This document shows, piece after piece, positions 1 to 64,000 of a stretch of 64,000 nucleotides of DNA. How positions within the stretch are numbered: the first letter of the stretch is position 1; each line of letters opens with the position of its first letter. A program made the translations under genes and the position numbers. Origin of the DNA: an uncultured Candidatus Actinomarina sp. (lineage in GTDB: Bacteria; Actinomycetota; Acidimicrobiia; Actinomarinales; Actinomarinaceae); contig CACAQC010000003.1 of the NCBI GenBank assembly GCA_902534495.1, forward strand, positions 6,952 to 70,951, read 5' to 3'. Under the pieces are notes generated by a model. It worked only from the letters and a program-made list of their open reading frames with translations. It had not been told where the DNA came from and made no database searches.

Positions 1-257
1 GATTCAATTCCTTTATTGGGACTTTCCCAATTATCAATCTTTATAGTACAAACTACAAATTCTCCTTTAAGAACTTTTACGAGTTTTGCCTCTATTTTGT
101 GCCCATGCCAAGCCCTGACTGTTCCTTTTTTTGGATTGTTCACTATATAAAACCTTTTGAACTCATCTAATTTTATATCATTGTAAAACTCGAGAGAACC
201 TCTGTGATCTTCAGCAAAACCTTTTTCAAAATATGTAGGTTCGGAAATATTGTTCAT
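1..257 (-). CDS. Cupin-fold sugar-nucleotide isomerase/epimerase (WxcM/FdtA-like), partial; C-terminus lies beyond the window edge
   Basis: My own minus-strand translation gives MNNISEPTYFEKGFAEDHRGSLEFYNDIKLDEFKRFYIVNNPKKGTVRAWHGHKIEAKLVKVLKGEFVVCTIKIDNWESPNKGIE... The RxWHGHK and GxF beta-strand pattern resembles WxcM/FdtA cupins. The ATG (255-257) overlaps the TAA of the upstream SDR gene (TAATG). Confidence 0.55.
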   Translation of the reverse strand, partial: MNNISEPTYFEKGFAEDHRGSLEFYNDIKLDEFKRFYIVNNPKKGTVRAWHGHKIEAKLVKVLKGEFVVCTIKIDNWESPNKGIE

Positions 258-1189
258 TAATTAATACCATATTTTTCTAAAAAATTTTGATTTGAATATC
301 TAATATGATTTACATTTTTTATTCTATTGGATGAAATAAGTTCATGTACTTGTTTTATTCCAGTTAATAAGTCAACTTCTGCCTTGAAGCCTGACTCTTT
401 CAATAATTTTTCGCTACTTACTTGATAATTTCTAGCATCTTGAAACTTCATTGGAGTTGTTTCAATTTTGGCAGATGGAATTTTACTAACAATTTCATTT
501 GCAATATCAATGATTTTATAATTTTCATAATGGAGATTGAATACTCCACCTATATTTGACTCAATAGTATGCGAAATTGCATTAGCAACATCTGTTACAT
601 GTAACAATGGTCTCCACTGATCTCCGCCAAATACTGTCAACTTACCTTCGGTGAGAGCCTTTGTTACAAGAATATTGACAACTAAATCTAATCTTATTCT
701 TGAAAACTCGTCACTAATTCCAAATAGAGTACCTAATCTGAAAATTATTGCATTTGAGTCTTGTAGATACTCCTCTGCCTGTACTTTAGATGAAGCATAT
801 TCAGAAAGAGGATTGATTGTAGATGTTTCGTCAAGTAAACCTTCTTGTGCTCCATATACAGAACAAGTTGATAAAAACACAATTCGTTTTTTAAAATTTT
901 GAGCTAGAAACCTTACGGATTCTGCATTAATCTCAAATGTAAGTTCTGGATTTATTGCACATGCACCATCTCCAACTAATGCTGCTAGCCAGATAACTGC
1001 ATCATTTTTGTTCAGCAATTTTTTGAGCTTTTCATGATCTCTTACATCTCCATAAACAAAATCTACATCTTTTCTAAAAGATTCTTCGTAAATTAAAGAG
1101 TCATATACTGTTACGTGGTGATTATCTTTTAGATTGTCAACTATGCCTCCACCAACATATCCTGCACCACCTACAACCAAAATATTCAC
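257..1189 (-). CDS. NAD-dependent epimerase/dehydratase (extended SDR)
   Basis: N-terminal Rossmann motif VVGGAGYVGG and a catalytic YASSK (YxxxK). Length 310 aa; lies in the glycan locus. Confidence 0.8.
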   Translation of the reverse strand: MNILVVGGAGYVGGGIVDNLKDNHHVTVYDSLIYEESFRKDVDFVYGDVRDHEKLKKLLNKNDAVIWLAALVGDGACAINPELTFEINAESVRFLAQNFKKRIVFLSTCSVYGAQEGLLDETSTINPLSEYASSKVQAEEYLQDSNAIIFRLGTLFGISDEFSRIRLDLVVNILVTKALTEGKLTVFGGDQWRPLLHVTDVANAISHTIESNIGGVFNLHYENYKIIDIANEIVSKIPSAKIETTPMKFQDARNYQVSSEKLLKESGFKAEVDLLTGIKQVHELISSNRIKNVNHIRYSNQNFLEKYGIN

Positions 1190-1209
1190 AATTTAATACT
1201 ATCCTTTAG

Positions 1210-2292
1210 TCAATTATTTAGGAGGTTTATATAATATTTTTCATGCTTTTCTGCTGAGAGAGTTATGGGAAATTCTTTTGTAATTTTATTTTTTTGTTTA
1301 ATTTGAATTTGTTTAATTAAATCATCATCATTCAAAATTTTATAAACAAAATTTGCAATATCTCCTGTATTATCTCTGTTCACTAAAGTTTTATAACTGT
1401 TTTCAACAAACTCACTGAGTGGTTCAATATTTGAACAAACAACTGGAATATTATTCTCTATAGCTTCTAATACAACAAGTCCAAATCCTTCAGATTCTGT
1501 TAAAAATAGGAACAAATCTATTTTTTCAAAAAATATTTCAATATTTTCATAATGATCTTCAAATATTATGTAGTCATTTAAATTATTTACATCAACTAAG
1601 TTTTCCAACTTTTGTTTATAATTTTCATCATCGGAACCAGCTAGGAATAATTTAAAATCTAAATCTAAATCCCTAAGTTTTGCTGCGGTTTCAATTACTT
1701 TATCCCACCCTTTCCATGGTAAAAAGCGAGCAGCGGTACCAATAACATTTTTGAATTCCGTTTTATTGTTTCGTTCCTTAATTTGTACACCATAGTGAAT
1801 AGTTGTTATTTTATTTTTATAAATCTTTCTTTCACTTAAGAGCCAATTATGAATTTTATTAGATATTGCGATAACTCCATCAGAGTTATTCAAAATAAAT
1901 CTCCAAAATAAATTGAAAATAAAATATTTTAATTTTGATTCTCCTGCCCTGTCACCATACTGTGCGTGAACAGTTATTATATGTTTAAATTTTTTGGAAA
2001 TAAACCTGAGTATACCAACGTAAAAATCTGCTCTAGGAAGGTGGCTATGAATAATTTCATATTCATTGCTTTCTATAATTTTTTTGAGTGCTCTAAGGTT
2101 TGTATTTCGATTTTTTGTATAGACTTTTATGCCTTGCAAATCACCAAATATTGAATTCCCTTCTTTGAAAAGATCAAAAGTAAAAATATCTACTTTGAAA
2201 TTTTCAAAACATGATAGCAAGTTTGATATTTGAACTTCAGCACCATCTTGTTTTAAAGTTGGAAGAACAAATAAAATTTTTGGTTTATTCAT
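1210..2292 (-). CDS. Glycosyltransferase family 4 (GT-B)
   Basis: C-terminal ESEGFGLVVLEAIENNIPVV motif (the E-x7-E region typical of GT4). Confidence 0.8.
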   Translation of the reverse strand: MNKPKILFVLPTLKQDGAEVQISNLLSCFENFKVDIFTFDLFKEGNSIFGDLQGIKVYTKNRNTNLRALKKIIESNEYEIIHSHLPRADFYVGILRFISKKFKHIITVHAQYGDRAGESKLKYFIFNLFWRFILNNSDGVIAISNKIHNWLLSERKIYKNKITTIHYGVQIKERNNKTEFKNVIGTAARFLPWKGWDKVIETAAKLRDLDLDFKLFLAGSDDENYKQKLENLVDVNNLNDYIIFEDHYENIEIFFEKIDLFLFLTESEGFGLVVLEAIENNIPVVCSNIEPLSEFVENSYKTLVNRDNTGDIANFVYKILNDDDLIKQIQIKQKNKITKEFPITLSAEKHEKYYINLLNN

Positions 2293-3451
2293 TTATATCA
2301 CTCAACAAAAAGTACATTAACCAGACAACGCTATGGTTATGCAGTAAATCACTTGCAAGTCCTAAGATTAAAAAAGCAGAAATGCTAATTACTGAAGAAT
2401 TTAATGTTAAATCCTTTAATCTTTTTTCAAAAATTGTTTTTATAAGTTTTAAAAGAATAGTTGAATATAAACCAAAACCAATAATCCCGTATTTTAGAAT
2501 AAAAAACAAATAAGAGTTATGTGGACCTGTCACTCTTAAGTCATCGTCAAAATCTTCAATATTTCCTACATTGTCATTGACTACACCCACGTTGTTATAT
2601 CCATTTCCAAATAAAAGATCGGAAACATTTAAATTAGATAGATATCCAGCTGTAGCCGTCTGCATTTCTATTCTGTCCTGGATACCTTCAGTTTCTTTTT
2701 CAGATGTAAATCTTTCAATAAAGCCGAAATTTAGTAAAAATAACAAAGCTAAAATCATACAAGTGAAGTTTTTCCTTTTGTCCTTGTTAAAAAAAACATA
2801 GACCAAAATTAAAAAAATTAAAACTAATAACGAAGATCTAGAATAGGTGAAAAAACACGCTACTAGAGAAAGAACAATAACAAACGGTTTATAGGGTTGC
2901 TTAATTCTTACAAGTGTAAATAATCCAAGTATACAAATTAAATCTCCAAAACTATTCGGGCCCCCTGCTTGAAAACCATTGACTCTCCCAGGAGTAAATC
3001 CCCATTGATTCAAATTGAGACCTATATTCCAATAATTATAAGAATCTGTACCTAGATTTAATTTGAAAAAGTAACTTATTATGGAAAAACTTGAAAGAAA
3101 AAAGAAGAGGTATACTGGTATATTTTTTAAGTAAACATTTTCCTGGATTATTTGAGATAAATGAGTGAAAATTAGAAAATAGAAAAAGTACCTAAAAATT
3201 TCAGTATTTACTTCACCTCTACTTAATGCTAAATTTTGAATCAAAAGATAGGAAGTAAATAAAGTTATTGGTAAAAATTTTCTTACTTTACTGAGAACAT
3301 TTTTTTTATTTTCAAAAATAAAAAATGATATAAAATATAAAACAATTGGAATATCATCCGTATGTAAAAATCTAAAACTTGTTTCAAAGTGTGGAATGAT
3401 TGGAATCAAAAAAATTAAATAAATATAATTAGATCGTATTTTATTTTTCAC
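2285..3451 (-). CDS. O-antigen ligase/polymerase family membrane protein (Wzy_C-like)
   Basis: Polytopic hydrophobic protein. Motifs: GRVNGFQAGGPN (about aa 155-166), YSRSS (203-207), GNGYNN (282-287), GPHNSYLFFILKYGIIG (309-325). Colinear paralog of 15693-18119. Confidence 0.7.
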   Translation of the reverse strand: MKNKIRSNYIYLIFLIPIIPHFETSFRFLHTDDIPIVLYFISFFIFENKKNVLSKVRKFLPITLFTSYLLIQNLALSRGEVNTEIFRYFFYFLIFTHLSQIIQENVYLKNIPVYLFFFLSSFSIISYFFKLNLGTDSYNYWNIGLNLNQWGFTPGRVNGFQAGGPNSFGDLICILGLFTLVRIKQPYKPFVIVLSLVACFFTYSRSSLLVLIFLILVYVFFNKDKRKNFTCMILALLFLLNFGFIERFTSEKETEGIQDRIEMQTATAGYLSNLNVSDLLFGNGYNNVGVVNDNVGNIEDFDDDLRVTGPHNSYLFFILKYGIIGFGLYSTILLKLIKTIFEKRLKDLTLNSSVISISAFLILGLASDLLHNHSVVWLMYFLLSDINE

Positions 3452-4161
3452 TTTTTATCTCTTTTAAATCTCGAAAAAATCAAATATTTTATTGCCTCAA
3501 AAACAATTGCTTTTGACATTTTAGAATCTCCTAAATTTCTTTCATGAAAAGTAATGGGAATTTCTTTTATTGATTTATTTTTTAAATAGGAAAGATAAGT
3601 CATTTCAATTTGAAATGAATAACCATTTGAAGTTGTAGAAAAGTAATTTATATCCTCTAAACACTCTTTTGAATATATTCTGAAACCACTAGTCATATCA
3701 TTGACTTTTGTACCAAGTAAAATCTTTGCAACTTTATTGGCAGTAATAGAGAGTAGTTTTCTACCATTACTCCATCCTTCAGTTTTACCCCCTTTTATAT
3801 ATCTACTTCCGATTACCAAATCAAATTCATCTTTAAACTTAATCAAATTTTGAAGGTCTACAATAGTGTGAGAAAAATCTCCATCCATTTCAATACAATG
3901 TTTGTAACCTTGTTCTAAAGCCCATTTAAATCCATCTCTATATGCTGATCCAAGACCAAGTTTTTTAGGTCTCTCAATTAAATTAATGCTTTTGTGATTA
4001 TCAGAAAAATTTTGAACTATTCTTGCTGTTCCGTCTGGAGAGTTGTCATCAACTATTAAGATATCAATGCTCAAATTTACTAATAAATCTAGTAGGATAC
4101 TTATATTTTTTGATTCATTATAAGTTGGAATAATTACAACAACGTTGTTTTCTATATCCAT
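3448..4161 (-). CDS. GT2 polyprenol-phosphate sugar synthase (Ppm1/DPM1-like)
   Basis: IIPTYNESKNI, IVDDNSPDGT and MDGDFSH motifs are characteristic of dolichol/polyprenol-phosphate mannose synthase-type GT2 enzymes. Confidence 0.8.
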   Translation of the reverse strand: MDIENNVVVIIPTYNESKNISILLDLLVNLSIDILIVDDNSPDGTARIVQNFSDNHKSINLIERPKKLGLGSAYRDGFKWALEQGYKHCIEMDGDFSHTIVDLQNLIKFKDEFDLVIGSRYIKGGKTEGWSNGRKLLSITANKVAKILLGTKVNDMTSGFRIYSKECLEDINYFSTTSNGYSFQIEMTYLSYLKNKSIKEIPITFHERNLGDSKMSKAIVFEAIKYLIFSRFKRDKK

Positions 4162-4245
4162 TATTTTCAGTTTAATTTATATAAATAAGAAGTTAACAAT
4201 TATTTTATTAGATAAAAGTATTTTTACTTTATTATCATTATTTAA

Positions 4246-5235
4246 GTGAAAAATATATTAATTACAGGCGCTGCAGGTTTTATTGGTTACAATTTAACAA
4301 AAAATTTAATTAAAAATAAAGAAATAAAAGTTTTTGGGATAGATTCTTTAAACAGCGCATATGACAATAACTTAAAAAAGCTGCGATTAAAAAATTTAGA
4401 AAATAATGAAAATTTTACATTCAGCAAAATTGATTTATCAAACCAAGGTAGTTTTGATGACATACAAGGATCAAATTTTGATTGTGTTATCCACCTAGCA
4501 GCAAGAGCTGGTGTAAGACAAAGCTTTAGAGAACCTAAGAAATATATTTTAGACAATACTGTATCAACAACAAATCTTTCAGGATTTGTTAAAAAAGAAG
4601 AAATTCAAAAATTTTTAATAGCATCTACCTCGTCTATTTACGGTGATAGTGGGGAAACTCCAATGAAAGAAGATATAGATGAAAAGTACCCGCCTCCGTC
4701 TGTATATGCAAGCTCAAAACTTTCTGGAGAATTAATGGCAAAAACAATACTGGATGACACAGAAACTTGTATACAAATACCAAGATTTTTTACAGTTTAT
4801 GGCCCCTATGGAAGACCAGACATGTCAATACTTAGATTTATTCATTGGATTTATACAGGAACAGAAATTTTACTTTATGGGGATGGAAATCAAAAAAGAT
4901 CATTTACATATATAGATGATGTAATTTCAGGACTCAATACTTTAATTTTATCAAAAGATAGTGGAGTTTTTAATATTGGTTCAGATAAAACTGTAAGTTT
5001 GAATCAAATCATTTCAATAATTGAAAAAGAATTAAATATAGAGAGTAAAATAGATTACCAGCCTAGAGCTTTTAAGGATGTTGATGTAGTTATTCCAGAT
5101 TTAAATCGTATGAAAAGTTTAAATTGGAACCCTTCTACAAGTATTGAAAAAGGCATATCAAAAACAATCCAGTGGTATTTAAAATATGCAGAAGAACTAA
5201 AAAATATAAGGTTTAAATTTGAATATGAAAAATAA
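4246..5235 (+). CDS. UDP-glucuronate 4-epimerase-like SDR
   Basis: GAAGFIG Rossmann motif, YASSK, and RFFTVYGPYGRPDM...RSFTYIDD, which closely matches the UDP-GlcA 4-epimerase signature. Apparent GTG start. Confidence 0.7.
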   Translation: MKNILITGAAGFIGYNLTKNLIKNKEIKVFGIDSLNSAYDNNLKKLRLKNLENNENFTFSKIDLSNQGSFDDIQGSNFDCVIHLAARAGVRQSFREPKKYILDNTVSTTNLSGFVKKEEIQKFLIASTSSIYGDSGETPMKEDIDEKYPPPSVYASSKLSGELMAKTILDDTETCIQIPRFFTVYGPYGRPDMSILRFIHWIYTGTEILLYGDGNQKRSFTYIDDVISGLNTLILSKDSGVFNIGSDKTVSLNQIISIIEKELNIESKIDYQPRAFKDVDVVIPDLNRMKSLNWNPSTSIEKGISKTIQWYLKYAEELKNIRFKFEYEK

Positions 5236-6199
5236 TTTGGAAAAAGTAATTATAACTGGTGGTGCAGGTTTTATTGGATCGAATTTAGCGGAACATTTAT
5301 TTAAAAATGGCACAAAAGAAATATTAATTGTTGATGATTTTTCAACAGGATCTATGAAAAATATTGAGCATCTTAAAAATACAAATATTATCAATGGCAG
5401 AATTGAAGATATTGAAGATTTAGAAACTAGATTAATGGGCTATGACTTTTGTTTTCACCTTGCTGCGGGAGTAGGCGTCAAATACATAATGGATAATGTA
5501 AGCAAAGCATTGAATACGAATATTGAAGCGACTCACAAAATTTTTAGTGTGTGTTCCAAGTTGAATATTCCAATATTAATTACTTCGACATCGGAAGTGT
5601 ACGGTGTTTCAGAAGACGAAATATGGACTGAAGAAACAAAAAGTTTACTTGGACCACCAACAAAATTGAGATGGTCGTATGCTACTTCCAAATTAATTGA
5701 TGAATTCATGGCTTTAGCAGAATTTAACGATGGTAATTTAAATCCGATAATTGTAAGATTGTTCAATATTATTGGACCTAATCAGTCTTCAGAATTTGGT
5801 ATGGTGGTGCCAAAATTTGTTGAAGCTGCAATTGATAATAATGATATCACTATCCATGGTACTGGAGAACAAACAAGGTCTTTTACTTGGGTTGGTGATG
5901 TTGTGAATTATTTCAGAGAACTTGCATTACTAGAACCATATGGAGAGATATTTAATATTGGACAACCAGAAGAGATAAGTATAAAAAATCTTGCTGAATT
6001 AATCATAACAAAAACAAATTCCTCTTCAAAAGTTGAGTTTATTTCACATGAACAGGAATATGGAAAAGCCTTTGAAGATCCTATGCGGAGAACACCTAGT
6101 ATAGAAAAAATTGTTTCATTAACTGGTATAAAGCCAAGTAAAAAATTAGATGAGATGATTGAAGAAATAGTTAATTATAAACTCAACCTTAAAAAATAA
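5219..6199 (+). CDS. SDR of the ArnA-decarboxylase / UDP-apiose-xylose synthase-like clade (UDP-GlcA-utilising, specificity unknown)
   Basis: GGAGFIGSNL and LRWSYATSKLIDE (compare RWIYSVSK in ArnA and RWSYACAK in UAXS). The track start at 5219 is TTG; an ATG at 5225 is an alternative. Confidence 0.55.
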   Translation: MNMKNNLEKVIITGGAGFIGSNLAEHLFKNGTKEILIVDDFSTGSMKNIEHLKNTNIINGRIEDIEDLETRLMGYDFCFHLAAGVGVKYIMDNVSKALNTNIEATHKIFSVCSKLNIPILITSTSEVYGVSEDEIWTEETKSLLGPPTKLRWSYATSKLIDEFMALAEFNDGNLNPIIVRLFNIIGPNQSSEFGMVVPKFVEAAIDNNDITIHGTGEQTRSFTWVGDVVNYFRELALLEPYGEIFNIGQPEEISIKNLAELIITKTNSSSKVEFISHEQEYGKAFEDPMRRTPSIEKIVSLTGIKPSKKLDEMIEEIVNYKLNLKK

Positions 6200-6203
6200 A
6201 TTT

Positions 6204-7364
6204 ATGAAGATACTTATAGTAGTAGGGATTTTCCCACCTGATATTGGTGGACCTGCAACATTTGTGCCGTTAATTGCAAAAAAATTAGTAGAAAATAATT
6301 ATCAAACAGAAGTTATTTGTCTATCTGATTCATTAAACCATAGTGATAACAATTTTGATTTCAATGTTCATAGAATTAAAAGAAGGCAAAGTTTAATTAA
6401 AAGGTGGATTAAAACAGTTTTAAAAATAATTTCAGTTGGAAGAAGAGCTGATTTAATTTTTGTAAATGGTTTGCCAATGGAGAGTTACATAGCAAATCTA
6501 TTATTAAGAAAAAAAGTTGTAAGAAAAGTTGTTGGTGATTGGGCTTGGGAACGTGGTAGAAATTTAAACCTTACTGACGATGCTTTTGATGAGTTTCAAA
6601 ACAAAAAACACAGCTTGCATTTAGAAATAGCAAAATTCTCAAGAGGATGGACTACAAAAAAAGCTGATCTGGTGATTACGCCTTCAGAGCATCTCAAATC
6701 TGTTGTTAACAAATGGGGTGCGAAAAGTAAAAATATAAAGGTTATTTACAATGGAACAAATTTAATTTCAAAAGAAAATAAAGCAAACAACAAAAAATAT
6801 GTAAATTTAATTACAGTAGGAAGGCTTGCTCCATTTAAAAATATTGACAAAATAATACTTTCTTTAAATCAATTGAGATTAACAAATTCAAATCTGTACA
6901 AATTGATTATTGTTGGAGATGGACCAGAAAAAAATAATCTTAAGAAATTAGTTAGTGAGAACGATTTAACTGACTTTGTAACCTTTACAGGTCAACTTAA
7001 TAAAGATGAATTAAATAAACATTATCGAGAGTCCGATATATATATACAAGCTTCAGGATATGAAGGACTGCCTCATACACTTCTTGAAGCAATCAGTCAT
7101 AATCTGTCTATTGTTTCAACTCCTATTGGTGGAACTAACGAAATTTTAGAAGATAATACAAATGGTTGGACTATAGATTTAATCAAGGGAAAATATCCCG
7201 ATGAAAAAGATATCGCATCAAAAATAAAGTACTTAATAAAAAATAAAGAAGAAGATGAACTTAAAAAATATAAGGCAAACTTATTATTAGAAGAAAAATT
7301 TAACAAAGAGAAAAATTTTCAAGAATATATTAAGACTATAAAAAATTTTATAAATTATGAATAA
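6204..7364 (+). CDS. Glycosyltransferase family 4
   Basis: GT-B architecture with ASGYEGLPHTLLEAISHNLSIVSTPIGG in the C-terminal domain. Confidence 0.75.
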   Translation: MKILIVVGIFPPDIGGPATFVPLIAKKLVENNYQTEVICLSDSLNHSDNNFDFNVHRIKRRQSLIKRWIKTVLKIISVGRRADLIFVNGLPMESYIANLLLRKKVVRKVVGDWAWERGRNLNLTDDAFDEFQNKKHSLHLEIAKFSRGWTTKKADLVITPSEHLKSVVNKWGAKSKNIKVIYNGTNLISKENKANNKKYVNLITVGRLAPFKNIDKIILSLNQLRLTNSNLYKLIIVGDGPEKNNLKKLVSENDLTDFVTFTGQLNKDELNKHYRESDIYIQASGYEGLPHTLLEAISHNLSIVSTPIGGTNEILEDNTNGWTIDLIKGKYPDEKDIASKIKYLIKNKEEDELKKYKANLLLEEKFNKEKNFQEYIKTIKNFINYE

Positions 7365-8499
7365 AACAAACTTACTATTTTTAGGTACTACAAACTATGG
7401 ATTTGAACTATCTAAAAGTGATGAAAATAAATTTAGAGAATTAAATGAAAAATTTAATGTATATGTTTTTACATATGGGACTTTCGAAAATGAGATTGAT
7501 TTCAAATATGTAAAAATAAAATATTTAAAAAAACCCCGGACTTTAATTCTTGGATACTTAAAATTTTATTTTTTTAGTATTTTTAAATTAAATAAGTTTA
7601 TTAATGAAAACAATATAACTATAGTTTCGGCTAAAGAACCTATATCAGCTTTAAATCCCGTACTACTAAAAACTCTTTTTAAGAAAAAAATTAAAATAAT
7701 CATTGAGAACCACGGAAACTTTAAATCCCAATTATTAGAGCAACGTGAGAAAACATATATTGCTAGATTTATTTTCTTAACTGAATTTATTGTTAAATTT
7801 GTCTTTAAACATGTAGATATACTTCGCGGTGTAAACGACCAAAATTCAAATTATTTTAAAAAATACAATTCAAATTTAAAAATATACAATTTTCCTGCAT
7901 GGATAGATAGTTCTATATTTTCTTCGGAGCATTCAGAAATACGAACAGACTTATTATTTGTAGGCAATATCATCAAAAGAAAAGGCGTCTATTTTTTAAT
8001 TAACTCACTTTCAACTTTTTTACTCGAAAATGAGAATATTAAATTAAGAATTATAGGAAAAAAAGAAGATTCAAAATATTACGCAAAAATAAATGACATT
8101 GTTAAAAAAATGAAATTACAAAAAAGTGTGATTTTTTTGGGTGAAATAGAGCAGAAAAAAATTGCAAAGTATATGAATTCCTCAAAAATTCTTGTTATGG
8201 CAAGTAGCTCAGAAGGCTTACCAAGGGTTTTAATTGAGGCAGGATTTTGTGGCTTGCCTTCTATCGCATCGAACATTGACGGAATAAACGATCCTTTTTC
8301 ACTTAAAGGTGGGACATTAGTTTATGAATTGAATTCACAGAAAGAATTTATGGAAAATCTTAACTCTTTATACAACAATGAAGGTCTATGGAAGGAATTA
8401 AGCCTGCAATCATTAAAATTATCTGAAGAAATTGCAGGAAAAGGAAGTTTTGCTAAAAATTGGGAAAATTTGATAAATATGTTGGAGCACAATGAATAA
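7357..8499 (+). CDS. Glycosyltransferase family 4
   Basis: SSSEGLPRVLIEAGFCGLPSIASNIDG motif; 8-nt overlap with the upstream GT gene. Confidence 0.75.
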   Translation: MNKTNLLFLGTTNYGFELSKSDENKFRELNEKFNVYVFTYGTFENEIDFKYVKIKYLKKPRTLILGYLKFYFFSIFKLNKFINENNITIVSAKEPISALNPVLLKTLFKKKIKIIIENHGNFKSQLLEQREKTYIARFIFLTEFIVKFVFKHVDILRGVNDQNSNYFKKYNSNLKIYNFPAWIDSSIFSSEHSEIRTDLLFVGNIIKRKGVYFLINSLSTFLLENENIKLRIIGKKEDSKYYAKINDIVKKMKLQKSVIFLGEIEQKKIAKYMNSSKILVMASSSEGLPRVLIEAGFCGLPSIASNIDGINDPFSLKGGTLVYELNSQKEFMENLNSLYNNEGLWKELSLQSLKLSEEIAGKGSFAKNWENLINMLEHNE

Positions 8500-9550
8500 T
8501 AAATTGTTGATCTTAAATTTAGGTGTAGACAGTGAGAATACTTCATTGGCTTTTACACAAAAATGGATAAATGATATTTCAATAAATTATGACGCAGTTG
8601 ATGTCTTAACTATGAAAGTTGGGAGCACATATCAATTAAATAAAAATGTGAATTTATTTTTTATAAATGATCAAAACACAAATTATACAAAAATTTATCA
8701 GCTAAGAAAACTGAACAAACTCACTAGAAAACTAATTAAAAATAATAACTACACACACTGCTTTGCACATATGGCACCTATGCAACATTTAGTCGCAAAA
8801 TTTTACCTTATACAAAAAAACATTAAAACTACACTCTGGTTTACTCACTCAGGTCCTAAATTTGGAATAAAATGGTTAATTTTATGGTTTTCATCTTTGT
8901 TAGCAAACAACATAGTAACCGCCTCTAAGCACTCTTTTCCATTTAGATTTAAAAAAGTAAAATCTATTGGACATGGAATTAATTTTGATAATTTTTTTAT
9001 AGAGAGAAAAACATTTCAATTAAAAAATATATCAATCTTGAGTAGAGTTTCAAAGTCAAAAAATATTGAAAATACAATAGACAATATCATTAAATGTAAA
9101 AATTTTGAAAATATAAATATTGATGTAATAGGCGGAACACTTAATATTGACGATGAAAGTTATTTAAATGAATTGTTAATTAAATATAAGAATTTTAAAA
9201 ATATAAATTTTCTTGGAAAACAACCACATGCGAAACTGCCAGAACTACTCAAAAAATATGATGTAAATATAAACAATGCTCAAAAAGGTTTTTTTGATAA
9301 GGCAGTTTTAGAAACCTGTGCTGCAGGGATTATTAATTTCTATAGATCCGAAGATTTTGATTTTCTTTATAGTGAAAATCTACAAAATATTCTAAAATTT
9401 GATAAAAATAATTTGTTTGAAAAAATTGATGATCTGGATTCTTTTAATAAAGATGAAATTTTAAGAAATATTGAAACAGCGCAAAAACAAAGTAAAAATC
9501 ATTCAACAAATAATATTGTTAAAAATTTAATTGATATTTTTAATCGATAG
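8492..9550 (+). CDS. Glycosyltransferase-like protein (divergent GT-B)
   Basis: Its size and position follow two GT4 genes. It has only a weak GFFDKAVLETCAAGIINF region in place of the E-x7-E motif. Assignment is tentative. Confidence 0.45.
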   Translation: MNNKLLILNLGVDSENTSLAFTQKWINDISINYDAVDVLTMKVGSTYQLNKNVNLFFINDQNTNYTKIYQLRKLNKLTRKLIKNNNYTHCFAHMAPMQHLVAKFYLIQKNIKTTLWFTHSGPKFGIKWLILWFSSLLANNIVTASKHSFPFRFKKVKSIGHGINFDNFFIERKTFQLKNISILSRVSKSKNIENTIDNIIKCKNFENINIDVIGGTLNIDDESYLNELLIKYKNFKNINFLGKQPHAKLPELLKKYDVNINNAQKGFFDKAVLETCAAGIINFYRSEDFDFLYSENLQNILKFDKNNLFEKIDDLDSFNKDEILRNIETAQKQSKNHSTNNIVKNLIDIFNR

Positions 9551-10484
9551 AGTTTTCAACCCATTTAATTGTTTTTTTAAGACCCTCATCTAGCGTAACT
9601 TCTGGAAACCAATCTAATTCTTTATTTGCTTTAGTAATATCAGGCTTTCTTTGCATAGGGTCATCATCTGGTAGTTTTAAAAATTTGATTTCCGAATTTG
9701 AGTTTGTTAATTCTATTACCTTTTCGGCTAATTGTAGAATTGTAATTTCATTTGGGTTACCAATATTAAATACTTCAGACTTTGCAGATTCCATTGCTTT
9801 TAAAATTCCAGAAACTGTGTCATCAATATAACAAAAGCTTCTTGTTTGATTACCTTGACCATAGATTGTTATATCATTTCCAGTAATTGCTTGTGAGATA
9901 AAGTTTGTAACCACTCGCCCATCGTTTACTTTCATTTTCGGTCCATAAGTATTAAAAAGTCTCAGTATTCTTGTGTCTAAATCATAAATTCTGTTGTAAC
10001 TTGAAACTGCTGCCTCTGCAAATCTTTTTGCTTCATCATACATACTTCTTCTTCCATTTGGATTTACATTACCCCAATAACTTTCTGGTTGTGGAGACAC
10101 TAAGGGATCACCATAAATTTCAGATGTTGAAGTTAACAAGTATTTTGCATTTTTGGCTTTTGCTAATCCCAGTGTGTTGATTGTGCCAATACTCCCGGCT
10201 TTTAAAGTATTTATTGGATGTTCAGAATAAGCTTTAGGCGAAGCTGCACTGGCTAAATGTAATACGTAATCTAAATCTTCTGCCACTTCAATATGATTTT
10301 GAACATCAAAATCTATAAATGTAAAGTTTTCATTTTCAAAAAAATGCTTTATGTTCTTTTTTGAACCAGTTAGTAAATTATCGATGACAATTACCTTGTA
10401 TTGGTTTTCAATAAATTTTTCAATAAGATGTGAACCTATAAATCCAGCACCACCAGTTATCAAAATATTCAAGATACTTCCCAA
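9540..10484 (-). CDS. uxs: UDP-glucuronate decarboxylase (UDP-xylose synthase)
   Basis: GGAGFIGSH, YDEAKRFAE, and RLFNTYGPKMKVNDGRVVTNFISQA...GNQTRSFCYIDD match the UXS family nearly motif for motif. The start may be the TTG at 10472 (TTGA overlap with the ugd stop). Confidence 0.85.
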   Translation of the reverse strand: MGSILNILITGGAGFIGSHLIEKFIENQYKVIVIDNLLTGSKKNIKHFFENENFTFIDFDVQNHIEVAEDLDYVLHLASAASPKAYSEHPINTLKAGSIGTINTLGLAKAKNAKYLLTSTSEIYGDPLVSPQPESYWGNVNPNGRRSMYDEAKRFAEAAVSSYNRIYDLDTRILRLFNTYGPKMKVNDGRVVTNFISQAITGNDITIYGQGNQTRSFCYIDDTVSGILKAMESAKSEVFNIGNPNEITILQLAEKVIELTNSNSEIKFLKLPDDDPMQRKPDITKANKELDWFPEVTLDEGLKKTIKWVENSID

Positions 10485-18631: not shown

Positions 18632-20257
18632 TTAAATGGTATTCTGATAAATTTCTTTTTTCTTTTTTATGTCTTCTACTTCTTGTAGAAGTTGGAAATT
18701 CTTATCCTTTGATTCTTCAAATTCTTGGATTAGTTCATCGATTTTTAGGTTTGCAAAATGTAAATACAATCTTGAAACTGCTTCTAAGTGCTGCTCTTTT
18801 GTATAAGAGATATTAAGATAATCTTCTTTTTTTGAATTTTTATTTCTAATGTCATCAACTAATCTTTTAAATTCAGAATTTAACTCTATCAACTGGTCAA
18901 TTTCTTCATTTGGACTGAATTCATTAGAAATCATTTCTGCAATTATTAAATCTTTAAAAATAGATATAGAACTTATAGATTGTTCTGTTACATTTTCTTC
19001 TTCGACTGAAGTTTGAAATTTTAACTCCTTTTTAAGTATGTCTTTAGCCGTGTTTAGTTTTGAAGATAGTAAATCTAAGGAAACATCAACTTCAAGAGGA
19101 CTTAAGTTAGCTGTTATTTTCATAAAATAATTAAAAATATTTTTTTTATCTGATGTACTTTCAATAAATTTATCAATCAAAAACTCAATTATTTCATGAT
19201 TATCTTTAAGAATAATGCTAAAAATTTCTTCATTTTCTTCATACAGTTCTGAAATATCTTTATATTTTTCTGGTAAATTGAGGCAATGTATTTCTAGTTG
19301 ATTAGAAACTTGATTTTTAATTTCTAGAACTCTTTCAGTTGCCTTTAATCCTGCTTCATCATTATCGAAACAAAGCAAGATTTTATTCGTATAGCGTGAA
19401 ATAGCTTCTAGCTGCTGAATGGTAAGAGCAGTGCCTGATGGTGAGGCACTATTTGAATAACCTAATTGGTTTAATGATAAAACATCAAAGTAACCTTCTA
19501 CTAAAATTGCATACCCTTTTTTCTTAACAGAAGATATAAATTCTTTTGTGAAATACAAATTCCTATTTTTTTTATATAAAACTGAATCTGAAGAATTTAA
19601 ATATTTAGGACCAAAGTCTTCAAGAGCCCGTCCACCATAAGCAATAGTTTCAGATCTAAGATTAAGAATTGGAAACATTATTCTATTTCTAAATAGAAAA
19701 TTATCATTGCTAGAAATAAATCCTAATTTTTTTAAATCATAATTAGAGATTTTATTTTTGTCGCAAAAATTTTGAAAATCTTCAACATTTGAATCAATAA
19801 AAGAAACGCCATATCTTTTTAAATCCTGTTCATTGAATTTTCTAGAAGTAAGATACTCTTTTGCTTTTTTAGATTTCTCCGAGTCCATCATTTCTCTAAA
19901 GTATTCATCAATGAGATTGATTTTTTGCTGAAAATTTTTAAAATCGTTAGTCTGACTAGTTTCGGTATATGTAAGTTTAAATCCATACTTTTCAGCAACT
20001 AATTCAACTGCATCTTGAAACTCCAAATTATGAATTTCTTGTACATATTTATATATGTCACCACCCATTTTGCATCCAAAACAATGGAATAAATTTTCGA
20101 CATCTGTAAAGCTCATGCTTGCAGTTTTTTCACCATGAAAAGGGCATAATGCCATCCCTTTAGTTCCTCTAAGTTTTCCGGTTGTAGTGGATAGAACAAA
20201 GTCGCTAATTTTTGATCTTTTTTTTAAATCTTCGATTGATTGATTTGATATACCCAT
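18632..20257 (-). CDS. dnaG: DNA primase
   Basis: Zinc-ribbon CPFHGEKTASMSF...CFGC, and a TOPRIM region EGYFDV...DNDEAG. Confidence 0.93.
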   Translation of the reverse strand: MGISNQSIEDLKKRSKISDFVLSTTTGKLRGTKGMALCPFHGEKTASMSFTDVENLFHCFGCKMGGDIYKYVQEIHNLEFQDAVELVAEKYGFKLTYTETSQTNDFKNFQQKINLIDEYFREMMDSEKSKKAKEYLTSRKFNEQDLKRYGVSFIDSNVEDFQNFCDKNKISNYDLKKLGFISSNDNFLFRNRIMFPILNLRSETIAYGGRALEDFGPKYLNSSDSVLYKKNRNLYFTKEFISSVKKKGYAILVEGYFDVLSLNQLGYSNSASPSGTALTIQQLEAISRYTNKILLCFDNDEAGLKATERVLEIKNQVSNQLEIHCLNLPEKYKDISELYEENEEIFSIILKDNHEIIEFLIDKFIESTSDKKNIFNYFMKITANLSPLEVDVSLDLLSSKLNTAKDILKKELKFQTSVEEENVTEQSISSISIFKDLIIAEMISNEFSPNEEIDQLIELNSEFKRLVDDIRNKNSKKEDYLNISYTKEQHLEAVSRLYLHFANLKIDELIQEFEESKDKNFQLLQEVEDIKKKKEIYQNTI

Positions 20258-21549
20258 TATATTTTTAAAAAATAATCGAGAAGATCCTCTATTTTTATTC
20301 GTTCCTGTTCCATTGAATCTCTATTTCTTATCGTGACTGATAAATCTTCCAAAGAATCAAAATCTATAGTCACACAATAAGGAGTTCCAATTTCATCTTG
20401 TCTTCTGTACCTCTTGCCTATTGATTGAGTTACATCAACTTCTGTTCTGTAAAATTTCTGCAAATTTTGTTGTATATCGTTTGAAACTTTAATTAATTCT
20501 TCTTTTTTACTCAATGGTAAAATCCCAATTTGAACAGGCGCGATTTCAAAATTAAATCTAAATAGTGTCCTAGTAGTATCATTAATTACTTCTTCATCGT
20601 ACGTTGAACACAGTAAAGCAAAGAGTGTTCTTGTTAATCCCCCTGCAGGCTCAATTACAACTGGTGCTATTTTTTCATTTGTTTCTGAATCAAAATATGA
20701 TAAATCTTTTCCACTAGCGCTTTCGTGAGAACTTAAATCAAAACTACCTCGATTTGCAATGCCTTCAAGCTCACCCCATCCCCAAGGGTAATCAAATTCA
20801 ATGTCTACAGTCTTAGATGCATAATGGGCTAATTCGTTTTCTTCATGTTCTCTCAACCTAAGTTTCTTTTCTGGTATACCTATCCCTTTGTACCACTCAA
20901 GTCTCTTGTTTACCCAAAAATCAAACCATTCATTCTCATTTTCTTTTTTACAAAAATACTCAATTTCCATTTGTTCAAATTCTCTAGTTCTGAATATAAA
21001 CTGGCCAGGAGTAATTTCATTTCTGAATGATTTTCCAATATTTGCAATTCCAAATGGAAGTTTTGCTCTCATTGTTCTTTGAACATTCTCGAAATTTACA
21101 AATATACCTTGTGCTGTTTCTGGTCGTAAATAGACTGATGAGTTTTCATTTTGTACTGGGCCTATGTTGGTTTCAAACATAAGGTTAAATTGGCGCGGCT
21201 CTGTTAGATCTTCCTTTTTTAGATTTTCTGGTACTTGGTCAGCTCTAAATCTTTCACCTGTAGGTTTATGATCTACCATTGGATCTGTAAATTCTGCTAA
21301 ATGGCCAGATGCTTTCCATACGTCGGTACTTTGAATAATAGCTGTATCGATAGGAAATATTGATATTTTGCTATCTTGATTTATATCTTTCCACCAGATT
21401 TCAGAGATATTGTTTTTAAGCAAAGTACCCAATGGACCATAATCATATGAGCTCCTTAATCCACCATATATTGAGGAAGCATTAAAAACAAAACCCCTCG
21501 CATTTGCTATTTTTACAATTTTATCGAATAAATTATCAATTTTTTCCAT
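20257..21549 (-). CDS. glyQS: Glycine--tRNA ligase (single-chain dimeric GlyQS type)
   Basis: N-terminus RGFVFNASSIYGGLRSSYDYGPLG, FRNEITPGQFIFRTREFEQMEIE (class II motif 2), and GGLTR. Confidence 0.93.
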   Translation of the reverse strand: MEKIDNLFDKIVKIANARGFVFNASSIYGGLRSSYDYGPLGTLLKNNISEIWWKDINQDSKISIFPIDTAIIQSTDVWKASGHLAEFTDPMVDHKPTGERFRADQVPENLKKEDLTEPRQFNLMFETNIGPVQNENSSVYLRPETAQGIFVNFENVQRTMRAKLPFGIANIGKSFRNEITPGQFIFRTREFEQMEIEYFCKKENENEWFDFWVNKRLEWYKGIGIPEKKLRLREHEENELAHYASKTVDIEFDYPWGWGELEGIANRGSFDLSSHESASGKDLSYFDSETNEKIAPVVIEPAGGLTRTLFALLCSTYDEEVINDTTRTLFRFNFEIAPVQIGILPLSKKEELIKVSNDIQQNLQKFYRTEVDVTQSIGKRYRRQDEIGTPYCVTIDFDSLEDLSVTIRNRDSMEQERIKIEDLLDYFLKI

Positions 21550-22243
21550 AAGTTCTATTCCTTGAATTAAATTCTAGTAAGACATGATCTAATATGTCTG
21601 CATTTATATCAGGCCAAAGGTCTTCAATAAATAAGAGCTCTGTATAAGAAATTTGGTAAAGTAAAAAATTACTTATTCTGGTCTCTCCCGCTGTTCTTAA
21701 AAGAAGATCAGGAAATGGAATCTCTGGATATTGAAAGTACTCAATAAAGCTATCCTTTATATCATTTATAGTGAGTTCTTTATCTAGGTTTAAATTATGT
21801 AAATTTAATACTGCATTATGAATTTCATCATGTGACCCATAATTAAATGCAAAATTTAAATTTAATTTGGTATTTTTTTGAGTTAAGTTTTCCGTCTCAG
21901 TCATTAATTCTTTATTTTCCTCTGGTATTTTTTTATCAGTCAAGTCACCTAAAAATCTAAACCGTACACCCTTTTGATTGAATTCATCTCTTCTCCTCAG
22001 TAGAATATCTCGATTAAAAAACATCAAATATTCCACTTCATCATCAGAACGAAGCCAATTTTCAGTTGAAAAAGCATACACCGTAAGCCATTGAATATCA
22101 TTTTTGATTGCCCAATCTATTGTTTTTGATAAAGAGTGTTCACCAGCAGCATGTCCAGCAGTTCTGTCGAGTCCTCTTTCAAGTGCCCATCTACCATTAC
22201 CGTCCATAATGATTGCTAAATGGTCAAGATTATTACTATTCAT
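21536..22243 (-). CDS. uppS: Undecaprenyl (isoprenyl) diphosphate synthase
   Basis: HLAIIMDGNGRWA, the YAFSTENW motif, and RTAGETRISNFLLYQ. Confidence 0.93.
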   Translation of the reverse strand: MNSNNLDHLAIIMDGNGRWALERGLDRTAGHAAGEHSLSKTIDWAIKNDIQWLTVYAFSTENWLRSDDEVEYLMFFNRDILLRRRDEFNQKGVRFRFLGDLTDKKIPEENKELMTETENLTQKNTKLNLNFAFNYGSHDEIHNAVLNLHNLNLDKELTINDIKDSFIEYFQYPEIPFPDLLLRTAGETRISNFLLYQISYTELLFIEDLWPDINADILDHVLLEFNSRNRTYGKN

Positions 22244-22676
22244 TCCAAACCTTTTTTAAAATTGTATTTTCAATACTACTCAGCTTTTTTGCATCATCAT
22301 GGGAATATCCAATTAAATGCAACAATCCATGAACGAGTACTAGTTGATATTCTTCAATTAATGTTTTTGCGTATTTTTTTGAATGTTTTTTTATAAGTTT
22401 TCTATTCAAGAACAGATCTCCAAGAATTTCATTATTGTTTTTGTCTAATTCATTAATACTTGCCAAATCTTTATATAGTGGGATAGTCAACACATCCGTA
22501 GGATAATTTTTTTTAAAAAAACGTTTATTTAACTCCTTTGAGTAATGATCTGAAACCGAATGAATATGTAATAAAAAATTTTCTGAAATTAAAAACTTTT
22601 TTAAAAAAACTTTTCTTACATCTTCAAAGGCATTTTTTTCATTTTTATAAAAATAACCGTGAAATTGAAAATTCAA
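22236..22676 (-). CDS. ybeY: rRNA maturation endoribonuclease YbeY
   Basis: The HGLLHLIGYSHDD zinc-binding motif (H-x3-H-x5-H). Confidence 0.9.
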   Translation of the reverse strand: MNFQFHGYFYKNEKNAFEDVRKVFLKKFLISENFLLHIHSVSDHYSKELNKRFFKKNYPTDVLTIPLYKDLASINELDKNNNEILGDLFLNRKLIKKHSKKYAKTLIEEYQLVLVHGLLHLIGYSHDDAKKLSSIENTILKKVWNE

Positions 22677-22681
22677 TATCT

Positions 22682-24847
22682 TTATTCTTCTTCTGATATT
22701 TCCGGATATAATATCCTCTGATGGTATAGGCCCTCTAGGCTTTCTTGAAAAGAATTTTTAATTATATTTAACTCTTGAAATGTAATTGGTGCATTATTTA
22801 GTTGTCCATCTGCAATTTTCTCTTCAAATATTTCATTAATTACATTTGCTATTTTTTCCTCGTCAGCATCTTCATTCATAAAAATTGCCCTACAAGCTGC
22901 TTCCAAAGAATCAGCCATCATTAATATTGCAGACTCTTTGGTTGTAGGTTTGTTGCCTATATGCCTAAATTCGTCTTTTGAAACGTTTTGGTTAATAGTT
23001 TTTTCTTTTTCATAAAAGAATCTTATTACTGCATCTCCATGGTGTTCTAGAATCCCTCTATAAACAATTTCGGGTATTTTAAATCTCTTTGCTAACTTAA
23101 CGCCCTCTGTAACGTGAGCTTTTAATATATTTGCAGACTCCATAGGCAGGAGTCCATCGTGTGGATTTGAAAAACCAATTTGGTTTTCAACAAACATAGT
23201 GGGATTAGCAGTTTTTCCAAGATCATGATAATAGGCCATCGCTCTGGCTAGTTGACTGTTAGCACCAATTTTATTTGCTGCTCTATCGGCAAGAGTTCCC
23301 ACAACCAATGAATGGTTAAAAGTCCCAATAGCATTGTCCTCTAGATAACGTAATGCTGGGTGATTTCTATCAGCCAGTTCTGACAATTTAAAGCTTGAGG
23401 TTAATCTAAACATACTTTCTATATAGGAAGTTAGAGAAAAAGCTGCAAGGTTAGCAAATAATGCACTTAAAAAAGAAAAGATTAAAATTTGCGTTAAATT
23501 ACCATCATCTCTTAAAAAGAAGTAAACCCCAAAAGCAAGTAAAGGCTGGGTTAGAGAAATATAAATAATTCTTTCTCTTAGTAGAGACCTGTCTGTGTCT
23601 TCTGATAAAAATACCGCCGGGATAATTGTGCCTAATGCACCTAAAGCTACTAATCCAATGTTTCCACCACCTGCAAGCGCTAAAAGTGAGCTTGATAAAG
23701 ATAAAATTAAAGTAGCACGAAGATTCAGAAGTATAACTGAGATAACTCCAACGAAAGAAACTGGTAAGGCATACTGAATGAAATCTAGATCTGACAAGTT
23801 TGAAAAATATGAAACACCTCTAAGAAATATCGAAGATACAAGTATTAAAGTAAGCATTAGTAATAATTCATTATCATTTTTCCAAATTGAATCTCTTAAT
23901 CTCCATAAAAGAACATACAAAACAAGAAATACAGAGAAGATTATTGGAATGGCTGATGTTTGAACTGTTCTTGATTCACCAGAAAGGTAACCAAACTCAT
24001 CTAGAGCTTTATATAAAACCTCATCTATAATTTCACCCTCATTTACAATTATTTCATCTTTAAAAAACTGAACAGTAACTACTTCTACTGCATCAGAGAC
24101 TTTGTTTTTTTGTTCATTCCACAGTTCATCTTCAAGTTTTTGATTAGCTATTAGATTTTCTGCTATGATTTCACCCACCATAGACCTTACTCTTGCTTCA
24201 GGAACTAAAACGTACAATTCACTCGGTAAATTTAAATTAGGTGGAGTTTGAACGATTGTTTGCCTTATTTGATTCAGATTTTCATTATTAATACCATTTA
24301 TTAAAAGTATGTCGGCTTGACTTTTAGCTTCAAATTCTATTTGGGTTAAAAAATTTGACGAATTTAAATTATCAAAGTTTGAGATTTCAACTAACACTTC
24401 AACTGCAGAAGTGGATATTGTGGAGAATAATAATGAAGATTGCACTTTTTCAATTTGTTCAACTTTACTCAATTCTTTTGTTTCAACAATAGATTGAGGA
24501 TTCTCAGGATTAGTTTCATTGTCAGTAACTAATACTTCCTCTGTTCTTGCCTTAATAATTGTGAGAAACATTTCTGTAATACCATCGATTACTGAAACAT
24601 TTATTTTGGTATCAATTGAGTAAACAGGCGCGACACTATTTCTTGCATCCTCTTTCAATTTTTGAGTTTCTTGTTCATCTACAACAGATAGAAATCTAGG
24701 AGCTGAAAAAGATACTGGTGATACATCCCCCACTTCAATTTTTATTACTTGATTTTCAGGAAAGATTGAAAAAGAGATAAACCAAACAGCTGAAGAAAAC
24801 AAAATGATATAAAATATTTTCCTAAAGTGAGTTATATAGATGTTCAT
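22682..24847 (-). CDS. 7TM-HD membrane phosphohydrolase (PgpH/YqfF family, possible c-di-AMP phosphodiesterase)
   Basis: An N-terminal extracytoplasmic region, a 7-TM block, and a C-terminal HD domain (HSLVVG...YHDLGK...EHHG). It lies between phoH and ybeY. Confidence 0.8.
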   Translation of the reverse strand: MNIYITHFRKIFYIILFSSAVWFISFSIFPENQVIKIEVGDVSPVSFSAPRFLSVVDEQETQKLKEDARNSVAPVYSIDTKINVSVIDGITEMFLTIIKARTEEVLVTDNETNPENPQSIVETKELSKVEQIEKVQSSLLFSTISTSAVEVLVEISNFDNLNSSNFLTQIEFEAKSQADILLINGINNENLNQIRQTIVQTPPNLNLPSELYVLVPEARVRSMVGEIIAENLIANQKLEDELWNEQKNKVSDAVEVVTVQFFKDEIIVNEGEIIDEVLYKALDEFGYLSGESRTVQTSAIPIIFSVFLVLYVLLWRLRDSIWKNDNELLLMLTLILVSSIFLRGVSYFSNLSDLDFIQYALPVSFVGVISVILLNLRATLILSLSSSLLALAGGGNIGLVALGALGTIIPAVFLSEDTDRSLLRERIIYISLTQPLLAFGVYFFLRDDGNLTQILIFSFLSALFANLAAFSLTSYIESMFRLTSSFKLSELADRNHPALRYLEDNAIGTFNHSLVVGTLADRAANKIGANSQLARAMAYYHDLGKTANPTMFVENQIGFSNPHDGLLPMESANILKAHVTEGVKLAKRFKIPEIVYRGILEHHGDAVIRFFYEKEKTINQNVSKDEFRHIGNKPTTKESAILMMADSLEAACRAIFMNEDADEEKIANVINEIFEEKIADGQLNNAPITFQELNIIKNSFQESLEGLYHQRILYPEISEEE

Positions 24848-25779
24848 TATCGATCGGGAAATACTTCTAAAATTTTTGATACTATTTTATTTCTTACAAT
24901 ATCAGAATTTTTAAATTCTACTACTGATATTTCTTCGATATTAGATAAGGATTTTCTGGTTTTTTTCAAGCCAGAAAAGTCTTTATTATTGAGATCGATT
25001 TGGGTTTCATCACCAGTAATTATCATTTTTGAATCTTCACCTAATCTTGTTAAAAACATTTTTATTTGACTTACGGTTGCATTTTGTGCTTCATCTAAAA
25101 TTATGCATGCATTGTTTAATGTTCTTCCCCTCATATATGCCAAAGGAACAATTTCAATATTTCTCTTTTCAATTAAATATTGCAAAGTTTCATTACCAAA
25201 AAAATACTCTAATGAATCGAATAATGGTACTAAATAAGGATCAATTTTCTGAGATAAATCACCAGGAAGATATCCAAGTCTTTCACCAGCTTCTACTGCC
25301 GGTCTAGTAAGAACTATTTTTTTAATTTTTTCGTCGTTGTACATCTTAACCGCACTTGCAACTGCTAAAAAAGTTTTACCTGTACCAGCTGGACCGATTC
25401 CAAAAGTAATAGTTGAATTATCAATCGTTTCAATATATTTAAATTGTGTAACATTTTTGACCTTAATTGATTTTGAACCAATGATTGATATATTATTTGT
25501 TGAAGAAATATTACTTATTTCTTTTGATTCTATATCAGACATTAGTTTCAAATCTTCAATGTCAATAATTTCTCCACGATCAGCAATGGATAGCATTTCA
25601 TCTAAAATCTTCATAACATCTGTTGTTTGGGCATTGTCACCGGTTATATAAACTACGTTACCTTTGACATTAATTTTTATTTTTTTAAATTTATTTTTTA
25701 AATATTTCAAATTTTGATCATTTACACCAAAAATATTTACAAGCTCTTTGTCTATTGGGATAATTTTTTCAATACTCAT
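24847..25779 (-). CDS. phoH: PhoH family ATPase
   Basis: GPAGTGKTFLAVA Walker A, ILDEAQN Walker B, 310 aa. Confidence 0.9.
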   Translation of the reverse strand: MSIEKIIPIDKELVNIFGVNDQNLKYLKNKFKKIKINVKGNVVYITGDNAQTTDVMKILDEMLSIADRGEIIDIEDLKLMSDIESKEISNISSTNNISIIGSKSIKVKNVTQFKYIETIDNSTITFGIGPAGTGKTFLAVASAVKMYNDEKIKKIVLTRPAVEAGERLGYLPGDLSQKIDPYLVPLFDSLEYFFGNETLQYLIEKRNIEIVPLAYMRGRTLNNACIILDEAQNATVSQIKMFLTRLGEDSKMIITGDETQIDLNNKDFSGLKKTRKSLSNIEEISVVEFKNSDIVRNKIVSKILEVFPDR

Positions 25780-26120
25780 TAAATATTTTTTAGTTTTTCT
25801 CCACCTATTAAATGGAGATGTATATGGAATACTGTCTGCATGGCATCTGAATTAGTGTTAAAAAGTAATCTATATCCAGAGTCATCAATATTATATTTTT
25901 TAGCTAAATCTTTTGCTACTAATATCATTTTTCCTAGTAAGTTTTGATCCTCCATTGAAGTATCATTAATTGTCTCAATCTTTCTCTTAGGAATTATTAA
26001 TATGTGGACTTTTGCAACGGGATTTATATCATTAATAGCAAATATTTCCTCATCTTCATATATAAATTCCGAATCAAGTTCCCCTGATAATATCAATTCA
26101 AATACTGATTTTTCTTGCAT
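25779..26120 (-). CDS. HIT family nucleotide hydrolase/transferase
   Basis: Histidine triad HIHLHLIGG at the C-terminus. Confidence 0.9.
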   Translation of the reverse strand: MQEKSVFELILSGELDSEFIYEDEEIFAINDINPVAKVHILIIPKRKIETINDTSMEDQNLLGKMILVAKDLAKKYNIDDSGYRLLFNTNSDAMQTVFHIHLHLIGGEKLKNI

Positions 26121-26126
26121 ATATAA

Positions 26127-26762
26127 TTATATTGTTAATGATACAGCAGTTATTGCAGCAGTTTCAGATCTCAGACTAAATTCTGAAATATTTATTTTGT
26201 GTTGAAATTTCGACAGTTCATCATTTGTCCAGCCGCCTTCAGGACCAACTGCAAAATTATTTAATTTTTCACGATTTTTATTAAGCTTTTCTCCACTGAT
26301 GTCAAGACATGTGCTAAAAACAGAAAAATTTAAATTATCAGGAAAAAATAGACTTGGCAAGTAAGCTGAACCTGACTGTTCTAGTGCAGAAATTGCCCAA
26401 TCTAAGATTTTTGATTTATTGTAATTAGTATTTTGAGTATTTTCAGTCATGCCAATATGAACCTCATTGACATTTAACTCCGTCAGCTTTTCGATTAAAA
26501 ATCTAAATCTATTTTTCTCTCTTAAGTATGGAACAAAAATTCTTAAACTGTTCTGTCTTTCATACATTCTTGATTTATTTATTTTTACACAATTGTTTAC
26601 AAAATTTCCATAAAAGACGAGTCCTTTTCCATTCGATATTTTAATTTTATCTTCATCTCTAATTCTTAAAACATTTTTTAAATGATGCAGTTTATTACTA
26701 GAAACTTCAATACTTTTGTTTTCAGGTTTTATATTTTCAATATAAATAGTTGGGATAAACAT
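26127..26762 (-). CDS. rsmE: 16S rRNA (uracil1498-N3)-methyltransferase
   Basis: The FAVGPEGGWTNDEL motif of the RsmE/SPOUT family, and a conserved position next to lepA. Shorter than usual (211 aa). Confidence 0.75.
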   Translation of the reverse strand: MFIPTIYIENIKPENKSIEVSSNKLHHLKNVLRIRDEDKIKISNGKGLVFYGNFVNNCVKINKSRMYERQNSLRIFVPYLREKNRFRFLIEKLTELNVNEVHIGMTENTQNTNYNKSKILDWAISALEQSGSAYLPSLFFPDNLNFSVFSTCLDISGEKLNKNREKLNNFAVGPEGGWTNDELSKFQHKINISEFSLRSETAAITAVSLTI

Positions 26763-28540
26763 TATTGTTTCAGAAAATCTCTAAAAGCTTCTTTTGGAAC
26801 ATTTACTTTTCCAATTTGTCTCATTTTTTTCTTGCCTTCTTTTTGCTTTTCAAGAAGCTTCCTCTTTCTTGTAACATCTCCACCGTATAGTTTTGCTGTA
26901 ACATCTTTTCTTAAAGCTTTAATTGTTTCTCTGGCTATGATTCTAGAGCCAACAGCTGCCTGAATAGGAATATCGAATTGTTGACGTGGAATAAGCTCAG
27001 ATAGCTTTTTAACTCTATTTCTACCAACATATTCGGCATTTTCTTTTGCAAGAATAGAACTGAATGAGTCAATGATTTGTCCATTTACCAATATATCTAG
27101 CTTTACCAAATTTCCTTTTTGAAAATCTAAAATTTCATAATCTAACGATGCAAATCCTTGGGATATAGATTTTAAAGTATCATAAAATCCACTTACAAGT
27201 TCTAGCAACGGAAGCTTATACCTAACCTTAACCATTGATGTACTTAAATAATTTAAATCTTCTTGAGTGCCTCTTTTATCACTTAATAATTGCATTATTG
27301 AACCTAAGTACTCTTTTGGAAACAACAGGTTCACTTCACAGTATTTTTCCAAAATATGCTTAATATCGGTAAATTTTTCAATTTCACTTGGATTACGAAT
27401 AATAATCTCTACATCATTATTTCTAACAATTTTAAATTCAACAGAAGGAGGTGTAACAATTAAAGAAAGATCAAATTCTCTTTCAAGTCTCTCTATAACA
27501 ATTTCCAAATGTAACAAACCTAAAAATCCACATCTAAATCCAAATCCAAATGCCGATGATGTTTCAGGTTCATAATAAAAACTTGCATCATTAAGAACAT
27601 ACTTGTCTAATGAATCCCTAAGTTTTGTATAGTCATCTGAGTCAGATGGAAATACACTTGAAAAGACGGTTGGTTGGGGCTCCTTATAACCAGAAACAAT
27701 GATTGGATTTTCATCATCATCAGAAACCAATGTATCGCCGACCCTTATCTGAGATAGTTCTTTTGCTCCTGTAATAATATATCCCACTTCTCCTGTTTTT
27801 AAATTATTTGATGGTATGAAATCTAAATCAAAATATCCCATCTCTGACGGTTCAAATGTATAGTTTGAATTTATAAGTTTTAGTTTTTGATTGGACTCAA
27901 TATCATCACCAAAAACACGAACAGATGCAACTACGCCTCTATAAGAATCAAAAAAGGAATCGAAGATTAGAGCATTAACACCATCGATTTTCTTTTCAGG
28001 GGGACTGATTAAATTAGGAAGTTGAAGCAATAAATCTTCCACTCCTTCACCAGTTTTTGCAGAAATTTTAAATATCTCGTGTTCTCGTGAACCAATTAAA
28101 TTGAAAATCTGTTTTTTTGCATTTTCAATGTCTGCATCAATCGAGTCTATTTTATTTAAAACCGGAATGATTTCTAGGCCTGCTTCAATTGCAGCATAAG
28201 AGTGTGCAAATGTTTGTGCTTGAATACCCTGGGTTGCATCAACTAAAAGAATAGCGCCGTCACAAGCAATTAGTGCTCTGGAAACTTCATAAGAAAAATC
28301 TACATGACCTGGAGTGTCAATAAGATTTAAAGTTAAATCATCAAATTGTAATCTTATTGGTTGAGATTTTATTGTAATTCCTTTTTCTCTTTCTAAATCC
28401 ATACTGTCAAGTATTTGATCTACATGTTCGCCAGGCTTTATTAATCCAGACATCTCAATTAGGCGATCGGCTAAAGTAGATTTACCATGGTCTACATGTG
28501 CAATTATCGAAATATTTCTGAGATTTTTATTATGTAACAT
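26762..28540 (-). CDS. lepA: Elongation factor 4
   Basis: IRNISIIAHVDHGKSTL, DTPGHVDF, NKID, and the C-terminal LepA-specific region. Confidence 0.95.
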   Translation of the reverse strand: MLHNKNLRNISIIAHVDHGKSTLADRLIEMSGLIKPGEHVDQILDSMDLEREKGITIKSQPIRLQFDDLTLNLIDTPGHVDFSYEVSRALIACDGAILLVDATQGIQAQTFAHSYAAIEAGLEIIPVLNKIDSIDADIENAKKQIFNLIGSREHEIFKISAKTGEGVEDLLLQLPNLISPPEKKIDGVNALIFDSFFDSYRGVVASVRVFGDDIESNQKLKLINSNYTFEPSEMGYFDLDFIPSNNLKTGEVGYIITGAKELSQIRVGDTLVSDDDENPIIVSGYKEPQPTVFSSVFPSDSDDYTKLRDSLDKYVLNDASFYYEPETSSAFGFGFRCGFLGLLHLEIVIERLEREFDLSLIVTPPSVEFKIVRNNDVEIIIRNPSEIEKFTDIKHILEKYCEVNLLFPKEYLGSIMQLLSDKRGTQEDLNYLSTSMVKVRYKLPLLELVSGFYDTLKSISQGFASLDYEILDFQKGNLVKLDILVNGQIIDSFSSILAKENAEYVGRNRVKKLSELIPRQQFDIPIQAAVGSRIIARETIKALRKDVTAKLYGGDVTRKRKLLEKQKEGKKKMRQIGKVNVPKEAFRDFLKQ

Positions 28541-28579
28541 ATTTACTAAGTTAATATCTTATATACCGAAAGGTTTTAC

Positions 28580-28810
28580 ATGGCAAATATTAAATCACAA
28601 AAAAAGAGAATTCGCCAAGATGCGAAAAAAAATTTTCGTAATAAATCACTTAAAAGTCAACTAAAAACGACTTTAAAATTACTGGAGAGTGGTGATGATT
28701 CCGCTGAAGTAAGAACTCAGGCATTAAAGTCACTGGATGTTGCTTATTCTAAAGGAATAATTTCTAAAAATTTCAGAGATAGAAACAAGTCTAGAATTTC
28801 AAGCCTGTAA
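28580..28810 (+). CDS. rpsT: 30S ribosomal protein S20
   Basis: MANIKSQKKRIRQDAKKN start, highly basic, 76 aa, with GAAAGG upstream. Confidence 0.92.
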   Translation: MANIKSQKKRIRQDAKKNFRNKSLKSQLKTTLKLLESGDDSAEVRTQALKSLDVAYSKGIISKNFRDRNKSRISSL

Positions 28811-29464
28811 TTTTTGCTTCATAGCAATGATAAATCTTTTAGAATTTTCTTGATTGTAAGAAGATTCAACTAATTTTTTTTCCATTTTATATATATATTT
28901 GATTGAGTCGTCAATCATATCAACACTCGTTTTATTTAAAAGAATTTGTGCTTTTTTATATTTATAATCATCTTTTTCATTCAAAACTTCTAAAACATTT
29001 TTTGTGTCAGTTGACGTTAAAAGTTTTAATCTTAAAATTTCTTTTGTGAAAAAATTCAAAAACATTCTAAAATTTGATTCTTTCTCTGTGAAAAAAGAAA
29101 CGAGATTTTTATCTATTTTTTTTCTATTATCAAAAATTGTATTTGAAAGATCCCATGGAAAATATTTAATAGTACTTTTTGAATAATGAATAACTTGTAT
29201 TGATTTAATATGCTGAAATTTTGTCAAATTAGACTTTTTAACTTGAAATATATATTTAGAGTCAAAATCATAATTTATTAGCTCTAAGTTTTTATATGTT
29301 AAGAATTCATCTATAACAAATTTGTATGAATCATCTGAGAACAAACTCACATTTTTGTCGCTATTGATTTCATGAAATTTAATCTTTTCATATTTTAATT
29401 CATTAATATCAAGATCATCTAAATTATCAACTAAATTATCTGTAATTACTAAGTACGTCATCAA
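28799..29464 (-). CDS. Hypothetical protein occupying the holA (DNA polymerase III delta) position; possibly a minimal delta subunit
   Basis: I recognise no diagnostic motif. The assignment rests only on conserved order (leuS ... holA, rpsT, lepA). 221 aa, versus about 320 aa typical for HolA. Confidence 0.3.
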
Positions 29465-31884
29465 CCAATAAAATTTATTATTTTATCCTCAACAAAAATT
29501 ACTTTTTTATAATCAGTAACCTTTAAATTAAATTCAGAGTTACAAATATCTTCAGCTTTTTCTTGTGAGGTTCCGGTGTTAATTTCTTTTGTAAATTTTT
29601 TCTTTCCATTTATTTGTATAACTAGCTCATATGTAGGATTTCTTAAATTCGATTCTTCATAAGCCGGCCAGTCAACAGTTGAGATATCTTTATTTGAATG
29701 TAAAAGATATATTTCGGATGATATATGTGGAGAAAAAGGATATAAAAGATTACACATTGTTTCTAGGACAAGATCTTTGGTCTCAATAGAAATAGTTTTG
29801 TTTTGATTTAGATATGAAGAAATCGCGTTGTTTGCCTTCATTAAATCTGAGACACCAGTGTTAAATTCAAATTTTTCGAGATGATTTGTTACACTAAATA
29901 TTGTTTGATTCATTATTCGCACAAGACTGTCTTCATTACTAGTTTCGATATTTTCTAAATTTTTTAGTTTTGTCATATTATCCCAAAATTTATTTAAAAA
30001 TCGTTTAGTGCCCTCTATTCCTCCATCATTCCACTCTACTCCATCACTTGGCGGGGCCATAAATAGAATATACAATCTCAACGCATCAGCACCGTGAGTT
30101 ACAAAATATGATTCTGGATCCACTACATTCCCTTTAGACTTTGACATTTTGGAACCGCCAAAATTAATCATTCCTTGACTAAATAAATTATGGAATGGTT
30201 CATCCACATTTAGTAAATTTATATCTCTTAAAGCTTTAACAAAAAATCTTGAATATAAAAGGTGCAAAATTGCGTGTTCGACTCCCCCAATATATTGATC
30301 AATGGGAAGCCATGAGTTTGCAATGTTTTTATCAAACGGAGATTTTTCATTTTTTGAATCGAGAAATCTCAAAAAGTACCAAGATGAATCAACGAAAGTA
30401 TCCATTGTGTCAGTTTCCCTCTTGCCTTCAGACCCACATTCTGGACAATCAGTATTAACAAAATCTTTACTTTTAGCCAATGGTGAATCTTCAGAATTTT
30501 TGTAATCCTCAATTTCAGGCAGTAATACAGGTAAATTTTCAAGACTCTCTGGGACTAGGCCACATCGGGTACAATTTATCAACGGAATTGGACACCCCCA
30601 GTATCTTTGTCGACTTATAAGCCAATCTCGTAGTCTAAAGGTTACTTTTCTTTCTCCAAGATTTTGCTTAGATAAAAATTCAAGTATAGATTCTGAACCA
30701 TCAGTATGAGATTGCAAACCGTTATAGTCACCAGAATTAATCAAGATACCATTTTCAATATAAGGTTTTTCTTCAATATCCACAGTGTGATCTTTATCGA
30801 TTATCACTTGAATAATTTCAAGTTCATACTTTTTAGCAAACTCATAATCTCTTTCATCATGACCTGGAACGGCCATTATTGCTCCAGTTCCATAATTAAT
30901 TAAAACATAATCTGCAACCCACAATGGCACACTTTTGTTGTTAACAGGATTTAATACTTTTAACCCAGTATCAACCCCAGTTTTTTCTTTTGTTATGGAC
31001 ATTCTCTCAAATTCAGACTTTGATTTAGCCCTATCAATATACTTATTGATTTCTTTTGAATTTGATGATTTTAACAAAATCTCATTCATCAAATCATGCT
31101 CTGGTGAAATGACCGCAAAAGTCATTCCAAACAGAGTATCTGGTCTAGTTGTAAAAACATCAAAATTTAAATCACTTTCTTCTATTTTTAAATTAAATTG
31201 AACTCCAGATGATTTACCAATCCAATTTTCCTGCATTGATTTTACATTTTCGGGCCAATTTCCAATCTTTTCAAGCCCATCTAGCAATTCATCTGAATAG
31301 TTTGATATCTTAAAAAACCACTGGTTTAAATTTTTCTTGATAACTTTTGAATCACATCTTTCACAATTACCTTCAACAACCTGCTCATTGGCTAAAACAG
31401 TATTGCATGATGTGCACCAATTTACAGGAGCATCCTCTTTATAAGCTAATCCATTGTTGAACAATTGTATAAAAAGATATTGTGTCCATTTGTAATAATT
31501 TTTATCATGAGCTGCAACTTCTTTATTCCAATCGTACAAAGATCCTAGGCGTTGAATTTGATCCCTCATATTACTAATTCTTTCTTCAGTAAACTTTTTT
31601 GGGTGTATTCCTGTTTGGATAGCTGCATTTTCAGCGGGCAGACCAAATGAATCCCAACCCATTGGTGATAAAACATTAAATCCTTGTTTTTGCTTATACC
31701 GAGTAATTACATCTCCAATTGTATAATTTCTGACGTGTCCCATATGTAAATCTCCAGAGGGGTATGGATACATACATAAATTGTAAAAATTATTTTTATC
31801 TAGCGAAACATCACAATTGGCTAGATTAATTTTTTCCCAATGTTCTTGCCATTTTTTTTCAATTTCATTAAAAATGTAATCCAT
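29461..31884 (-). CDS. leuS: Leucine--tRNA ligase
   Basis: [15 protein letters not shown] (HIGH), KMSKSKGN (KMSKS), and the CP1 editing region. Confidence 0.95.
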
Positions 31885-31889
31885 GATTA

Positions 31890-32996
31890 TTAATTATAAG
31901 CTTTTTCTGTACTCAAATACATTTGCATTATACTGTACGATTTTTCTATTTTCTTAATAGCAGATTCAACTAACTTATTTTTTTCTATTGAATTAAGATT
32001 TAAAACCATTTCAATCTTCTCAAGTAGTTCCTTATTGTCCTTGAATAAGAAGCCATTTTCTTCATTGTCTACTATTGAATTCATTGGTGTAACATCTCTT
32101 GTTATACATATAACACCGTGGGCCATGGCTTCCAACAAAACTAAACCCAAACCCTCAGAATAAGATGGAAATATGAAAATTTCGATTGATTCAAAAAAAG
32201 AATATCTATCCTCTACATAACCAAGAAATTTTACATTGTTGTCTTTGATTTTATTTTTTAAACTTTTTATGTAATTTTCTGACCCTGTTCCACCTATTAA
32301 AAGGGTCAATTCAAAATTACTTGAATTTTCTTTTTCTTGAAACTTTGTGTACACATCAATTAAATCTTCAATCCCCTTATTTTTATTCAATTTTCCTAAA
32401 TATCCCAAAGTTGGATTTGCCAATTTGTTGTTTTGTGAAACTTCTTGAATTTCAACTCCATATGGAATTACAGTTGGTTTTATTGATGAATTTAGTTTTT
32501 CTAACCAGTCCCTTATACTTTCTGAAATAACAATTACCTTGTTTGCTTTTTCCCATATTTTAGATTGTTGTTTAATAAATATTTTTCTTAAAAAATCGAT
32601 TAAGAAGTTCCCTTGCAAATAGGTCCCATATTTTCCATGAATAGTAACAATTCTTTTACCTTTATTTTTTAAAAATAAATTTGATGAATATGCCAGTAAA
32701 TCACTTCTTGGTGAATGTGTATGAATAATATCAAACCTTTTTTTCTTAAAATAGCTTATCGCTTTGTATATTGAAATTGGATTAATACCCTGCAACTTTT
32801 TTGGTCCCTTAAATCTATTTAAATTTAAGTTAAGGGATGTAAATTCGTTCTCTAAGCTCACAAAATTGTGAAGATCTTTTCCCAGTAAAAGAACTGATAC
32901 ATCATGTCCTTTTTCAATCTGAAGCTTAACTAGGGAATAAAGATGTGACTCTGCACCTCCCCTAGATAAATCATTAATAACATGGCAGATTTTCAT
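31890..32996 (-). CDS. Glycosyltransferase family 4
   Basis: [22 protein letters not shown] motif; N-terminal [16 protein letters not shown]. Confidence 0.8.
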
Positions 32997-33637
32997 ACAT
33001 CAAACCTTGGGGTAATCCATGTTGATTTATACGGAAAAACTTTATTTTTATTGAAGTTTTGTGCCGTCAGAGGTGTGAAATTGACTAATGATTTTTTAGT
33101 ATTGTCATCATTTCTAATAGGTAAAATAATTAAATCTTCTAATAGTTCCTTTTTGAAAGAATATAATTCATTAATATCTGAAATATCTTCGGAATAATAT
33201 TTTATTTTGTTTAAAGATATAAAGTACTTACTTTTATTTGAGACGGAAAAACCCTTTTCTTTAGAAATTTTTTGAAGAAAAGAATCATCACTTATTAAAA
33301 GTTCAGAATTGTATGACTCAATTTTTATATCATTGATGTCAACAAATACAACTTCAAAAAAATCGTCTATCGAATTTTCTATTATATATTGAAATCTATG
33401 GTGCCCATCAAGAATAAATATTTCGTCATTAATCATTAATTGCTCATCAAAAGTTTCGATATTGACACCAAAAACAATTACAGAGTTTTTAATAATTGTG
33501 TCAGTTATGTGATTTTCTTTGATAGTTTGCTCATGTGGGAAAATTATCTCACGATTTTTAAATATATTAAATTTTGCCATGTATACATTTAATTTTGGTT
33601 CACTAAGTGCTATCTTTGTAATATTATCTACAATCAT
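32993..33637 (-). CDS. Hypothetical protein with a ParB/Srx-like DGHHR motif
   Basis: IFILDGHHRFQYI at about aa 84-96 resembles the ParB/sulfiredoxin-fold nucleotide-binding motif. Nothing else is recognisable. 4-nt overlap with the downstream GT4 gene. Confidence 0.35.
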   Translation of the reverse strand: MIVDNITKIALSEPKLNVYMAKFNIFKNREIIFPHEQTIKENHITDTIIKNSVIVFGVNIETFDEQLMINDEIFILDGHHRFQYIIENSIDDFFEVVFVDINDIKIESYNSELLISDDSFLQKISKEKGFSVSNKSKYFISLNKIKYYSEDISDINELYSFKKELLEDLIILPIRNDDNTKKSLVNFTPLTAQNFNKNKVFPYKSTWITPRFDV

Positions 33638-33644
33638 TCATTCC

Positions 33645-34712
33645 TCAATTACATGAGATAAACTTTTCAAGAAAAATCAAAAAATCTGATATCATTTCAT
33701 CAGTAATGCTGTTGTAATTACTAACTCTGATACCTCCAACACTTCTATGCCCATTTAATCCTAAAAATTTATTTTCATAACTTTTTTCTAAAAATATTTC
33801 GGTTTGCTTTTTATCTTTAAAATCAAAAACGATATTCGATGTACTTCTAAATTCTTTAGGAGCTAGAGGAGTTAAATCGTCTAAATTATTATCCAAAAAA
33901 TTATAAATTTTATTTGCTCTGTCAATGTTGTTTCGTTCAAATTCCTTCAAGCCACCGTTTTTTTCAATCCATTCCAAGACTTTTAACATCACATAAATTG
34001 AAAAAGTAGGGGGTGTATTAAATATAGAGTTTTTATCAATATGATTATTTATGTCCATATAACTTGTCAAATCCTCTTTTTGGATGAAGTCTCTATCGAA
34101 AATACAAATTGTTACACCTGGTATACCCAAATTTTTTTGAGCACCAGCAAAAATGTAAGAAATATTGTCCCATTCAAATTGATATGAACAGATATCTGAA
34201 GACATATCAATAATCAATTTTTTATCTTTGAAATTGTTAAATTTTTTAATTTGTATTCCTTGAATTGTTTCATTTGAGGTAATATACAAATATTTTTTAT
34301 TTGATTGTCCAACTTCATCAGTTATTTTTTCATAACTCTGATTTGTTAAAGCAATACTCGGAATATCCCTATTGAAGTTTACTTGAAAATCGTGATGAGT
34401 TTTTTTTCCCCAAGTTCCTGATAATAGAAAGAGAATATCATCTTTTAATGTGGGTTTGTTTTCGGCAATAAAAGTGTTCTGGAATGTTGCACCCCCCTGT
34501 AAAAAAATAATTTCAAAATTATTTGGGATATTTAAAAGTTTATGGAGATTTTTTTTTGACTCATTTAGTATATTTTCAAAGACCTCTCCCCTGTGAGATA
34601 GTTCTAAAACAGATTGGCCAAGGTTTCTAAAATCTAATACATCTTGAGAAATTTCATCCAATATATCTTTTGGAATTTTCGAAGGACCTGGAGCAAAATT
34701 TTTAACTTTCAT
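33645..34712 (-). CDS. serC: Phosphoserine aminotransferase
   Basis: NFAPGPSKIP...LELSHRGEVF...FLQGGATFQN...AGAQKNLG (the PLP lysine region) is a typical SerC pattern. Confidence 0.88.
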   Translation of the reverse strand: MKVKNFAPGPSKIPKDILDEISQDVLDFRNLGQSVLELSHRGEVFENILNESKKNLHKLLNIPNNFEIIFLQGGATFQNTFIAENKPTLKDDILFLLSGTWGKKTHHDFQVNFNRDIPSIALTNQSYEKITDEVGQSNKKYLYITSNETIQGIQIKKFNNFKDKKLIIDMSSDICSYQFEWDNISYIFAGAQKNLGIPGVTICIFDRDFIQKEDLTSYMDINNHIDKNSIFNTPPTFSIYVMLKVLEWIEKNGGLKEFERNNIDRANKIYNFLDNNLDDLTPLAPKEFRSTSNIVFDFKDKKQTEIFLEKSYENKFLGLNGHRSVGGIRVSNYNSITDEMISDFLIFLEKFISCN

Positions 34713-36075
34713 TTAATTCCATTGTAAACATGAGACTTAAGTACAAACCAAAAAGTGGAAGCAAATCTTCCATTGATCCTAAACCAATCGAAATTAAGAG
34801 AAGAAAAACTTTTAATCCATGAGAAAAGTTTTTTTGAAAAGAAAAAATAATTACAAGTATATTCAAAATAAGGTAAAACATTCCAATTGAGAAGAAGTTA
34901 AAGAGAAAATTATTCTGAATATTAACTATTTCATAAGTCAGAAAATATCTACCTGTACCAAATGAATCAGATAAATATTGTACTTTAAGATATTTAGGAA
35001 GTGTTCTATTTGTGAGGTACATTTTGTGAGATACCTCTTGATCCAGATACTCTGTATAAACTTTATTGATTGATAAGAAACCATAACCAGTGTTTTCAAA
35101 TATTTTATTTGTTGTAAATGAAATGATATCGAGCCTCTCTCTATTTTCATTTAACAAACTCGTTAGATTAGATTCTTGATTATCTATGTCATTTTCAACA
35201 CCGCTAAGTTCATTTGTATCTTTAGCAATATCAAGTTCTACAATTTCTTCAATAGTGCCAGACAAGTCCTCATTAGGACACTCAATATTACTTGGACTAA
35301 TATCACACTCCTGAATTGGAAGTATAAAAAATAGAAAATATGAAATAAAGAAGATTAAATTTTTTAATTTAAAGTTTTTGAGAAATATATCAACAATGGT
35401 GATTGCAAAAATAAGAAGTAAAGAAAGTTCACTTTTTGTCAACCCAAAAATTATTCCAGATAACAAGTAGAATAAAAAATTATTTTCAGTTTTATAGTGT
35501 AATACGATGAAACTAGGAAATAATAAGGACACTAAAAAAACAGGTTCCCTAAAGGTTCCAAGCATCCTATGGCTCCCTGAACTCCAAAAAGTAGTTTGTA
35601 TATCAAATCCTAAAATTCCTGTGCCTGGTCTGTTTCTAATAGGTTCGGGAATATTGAATATTTGAGCAATAAAAAAGTATATCGACATGATACTAATTAA
35701 ATAAAATATAATTTTTAAACTTTCTACTATTGCTTCTTTATATCCAAAATTAATAATTACGAAAAATACAAGAATGAAACCTAAGTAACTAAATAACCTT
35801 ATACCCAGGTAATTTAAATTTACAAAATTATAAGTCATTGTAAATAAACTGAAAATAGTTGGTAGTAAAGTTACAAAAACGATAATAAAAAATAACAGAT
35901 TAAATTTCATTTTTTCTTTTCTAAAAATTATTAGACAAATTAAAGTGAGCAACAAGTTTCCAACCCATGAAAGTGGTGTATTTAAGACTTGATAAGAATC
36001 AAGAAATATTAATAAAATCGAAAATGAAAAAAGTAATTTTAGTAAATTCTGATTTTCAAGGACTTTATTTATCAT
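34702..36075 (-). CDS. Polytopic membrane protein, putative repeat-unit polymerase (Wzy-like)
   Basis: About 10 or more hydrophobic segments, a GSHRMLGTFREP loop, and an acidic Cys-containing insert (ECDISPSNIECPNEDL...). It lies next to Wzx. I placed the start at the ATG at 36075; the track's TTG at 36099 is also possible. Confidence 0.45.
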   Translation of the reverse strand: MINKVLENQNLLKLLFSFSILLIFLDSYQVLNTPLSWVGNLLLTLICLIIFRKEKMKFNLLFFIIVFVTLLPTIFSLFTMTYNFVNLNYLGIRLFSYLGFILVFFVIINFGYKEAIVESLKIIFYLISIMSIYFFIAQIFNIPEPIRNRPGTGILGFDIQTTFWSSGSHRMLGTFREPVFLVSLLFPSFIVLHYKTENNFLFYLLSGIIFGLTKSELSLLLIFAITIVDIFLKNFKLKNLIFFISYFLFFILPIQECDISPSNIECPNEDLSGTIEEIVELDIAKDTNELSGVENDIDNQESNLTSLLNENRERLDIISFTTNKIFENTGYGFLSINKVYTEYLDQEVSHKMYLTNRTLPKYLKVQYLSDSFGTGRYFLTYEIVNIQNNFLFNFFSIGMFYLILNILVIIFSFQKNFSHGLKVFLLLISIGLGSMEDLLPLFGLYLSLMFTMELNES

Positions 36076-36107
36076 TACCTTTACTCTAACTATCGACAAA
36101 TTAAATT

Positions 36108-37313
36108 TTAATAATTATTTTTGTTATTTTTATATTTCAGATAAACACTAAATTCATAAAGTTTTTGAAATGCAGTACTCAAACTAATTGATATTGCAAT
36201 TCCATTAAAACCAAAATTTGAAATAAAAAATGGGGCCGTACTTAAAAAAATTATCAAATTAATAACTCTTCCAATTGTATGTTTATGTATTAATTCATTC
36301 ATGAAAAGAAAATGTCTTGTCCAGAAAGTCAAGTAATAAGACATAAATCCAAATAATAAAATCATCATAGGTAAAAAAGCATCGGCAAATTCATCTCCAG
36401 CGATAATTTCTATGAGGTTACTTCCAAAAAGGTAATAAATGGAAACAATTATCACTGAAGATGGAAGTAATATATTTATAAATAAGTTTCTGAAATTGTA
36501 ATCACCTTGATTGTTTATTTTATTTAACATCCACGGTGAAAAGGCAACAATTAGAGAATTAATCGGATCTACTAACTTTTTGGCTATTCTATAAATTCCA
36601 GCAGAATAATAATCTGCGAAATAACCAATCACAACTACATCAAGATGTGTAGGTATAAGTCCAACTGACTGATCAGTTCTTATTTTATAAAAATTTGATT
36701 TTGACATTTTTATATATTCTTTAAAGGTAATTTTTTCAGCTTTATTCGTTTCTTTTTTAAACAATAAAAGCAAAACTAATACGCTTACAAAAAGTTGGTG
36801 AAAAGTTAGAGCATAAAAGAAACTACTAATATTTGGATTTAACGATACAAATGTTACTACTAATATAAATCTCGTTATATTGGAGGATGATTCAACCAGT
36901 GAATAAGTTTTCATGTCACCATTGTGTGTAAATACTCCTTTAAAAACCTCTAGGATATTTAGAAAAACTCGAGTTACAAAATATAAGATAAGATAATTAA
37001 AAATAAAATTGTAATATACAAAAAATATTACATAAACAAATATCAAGGATACGATTCCTAGTAAAATTTCAAAATAAATCGCACTATTAAGAAAATTTTT
37101 ATGAGTTGATTTAAAATTTATTAATACTAAATCTGAATTTCTAGAGCTTAAAATGCGAAAACTTAATCCAACTAATCCCAAATAAACACCTATGTTGCCA
37201 TATACCTCAGGTCCAAGATTTGTAGCAACTACTCTTACTTGGATTATTGCTAGAACTGCAATTAAACCTTGAGATAAAAGTAATTCTTTAGTTTCGTTAA
37301 GAAACTTTTTCAT
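36108..37313 (-). CDS. wzx: Polysaccharide flippase (Wzx / MOP superfamily)
   Basis: About 12 TM segments with MOP-like topology, in a glycan locus. I trimmed the start to the ATG at 37313 because the track's first 17 codons overlap tRNA-Ala (41 of the 51 nt lie within it). Confidence 0.6.
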   Translation of the reverse strand: MKKFLNETKELLLSQGLIAVLAIIQVRVVATNLGPEVYGNIGVYLGLVGLSFRILSSRNSDLVLINFKSTHKNFLNSAIYFEILLGIVSLIFVYVIFFVYYNFIFNYLILYFVTRVFLNILEVFKGVFTHNGDMKTYSLVESSSNITRFILVVTFVSLNPNISSFFYALTFHQLFVSVLVLLLLFKKETNKAEKITFKEYIKMSKSNFYKIRTDQSVGLIPTHLDVVVIGYFADYYSAGIYRIAKKLVDPINSLIVAFSPWMLNKINNQGDYNFRNLFINILLPSSVIIVSIYYLFGSNLIEIIAGDEFADAFLPMMILLFGFMSYYLTFWTRHFLFMNELIHKHTIGRVINLIIFLSTAPFFISNFGFNGIAISISLSTAFQKLYEFSVYLKYKNNKNNY

Positions 37314-37322
37314 AATTGTAAG

Positions 37323-37395
37323 TGGAGCTGAGGGGATTTGAACCCCTGACCCCTTGCATGCCATGCAAGTGCTCTGCCAACTGAGCTACAGCCCC
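37323..37395 (-). tRNA. tRNA-Ala(GGC)
   Basis: Hand-folded: GGGGCTG/TA/GCTC-AGTTGGCA-GAGC/A/CTTGC-ATGGCAT-GCAAG/GGGTC/AGGGG-TTCAAAT-CCCCT/CAGCTCC/A. The G3:U70 Ala identity pair is present. Confidence 0.92.
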
Positions 37396-37406
37396 AAATT
37401 ATAAGA

Positions 37407-37763
37407 TTATCCATATTGATAAATTAATTCACAATCAAAATATATATCTTCAAGATTATAAAATTCTCTGGAATCTTTGTTAAAAATATGAATTAAAACT
37501 TCTTTAACTTCTATAAGAAGCCAGGTAGAGTCTTTGCCTTCTACATTGATGCTTGTTTTGTCTTGAAGAACATCAGTAATTTTTTTAACAACACCATTCA
37601 TCTGTGTATTTGAATTAGCAGTCGCAATAATTATGTTTTTATGAGCTAAAGAAATGTTTCCTTTATAAATTATAACTTCTTGAAGTTTTTGTGAATAAAT
37701 GACATCTAAAAGAGTGTCTAGAAAATAAGATTCTTGTATATTTTGTTTTCTTAAATTTGACAC
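37407..37763 (-). CDS. rsfS: Ribosome silencing factor
   Basis: WLLIEVKEVLIHIFNKDSREFYNLEDIY matches the RsfS/iojap C-terminal pattern. Confidence 0.88.
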   Translation of the reverse strand: MSNLRKQNIQESYFLDTLLDVIYSQKLQEVIIYKGNISLAHKNIIIATANSNTQMNGVVKKITDVLQDKTSINVEGKDSTWLLIEVKEVLIHIFNKDSREFYNLEDIYFDCELIYQYG

Positions 37764-37821
37764 TTATAAATATACTACCATGTAAAAAATAAAGACACTA
37801 TTCTTAATATCAAGGAGAAAT

Positions 37822-38283
37822 TTGAATAGAATTAAAAATTTTATTAATTTATTAAAGACTATATTTAATAGTCGAATTTTAAGAACAATACTCGGGGCAT
37901 TAATTTTTTTTGTAGGATTATTTGGGTACATTTTTTATATCGCAGAACCCGCAGTTAAAACATTTGGTGATGGTGTCTGGTGGGCTTTAGTTACTATTAC
38001 AACTGTAGGATATGGTGATATAACACCACTCACAACTTTGGGAAGATTGGTAGCAGGTGCTTTGATGTTCTTAGGACTTGGATTAATTGCAACAGTTACT
38101 GCTCTTGTTTCAGCTAACTTTATACGTAATTATGTAGATTCTCATACTAACGATGATGTTCTTGCAAAACTTGCAGAATTGGAATTGGAAATAGAAAAAC
38201 TTAAAGAGTTAGAAGAGGATGAACTAGATAAGCTTGATGAGATAGAGTCTGAAATTGATGACCTAAAAAATAAAATTCAATAA
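37822..38283 (+). CDS. Two-TM potassium channel (KcsA-like pore) with an acidic coiled-coil tail
   Basis: The selectivity filter TTVGYGD lies between two TM helices. TTG start, with AAGGAG ending 4 nt upstream. Confidence 0.85.
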   Translation: MNRIKNFINLLKTIFNSRILRTILGALIFFVGLFGYIFYIAEPAVKTFGDGVWWALVTITTVGYGDITPLTTLGRLVAGALMFLGLGLIATVTALVSANFIRNYVDSHTNDDVLAKLAELELEIEKLKELEEDELDKLDEIESEIDDLKNKIQ

Positions 38284-38840
38284 AGATTTTTATCAATAAT
38301 ATAATTCAAAATACCCAATGGTAATTCGCCATTATCAGTATTTCTCTCTTTCAATTTTTTTCGTAAACTTGTAGAGCTTAAATTTAATTTATCACCTAGA
38401 ATAATTTCATAATTAAAAGGAAAATTTTTGTCTAGTTTTTCGATACTATCTTCACTTCTTAGTGCAATCAAAAAATTTGTCAAACTAGGTAATATTTCAT
38501 AATTTTTCCATGTTTTTATATTCATTGCTGCATCCGATCCAAGAATAAAATATAATTTCTCTTTTGGTTGATTCAATTTTTTTAATGTTTCTGAAGTATA
38601 TGATGGTTTTTTTTGTGAATTTTCAATATCACTAATTTCGAAAAAATGAGATTCCTTAATTAGAATCTTTGTCATTTCATATCGGTGTATAAAAGAAGTG
38701 GCATCTTTCTTTTGCCAAGGATTACCTGATGGAATAAATATTACTTTATCCAAATTAAATTGCTCAATAGATCTTTCAGCAATCTTAATATGAGCTTGAT
38801 GAGGTGGGTCAAAAGTTCCACCCAATACTCCGACATTCAT
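38277..38840 (-). CDS. nadD: Nicotinate-nucleotide adenylyltransferase
   Basis: The GGTFDPPHQAH (HxGH-type) motif and conserved proA-nadD-rsfS context. Confidence 0.9.
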   Translation of the reverse strand: MNVGVLGGTFDPPHQAHIKIAERSIEQFNLDKVIFIPSGNPWQKKDATSFIHRYEMTKILIKESHFFEISDIENSQKKPSYTSETLKKLNQPKEKLYFILGSDAAMNIKTWKNYEILPSLTNFLIALRSEDSIEKLDKNFPFNYEIILGDKLNLSSTSLRKKLKERNTDNGELPLGILNYIIDKNLY

Positions 38841-40180
38841 TATTTGATTACTTTCTTAAAGTTGATTTTCATAATAAATTTTTTCAGTTGCATAAAATTT
38901 CTCACCTCACTGTAGTGTTCGCAAATATTTTGAAATTCCATAAATCTACTATCCCCAGTATTCCAGTATTGCGACCTCTCCGGATTCATCCAATATATAT
39001 CTTTAAAAGATTTTGAGAGTCTATAGATTGTATTTTTATCAATAGAACGATAATTATTTCTTGCATCACCAATTACAAGAAGTGAATTGCTGTTTGAATT
39101 AAAAACACTTTTAGACGCTAGCAAATCATCGAAAGATTTTTGATAATCAGAATGCCCGTCAACTTTAACATAATCATTCCAGCTATTTAGTATGCTTTTT
39201 ATATTGTTCACTTTGAGTCTTTGAAGATCTTTAGTAATTTCAGTTAAGCCATCTATAAAAACAAAAGCTTTTACAGACCTAAATCTTTGAACAACTCCAA
39301 AAAGTAAAGTTAGTCCAAATAATGAGTAAAGCGCCATAGATCCACTAATATCGCATAGCAAAATAAGTCTCGGTTTTTTTCTTATTTGTGGTTTAAATAC
39401 GGTTTTATAAAGGCTTCCACCACTTTGTAATGATTTTCTGATAGTTTTTCGAAAATTTAGTTTTCCTTTTGAGGAAGAATTAGAGTACCTAATAAATTTA
39501 TTAGCCAAAATTAATCCAAGCTGTCTTGTTTCTTTTAGTAATTTATTTCTTTCATCACTGTCTGTAAATAGGAAATCTTTTTCTTGTAGATCTTCTTTCT
39601 TGCTTAAATCACTTGGCACATAAGCTTCTTTAAATTGATTTCTTAATTCCTGTATTCTCTCTAACAAAGCCAAATCAAGCATTTCTACATATGTTTCTTT
39701 ATTTTGATTGTTTACAATTGAATCTAAAGCAGAATTAAATTCAATATCAAAGAATGCAATTCCATCAATATAATTTTGTGATTTTTTAATTTGGTTTAGC
39801 CAGTAAAGATTTGAAACAGGTCTGCTGAAATCTATATCGCCAAAATTGTTTAATAAATCATCAGAAATATTTTTAAAATCCATATTAATTTGACCATCAG
39901 TCATTGTGTCAAGTTTATATCCATCTAAGTGAAGAAATTCTTCTTGACCCGTGCTGATTGAATAGCCAAAAAATTCATTAATTAAGTCTTTGATACGTTC
40001 CTTTTCAAGTTTGTTTGTAGGAAGTAAATGATATAAAAAATTTATTTCAGTATCTTGATTATCTAATTCATTTTTTTTAAGAAAAATGATTAAGTCTGAC
40101 AGCCTGTCAGATGAAAAAAATAGTTCATTCTCTTTGCAAAACTGTGAGAATCTAAGTAACTGATCCGTTTTTAAAATCAT
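38840..40180 (-). CDS. VWA domain protein (CoxE-like partner of the MoxR ATPase)
   Basis: The basic stretch RKTIRKSLQSGG...RKKPRLILLCDISGSM includes the MIDAS DxSxS. It overlaps the upstream AAA gene by 29 nt. Confidence 0.75.
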   Translation of the reverse strand: MILKTDQLLRFSQFCKENELFFSSDRLSDLIIFLKKNELDNQDTEINFLYHLLPTNKLEKERIKDLINEFFGYSISTGQEEFLHLDGYKLDTMTDGQINMDFKNISDDLLNNFGDIDFSRPVSNLYWLNQIKKSQNYIDGIAFFDIEFNSALDSIVNNQNKETYVEMLDLALLERIQELRNQFKEAYVPSDLSKKEDLQEKDFLFTDSDERNKLLKETRQLGLILANKFIRYSNSSSKGKLNFRKTIRKSLQSGGSLYKTVFKPQIRKKPRLILLCDISGSMALYSLFGLTLLFGVVQRFRSVKAFVFIDGLTEITKDLQRLKVNNIKSILNSWNDYVKVDGHSDYQKSFDDLLASKSVFNSNSNSLLVIGDARNNYRSIDKNTIYRLSKSFKDIYWMNPERSQYWNTGDSRFMEFQNICEHYSEVRNFMQLKKFIMKINFKKVIK

Positions 40181-40991
40181 TATTCTCTTTTAATTTTTCT
40201 ATATAGAGTTTTTGATCATCTATATCTTTTATAAGGATACCGATGTTGGAATCAAGTTCTCCATGATTATTCTCATGGTTGTATTTAACCCATTCAACAG
40301 TTTCAATCAAGGAAGGTGGTTTATTTAAATTTAGTTTTCTTATAAAAGAACTAAAGAGAGAATATTTTTTGGCTTTTTCCTCTGATATGCTTTCAACATT
40401 ACTGAGTATTACTTTTGTTTCAATGTCAATGGAAGGATAATCAAGGAAAAAATAAATACATCTCCTTCTGAGTGCCTCTGAAAGATCTCTTGTGGCATTA
40501 GAAGTAAGGATTGTAAAATTATTACCTTCACCAGCAACTGTTCCTAACTCAGGTATAGTTACTTGTTTTTCTGCTAACACTTCCAAGAGAAGTGCCTCAA
40601 ATTCTTCATCTGATCTATCTATCTCATCAACAAGAAATAATGAGTCTGATGTTTTCAATGATTTTAAAATTGGTCTTTCTATTAGATACTCATCAGTAAA
40701 TAAATCTTTTTCATTTTTATCATTTTGTATAGATAATAGTTGTTTTTTATAATCCCATTCATAAATTGCTTTATCCTCATCAATACCCTCATGACATTGA
40801 AGTCTGATAAGTTCTTTACTTAACATATTTGATAAGGACTTAGCAAGATAAGTCTTTCCTGTGCCAGCTGGACCTTCAATTAAAAGGGGTTTATCTAAAA
40901 ATAATGCAGCATTTACAACATCAACCAATTCTTGGGTTGCAAAATAATTATTTTTCTCGAAATCTTTGATTTGCAATTTTTTATCACTCAT
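40152..40991 (-). CDS. MoxR/CoxD-like AAA+ ATPase
   Basis: LLIEGPAGTGKT Walker A, LFLVDEIDR Walker B, 279 aa. Confidence 0.8.
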   Translation of the reverse strand: MSDKKLQIKDFEKNNYFATQELVDVVNAALFLDKPLLIEGPAGTGKTYLAKSLSNMLSKELIRLQCHEGIDEDKAIYEWDYKKQLLSIQNDKNEKDLFTDEYLIERPILKSLKTSDSLFLVDEIDRSDEEFEALLLEVLAEKQVTIPELGTVAGEGNNFTILTSNATRDLSEALRRRCIYFFLDYPSIDIETKVILSNVESISEEKAKKYSLFSSFIRKLNLNKPPSLIETVEWVKYNHENNHGELDSNIGILIKDIDDQKLYIEKLKENNDFKNGSVT

Positions 40992-42229
40992 TTTCTAATT
41001 TGTCCATTTCCTTTAACTACATACTTTTCAGAAGTCAATGCTTCTAATCCCATAGGTCCTCTTACATGCAATTTTTGAGTACTAATACCTATCTCAGCAC
41101 CAAATCCAAACATTTCACCATCAGTAAATCTTGTTGAACTATTAACGAACAACACAGAAGAATCAATCGAACTTGTAAATAAGTCAGCAGACTCTGTTGA
41201 TTCAGTCAAAATTGCTTCAGTGTGGCCTGAAGAAAATTCGTTTATATGGCTTATTGCTTCTTCAATATTATTTACTACTTTGATTGCTAGCTTAAGATCA
41301 TGAAATTCTGTTTCAAAGTGTTCATCAGTTGCAATTGTAAGTGCTGGAAAGTCTTTTTTGATTATTGGATCAATAAATAGCTCTACATCCTTTTTAAGTA
41401 GAGAGTTAACAATTTCTTCACCCATTTCTTTATACAACTCTGCGTTAATTAATAATGTTTCTAATGCATTGCAAACCCCTGGTCTTTGAACTTTAGAATT
41501 AATAACAATATCAATAATATTGTCTTTTTTTGCATCAGAATGTATATATAAGTGAACGTTGCCATCTCCGTCTAAAATAAATGGTACTTTTGCATTTTCA
41601 ACTAAAGTCTGAATTAATCCTTTACCGCCTCTAGGAACAATTAGATCAATATATTCGGTCATTTGCATAAACTTGATTGTGTCTTCTCTGTCTTTACTAT
41701 CAATAATTTGAATTGCATTTTCATCAACTTGATTTTTCCTCAATGCATTTTGAAGTGTCTGCAAAATTACTTTATTTGAATCAAGACAATAGCTTGACCC
41801 TCTAAGAATTACTGCATTCCCCGATTTTAAACATAAGCCTGATACATCACTTGTAACATTTGGTCTTGCTTCATAAATTACCCCAATTACACCAAAGGAA
41901 GCTCTAACTTTATTAATTAATAATCCATCATCTGTCGTCCAACTACTTGTAACTTCTCCAACAGGATCATTTAAAGGTATAATTTTTTTTAGTCCGTTTG
42001 ACATACCAACAATTCTTTCTTCGTTTAGAGTGAGTCTGTCAGTAAGTGCAGTTGATAATTTTAAGTCTTTAGAGTTTTCAATGTCTAATAAATTAGCTTT
42101 GAGTATATTTTCTTGATTATTTAACAATTCTTCAGACATATCAAGAAGAATTTTGTTCTTTAATTCGGTATCAAGCCTTGCAATTTGCAATGAAGCTTTT
42201 TGTGCTTTGATTCCTATTTCATTTAACAT
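40988..42229 (-). CDS. proA: Glutamate-5-semialdehyde dehydrogenase
   Basis: IYEARPNVT, the VCNALETLL catalytic Cys, and GAEIGISTQKLHVRGPMG. Confidence 0.93.
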   Translation of the reverse strand: MLNEIGIKAQKASLQIARLDTELKNKILLDMSEELLNNQENILKANLLDIENSKDLKLSTALTDRLTLNEERIVGMSNGLKKIIPLNDPVGEVTSSWTTDDGLLINKVRASFGVIGVIYEARPNVTSDVSGLCLKSGNAVILRGSSYCLDSNKVILQTLQNALRKNQVDENAIQIIDSKDREDTIKFMQMTEYIDLIVPRGGKGLIQTLVENAKVPFILDGDGNVHLYIHSDAKKDNIIDIVINSKVQRPGVCNALETLLINAELYKEMGEEIVNSLLKKDVELFIDPIIKKDFPALTIATDEHFETEFHDLKLAIKVVNNIEEAISHINEFSSGHTEAILTESTESADLFTSSIDSSVLFVNSSTRFTDGEMFGFGAEIGISTQKLHVRGPMGLEALTSEKYVVKGNGQIRK

Positions 42230-42269
42230 ATCTAAAGGTTAATTAAGAAATCTTATTAGTAAAATATTT

Positions 42270-43316
42270 TTACAAAATAATTAAATCATCTATGTGAATT
42301 AACACACTATTGTCTGATATTTTGTTGGAAGAAATTTTGGCAATTCCTTTTGCTACATTTATATCATTTAAAACAACATCGATTCCATCGCCAATATTGA
42401 AATCTTTATGTACTTTTACTACCCCATTGCATAAAAGTGATGCATTCTTTTTAATTGCATCAAATGCCCCTGCGTCAATTTCTATTTTTGAAGTTGATTG
42501 CATTCCATAAGCTATCCATAATTTTCTGAGTCTAATTTTTTTATCAGATTCAAGTATTAAAGTTCCGACTTGTTTACCTTTTATAGCGTCTACAAAATTT
42601 TGTTCAGACCAACTAATTATTTGAGTTTGTATTCCAGAGAAACCTGCAATTTGTGCTGCCATTATCTTTGTTGAAAATCCTCCCTCGCCTTCACCATGGC
42701 TAGAGATTGGAATTAAATCGTTCAATTGTGATGAGTTAAATTGTATAAATTCAATCATTTTTGCATCTGAATTTTTATCTGGATTGAAGTTATATAAACC
42801 TTGTTTGTTGGTTACAAGTATCAACTTAGATGCATTCACAATTATCGAAACAATTGCTGATAATCTATCGTTGTCTCCAAACTTTAATTCCTCAGTTGCA
42901 ACAACATCGTTTTCATTAATTACAGGAATTATATTTTGAGCTAAAAGTTCATTCAGCGCCTGAGTAGTATTAACAAATTGTTCTCTATCATCAATAAGGT
43001 TTTTAGTAATCAATACTTGAGCAATTTGTAAATCGTTTTCATTAAATACTTTCTTGTATTCATTAATTAATTGAATTTGACCTACTGCTGAAGCAACTTG
43101 TAATTTTTTCATTGACTTTGGTCTTGTTTTATAATTTAACTCCATACCACCAAGACTTACTGCGCCAGATGTAACAATGACAAAATTGTGAGTGTTTTGA
43201 TGTTGTTTTATTTTTTCTGCCAGTGAATGAAGAAGCATTTGACTTAATTTACCCTCATCAATTAAAGATGTAGATCCAATCTTTATTACAATTGTTTTTT
43301 TATTTTTTATATTCAA
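42270..43316 (-). CDS. proB: Glutamate 5-kinase
   Basis: VIKIGSTSL, VTSGAV, FGDNDRLSA, and a C-terminal PUA-like region. Confidence 0.92.
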   Translation of the reverse strand: MNIKNKKTIVIKIGSTSLIDEGKLSQMLLHSLAEKIKQHQNTHNFVIVTSGAVSLGGMELNYKTRPKSMKKLQVASAVGQIQLINEYKKVFNENDLQIAQVLITKNLIDDREQFVNTTQALNELLAQNIIPVINENDVVATEELKFGDNDRLSAIVSIIVNASKLILVTNKQGLYNFNPDKNSDAKMIEFIQFNSSQLNDLIPISSHGEGEGGFSTKIMAAQIAGFSGIQTQIISWSEQNFVDAIKGKQVGTLILESDKKIRLRKLWIAYGMQSTSKIEIDAGAFDAIKKNASLLCNGVVKVHKDFNIGDGIDVVLNDINVAKGIAKISSNKISDNSVLIHIDDLIIL

Positions 43317-44499
43317 ATTCTAGGTTTCCTAACATAATTGTATCTCCATCAACAACTCCGAGTTCTTCAAGTTTATTAGGCAGATATGAATTTTCATATC
43401 TGTAAAATATTTCATTATTTACTTCATCTTTGTTTCCGGATAACCCAATTATAGATTCAACAAATCTTCCGGTACATATATATTTTCCATGATCATGATT
43501 AATAATTAGATCATCTTTCTGCAAGGTAATCTTTTGAAAGTCTCCGTAAAGCCTCCTCTTGTCAACTTGAAAAATTTCAACTATATATTGAATTAAAATT
43601 TCAATATTTAAACCAGTTTGCGCTGAAATATTTATAGAGTCATTAATGCTTATTTCAGATTTATCTAATTTATTTACTACTTTAATTGTTGGGATTTCAT
43701 AAAAATTTCGGTCGTATTCGATTATCTCTTTTTCTAACAAATTTACTTGATCCTCTAAACTATAGCTTTGATTCAATGGGTCTAACAAATAAACGATTAG
43801 TTTTGTATTTCTAATGTGTCTCAGAATTCTCTCTCCCATGCCAACGCCATCTGAAGCACCTTTTATCAGGCCAGGTAAATCACATATTTTTAATTTCAAA
43901 TCTGAATTATTTAATATACCCAAATTAGGAGATGTTGTCGTAAATTCATAATCTGCAATTTGAGCCCTTGAATTTGTTAATTTAGTTATCAGGGTACTTT
44001 TTCCTGCATTGGGTAAGCCAACAATAACAAGATCTGAATAGATTGAATAAGTTAATTTAATTTCAATTTTATTTCGTTTTTCACCATGTTCGCAAAACTG
44101 AGGATTTGGAACTCTTTTTGAAATTAAATCATAATTACCTCTACCTGCTTTTGATCCTTCTAAAACAATGAAAGATGATTTATTTTCATGAAGATCAGCA
44201 TAAACCTCGTTCTCTACTTTTATTTTTGTACCTTTTGGTACCTCAATTATTAAATCCTTACCCTTTTTACCATTTTGAAAATTTTTATTCCCATCAGTTC
44301 CATTTTCTGCTTTATGAGAACTATTAGAGATTATATGTGATAAATCATTCAATTCATCATTTACAGTGATAATTACACTTCCACCTTGTCCACCAGATCC
44401 GCCAGAAGGAGACGACTTTGATGATGTTTTTTTAAAACTTACTGAACCCGAGCCGCCAGCTCCAGATTGAACTGATAGTTTAATTTCGTCAACGAACAT
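43300..44499 (-). CDS. obg: GTPase Obg/CgtA
   Basis: MFVDEIKLSVQSGAGGSG glycine-rich Obg fold, then GLPNAGKST and DLPGLI. Confidence 0.93.
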   Translation of the reverse strand: MFVDEIKLSVQSGAGGSGSVSFKKTSSKSSPSGGSGGQGGSVIITVNDELNDLSHIISNSSHKAENGTDGNKNFQNGKKGKDLIIEVPKGTKIKVENEVYADLHENKSSFIVLEGSKAGRGNYDLISKRVPNPQFCEHGEKRNKIEIKLTYSIYSDLVIVGLPNAGKSTLITKLTNSRAQIADYEFTTTSPNLGILNNSDLKLKICDLPGLIKGASDGVGMGERILRHIRNTKLIVYLLDPLNQSYSLEDQVNLLEKEIIEYDRNFYEIPTIKVVNKLDKSEISINDSINISAQTGLNIEILIQYIVEIFQVDKRRLYGDFQKITLQKDDLIINHDHGKYICTGRFVESIIGLSGNKDEVNNEIFYRYENSYLPNKLEELGVVDGDTIMLGNLEFEYKK

Positions 44500-44503
44500 G
44501 AGC

Positions 44504-44755
44504 TCATTTTGGGATTACATTAACTAATTTACGGCCATTTTTTGTAGAAAATTTTACAACACCATCTATTTTTGAAAATAAAGTATCATCTCCGCCTTTG
44601 GATACATTTTCACCAGGATGTATTTTTGTTCCTCTTTGACGAACCATTATGGAACCAGCAGAAATTTTTTCACCATCAAAAACTTTAGTTCCAAGTCGTT
44701 TTGACTCTGAGTCTCTGCCGTTTCTTGTTGAACCTCCAGCTTTTGTCTTTGACAT
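44504..44755 (-). CDS. rpmA: 50S ribosomal protein L27
   Basis: [18 protein letters not shown] and [10 protein letters not shown]. Confidence 0.95.
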
Positions 44756-45081
44756 TACTCCTCCTCGCTACCTTCTAAACCTACAATGTTTTTTATTTTA
44801 ATAATTTTGTTATCTTCCCTATAACCCATTCTTCTTCTGTTGCCAGTTTTGTTTTTATATTGGAAAATATTAATTTTTTTAGACTTTCCTATACCAATAT
44901 CTTGTATTTCTACTTTAAATTTTTTTAGCTCTTTGTTGTCTGAAACCAGTTCTCCTTTTTTGGGACTCACTAATATTGGAATTAGTGTTGTCTCTGAAAA
45001 GCTAGATGAAACAACTAGTTCATCTCCGATGGAAACTTTTTCTTGAGAAGCGCCAATTTTAACTACTGCGTATTTACTCAT
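44755..45081 (-). CDS. rplU: 50S ribosomal protein L21
   Basis: [16 protein letters not shown] start and the [14 protein letters not shown] motif. Its stop overlaps the rpmA start by 1 nt. Confidence 0.92.
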
Positions 45082-45088
45082 AACTCAA

Positions 45089-46555
45089 TTACTCTACTAT
45101 AGCTTCTGTATCAAGCAAATCTTCATCTATAGTTTTGTTAGAAAAAATATCACTGATAATTAGTCCCCTACCATTACATTTTTCGCACTCATCGGAAAAG
45201 CTTTCAATTAGTCCAGCAGCCACATTTTTTCTGGTCATTTCCACTAATCCCAATCTAGATATTTCAAAAACTTGTGTCCTTGTTTTATCCTTTGCCAATT
45301 CATGTTTAAATTTGTTGAGGAGATTTTGTTGTTTTTTTTGAGATTCCATATCTATAAAATCAATTACTATAATTCCACCAATGTCGCGCAATCTTAATTG
45401 TCTGGCAATTTCTTCTGCTGCTTCTAAATTATTTTCATAAACTGTTTCTTCAAGGCTATTTTTTCCAACAAATTTTCCAGTGTTAACATCAATAACTGTT
45501 AGTGCCTCTGTTCTATCAATTATTAAATGTCCACCTGATGGCAACCATACCTTTCTATCTAATGCTTTTTTTATTTGATCTTCAATATGGTATCTTTCAA
45601 ACAAGCCAAGTTGATCATCATAAAAGTCAACAATATCTAAAATTTCGGGTGAAGTTTCTTTTACATATTCTTTGACCTCATCATGTTGGGACTTTTTATC
45701 AATAAGTACTTTTTTAAAAGTTGAATTTAAATGTTCACGAATGACTTTTGTTGATACATCGGGTTCTTTATGAATTATTTTTGGCGCATCTCCACTTTGA
45801 TAATTGCTAATTATTTTCCACTCATCGACTAATTTTTCAATATCTACTTTAAGCGATTCTTCACTGACACCTTCAGCAGCAGTACGAACAATAACTCCAA
45901 AATTGTTTGGCTTAATTTTTCTTATAATTTTATCTAATCTTTCTCTTTCGTTGTCAGCAAGCCTCCTTGAAATACCTTTTGTTTTTGAATTCGGAATTAA
46001 AACTAAATATCTTCCTGGTAATGAAATTTGTCCAGTTAGTCTTGCACCTTTTTCTCCCATTGCGTCCTTTACTACCTGCACTAAAATTTCTTGATCTGTT
46101 TTTAAAAGATTTTCAATTTTGGAGTTTTTTGTGGAACCCTCTATATCTGCAACATACAAAACACCATTTTTATCTTCACCAAATGAAACGAATGCAGCTT
46201 CCATGCCAGGTAACACATTTTTAACTTTCCCAAGATAAATATTTCCGACTTTTGATTTTCCGATATTGTCTGATGAATAATATTGAACTAAAGTTGGACC
46301 TTCTAGAATTGCAACTTTGGATATACCTTGAGATGAGCTAATCAACATCTGTTTTTTTTCAACTGATGGCACTGGTAAAGGTGTTTCTCTAAACCATGTA
46401 GGATTTTTTGGCTTTCTAGATTGATTCCTACGAGAGCTCTGGGATGTCGTACCAGATTTGATTTTTACTTTTTGACCGTTAAACCACTTAGTTGTTGTAT
46501 CGTTTAAATTATCGCTTTTTCTTACTATTTTTGATTTCTTGAAAATACCAAACAT
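45089..46555 (-). CDS. rne: Ribonuclease E/G (catalytic domain only)
   Basis: S1 domain (GNIYLGKVKNVLPGMEAAFV), IIDRTEALTVIDVNTG, and IGGIIVIDFIDM. I moved the start to the second ATG (46555) because GGAGG sits 5 nt upstream of it. Confidence 0.9.
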   Translation of the reverse strand: MFGIFKKSKIVRKSDNLNDTTTKWFNGQKVKIKSGTTSQSSRRNQSRKPKNPTWFRETPLPVPSVEKKQMLISSSQGISKVAILEGPTLVQYYSSDNIGKSKVGNIYLGKVKNVLPGMEAAFVSFGEDKNGVLYVADIEGSTKNSKIENLLKTDQEILVQVVKDAMGEKGARLTGQISLPGRYLVLIPNSKTKGISRRLADNERERLDKIIRKIKPNNFGVIVRTAAEGVSEESLKVDIEKLVDEWKIISNYQSGDAPKIIHKEPDVSTKVIREHLNSTFKKVLIDKKSQHDEVKEYVKETSPEILDIVDFYDDQLGLFERYHIEDQIKKALDRKVWLPSGGHLIIDRTEALTVIDVNTGKFVGKNSLEETVYENNLEAAEEIARQLRLRDIGGIIVIDFIDMESQKKQQNLLNKFKHELAKDKTRTQVFEISRLGLVEMTRKNVAAGLIESFSDECEKCNGRGLIISDIFSNKTIDEDLLDTEAIVE

Positions 46556-46622
46556 TAAAACCTCCATGAAGACGAATACTATTAAAAACTTTCATAGTAT
46601 GAACATTAGTGTGCTTGTGAAA

Positions 46623-47699
46623 TTAAATAACCTGGTTATTTTCAATAAAAATTCTATTTATTATTCCAAAAATGGATGAGACTGCAATAATCGAAGAACC
46701 TCCTAAGCTGAGAAGTGGAAATGGGTCACCTGTTAAAGGAATTAAACCAACAACAGTTGCAATATTTATTAAAATTTGCAGGTATAGCAAAATCATAAAT
46801 CCAGCTAAAAGAAATTTTTCAAATTGTGAGTCTGTTGTAATGATTAATGAATAAATTCTAAATCCAAAAAATACCCAAAAAAATAGTAAAGCCACACAAC
46901 CAATAAAACCAAAACTTTTGGCAAATGACGAAAATATAAAATCAGTAGTTTGTACAGGAACAAAAATAGATATGTTTTCTGTATTAGATGCACTGTCCCC
47001 TAAAAAACCGCCCAATGATATTTGTAATCTACTTTGTCTTTGTGAGAAATCTTGTATCTCTGCTGAATAAAAATCTGTAATCCTTTGAACTTGAAATGCA
47101 CTAACTAGATCAAATTCTAAAAGTATAAAAAATGAAATGAATAGCGTAATTAAAAATGCAAATAATGTCTTCATTTTGACATCTGATATAAAATACATTC
47201 CCAAAACAACTGAAAGTAAAATGATGGTTGTTCCAAGATCTGGTTGAGAATAAATTAATAAAATATTAGAAAATATCAAAGTTATCGCAAATAAATTATT
47301 TCTTTTTTGAGAAATTATTGAAGCAAGAAATATTACAAATGCAATTTTAGTAAACTCAGATGGCTGAAAATCAAAAACTCCTAAATCATATCTTCTTCTT
47401 GCTCCCAGTGATTCTTCTGTAAACAAAACTCCAATCAATAAGATTGTTGAAGAAACCATCAAAACATAACTTAGTCCAAAAATATTGCTTATTGAAACAT
47501 ATGTGAATAAAAAAAATACGATAAGACCTACAAGTGTGAATGTAATTTGTCTAACAAGCACATTTTGTATGTCTAACCCAATCTCATTCGTAATATTAAA
47601 TAATGTAAACCAAGAAATTACACAAAAAATCAAATACTGAAAAATTACATAAATATTTGTTCCTTCGGGTCCTAAAATTGTAATTCTTCTATTAATCAT
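46623..47699 (-). CDS. rodA: Peptidoglycan glycosyltransferase RodA (SEDS family)
   Basis: Polytopic; QPSEFTKIAFVIFLA and YSQPDLGT are FtsW/RodA motifs. It lies downstream of mrdA. Confidence 0.88.
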   Translation of the reverse strand: MINRRITILGPEGTNIYVIFQYLIFCVISWFTLFNITNEIGLDIQNVLVRQITFTLVGLIVFFLFTYVSISNIFGLSYVLMVSSTILLIGVLFTEESLGARRRYDLGVFDFQPSEFTKIAFVIFLASIISQKRNNLFAITLIFSNILLIYSQPDLGTTIILLSVVLGMYFISDVKMKTLFAFLITLFISFFILLEFDLVSAFQVQRITDFYSAEIQDFSQRQSRLQISLGGFLGDSASNTENISIFVPVQTTDFIFSSFAKSFGFIGCVALLFFWVFFGFRIYSLIITTDSQFEKFLLAGFMILLYLQILINIATVVGLIPLTGDPFPLLSLGGSSIIAVSSIFGIINRIFIENNQVI

Positions 47700-49531
47700 T
47701 CCGTTATTTCTCCAAATTCTACAGGAGTCAAACTTTCTTCCAATAGATACTGAATTATTCTTCTTGAGACTGGTGCGGCAACGGCACTTCCTGAACCTCC
47801 TTCTTCAACAACTGTTACAATTAAATATTCAGGATTAGAAATAGAGTCAACACCAACAAACCAAGAGGTGTTATTTAAATCACCAGCATTTTGTGCAGTA
47901 CCTGTTTTTCCACCAATATCATAAGTCAAATCTCCCATTACTTGAAAAGACCTATAAGCAGTACCACCAGGATTTGTAACTAAATTTAAGTCATCTAATA
48001 AAAAATTTACAAATTCAGAACTTATATTTATATTTTCTTCATTTAAATCTGAATTTTCATAATAAAGATAAGGGTTTGATTTAATTCCTGTCATAAGTGT
48101 TCTGTAAGCATTGGATACTTGTATGGGTGTTGTAGTTATTGCACCTTGTCCTATGATGAGATTCATCAAATCTCCACCTAGCCATCCCTCGGGTCTAACT
48201 AATTCTGGTTTAGAAATCTTCCAATCCTCAAACAACTGCCTATCAGGTATTACACCCTCTCTTTCGAATGGTAGGTCAATGTTGGACATTGAACTAAAGC
48301 CAAGTTTTTTTGAGTATTCTTGTAGCATTGCTTCAGAATCAGTATTTCCAAATGTTCTCCAGATTTTTAAAGCTATATCCCAAAAATAAACATTACATGA
48401 TTGTTTCAATGCTTCACTTAAATTTACTTTTCCATGGCCTTCTGGTTTCCAGTCTTGATAGACTTGCTTAGATCCGTCATCAAAACCAAAAGAAAGACTA
48501 CCCTCGCAGTTAACAAATTGACCAGAATTTGAGGCTTCCTCAGGAAAAATACCTTCATTTACTGCAAGCCAGTAAGCAACAACTTTAAAAACTGATCCAG
48601 GAGGATAAAGTCCTTGGATAGCAAAATTATTAAAAGCTTGAGTACGATTAAGTTTTTTGAATTCAAATTCTGAAATTCCTGATACAAATTGATTTGGATC
48701 AAAATCAGGAAGTGATACCATTGCTGTTATCTCCCCAGTATCAATTTTTTGTACAACTACTGCTCCTCTTTCAATTAAATTAATTGTTTCAAAAGATTTG
48801 TTCGCAAGAACTATTCCTTGTTGAAGAGATTCTTTAACTACCTCCTGTGCATTAACATCAATAGTAATTTGAATATCTTGACCAGGAATAGCAGGGGTAA
48901 TATCAATAATTTCTCCATTTTGTAGTGTAATTTCAGAAGGTTTACCGCTTAAAATATTTTCATAATATCTTTCAAGTCCGTTTTTACCAACAATTTTATT
49001 TCCAAAAGCATTGGAATACTCAATAAGTTCCTCTTGATTGGGTTTCCCAACATAACCAATAACATGGGAAAATAATTCTTTATAAATATAAAGCCTTTTT
49101 GGTTGATTAAAAATCTCAAAAGCTTCATAGTCTTGAATTTTTATACGTAAGTCTGTTTGATAATCATTTAAATTGACTACTTCAACAAAAAGTTCATTCG
49201 AATTAAAAAAATTATCTATTTCTGCATTAGTTAACTCATTAAAGTTGAATGAAATAAATTGTTTATATACTGTTTTATTTTCTTCGTTTATTTTCTTAAG
49301 ATTTAGAAATAAATATGGCTCAAGAAAAGATTGTGCTAATTTATTTCCATTTATATCAATTATTTCACCGCGAGGAGCGGGTATGTAGTAGGTCTCAAAA
49401 TTTTGATTTACGATATCCTGTGTGTTTTCATCGGTGTTAATTATTTGTAAAATAAAAAGTTCTCGAAATATCAAAGATAAAAAAACAGCAAAAATAATGA
49501 AAATAATATTTAATCTAAATTTACTAAACAC
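47696..49531 (-). CDS. mrdA: Penicillin-binding protein 2 (elongasome transpeptidase)
   Basis: PGSVFKVV (SxxK), SCNVYF (SxN), and GGKTGTAQ (KTG), with an N-terminal TM anchor. Confidence 0.9.
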   Translation of the reverse strand: MFSKFRLNIIFIIFAVFLSLIFRELFILQIINTDENTQDIVNQNFETYYIPAPRGEIIDINGNKLAQSFLEPYLFLNLKKINEENKTVYKQFISFNFNELTNAEIDNFFNSNELFVEVVNLNDYQTDLRIKIQDYEAFEIFNQPKRLYIYKELFSHVIGYVGKPNQEELIEYSNAFGNKIVGKNGLERYYENILSGKPSEITLQNGEIIDITPAIPGQDIQITIDVNAQEVVKESLQQGIVLANKSFETINLIERGAVVVQKIDTGEITAMVSLPDFDPNQFVSGISEFEFKKLNRTQAFNNFAIQGLYPPGSVFKVVAYWLAVNEGIFPEEASNSGQFVNCEGSLSFGFDDGSKQVYQDWKPEGHGKVNLSEALKQSCNVYFWDIALKIWRTFGNTDSEAMLQEYSKKLGFSSMSNIDLPFEREGVIPDRQLFEDWKISKPELVRPEGWLGGDLMNLIIGQGAITTTPIQVSNAYRTLMTGIKSNPYLYYENSDLNEENINISSEFVNFLLDDLNLVTNPGGTAYRSFQVMGDLTYDIGGKTGTAQNAGDLNNTSWFVGVDSISNPEYLIVTVVEEGGSGSAVAAPVSRRIIQYLLEESLTPVEFGEITE

Positions 49532-49970
49532 GATTACCTAGAGTTCTTTGATAAAAAAAATAAATCAAATAGTTAATTATAAGTGATGAAATAAAAAAAC
49601 TAACAAAATCTGTTTCTAATAAATTAATAGTATTGTAAATTAGAAATCCAAAAGTGAAAGATAAAAACTCTTGGTAACTAACAGATTGAACTTTTTTTTG
49701 TATATAGTTAGAAACAATTGCAACAATAAGAAATAATATTGAATAAACTCCTAAATAATTCTCACTTAGAAAAATATCGTATGATAGACCAGAAATTACC
49801 AACGGAATAATATTATGATTACTGAAACTCTTAACTGAAATATAGTATATAAGTAGAAAAAAAGGGCTAATAACCATCCAATCTATACCAGTTAAAAAAT
49901 TAATCAGTGTTTCAAAAAATAGTACAACCACAAAATAAATTGATCTCAGAATATTACGAAAAAATGTCAT
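49524..49970 (-). CDS. mreD: Rod shape-determining protein MreD
   Basis: Small polytopic membrane protein (148 aa) between mreC and mrdA. Assignment rests mainly on context. Confidence 0.7.
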   Translation of the reverse strand: MTFFRNILRSIYFVVVLFFETLINFLTGIDWMVISPFFLLIYYISVKSFSNHNIIPLVISGLSYDIFLSENYLGVYSILFLIVAIVSNYIQKKVQSVSYQEFLSFTFGFLIYNTINLLETDFVSFFISSLIINYLIYFFYQRTLGNRV

Positions 49971-50761
49971 TTAAACTTTGGTATAAATAGCTTTGTATTA
50001 AAAGTAAAGTTTTCTAAAATTTCAACAACCGCATTTATTTGATTATTTTGATATTCAAAATTTATTAATCTTGTATCTACAACAGGAAACTTTCCAGAAT
50101 GATTGAATGAAATATCAGTATATAGAAAATCAATATCGTTCTTGAAATTATCCAACAAAATAGAAGATATTATCATCTCAGATCCATTTGAAGTAATTAA
50201 ATATGTATTGTTGTATTTATCCATTACCTCCAAGTTAAAATCGGAGGAATATGGAGACTCTAAAATCGAGTAGGAGTAGAAAACTTCTCTAAGATATCCA
50301 ACTACAAAACCTTTTTCATTAATAACTAAATCGCCAACTTTTAGCTGTTGATTAGTTCCACCATAAATTAGATATTCAAGATTTAAATTTTTTGTAATGA
50401 AACCACTGGCTAAAAGTTCAAAATTTTGAATATTAGGTACTGTTGAAATCAACTCATAAGACTCTATTTGAAGTTGTAACTCTCGATTCTCGATTTCAAG
50501 ACTACGTAAATCTTGAACTTCTTGTTCCAATCTAATGTTCTCGCTTATCAATTGTGCCCTTTGCTCAAATAAGGTATTAAATCTTTGAAGGATGGTAAAG
50601 TCACTGTTTTCTATTTCAATTTCAAAATTTACTGAATTTGGAAAATAACTGGACAATTCTTTATTAGAAAAGTAATCGATGAGAATCAACAAACTACTCA
50701 ATAAAATAAAAAGAATATACAGGACATAACTTCTTTTTGGTAAAGCTTCTGTTTTTAGCAT
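49967..50761 (-). CDS. mreC: Rod shape-determining protein MreC
   Basis: N-terminal TM, a coiled-coil (ENIRLEQEVQDLRSLEIENRELQ) and a beta-rich C-terminal region, directly downstream of mreB. Confidence 0.8.
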   Translation of the reverse strand: MLKTEALPKRSYVLYILFILLSSLLILIDYFSNKELSSYFPNSVNFEIEIENSDFTILQRFNTLFEQRAQLISENIRLEQEVQDLRSLEIENRELQLQIESYELISTVPNIQNFELLASGFITKNLNLEYLIYGGTNQQLKVGDLVINEKGFVVGYLREVFYSYSILESPYSSDFNLEVMDKYNNTYLITSNGSEMIISSILLDNFKNDIDFLYTDISFNHSGKFPVVDTRLINFEYQNNQINAVVEILENFTFNTKLFIPKFK

Positions 50762-50764
50762 GTT

Positions 50765-51808
50765 TTAATTAGGTCTTGGTGATAATTTTAATATAGATTT
50801 AAAATCTTGAAACCTCTCAAGACAAATGCCTGATCCGATAACAACAGAGCTTAAAGGGTCTTCAGATGTATTAATTGGGATACCTAATTCCTCAGCAATC
50901 TTTTTATCTATTTGTTTCAATAAAGATCCGCCGCCGGTAATCCATGCTCCATCTTTGTCAATATCTGATACTAATGCTGGTGGTGTCTGAGAAAGTGAAA
51001 TTCTAATTGCCTCAACTATATTATTAACAACTGGTGCCAGAGCATTTCTAACGTCACTAGCTTCAAGAAGTACCTGTTTGGGGATTCCTTTTACAATATC
51101 TCTACCCGTAACAGTTACTTGGGGCTCTCTTTCGTATTGATAAGCCGACCCAACAGCGTGCTTAATACTCTCAGCTATGCCTGAATCAACCAATATTTGA
51201 TGTTCAGCACGTAGCCAATCAATTAAAACCTCTGTCATATCTTCTCCGCCTACTCTTACCGAGTTTGCATTTACAATATCTCCCATTGAAATAACAGCAA
51301 TTTCGGTAGTACCTCCTCCAATGTCAATAATCATATTTCCATATGGCTCGAAAATATTTAGACCACTTCCAATAGCAGCTGCCATTGGTTCTTCTATGGT
51401 AAAAACTTCTGATGCTCCCGTGGCATGAGCAGCGGTCTCAATGGACCTCTGTTCTACACTTGTAACACCATTAGGTACACAAATTACAATTCTTGGTGAA
51501 GAATATGATCTTCCAATTGCCTTTGTAAGTAAAGTTTTAACAAGTTCTTCTGCCATTTCTATTTCAGAGATTACTCCGTCTCTCAATGGCTTAATTAATT
51601 CAATTGAGTCCGGAACACGTCCAACTAATTTTTTTGCCTCTTTACCAATGGTTAAAATTGATTGGTCGTCTTTATTAACTGCCAATAAGGTAGGTTCATC
51701 AACAACTACACCTACTCCTTTGACGTAAATTAATGTATTTGCAGTTCCTAAGTCAATGGCAATATCATTGCCACCAAATAAAGTTCTTCTTAAATTTAAA
51801 CCCGCCAT
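50765..51808 (-). CDS. mreB: Rod shape-determining actin homolog MreB
   Basis: IAIDLGTANTLIY, IDIGGGTTEIAV, and GGGSLL. Confidence 0.95.
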   Translation of the reverse strand: MAGLNLRRTLFGGNDIAIDLGTANTLIYVKGVGVVVDEPTLLAVNKDDQSILTIGKEAKKLVGRVPDSIELIKPLRDGVISEIEMAEELVKTLLTKAIGRSYSSPRIVICVPNGVTSVEQRSIETAAHATGASEVFTIEEPMAAAIGSGLNIFEPYGNMIIDIGGGTTEIAVISMGDIVNANSVRVGGEDMTEVLIDWLRAEHQILVDSGIAESIKHAVGSAYQYEREPQVTVTGRDIVKGIPKQVLLEASDVRNALAPVVNNIVEAIRISLSQTPPALVSDIDKDGAWITGGGSLLKQIDKKIAEELGIPINTSEDPLSSVVIGSGICLERFQDFKSILKLSPRPN

Positions 51809-51853
51809 GTATATCTAGATTAATCTATTAAGTATGCATTTAAAATAAATTTA

Positions 51854-52252
51854 TTACGAAAAGAATAAATTTAGTTCTCTAGCAGCACTTTCATCAGAAT
51901 CTGACCCGTGAACAACATTTTTATCGAGCTCGGTAGCTAAATCTCCTCTGATTGAACCTGGAGTTGCATCTGAAGGATTGGTAGCACCCATAAGATTTCT
52001 TATCTGTGATACTACATTTTCTCCCTCTACTTGCATAGCTACAACAGGACCACTCGTTATAAAACTTACAAGATCACTAAAAAATGGTTTATCCTTATGT
52101 TCAGCGTAATGTTTCTCAGCTAAGTCTTGAGAAATTGTAATCATTTTAATTTTTGTTATTTGGAAACCTTTTTCTTCAACTCTAGATATTATTTCACCAA
52201 TGAGATTTCGTTTTACACCATCTGGCTTTATCATAAAAAACGTTTTCATCAT
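51854..52252 (-). CDS. ndk: Nucleoside diphosphate kinase
   Basis: [15 protein letters not shown], and NVVHGSDS (catalytic His). Confidence 0.95.
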
Positions 52253-53406
52253 ATGTTCCTTTTTTTATACTCTCCAATTAAATATAAACTACCTAACAAT
52301 ATAGAAGGATTTTTATTTCTATTAAATTGCTCTAAAGATGAAATTTTATAATTTTTTCCATGTTTATCTAATAAATACCCAATTTCTTTTGTAATCTCTT
52401 GATCGAAAAAAGTGTCATCTTCTATTAAATGAAGATTATAATTTGTTTTTCCAATGATCAGATTGAAAATGTTATTTATGTCTTTTCCTTTTTTAAATCC
52501 AACAAATAAATCAGTATTTAAATGTCCATATTTGTTTTCATAATTACGCAAAAGTATTTCTACTCCTTCATAATTGTGTGCGCCATCAATTATTTTTATA
52601 GGAGAATCGTTTACAATTTCAAATCTGCCTATGGCCTCTTGGATTTTTATATTTGTTAAATCAGCATATTTTATGTCTTGTAGTAGCGAATCTACAACCA
52701 TTAAAGATAGATAATAATTTAATTCTTTAAATATTAAGTTAGACAATAAAATATTTTTACTATTTAAATATTCACTTAAATAGATGGACTGTGAATAATT
52801 TGTATATTGAGATTTAATAATCTCGATTAATTCTTCATTCAAAACGCTAACAAACAGAGTTTCAATATTATCGGACACATTAATTTTTTGATTTAATATA
52901 TCAGTTATTTTGTTTCCCAATATATCGGTGTGATCTAGTCCAATTGAAGTTAATACGACAGTTTTGCTTTGAATTACAGAAGTTGTGTCATATTTACCTC
53001 CAACACCTGCTTCACAGATAAAATAATCCATATCATTGTGTAAAAATGCTTTGGCTGCAATTAAAAATGTTGATTCAAAATAACCTAAATTGATATTATT
53101 TTTCAACTCAAAGTTTTCCAAGTACTTAATGTATTCATTGAAATTTAAATCTTTATGAGCAGTCATTCTTTCCTTATAGTCAAATAAATGAGGAGAAGTA
53201 AATGCAATGTATGATTTATCTAATCCTTTTAATAACATAGCTATGTTGTTAGCAGTCGAAGATTTACCATTTGTACCAACAATAGAAATTGTCTTGTTAG
53301 AAAGAATTGCTAATTCAGTTTCAGAAAAAAAACTACTTAGGTAATTTAAATTTTTATTACCACGACTATTTACTTTTGCTTCTAGATAGTTTTTTAAATT
53401 AGTCAA
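52249..53406 (-). CDS. folC: Folylpolyglutamate synthase / dihydrofolate synthase
   Basis: The [10 protein letters not shown]-loop of the Mur ligase family and the conserved valS-folC-ndk context. Confidence 0.85.
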
Positions 53407-55997
53407 TTATCAAGTGAAGATAGTGTTTTTTGAATAGTTTCTATTTCAGATGAAAGTTTTTCAATATTTGCTTTCTCCTCTTCAATCAAATCTTCTTTAG
53501 CATTTTTTATAAACTTATCGTTCTCTAAACGATTTTGTGATACATCTAGTGATTTTTTTAACTTTTCAATTTTTTGACTTAGTCTTTTCATCTCACTTTG
53601 AATATCTATGTACTTGTTAGCTGATATTTCAAAAACTACTTTACCTGATTGAAACGTTAAGATTTTATCTTTTGATTTTCTTTCAGCATCAACTTCTAAC
53701 ACATTGATCTTTGCAATACTCTCTAGTTGATTGTTATACCATTCCGGGTAATTACTTTGCTTAACCACATCTAGTACAAGATTATTTTTTAAATTATAAT
53801 TTGATTTAAAGTTTCTGATTTGATTAATAATTGACTTTAAATCATCAAATTCACCATTATCAGAAAATTTTATTTCAAAACTAGACGGCCATGAACTATC
53901 AATGATTAATTCCTCATTAAATGTAGACCAGATCTCTTCAGTTAAATGTGGCATTGCAGGGTTTAATATTTTTATTGAGCTAAGAAAAACATTTAATAGG
54001 ACTTTCTGTGTTTCATCTTTATAATTTTCGTTATCAATTAAATTTTTTGAAAATTCGAAATACCAGTCAAATAAATCAGACCAAAGAAAATTGTAAAGCA
54101 ACTTATAAGCATCTGAAATTTTATATTCATTAAAAAGCTTATTAAATTCTTCCAAACAAGTGTTAAATTCATTTAATATCCAACGATTTTCATTTAACTC
54201 AACTTTAGTTAAATTTCTATCTTCAAGACCTTCTGTATAAATATGAATAAATTTTGCTGCATTCCATATCTTGTTTCCAAATTTTTTAGCAGCTTGTGTC
54301 CATTCTTCGTCAAATGGCACATCTTGGCCGGGGTTAGCTTTTTCAATTAACGAAAACCTTAGTGCGTCTGCTCCATGTTTCTCAGATAATTCCAGAGGAT
54401 CAAGTGTGTTACCAAGGCTTTTGGACATTTTTCTTCCTTTTGAATCCCTTACAAGTCCGTGAATTAAAATATCACCAAAAGGGATATCATTCATTGAGTA
54501 GAGGCCCATCATTATCATTCGCGCTACCCAAAAGAAAATAATATCAAAACCAGTAACAAGAAGTGTGGTGGGATAATAAGTAGATAAATCCTCTGTTTCT
54601 TTAGGCCAACCAAGAGTGCTAAAAGGCCACAAGGCTGATGAAAACCAAGTATCAAGAACATCTTCATCTTGTATAAGTTGAATGTTGTTACTTAATTTGT
54701 ATTTATTACGAACGTCATCTTCACTTAAGCCCACATATACATTTTTTTCAGAATCGTACCATGCCGGAATTCTGTGACCCCACCATTGTTGCCTTGAAAC
54801 ACACCAGTCTTGGATATTGTACATCCATTCAAAATATGTTTTTTCCCAATTTTTGGGAATGAATTTAACTTCATCTTCTTCGACAACACGAATCGCATCT
54901 TTTGCAAGTTTTTCTGTTTTTACAAACCACTGATCAGAAAGCATTGGTTCTAAAATAGTTTTTGATCTATCCCCTTTTGGAATTTGTATTTCGTGATCTT
55001 CAACTTTTTCAAGAAGACCTTCTTTTTCCAAAATTTGGATTATTTTTTCTCTTGCTTTAAATCTTTCTAGGCCTCTAAGGTGTTCAGGAACAAAATCATC
55101 ATTTACAATTTTTCCATCAAAATCAAGACATTGTATGGACTGAAGATCGTGCCTTTTGCCAATTTCATAATCGTTAAAATCATGTGCTGGAGTTATTTTT
55201 ACACATCCTGAACCGAAATCTTTATCAACATATTCATCAGCAATTATTTTTACATCTCTGTTCACAACAGGAATTTGAATAGTTTTACCAATTAAATGTT
55301 TATATCTTTCGTCAGTCGGATTAACTGCTACTGCAGTATCCCCTAACAAAGTTTCAGGTCGTGTTGTTGCAATTGACAAAAACTCTTCACCAACTTTGTA
55401 CTTAATTGTCCACAATTTTCCTGATTGCGTCTCTGAGGATACTTCAAGATCTGATACAGCAGACTTTAACTTTGTATCCCAATTAACCATCCTGGTTCCT
55501 TTGTAAATTAAATCATTCTCGTATAGAGAAACAAAAACTTCTAAAACAGCTCTAGATAATCCTTCATCCATGGTGAATCTTTCTCTTGACCAATCACAAC
55601 TCATTCCTAATGATTTCATTTGATTTGTGATATTGTCTCCTGACTTTTCTTTCCATTCCCATACTTTTGATAAAAAATTATCTCTTCCTAAATCATGTTT
55701 TGTAACTCCAGATTCCTCAAGATCTTTTTCTACTAAAAGCTGAGTAATAATTCCTGCATGGTCTGTACCAGGAAGCCAAAGAGTTTGAAAACCGTTCATT
55801 CTTTTAACCCTTGTTATCACATCAATTATTGAATGCTCTAATGCATGACCCATATGAAGTGAACCAGTCACATTCGGAGGAGGTATTACAATTGAAAACT
55901 TTTTATCAGATTCAATAGGTTGAAACTTTTTACCTTGTTCCCACTTTTCTTGCCATTTTGACTCTATAGACAATGGATTATAGGTTTCATTTTGCAT
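53403..55997 (-). CDS. valS: Valine--tRNA ligase
   Basis: PPPNVTGSLHMGHA (HIGH), KMSKSLGN (KMSKS), and a C-terminal coiled-coil. Confidence 0.95.
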   Translation of the reverse strand: MQNETYNPLSIESKWQEKWEQGKKFQPIESDKKFSIVIPPPNVTGSLHMGHALEHSIIDVITRVKRMNGFQTLWLPGTDHAGIITQLLVEKDLEESGVTKHDLGRDNFLSKVWEWKEKSGDNITNQMKSLGMSCDWSRERFTMDEGLSRAVLEVFVSLYENDLIYKGTRMVNWDTKLKSAVSDLEVSSETQSGKLWTIKYKVGEEFLSIATTRPETLLGDTAVAVNPTDERYKHLIGKTIQIPVVNRDVKIIADEYVDKDFGSGCVKITPAHDFNDYEIGKRHDLQSIQCLDFDGKIVNDDFVPEHLRGLERFKAREKIIQILEKEGLLEKVEDHEIQIPKGDRSKTILEPMLSDQWFVKTEKLAKDAIRVVEEDEVKFIPKNWEKTYFEWMYNIQDWCVSRQQWWGHRIPAWYDSEKNVYVGLSEDDVRNKYKLSNNIQLIQDEDVLDTWFSSALWPFSTLGWPKETEDLSTYYPTTLLVTGFDIIFFWVARMIMMGLYSMNDIPFGDILIHGLVRDSKGRKMSKSLGNTLDPLELSEKHGADALRFSLIEKANPGQDVPFDEEWTQAAKKFGNKIWNAAKFIHIYTEGLEDRNLTKVELNENRWILNEFNTCLEEFNKLFNEYKISDAYKLLYNFLWSDLFDWYFEFSKNLIDNENYKDETQKVLLNVFLSSIKILNPAMPHLTEEIWSTFNEELIIDSSWPSSFEIKFSDNGEFDDLKSIINQIRNFKSNYNLKNNLVLDVVKQSNYPEWYNNQLESIAKINVLEVDAERKSKDKILTFQSGKVVFEISANKYIDIQSEMKRLSQKIEKLKKSLDVSQNRLENDKFIKNAKEDLIEEEKANIEKLSSEIETIQKTLSSLDN

Positions 55998-56006
55998 AAG
56001 TATATT

Positions 56007-57263
56007 TTATGCTGTTTTGTCGTCTTTTGACTCCTTTAGAACCATTTTTGGAGCAATATCATCAAGTACATTTTCTTTGTCGATGATTATTTTGGTAATA
56101 TCTTTCCTTGAAGGTGACTCATACATTTGCTCTAGAAGAATTTTTTCTAGGATTGATCTTAAACCTCTTGCGCCAGTTTTTCTTGTTAATGCTAGATCAG
56201 CCATAGCTTCCATTGAATCGTCAGTGAAAACTAAATCAATATCATCTAGTTGAAACATTTTTACAAATTGCTTTGTAATTGCATTTTTTGGTTTAGTCAA
56301 AATTTCAATTAATGCTTCTTTGTCTAATTCATTTACACTCGTTGCTATTGGTAATCTACCTATGAATTCTGGAATCAATCCATACTTTATTAAATCTTTT
56401 GGCTCAACAAATTTGAATAACTCTTCCTTCTTGTAATCTTTAACATCATTAATTGTTGTGTTAAATCCAATAGTATTTTCTCCTAGTCGTTTACTAATAA
56501 TTTGATCAAGACCATCAAAGGCACCACCCACAATAAAAAGAACATTGGTTGTATCAATTTGCAAATATTCTTGTTGGGGGTGCTTTCTTCCTCCTTGCGG
56601 TGGTACTTGTGCGGTAGTACCTTCAAGAATTTTTAGTAAAGCTTGTTGGACACCTTCTCCAGAAACATCTCTAGTTATAGATGGGTTGTCAGATTTTCTT
56701 GTAATCTTATCAATTTCATCAATATAAATTATTCCTTTTTCTGCACGCTGAATGTCATAATCAGCAGCTTGTATCAATGTGAGTAAAATATTTTCAACAT
56801 CTTCACCAACATATCCAGCCTCAGTAAGAGTTGTTGCATCTGCTATTGCAAAGGGTACGTTTAGAGTTTTTGCTAATGTCTGTGCGAGGAGAGTTTTTCC
56901 ACTTCCTGTTGGTCCAAGTAAAAGTACATTAGATTTTTGAATTTCTAAGTCACTATCAACCGAATCACCTTTGTATATTCGTTTATAATGATTGTAAACA
57001 GCTACAGAGAGTGTTTTCTTGGCTTCCTCTTGACCTATGATAAATTCATTTAAAGACTGATTTATTTCTTTTGGTAAAGGCAAATACTCTTCAGGTACAG
57101 AATCAAGCTTTTCTACTTTTTCTTCTTCAATAATTTCAACACAAAGCTCAATACACTCATCGCAGATATAAACGCCAGGTCCAGCGATGAGTTTTATTAC
57201 TTGTTTCTGAGATTTACCACAAAAACTACATTTTAATGCTTGAGATGAGTCTTTATTTGCCAT
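56007..57263 (-). CDS. clpX: ATP-dependent Clp protease ATP-binding subunit ClpX
   Basis: Zinc finger CSFCGK...[12 protein letters not shown], and IIYIDEIDK. Confidence 0.96.
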
Positions 57264-57287
57264 TTTTAACTACCCTGTTGTTTTTAG

Positions 57288-57902
57288 TTATTTTTCGGCT
57301 AACTCCCTTTGAATTAGCACTTCATCTACTATACCGTATTCTTTTGCTTCTTGCGCGGTCATCCAAAAATCTCTGTCTGTATCTTCAGCTACTTTTTCAA
57401 CATCTTGACCAGTAAAATCAGCTAATAAACCATTTAACTGAGTTCTCATGGATACGATCAAATCAAAGTTTCGTTCCATATCAGCAACTGTACCCTCCAT
57501 TCCACCTGAAGGTTGATGTAACATTATTCTTGCATTTGGAAGGCTGTATCTTTTGCCTTCAGTACCTCCAGCCAAAATAACGGAAGCTGCAGAAGCTGCC
57601 AAGCCCATACAAACTGTTGAAATGTCAGGCTTAATATACTTCATTGTGTCATAAATTGTAAACAATGAGGTAATTGAGCCTCCTGGGGAATTGATATACA
57701 TAAATATATCTTTATCTGGGTCCTCAGATTCTAAATGTAATAACTGAGCCATGATCGAGTTTGCAACACCATCATCAATTGGTGTTCCTAAAAATATAAT
57801 TCTGTCTTTTAAAAGTCTTGAATATATATCAAAAGCTCTTTCACCCCTATTAGTATTTTCAATTACTGTGGGGATAACATAATTTGAAGGTATATCTTTC
57901 AT
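57288..57902 (-). CDS. clpP: ATP-dependent Clp protease proteolytic subunit
   Basis: [14 protein letters not shown] (catalytic Ser region), and IMLHQPSGG. Confidence 0.95.
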
Positions 57903-57903
57903 A

Positions 57904-59217
57904 TTATTCTTCCTCTCCTAAATCCTCTTCTTGATTGTACACATCTTGTAGGTATACTTTTTCACCATTCTTATCAACTGATACACCTTGCTGTAAAATA
58001 TGTAACATCGCCTTATTTCTAAGGGATTCTGCTTGAAGATTTAATTTACGACTAGCTGCATCTACCTCGCTTTCATCAAGATTAGAAACATGTTCATCTA
58101 TTAAGTTAGTTTCTTTTTCATCAAGTTTTAATTCTTGATCTTCGACAACTTTATCTAAAATTACAACCATAGACAGATTTCGAGTTGCTTGATTTTTTAA
58201 ATCTTCTTGTAGTGTTTCCTCTGTCAGGCCAGTAATTTGTAAATAGTCTTCAATCTTTATATTGTTTTGTTGAAGTTCATTCATGAAATTTTGCAAAATA
58301 CTATCCATTTCTGCAATTACTAATTGTTCAGGAAGTTCTAATTTCGATTCTTCAATTAATTTTGAAGTCAACAAACCTTGATATTGATTGGCTATTTGTC
58401 TTTTTTTTACACTCTCAATATTTTTATATAGCTCTTCATTCATCTCTTTTACAGTGTCAAATTCAGTTACTGATGAGACCCAATCATCTGTAAGTTCTGG
58501 CATAATTTTTTCTTTAATTTCTTTAACTAATACAGATATTTCTATATTACTTTTTGCTAAAGCTGGAATATCATCATTGAATTTAATAATAGCTCCGCTA
58601 GATACACCCTCTAGTTTTGAGTCTAAGGATGGAGTAAGTAACGAACTACCCAATTCATAAAGATAATCTTGATAATTAAAATCTTTTAACTCGTTACCAT
58701 TCTCTGTTCCAGAGATATTTAGTAATAAATAATCTGATTCTTTTGCTGGTCTTTCAACTTTTTGAACTTCACCAAATTGTAGTTTTATTCTATCTATTTG
58801 TTCATTTATTTCTTCTTCAGTGGGCTCAATCGATTCGACTTCAACTGTTTGATCTAACTTAGGAAGCTTAGAAAGTTTTGGCCACAGTGTAATAAGAACT
58901 TCAATCTTAAACGATTTTTTTTCTTTCTTTAAGTCTTTTATGACCGGTCTTACAGCAGGGCTGATTTCTTCTTTGTTTAAAATCTCAAAAATTTGTTCAG
59001 GCAAATATATGTCTATAGCTTCTTCTAAGACGTAGTCTTCACCAGCCTCTCTTATTACAATATTTTTTGGAATTTTACCTGGTCTAAACCCTTTTACTTT
59101 CAAAGATTTGCCAATTTTTGAAATTGCCTCATCTTTTTTATCTTCTAAATCATCAAAATCAACAGTAATTTCAATAGACGACTCGAATTCACTGATTTTT
59201 TTTACTTTATATTTCAT
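57904..59217 (-). CDS. tig: Trigger factor
   Basis: [13 protein letters not shown] (the ribosome-binding GFRxGxxP motif), 437 aa, acidic C-terminus. AGGAG lies 5 nt upstream. Confidence 0.93.
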
Positions 59218-59236
59218 TTATCTCCTATAAATTAAG

Positions 59237-59311
59237 GGTGACCGACGGGATTCGAACCCGCGACCTCCTGGACCACAACCAGGCGCTCTAACCAACTGAG
59301 CTACGATCACC
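59237..59311 (-). tRNA. tRNA-His(GTG) with genomically encoded G-1
   Basis: Hand-folded: G(-1)/GTGATCG/TA/GCTC-AGTTGGTTA-GAGC/G/CCTGG-TTGTGGT-CCAGG/AGGTC/GCGGG-TTCGAAT-CCCGT/CGGTCAC/C. G-1 pairs with C73. Confidence 0.9.
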
Positions 59312-59315
59312 ACGG

Positions 59316-59389
59316 CGCTCTCGGTAGGACTCGAACCTACAACCTACAGATTAGAAGTCTGTTGCTCTATCCATTTGAGCTACGAGAGC
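59316..59389 (-). tRNA. tRNA-Arg(TCT)
   Basis: Hand-folded: GCTCTCG/TA/GCTC-AAATGGATA-GAGC/A/ACAGA-CTTCTAA-TCTGT/AGGTT/GTAGG-TTCGAGT-CCTAC/CGAGAGC/G. Confidence 0.9.
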
Positions 59390-59397
59390 TCTGCCAG

Positions 59398-59468
59398 AGC
59401 GGGTGAAGGGAATCGAACCCTCATAGCCAGCTTGGAAGGCTGGAGCTTTGCCATTAAGCTACACCCGC
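59398..59468 (-). tRNA. tRNA-Gly(TCC)
   Basis: Hand-folded: GCGGGTG/TA/GCTT-AATGGCA-AAGC/T/CCAGC-CTTCCAA-GCTGG/CTAT/GAGGG-TTCGATT-CCCTT/CACCCGC/T. Confidence 0.9.
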
Positions 59469-59475
59469 AGGTATG

Positions 59476-59550
59476 TCGGGCTGGTGAGATTCGAACTCAC
59501 GACCTCTTGGTCCCAAACCAAGCGCTCTAGCCAAACTGAGCCACAGCCCG
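59476..59550 (-). tRNA. tRNA-Pro(TGG)
   Basis: Hand-folded: CGGGCTG/TG/GCTC-AGTTTGGCTA-GAGC/G/CTTGG-TTTGGGA-CCAAG/AGGTC/GTGAG-TTCGAAT-CTCAC/CAGCCCG/A. G37 is present. Confidence 0.9.
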
Positions 59551-59644
59551 CAACTTAATTATTTTTCTATGTTAACTGATTTTATTAAACAATAAATAGA
59601 AAAAATTTATACTTAACTATCATAATCTAAGTTATTCTTTAAAA

Positions 59645-59718
59645 GGGGTCGCTAGCTCAATTTGGCAGAGCATCGGACTCTTAATCCGCAGGTTCGGGGT
59701 TCAAGTCCCCGGCGACCC
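59645..59718 (+). tRNA. tRNA-Lys(CTT)
   Basis: Hand-folded: GGGTCGC/TA/GCTC-AATTTGGCA-GAGC/A/TCGGA-CTCTTAA-TCCGC/AGGTT/CGGGG-TTCAAGT-CCCCG/GCGACCC/A. Confidence 0.9.
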
Positions 59719-59730
59719 ACGCGACATTTT

Positions 59731-59813
59731 GGCGGATGTGGCGGAACTGGTAGACGCGCTGGATTTAGGATCCAGTGAGCTTTGCTCGTGGAGGTTCGAC
59801 TCCTCTCATCCGC
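59731..59813 (+). tRNA. tRNA-Leu(TAG), class II with a long variable arm
   Basis: GCGGATG acceptor, anticodon stem-loop CTGGA-TTTAGGA-TCCAG, variable arm TGAGCTTTGCTCGT, T-arm GGAGG-TTCGACT-CCTCT, CATCCGC/A. Confidence 0.9.
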
Positions 59814-59823
59814 ACAAGATTAA

Positions 59824-60309
59824 TCAAACTTCGATAATGATCTCTGTTGAAGTCGCAGTGGCAAGTAATTTATTATTTGAATCTTTTAATTCTCCATCCA
59901 CAAAAATTACTTTTCTTCCACTTTTTGTAATATTGCCTGTTGCAACTACTTCACCTGTATCAGCAGTCATAGGACGTAAATAATTGACTTTGAGATCTAA
60001 TGTCAAAGATATAAAACCTTTATCTAAGTTACATTGTGCTGTAACTCCATTACAAGAATCAAGCAGTGTTGCTGCAAATCCACCATGTACACTTCCGACA
60101 GGATTGTAATGATACTCTTGAGGCTTGCAATAAAATGAAACTCTACCATCATCATCGATTTGAATTTTTGTGAATCCCATCAAGGAACCCATTGGAACAT
60201 CATGCATTTCTAAACTCTGAAAAAATTTTCTTCTTTCAATTTTGTCTAATTTTATTACTTTCTGGGCTAACTCTTTTGGAGAATTCCAATAAAATGTTCT
60301 TTCATTCAT
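59824..60309 (-). CDS. PaaI/hotdog-fold acyl-CoA thioesterase
   Basis: The NPVGSVHGGFAATLLDSCNG motif of the PaaI/YdiI thioesterase family. I trimmed the start to the ATG at 60309 (MNERTF...), which overlaps the acs TGA by 8 nt. Confidence 0.75.
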   Translation of the reverse strand: MNERTFYWNSPKELAQKVIKLDKIERRKFFQSLEMHDVPMGSLMGFTKIQIDDDGRVSFYCKPQEYHYNPVGSVHGGFAATLLDSCNGVTAQCNLDKGFISLTLDLKVNYLRPMTADTGEVVATGNITKSGRKVIFVDGELKDSNNKLLATATSTEIIIEV

Positions 60310-62248
60310 CGTCAGAATCTGAAGCTCTTGTTTGAAGCTCTGAAACAATATCAGCATTTGCTAAAGTTGTCACATCACCTAATTTTCTTTCTTCTGAAAT
60401 GTCTTTAAGTAATCTTCTCATAATTTTTCCACTTCTCGTTTTTGGCAGATCAGCAGTAATAACTATGCTTTTAGGTTTTGCAATCGGACCAATTTTGTCA
60501 CTTACATGCTGTCTCAGTTCTGCAATCAAATCTTCATTGCCTTCCTCAGTGCCAATTAAAGAAACAAATGCAGCAATTGCTTCACCGGTTATTTCATCAC
60601 TTCGACCAATAACTGCTGCCTCTGCAACAGCATTATGTGAAACTAACGCACTTTCAACTTCCGCAGTAGATATTCTATGTCCAGATATATTCATTACGTC
60701 ATCAACACGACCTAAAAGCCAAATGTAACCCTCTTCATCATATTTTGCACCATCACCGGCAAAATATAGACCTTCATGTTGAGACCAATATGTATCAATA
60801 TACCTTTTATCATCTCCATATACTGTTCGAAGCATTGATGGCCACGGAGATTTGATTGCTAAAAATCCACCTTCTCCTTTGCCCACTTCATTTCCATCAT
60901 TGTCAATAATTACAGATTCGATACCAGGTAAAGGACCACAGGCAGATCCTGGTTTAGTGCTTGTTACGCCTGGCAAAGGTGAAATCATAATTGAACCTGT
61001 TTCTGTCTGCCACCAAGTATCAACAATTGCACAATTTTCTCCACCAATATTTTCGTGGTACCACATCCATGCTTCAGGATTAATTGGCTCCCCAACAGTA
61101 CCAAGTATTCTCAATGAACTTAAATCGTGAGCTTGTGGATGCTCAACTCCCCATTTCATGAATGCTCTAATTGCCGTTGGTGCAGTATAAAAAATATTAA
61201 CTTTATATTTTTCAATTATGCTCCATAATCTTTTTTCATCGGGGGCATTTGGTGCACCTTCGTACATTACACTTGTTGCTTTATTTGCTAAAGGGCCATA
61301 AACAATATAACTATGACCTGTTACCCAACCACAATCTGCAGCACACCAATAAATATCATCCTCTTTAACATCAAATACCTCATGGTGAGTAGTTGTAACT
61401 CCAGTGAGGTAACCAGCCTGTGTATGGACGATACCCTTAGGTTTAGCTGTTGTTCCTGATGTATATAAAATGTATAACAAATCTTCAGCATTCATGACTT
61501 CAGGCTCACATTCAGAAGATTGTTTCTCTGTTATTTCGTGATACCAGTGATCCCTACCATCAGCCATATTTATTTCTTGTTCTGTTCGTCTTACAACTAT
61601 TACATTTTCAACATAGTCTGTTAAATCAAGTGAGCCATCGACATTGTTTTTAAGTGGAACTATATCCCCTCTTCTCCACGCTCCATCAGCTGTAATAACA
61701 GTCTTTGCCTTTGCGTCATTAATTCTGTCAGCGAGTGCTTCCGAAGAAAAACCTCCAAACACAACTGAATGAACTGCACCAATTCTTGCACATGCCAACA
61801 TTGAAACAACAATCTCTGGAGTCATACCTAAATAAATTGCTACCCTATCACCTTTTTGAACTCCAAGTTGTTTTAATGCATTAGATAACTTACAGACTCT
61901 TTCATGAAGATCTTGATAAGTTATTTCTTGGGTATCTCCAGGTTCACCTTCCCAATAAAAGGCTACTCTATCTGAATCAGTTTCTAGATGGCGGTCTAAA
62001 CAATTATAAGATAAATTAAGCTCTCCATCTTTAAACCATTTAAAAAAAGGAGGGTTTGAATCATCTAATATTTCTGTTGGTTTTTTATACCAAGATATTC
62101 TTTTTAAAGCTTGCTTCTCCCAAAATTCTAAGCGATTTTTATCTGCATCTTCGTGCCATGAAGATGTTGCGTTTGCGTTTTCTGTGAGTTGTTTCGAAGG
62201 AGGGAATTTTCGTTCTTCTTTAAGTAAATTTTCGATTTTTTCATTCAT
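60302..62248 (-). CDS. acs: Acetyl-CoA synthetase (AMP-forming)
   Basis: YTSGTTAKPKG (the AMP-binding motif), WWQTETG, LPKTRSGKIMRR, and 648 aa are typical of Acs. AAGGGA lies upstream of the ATG. Confidence 0.92.
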   Translation of the reverse strand: MNEKIENLLKEERKFPPSKQLTENANATSSWHEDADKNRLEFWEKQALKRISWYKKPTEILDDSNPPFFKWFKDGELNLSYNCLDRHLETDSDRVAFYWEGEPGDTQEITYQDLHERVCKLSNALKQLGVQKGDRVAIYLGMTPEIVVSMLACARIGAVHSVVFGGFSSEALADRINDAKAKTVITADGAWRRGDIVPLKNNVDGSLDLTDYVENVIVVRRTEQEINMADGRDHWYHEITEKQSSECEPEVMNAEDLLYILYTSGTTAKPKGIVHTQAGYLTGVTTTHHEVFDVKEDDIYWCAADCGWVTGHSYIVYGPLANKATSVMYEGAPNAPDEKRLWSIIEKYKVNIFYTAPTAIRAFMKWGVEHPQAHDLSSLRILGTVGEPINPEAWMWYHENIGGENCAIVDTWWQTETGSIMISPLPGVTSTKPGSACGPLPGIESVIIDNDGNEVGKGEGGFLAIKSPWPSMLRTVYGDDKRYIDTYWSQHEGLYFAGDGAKYDEEGYIWLLGRVDDVMNISGHRISTAEVESALVSHNAVAEAAVIGRSDEITGEAIAAFVSLIGTEEGNEDLIAELRQHVSDKIGPIAKPKSIVITADLPKTRSGKIMRRLLKDISEERKLGDVTTLANADIVSELQTRASDSDDE

Positions 62249-62298
62249 ATTTATATTCCCTTAAAATAGTATATATATCAAAGAAGTGAAAAATCTAC

Positions 62299-63855
62299 TT
62301 AAGAAGTCATAAAATAGTAATTAAAACCATCACACAAAGCATTCCATGAAGCATTGATTATGTTTTCATGAACTCCGATAGTACTCCATTTCTTGTTGGA
62401 ATCTGTAAATTCAATCAAGACTCTTGTTTTAGCTTCAGTTCCATCTGAAGAATCTATAATTCTAACTTTGTAATCAATAAGCTTAATTTCATTTACTCTT
62501 GAATAATCATTTTCTAAAGCAGATTTTAAAGCTTTGCTCAAAGCATCAACTGGGCCTACTCCTTCTCCAGTTTTAACGTATCTATTTTCATCTACAATAA
62601 TTTTACAAACTGCTTCTGAAACAACATTTTCAGAATTTCGTCTTTCAGAGAATACCCTAAAGCTTTCAAATTTAAAAAAGTTGGGTTCTATATTCTTGAG
62701 TTTGTTCATCAATATAAATAGTGATCCATCAGCTGCTTCAAATTGATACCCTATATGTTCAAGATTTTGCACTTCTTCAATTAATTTTTTGGCATCATCA
62801 TTATTAAATTCCAAACCAAATTCCTCTGCTTTTGTTAGAACACTAGCTCTACCAGCTAACTCAGATACTGTTGTCCTTGTAAAATTCCCTACTGCGGCTG
62901 AATCAATGTGTTCATAAAGTGAGCTATCCTTTGCCATTCCAGATGCATGTAATCCAGCTTTATGTGTAAAAGCTGAGGAACCTACATAAGGATGACGTGA
63001 ATCGATCGCTACATTTACCAACTCAGCAATATGATTTGCTGTTTGAGTTAATCGGCCTAATGAGCGTTCAGAAATTGTTTGATAGCCTTTTTTTAATGTT
63101 AAGTTAGGAATTAAAGTGCATAAATCAGCATTACCAGTTCTCTCACCATATCCATTAATGGTTCCCTGTACATGATTTACACCTAAATCTACTGCAACCA
63201 TTGAGTTTGCTACTGCACAACCATTATCATTTTGAAAATGTACGCCAAAGTTGGCTTTTGGATATTTTGAAATTATCTCTGAAATTATCTCATGAACTTC
63301 ACTTGGAAGTGTTCCACCGTTTGTGTCACAAAATACAAAGCATTCAACTTTTGTAGAAATTACAGCATCTAATATTTTTAAACTTGTTTCTGGATCTTCT
63401 TTGTATCCATCAAAAAAATGTTCGGCATCAAAAAATACTTTCTTTTTATTTTGTACTAAGAAGTTAATAGTATCAACTGCCATCTCTATTGCCTCATCTA
63501 CAGTGGCTTGTATGGCTTTTGTAATATGAAGTTTGGAAGACTTTCCTACTATGCATACATATTCTGTTTCTGCATCAACCAATGCTTGCACTTGTGGATC
63601 TTTATCAACACTTAAGGTAAGTTTTCTTGTTGATCCAAAGCTAACCAATTTTGCATTATCAAGATTGAGTTCTAATTTTGCTTTTTTGAAAAATTCTTCT
63701 TCTTTTGGAGAAGCACCAGGCCAACCACCTTCAATAAAGGATACTCCGAGATTATCTAGTAATTTTGCAATTTCTAATTTATCTTTTACAGAAGGAGAAA
63801 TCCCTTCTTGCTGAAAGCCATCTCTTAAAGTTGTATCAAATATATCAATTTTCAT
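62299..63855 (-). CDS. cimA: (R)-citramalate synthase (LeuA/CimA family, long form with regulatory domain)
   Basis: IFDTTLRDGFQQEGISPSVKDKLEIAKLLDNLGVSFIEGGWPGASPKEEEFF matches the CimA-type N-terminus (GGWPGA-PK). 518 aa. The upstream Ile-codon leader supports an isoleucine-pathway role over leuA. Confidence 0.75.
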   Translation of the reverse strand: MKIDIFDTTLRDGFQQEGISPSVKDKLEIAKLLDNLGVSFIEGGWPGASPKEEEFFKKAKLELNLDNAKLVSFGSTRKLTLSVDKDPQVQALVDAETEYVCIVGKSSKLHITKAIQATVDEAIEMAVDTINFLVQNKKKVFFDAEHFFDGYKEDPETSLKILDAVISTKVECFVFCDTNGGTLPSEVHEIISEIISKYPKANFGVHFQNDNGCAVANSMVAVDLGVNHVQGTINGYGERTGNADLCTLIPNLTLKKGYQTISERSLGRLTQTANHIAELVNVAIDSRHPYVGSSAFTHKAGLHASGMAKDSSLYEHIDSAAVGNFTRTTVSELAGRASVLTKAEEFGLEFNNDDAKKLIEEVQNLEHIGYQFEAADGSLFILMNKLKNIEPNFFKFESFRVFSERRNSENVVSEAVCKIIVDENRYVKTGEGVGPVDALSKALKSALENDYSRVNEIKLIDYKVRIIDSSDGTEAKTRVLIEFTDSNKKWSTIGVHENIINASWNALCDGFNYYFMTS

Positions 63856-63860
63856 AGTCT

Positions 63861-63886
63861 AAAAAAAAACCCTTGCCATGCAAGGG
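63861..63886 (-). terminator. Intrinsic terminator-like hairpin plus T9, ending 5 nt upstream of the cimA ATG (candidate attenuator terminator)
   Basis: The minus strand reads CCCTTGC-ATG-GCAAGGG-TTTTTTTTT-AGACT-ATG. That is a perfect 7-bp stem (5 GC pairs), a 3-nt loop, and nine T residues. Confidence 0.7.
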
Positions 63887-63909
63887 TAACAACGTTGAAA
63901 ACGCTGCTC

Positions 63910-63936
63910 CTAAATAATAATTATAATTTTTTTCAT
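63910..63936 (-). CDS. Candidate leader peptide MKKIIIII (five consecutive Ile codons)
   Basis: The minus strand reads ATG AAA AAA ATT ATA ATT ATT ATT TAG. Its stop lies 23 nt upstream of the terminator stem. It is too short to appear in the ORF track. Confidence 0.55.
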   Translation of the reverse strand: MKKIIIII

Positions 63937-63943
63937 TGAAACA

Positions 63944-63971
63944 ATTTTACTTCTTTTTGGCAGATTGTCTA
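63944..63971 (-). promoter_or_regulatory. Putative promoter of the cimA leader (TAGACA-N16-TAAAAT); it would place the TSS at or next to the leader ATG
   Basis: The minus strand reads TAGACA (63971-63966), a 16-nt spacer, TAAAAT (63949-63944), then 7 nt to the ATG. Such hexamers are common in AT-rich DNA, so this is weak on its own. Confidence 0.3.
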
Positions 63972-64000
63972 ACAAAATAAATTATTAGACCAAAAATAGA

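Follow-up and report, generated by a model that had tools for sequence, protein, structure and literature searches.

The window, a 64-kb stretch of Candidatus Actinomarina DNA, carries near its end the minus-strand gene cimA (62299–63855), which encodes a citramalate synthase of 518 aa and was assigned as the TIGR00977 equivalog with a profile score of 613 bits (cut-off 450). At ~1 Mb, Candidatus Actinomarina ranks with the smallest free-living bacteria of the sea, and the genes of the window are densely packed, with almost no recognisable regulatory signals found. Upstream of cimA, the 3′ end of a second minus-strand ORF (63947–64000) is clipped at the window edge. This ORF was revealed by a longer contig with the same sequence as the window (L001) and was extended through L001 and L002 to 227 aa, with a C terminus ending in FGLIIYFVRQSAKKK directly before a TAA stop codon at 63949–63947. 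Because the upstream ORF stops there, the true gap before cimA is 91 nt. The preliminary description had taken this gap to exceed 145 nt and to be the longest non-coding stretch present, which does not hold, as larger ORF-free gaps of 127, 258 and 606 nt occur in the window. The 127-nt and 606-nt gaps contain tRNA genes.

Every sequence feature that had been listed in front of cimA at the outset is present at its given position. On the minus strand and in the direction of cimA, a −35 box TAGACA (63966–63971) and, after a 16-nt spacer, a −10 box TAAAAT (63944–63949) lie inside the final codons of the 227-aa ORF. Downstream is a short leader ORF, ATG AAA AAA ATT ATA ATT ATT ATT TAG (63910–63936), encoding MKKIIIII with a run of five Ile codons (ATT ATA ATT ATT ATT, 63913–63927) as the proposed sensing codons. 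A first hairpin, H1 (63888–63908; DNA AGCAGCGTT-TTC-AACGTTGTT, RNA AGCAGCGUU-UUC-AACGUUGUU), begins 1 nt past the leader stop codon. It is adjoined in the window, with zero spacer, by a terminator stem-loop (63869–63887; DNA ACCCTTGC-ATG-GCAAGGGT, RNA ACCCUUGC-AUG-GCAAGGGU) with an 8-bp stem and a calculated stability of −11.9 kcal/mol. The U-tract of the terminator (T9, 63861–63869) is separated from the cimA ATG at 63855 by the 5-nt spacer AGACT (63856–63860), and the whole element measures 76 nt. Since there is no promoter space between the terminator and the cimA ATG, transcription of cimA must read through the terminator. The missing Shine–Dalgarno (SD) site before cimA, initially pointed out as unusual, is not so, as only ~19 of the 58 genes of the window have an SD-like motif.

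Taken as a single sequence, the arrangement is weakly non-random, because ~0.53 runs of at least five Ile codons per window are expected in Markov-1 simulations and the promoter match is at shuffle level. The initial argument that five Ile codons in a row would be very improbable by chance is accordingly weak. Mini-ORFs of the leader type are expected 0.15 times per window in the same type of simulation. Over both strands of the 64 kb, the cimA terminator is the sole strong hairpin with a run of at least six T behind it, and less strict terminator-like matches in the rest of the window are no more frequent than in shuffled sequence. We consider the observation to be above chance because the element is kept in all related genomes compared (see below) and because this strong hairpin–T tract is the only one in 64 kb. 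A search of the window for sister attenuators returned none, with neither leuA nor another DTTLRDG-type synthase gene and no second strong terminator.

Conservation of the element upstream of cimA and leuA

Whether the short ORF and its Ile run lie upstream of orthologous cimA genes was a check named beforehand, and the outcome was in favor of the proposal. In 49/49 Candidatus Actinomarina genomes, with CimA 76–99% identical, cimA is preceded by the same promoter, an ORF of 8–9 codons with at least four Ile codons, H1, the terminator and T9, and the frame and stop position of the ORF are retained throughout. The intergenic positions around these conserved parts vary, as do the hairpin loops. 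AGACA is invariant across the alignment, and the full TAGACA was found in every locus checked except L030. One clade (L026, L031 and L047) retains TAGACA next to a different upstream gene that ends 13 nt before it, which identifies the motif as a promoter element instead of a coding constraint. The −10 box reads TAnnnT in all relatives, at 6–7 nt from the leader start codon in AT-rich members and 6–10 nt in GC-rich members (7 nt in the window). At a distance of 6–7 nt, the transcript is predicted to start with the leader ATG or one nucleotide earlier, and over the entire range of 6–10 nt there is no space for an SD site. This spacing fits a leaderless leader peptide.

The leader ORF changes in length without loss of frame, as indels are multiples of 3 (for example, +3 nt in L030). 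The first ATG is lost in L025 and rescued by the next in-frame ATG, and the stop codon can be TAG, TAA or TGA at a fixed position. Among the Actinomarina genomes the core of the Ile run (ATAATTATT) is near-invariant, and the nine T of the U-tract are invariant (49/49). The spacer from the U-tract to cimA is 4–6 nt in most Actinomarina clades and 11–12 nt, with GGAAGAAGA, in one clade. The sequence TAGGAG past the leader stop codon was considered as an SD or pause site and rejected, as the sequence at this place varies (GGAG, AGGA, AGAA, GUAG, GUGA and AUAA).

The same architecture was present in high-GC Actinomycetota with CimA 53–56% identical (4/4 loci, L054–L057), which had been found via CimA homology alone. 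The corresponding leader peptides, each given up to its stop codon, are MYAPAAIIIIV (L054), MFIPDNTIIIE (L055), MIKTISIIITH (L056) and MFQPTTIIIID (L057). On metagenomic contigs, a Leu-codon version precedes leuA, with leaders such as MRNLLLT and MNGSLLLL, also given up to the stop. The metagenome sample contained 19 loci with a short ORF, two of which (L098 and L111) are identical. In this sample plus the four high-GC loci the codon tracks the enzyme, with Ile in front of CimA (TIGR00977) in 18/18 and Leu in front of LeuA (TIGR00973) in 5/5. Across the element family, the leader ORF is 7–11 codons long and the Ile or Leu run starts 4–5 codons before the stop in 66 of 71 elements. The distance from stop codon to H1 is −3 to +2 nt in all 71, and the spacer from H1 to the terminator is at most 2 nt in 66 of 71.

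These comparisons bear directly on the possibility that no amino acid is sensed, in which case the terminator would end an upstream transcript or insulate cimA and the Ile run would be a −10-like or chance sequence. Such a reading draws on the near-chance expectation of both the Ile run and the promoter match in the single sequence and on the TAnnnT hexamers contained in (ATT)n. It is already contradicted by the comparative data, however, and we regard it as scarcely credible. Base composition cannot account for the Ile runs retained in high-GC genomes. CTG and CTT Leu codons, unlike a −10 box, replace Ile exactly where the gene is leuA, and these Leu-codon homologs, together with the conserved start, frame and stop, were the grounds for rejecting a −10 role of the Ile run. 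A terminator merely ending the upstream gene was likewise rejected, as the element persists in the clade with a different upstream gene and cimA has no room past the terminator for a promoter of its own. The conservation in Actinomarina and high-GC genomes and the parallel Leu-codon version before leuA instead support the initial proposal, and on this comparative sequence evidence the element is very probably an isoleucine-sensing leader-peptide attenuator of cimA.

Hairpin geometry and a proposed switch

Consensus folding with RNAalifold gave exactly two abutting hairpins, H1 and the terminator, and no others. In these, 95% of alignment cells are paired compared to 35–54% in slid controls, and the figure for the terminator is 98.9%. 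H1 shows compensatory changes (U-A to A-U) at two stem positions, and a hairpin occupies the H1 site in 56/56 distinct elements, the sequences of which are unrelated. Binding of the hairpins by a regulatory protein or small RNA, with the short ORF untranslated or its translation irrelevant, would be in keeping with the invariance of the H1 and terminator stem sequences within Actinomarina. We nevertheless judge this very improbable, as the H1 sequence is wholly different among lineages in which the hairpin is kept (CAACG/CGUUG, GCGCAYACG, GCGCGCGC and CGCGUCA). In addition, the invariant pentamers of H1 are spaced by 6 to 8 nt and its inner pairs covary, a misfit for a sequence-specific binder, and the in-frame ORF and the Ile-to-Leu swap that follows the enzyme would be left unexplained. 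A role for H1 as DNA operator or as the binding site of a protein was rejected on the variable half-site spacing, the covarying inner pairs and the unrelated sequences of other lineages.

The leader stop codon and the terminator stem are 22–24 nt apart in Actinomarina, with H1 between them. In 40/49 Actinomarina genomes H1 overlaps the 5′ arm of the terminator by 1–5 nt, contributing −0.8 to −4.2 kcal/mol. The other 9/49 and all high-GC forms examined have no nucleotides common to the two hairpins. AT-rich and GC-rich members were folded under 5′ masks for seven ribosome positions, in the state preceding the terminator 3′ arm and with the terminator forbidden. Under none of the 5′ masks, nor with the terminator forbidden, was a classical antiterminator found in either type of member, and the sole competitor to the terminator was a weak 2–5-bp extension of H1. 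Equilibrium folding kept the terminator at a probability of ~1 for every position of the masking ribosome, and H1 with the full terminator was 5 kcal/mol more stable than extended H1 with a truncated terminator. The folding for mutually exclusive structures suggested at the outset thus yielded none beyond the 1–5-nt overlap of H1 and terminator in the 40 AT-rich members, and the caveat raised with it, that no convincing antiterminator pairing could be seen, is borne out by the masked and constrained folds. Pairing of an A7 run in the leader with the U-tract, present in the minimum free energy fold of the window, was discarded as it is not conserved (other clades have ATGATTAAT). With no classical antiterminator pairing, the mechanism cannot be that of the textbook trp and ilv attenuators.

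A classical attenuator with an alternative antiterminator pairing that was missed, whether a pseudoknot, non-canonical or outside the region analyzed, is quite unlikely given these folds, in which no competitor emerged in AT-rich or GC-rich members and RNAalifold retained only the two hairpins. Cross-pairings checked by eye amounted to 3–4 bp with mismatches, and conservation is lacking in the H1 loops and in the 5′ portion of the leader. Two observations do point toward such a pairing: the terminator arms CCCUU(C)GC and GC(G)AAGGG are unusually conserved from 30%-GC to high-GC genomes, hinting at a constraint beyond pairing, and the H1 5′ arm (GCAACG) is similar in sequence to the terminator 3′ arm (GCAAGG).

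On balance, the best full explanation is an Ile-responsive, ribosome-mediated transcription attenuator with an H1-based switch. The transcript would begin at or 1 nt before the ATG of the 8-codon leaderless ORF (MKKIIIII), and transcription would pass H1 and then meet the strong intrinsic terminator before cimA. When isoleucine is plentiful, the ribosome would reach the stop codon, which borders H1 at its base. Counted from the first nucleotide in the A site, a ribosome occupies ~12 nt on the 3′ side, and one positioned on the stop codon is therefore expected to unwind the entire 5′ arm of H1, upon which the terminator would close fully and transcription would end. When Ile-tRNA is scarce, the ribosome would stall at the first Ile codons with its leading edge at the stop codon, and H1 would stay folded. 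Lying 0–2 nt from the terminator, folded H1 could keep the bottom pairs of the terminator unclosed inside RNA polymerase and so permit read-through into cimA. The extension of H1 by 1–5 nt into the terminator 5′ arm in most Actinomarina genomes may contribute to this block. H1 would thus act as the antiterminator, with pausing as a further proposed role, and the terminating ribosome as the anti-antiterminator, with no "region 1" and no long alternative pairing.

The logic assigned to H1, in which the intact hairpin blocks completion of the terminator and the ribosome at the stop codon melts it, is suggested by the conserved geometry, and we stop just short of even confidence in it. In the non-overlapping forms (9/49 Actinomarina and high-GC), the block would have to be steric, through abutment in the exit channel of the polymerase, and our search found no direct precedent for a steric abutment block by an upstream hairpin. 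The last Ile codons of MKKIIIII are near H1, and a ribosome stalled on them would open part of the hairpin, which counts against this logic. The design also predicts read-through whenever the leader is untranslated and would be less specific than classical attenuators.

The same conserved geometry also fits an Ile-sensing attenuator in which the stalled ribosome itself is the antiterminator, keeping the terminator hairpin from the exit channel by its bulk or by contact with RNA polymerase/NusG, with H1 only a pause hairpin and rigid spacer. No alternative pairing exists, in line with this reading, and it would explain why high-GC forms need no overlap of H1 and terminator. We consider it unlikely, as folded H1 leaves a helix of 9–12 bp between ribosome and polymerase, the reading does not explain why H1 extends into the terminator arm in particular lineages and, to our knowledge, there is no case of a ribosome ~50 nt upstream blocking an intrinsic terminator. 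Returning to the H1-based switch, a broader generalization can be offered tentatively, and with more doubt than the switch itself. The elements may represent a minimal modular attenuator class in which a hairpin 0–2 nt upstream blocks the bottom pairs of the terminator purely by abutment and the switch is a leaderless ribosome reaching a stop codon in the hairpin base. Such a module would have diversified with the paralogous CimA and LeuA by an Ile/Leu swap and would persist across a range from streamlined marine genomes of 30% GC to high-GC Actinomycetota.

Relation to known leader systems

Searches against Rfam 15 returned no relevant match for the window region at E ≤ 10 (Leu_leader, Thr_leader, His_leader, Trp_leader, T-box and others) and no gathering-score match in the whole window besides tRNAs. 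Nothing relevant was obtained for 12 related loci, where a single match, to anti-hemB in L056, stayed below threshold (32 bits, gathering score 49.5, E = 0.00035) and the other eight gave no matches. In the literature searched, regulation of cimA or citramalate synthase was not linked to a leader peptide or attenuator. The elements of Actinomarina, high-GC Actinomycetota and metagenomic contigs would form an undescribed attenuator family, absent from Rfam 15, with a natural exchange of specificity between Ile (CimA) and Leu (LeuA) and without the textbook alternative hairpins. A conserved amino acid sensor before cimA would show which control a streamlined cell retains, and would mark the citramalate route as the regulated entry to isoleucine synthesis in Actinomarina. 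The size of 76 nt suits direct study of how an upstream hairpin and a terminating ribosome act on an intrinsic terminator, and a compact, re-codable amino acid sensor is a possible use.

The enterobacterial attenuators (trpL, hisL, leuL, thrL, pheL and ilvL/ivbL) operate through 1:2, 2:3 and 3:4 alternative pairings. The cimA element resembles them in its short ORF rich in codons for the end product, its intrinsic terminator before a biosynthetic gene and the deciding role proposed for ribosome position. Unlike in the enterobacterial systems, the 1:2, 2:3 and 3:4 pairings are absent and the hairpins abut instead of overlapping extensively. The putatively leaderless ORF of 7–11 codons stops ahead of the first hairpin, and cimA is the gene under control. 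Ile-specific T-box riboswitches (ileS and ilv operons) would share the proposed sensing of Ile-tRNA charging to control terminator read-through, but their leaders of ~200 nt or more bind tRNA directly and have no ORF, in contrast to the 76-nt, ORF-containing cimA element. E. coli pyrBI and pyrE also have a terminator without an antiterminator hairpin, the function of which depends on ribosome position. There, however, the ORF reaches the terminator or enters it, and termination is prevented by a ribosome that follows closely. Applied to an Ile gene, this logic would regulate in the wrong direction, and the ORF of the cimA element stops short of the terminator.

Among actinobacterial systems, the C. 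glutamicum ilvBNC attenuator (ilvB-II motif; PMC11857589, PMC10272879) is similar in its neighboring hairpins and its control by branched-chain amino acids. Its transcript starts one nucleotide before the leader start codon, and its antiterminator and terminator hairpins are adjacent, sharing only a boundary trinucleotide at the terminator base (PMC11857589). It differs in its uORF, which extends across the first hairpin and mixes Ile, Leu and Val codons, and in having a third (anti-antiterminator) hairpin. Its alternative pairing is also defined, with mutational support, and joins the P1 loop region to the lower right shoulder of the terminator. The cimA element has an ORF that stops at the base of H1 and uses Ile or Leu codons without mixing them, and overlap is absent from many members. 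An ilvB-II-type pairing was not found in the cimA elements, whose H1 loops are neither conserved nor complementary to the terminator. For actinobacterial ilvB, candidate leader peptides and terminators with some attenuator components missing were described by Seliverstov et al. (2005, PMC1262725), and their LEU element parallels the family in having a Leu-run uORF upstream of leuA. The ilvB ORFs of that set overlap the terminator hairpin, however, the LEU element is an SD-sequestering pseudoknot without a terminator, and the systems concern neither cimA nor Acidimicrobiia. A Streptomyces ilvB leader is cited in PMC1262725 in which mutation of the candidate regulatory codons had no effect, so leader-like ORFs of actinobacteria are not always functional. 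As precedents for the terminator itself, mycobacterial RNA polymerase is reported to depend on a U-tract for intrinsic termination (PMC3993855), and the efficiency of termination is strongly influenced by one or two A or G nucleotides placed immediately before the terminator stem (bioRxiv 10.64898/2026.07.06.736697).

A leader peptide and two adjacent hairpins in front of cimA

The sequence features named in the preliminary description, which proposed an isoleucine attenuator composed of an Ile-codon leader and a terminator in front of the citramalate synthase gene cimA, were all recovered upon reading the minus strand of 63600–64000. On this strand, a −35 box TAGACA (63971–63966) is followed after N16 by a −10 box TAAAAT (63949–63944), which lies 7 nt before the leader ORF ATG AAA AAA ATT ATA ATT ATT ATT TAG (63936–63910), encoding MKKIIIII. 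Downstream are H1, a 9-bp hairpin with G–U pairs (AGCAGCGUU-UUC-AACGUUGUU; 63908–63888), and, directly abutting it, the terminator hairpin T of 8 bp (ACCCUUGC-AUG-GCAAGGGU; 63887–63869). A tract of nine T (63869–63861) lies 3′ of T, and AGACT separates it from the start codon (ATG) of a 518-aa ORF. Against the citramalate synthase equivalog TIGR00977 (cut-off 450), the encoded protein scores 613 bits. Folded with RNAfold, the leader region is predicted to form both hairpins side by side (z-score −2.7 versus shuffles). Under criteria of at least five pairs and at least three G–C, no hairpin other than T is followed by at least six T on the two strands of the 64 kb; looser terminator-like matches elsewhere in the window are at shuffle level (19 found versus 19.7 expected). 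Canonical hairpin-plus-T-tract terminators are found nowhere else in the window. TAGACA-N16-TAAAAT is the top promoter-like match within 62000–64000, with such matches occurring at shuffle frequency.

Several arguments made from the single sequence did not survive. The gap had been put at more than 145 nt and called the longest non-coding stretch. It measures 91 nt, because the metagenomic contig L001, identical in sequence to the window, continues beyond the window end and reveals a 227-aa ORF with its TAA stop at 63949–63947; the window also contains ORF-free gaps of 127, 258 and 606 nt, the first and last of which are occupied by tRNA genes. The leader promoter boxes are inside the last codons of this upstream ORF (window 63947–64000; L001 1109–1792), whose product has no Pfam hit on record and shows a lipoprotein-like N-terminal hydrophobic segment followed by Cys, and a C-terminal hydrophobic stretch with a basic tail. 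The Ile run had been considered improbable by chance, yet Markov-1 simulations of the 30%-GC window gave 0.53 expected runs of at least five Ile codons per window, and the original figure of 1e-5 per position itself corresponds to about one run per window; mini-ORFs of the leader kind were expected at 0.15 per window. The missing Shine–Dalgarno (SD) sequence at cimA, presented as notable, is unremarkable because just ~19 of 58 genes in the window have an SD-like motif.

Conservation across Candidatus Actinomarina

A CimA protein scan using one genome per species identified 49 loci from Candidatus Actinomarina, the OCS155 cluster or unclassified Actinomycetota metagenome-assembled genomes, with CimA identities of 76–99%. 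Those covering the cimA start codon (48 loci) were aligned with the window from −156 to +12 (alignment A1, 49 sequences). As the preliminary description would predict, the ORF frame, Ile run and hairpins are kept in 49/49: each sequence has a leader ORF of 8–9 codons with at least four Ile, H1, T and exactly nine T. Also retained are the AGACA portion of the −35 hexamer (49/49; the full TAGACA in every locus checked except L030) and a TAnnnT −10 box 6–7 nt before the leader ATG (49/49). Variation is free in the hairpin loops, in the sequence that separates the −35 and −10 boxes, and in the coding sequence upstream. In the clade L026/L031/L047, the 227-aa gene is replaced by a different gene ending 13 nt before TAGACA, and conservation of the box there indicates a promoter element instead of a coding constraint.

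The leader peptides vary in sequence (MKKIIIII, MQKIIIIV, MMNIIIIN, MINIIIIN, MINFIIII, MINFIIIT, MINFMIII, MINIKIIF, MKKIIIIV, MMNIIIII and MKIIGIIIM), with the ORF start 47–53 nt before T in every Actinomarina genome. The sole change in ORF length is +3 nt (L030), one locus that lost the first ATG (L025) still has the next in-frame ATG, and TAG, TAA and TGA interchange at a constant stop position. RNAalifold of the whole alignment predicted H1 and T and no other structure; across the 17 H1/T pairs, 95.3% of cells are paired versus 35–54% with slid partners, and two H1 pairs show compensatory U–A to A–U changes. One clade (L024–L026, L028, L029, L031–L040, L043, L047 and L050) has 11–12 nt with an SD-like GGAAGAAGA (alignment A1, columns 170–180) separating the T tract from the cimA start codon; in the clade of the window this distance is 4–6 nt and no SD is present.

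Ile leaders at cimA and Leu leaders at leuA

A broader CimA search returned three tiers, namely the Actinomarina cluster (72–97% identity), a few hits at 65–67% and a large group at 53–56%, some members of which are labelled Acidimicrobiia or Actinobacteria bacterium. Four distant high-GC loci (L054–L057), whose CimA proteins are 53–56% identical to that of the window and belong to TIGR00977 (663–685 bits), share the same design. The promoter TTGAC(G/A)-N17-nATACT is followed after 6–9 nt by the start codon of a leader (MYAPAAIIIIV*, MFIPDNTIIIE*, (GTG)MIKTISIIITH* and MFQPTTIIIID*, respectively), the last base or bases of the stop codon pair into a GC-rich H1 (GCGCAYACG.../...CGTRTGCGC), and a 2-nt spacer leads to T, (G/A)ACCCUUCGC-loop-GCGAAGGGUU, then a T tract, an SD and cimA. 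The T arms, CCCUU(C)GC / GC(G)AAGGG, are near-identical between the 30%-GC window (63869–63887) and L054–L057, a degree of sequence conservation that is unusual for a terminator stem. Leader and terminator are absent from L051 (1380–1520), L052 (100–290) and L053 (1–90), with CimA identities of 65–73%, and from the soil sequence L058 (1100–1220; 53%); the cimA genes of L052 and L053 directly adjoin or overlap the stop codon of the preceding gene. The distribution of the attenuator is thus patchy, either through loss or because these four lineages never acquired it.

Scanning metagenome contigs with the GC-rich terminator sequence alone gave at least 136 matches, with the full module at no fewer than 19 loci (two identical, L098 and L111). 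Among the matches listed, 14 of these 19 have Ile leaders (MATLTTIIIS, MKHVTTAIIID, MTSLGIIIP, MQQSTTAIIID, MFMPAATIIIV, MAPTNTIIIVD, MNSAATVIIID, MSTTTTILIA, MFTSATVIIIE, MNSVAAIIID, MFQPTSTVIIE, MAIVSIIIN and MIRTGIKIR) before cimA-type genes, two of which were tested and scored 634–676 bits against TIGR00977. The other five (L071, L103, L133, L138 and L151) have Leu leaders (MRNLLLT three times, MNGSLLLL and MSGNLLLL) before genes of the 2-isopropylmalate synthase (leuA) type, with two tested at 720–722 bits against TIGR00973 (LeuA; cut-off 598.7) and a terminator sequence the same as in the cimA versions. The regulatory codon tracks the product for both paralogous enzymes; no other observation argues more strongly for translation of the ORF and sensing of its cognate amino acid. 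The Ile runs of the high-GC genomes are not a composition effect. The comparative data thus support the preliminary interpretation, and the window element is very probably an Ile-sensing leader-peptide attenuator. Judged by sequence, the loci form a putative family of leaderless two-hairpin attenuators, with Ile codons before cimA and Leu codons before leuA, which suggests that attenuator and synthase diversified together.

Geometry, a possible switch and known systems

The preliminary description had found no convincing antiterminator pairing, and folding likewise gives no classical alternative structure. Masking of the first 0, 22, 25, 28, 31, 34 or 37 nt leaves the T pairs at a probability of 0.79–1.0, and GC-rich forms with the 3′ arm of T forbidden fold into nothing new; by these masked and arm-forbidden folds a classical alternative antiterminator is very unlikely. 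H1 with full T (−20.4 kcal/mol) is more stable than extended H1 with truncated T (−15.4 kcal/mol), the adjacent H1 3′ and T 5′ arms are not complementary, and the cross-pairings H1-5′/T-5′ and H1-3′/T-3′ amount by eye to 3–4 bp with mismatches. A hairpin occupies the H1 position in 56/56 distinct elements. A sequence-specific protein or DNA operator at this position is unlikely because the H1 sequences are unrelated, half-site spacing varies and inner pairs covary.

Spacing is tightly constrained. The codon run starts 4–5 codons before the stop in 66 of 71 elements, the stop codon ends at −3 to +2 nt relative to the H1 base in every one of the 71, and the H1–T spacer is 0 nt in 51, 1–2 nt in 15 and 3–4 nt in five. 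Footprint and toeprint data have established that ribosomes cover ~12 nt downstream of the first nucleotide in the A site. Given this footprint, stalling at the first regulatory codon would place the leading edge of the ribosome at the stop codon and leave H1 intact, whereas a ribosome with the stop codon in the A site would cover the entire H1 5′ arm. Most leaders have one or two non-regulatory codons between run and stop (IIID*, IIIE*, IIIV*, LLLT*, IIIIN*), which would limit opening of H1 even from the last hungry codon. By this geometry the ribosome could only toggle H1, and the correct sign for a biosynthetic gene would make folded H1 the read-through state and melted H1 the terminating state. 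The opposite sign fails because a freed H1 3′ arm gives T no competitor. We therefore tentatively consider H1 the antiterminator, a model that we hold at slightly below even likelihood.

Before the T 3′ arm exists, H1 extends 1–5 nt into the T 5′ arm in 40 of 49 Actinomarina genomes, taking the bottom pairs of T at a gain of −0.8 to −4.2 kcal/mol through pairs that differ by lineage (GG:CC across a bulged A, GU:AC, UAAGG:CCUUG, U:A and G:U). The overlap is absent from nine Actinomarina genomes and all GC-rich members examined. Abutment at 0–2 nt is the only feature common to both forms, and a steric block is therefore proposed, in which a stable H1 directly 5′ of T would keep the lower part of the T stem from forming within the exit channel of the polymerase. 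H1 would probably double as a pause hairpin, giving the leaderless ribosome time to catch up. If the steric step is true, untranslated RNA would yield read-through, and destroying H1 or moving it away would yield constitutive termination. The H1–T boundary nucleotides (A in AT-rich forms; GA or AA in GC-rich forms) are the same positions, just upstream of the terminator stem, that were reported to be decisive for termination efficiency (bioRxiv 10.64898/2026.07.06.736697).

The nearest described systems are actinobacterial. They include ilvB leader peptides with terminators, 'with some components missing', and the LEU pseudoknot of leuA (Seliverstov et al. 2005, PMC1262725), and the Corynebacterium ilvBNC attenuator (ilvB-II motif), whose leader starts 1 nt from the transcript start (PMC10272879, PMC11857589). 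In ilvBNC, antiterminator and terminator are neighboring hairpins that contest only a boundary trinucleotide; this switch likewise depends on a 3-nt boundary (PMC11857589). Full-text literature searching turned up no relevant description of an attenuator or leader peptide for cimA or citramalate synthase. In Rfam 15, this region of the window had no relevant match at E ≤ 10, only tRNAs reached gathering scores across the whole window, and twelve related loci gave nothing beyond a sub-threshold anti-hemB hit in L056 (32 bits; gathering score 49.5). Regulation of this kind has been described before; what is new is the architecture, together with the regulated gene and the lineages.

The window is otherwise very compact (29.9% GC), with most gene pairs overlapping or <10 nt apart. 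Its 606-nt ORF-free gap (59236–59815) holds six tRNA genes (His, Arg, Gly and Pro on the minus strand; Lys and Leu on the plus strand), and the 258-nt gap (28541–28798, plus strand) may contain a small ORF, MANIKSQKKRIRQDAKKNFRNK..., that by eye resembles ribosomal protein S20.
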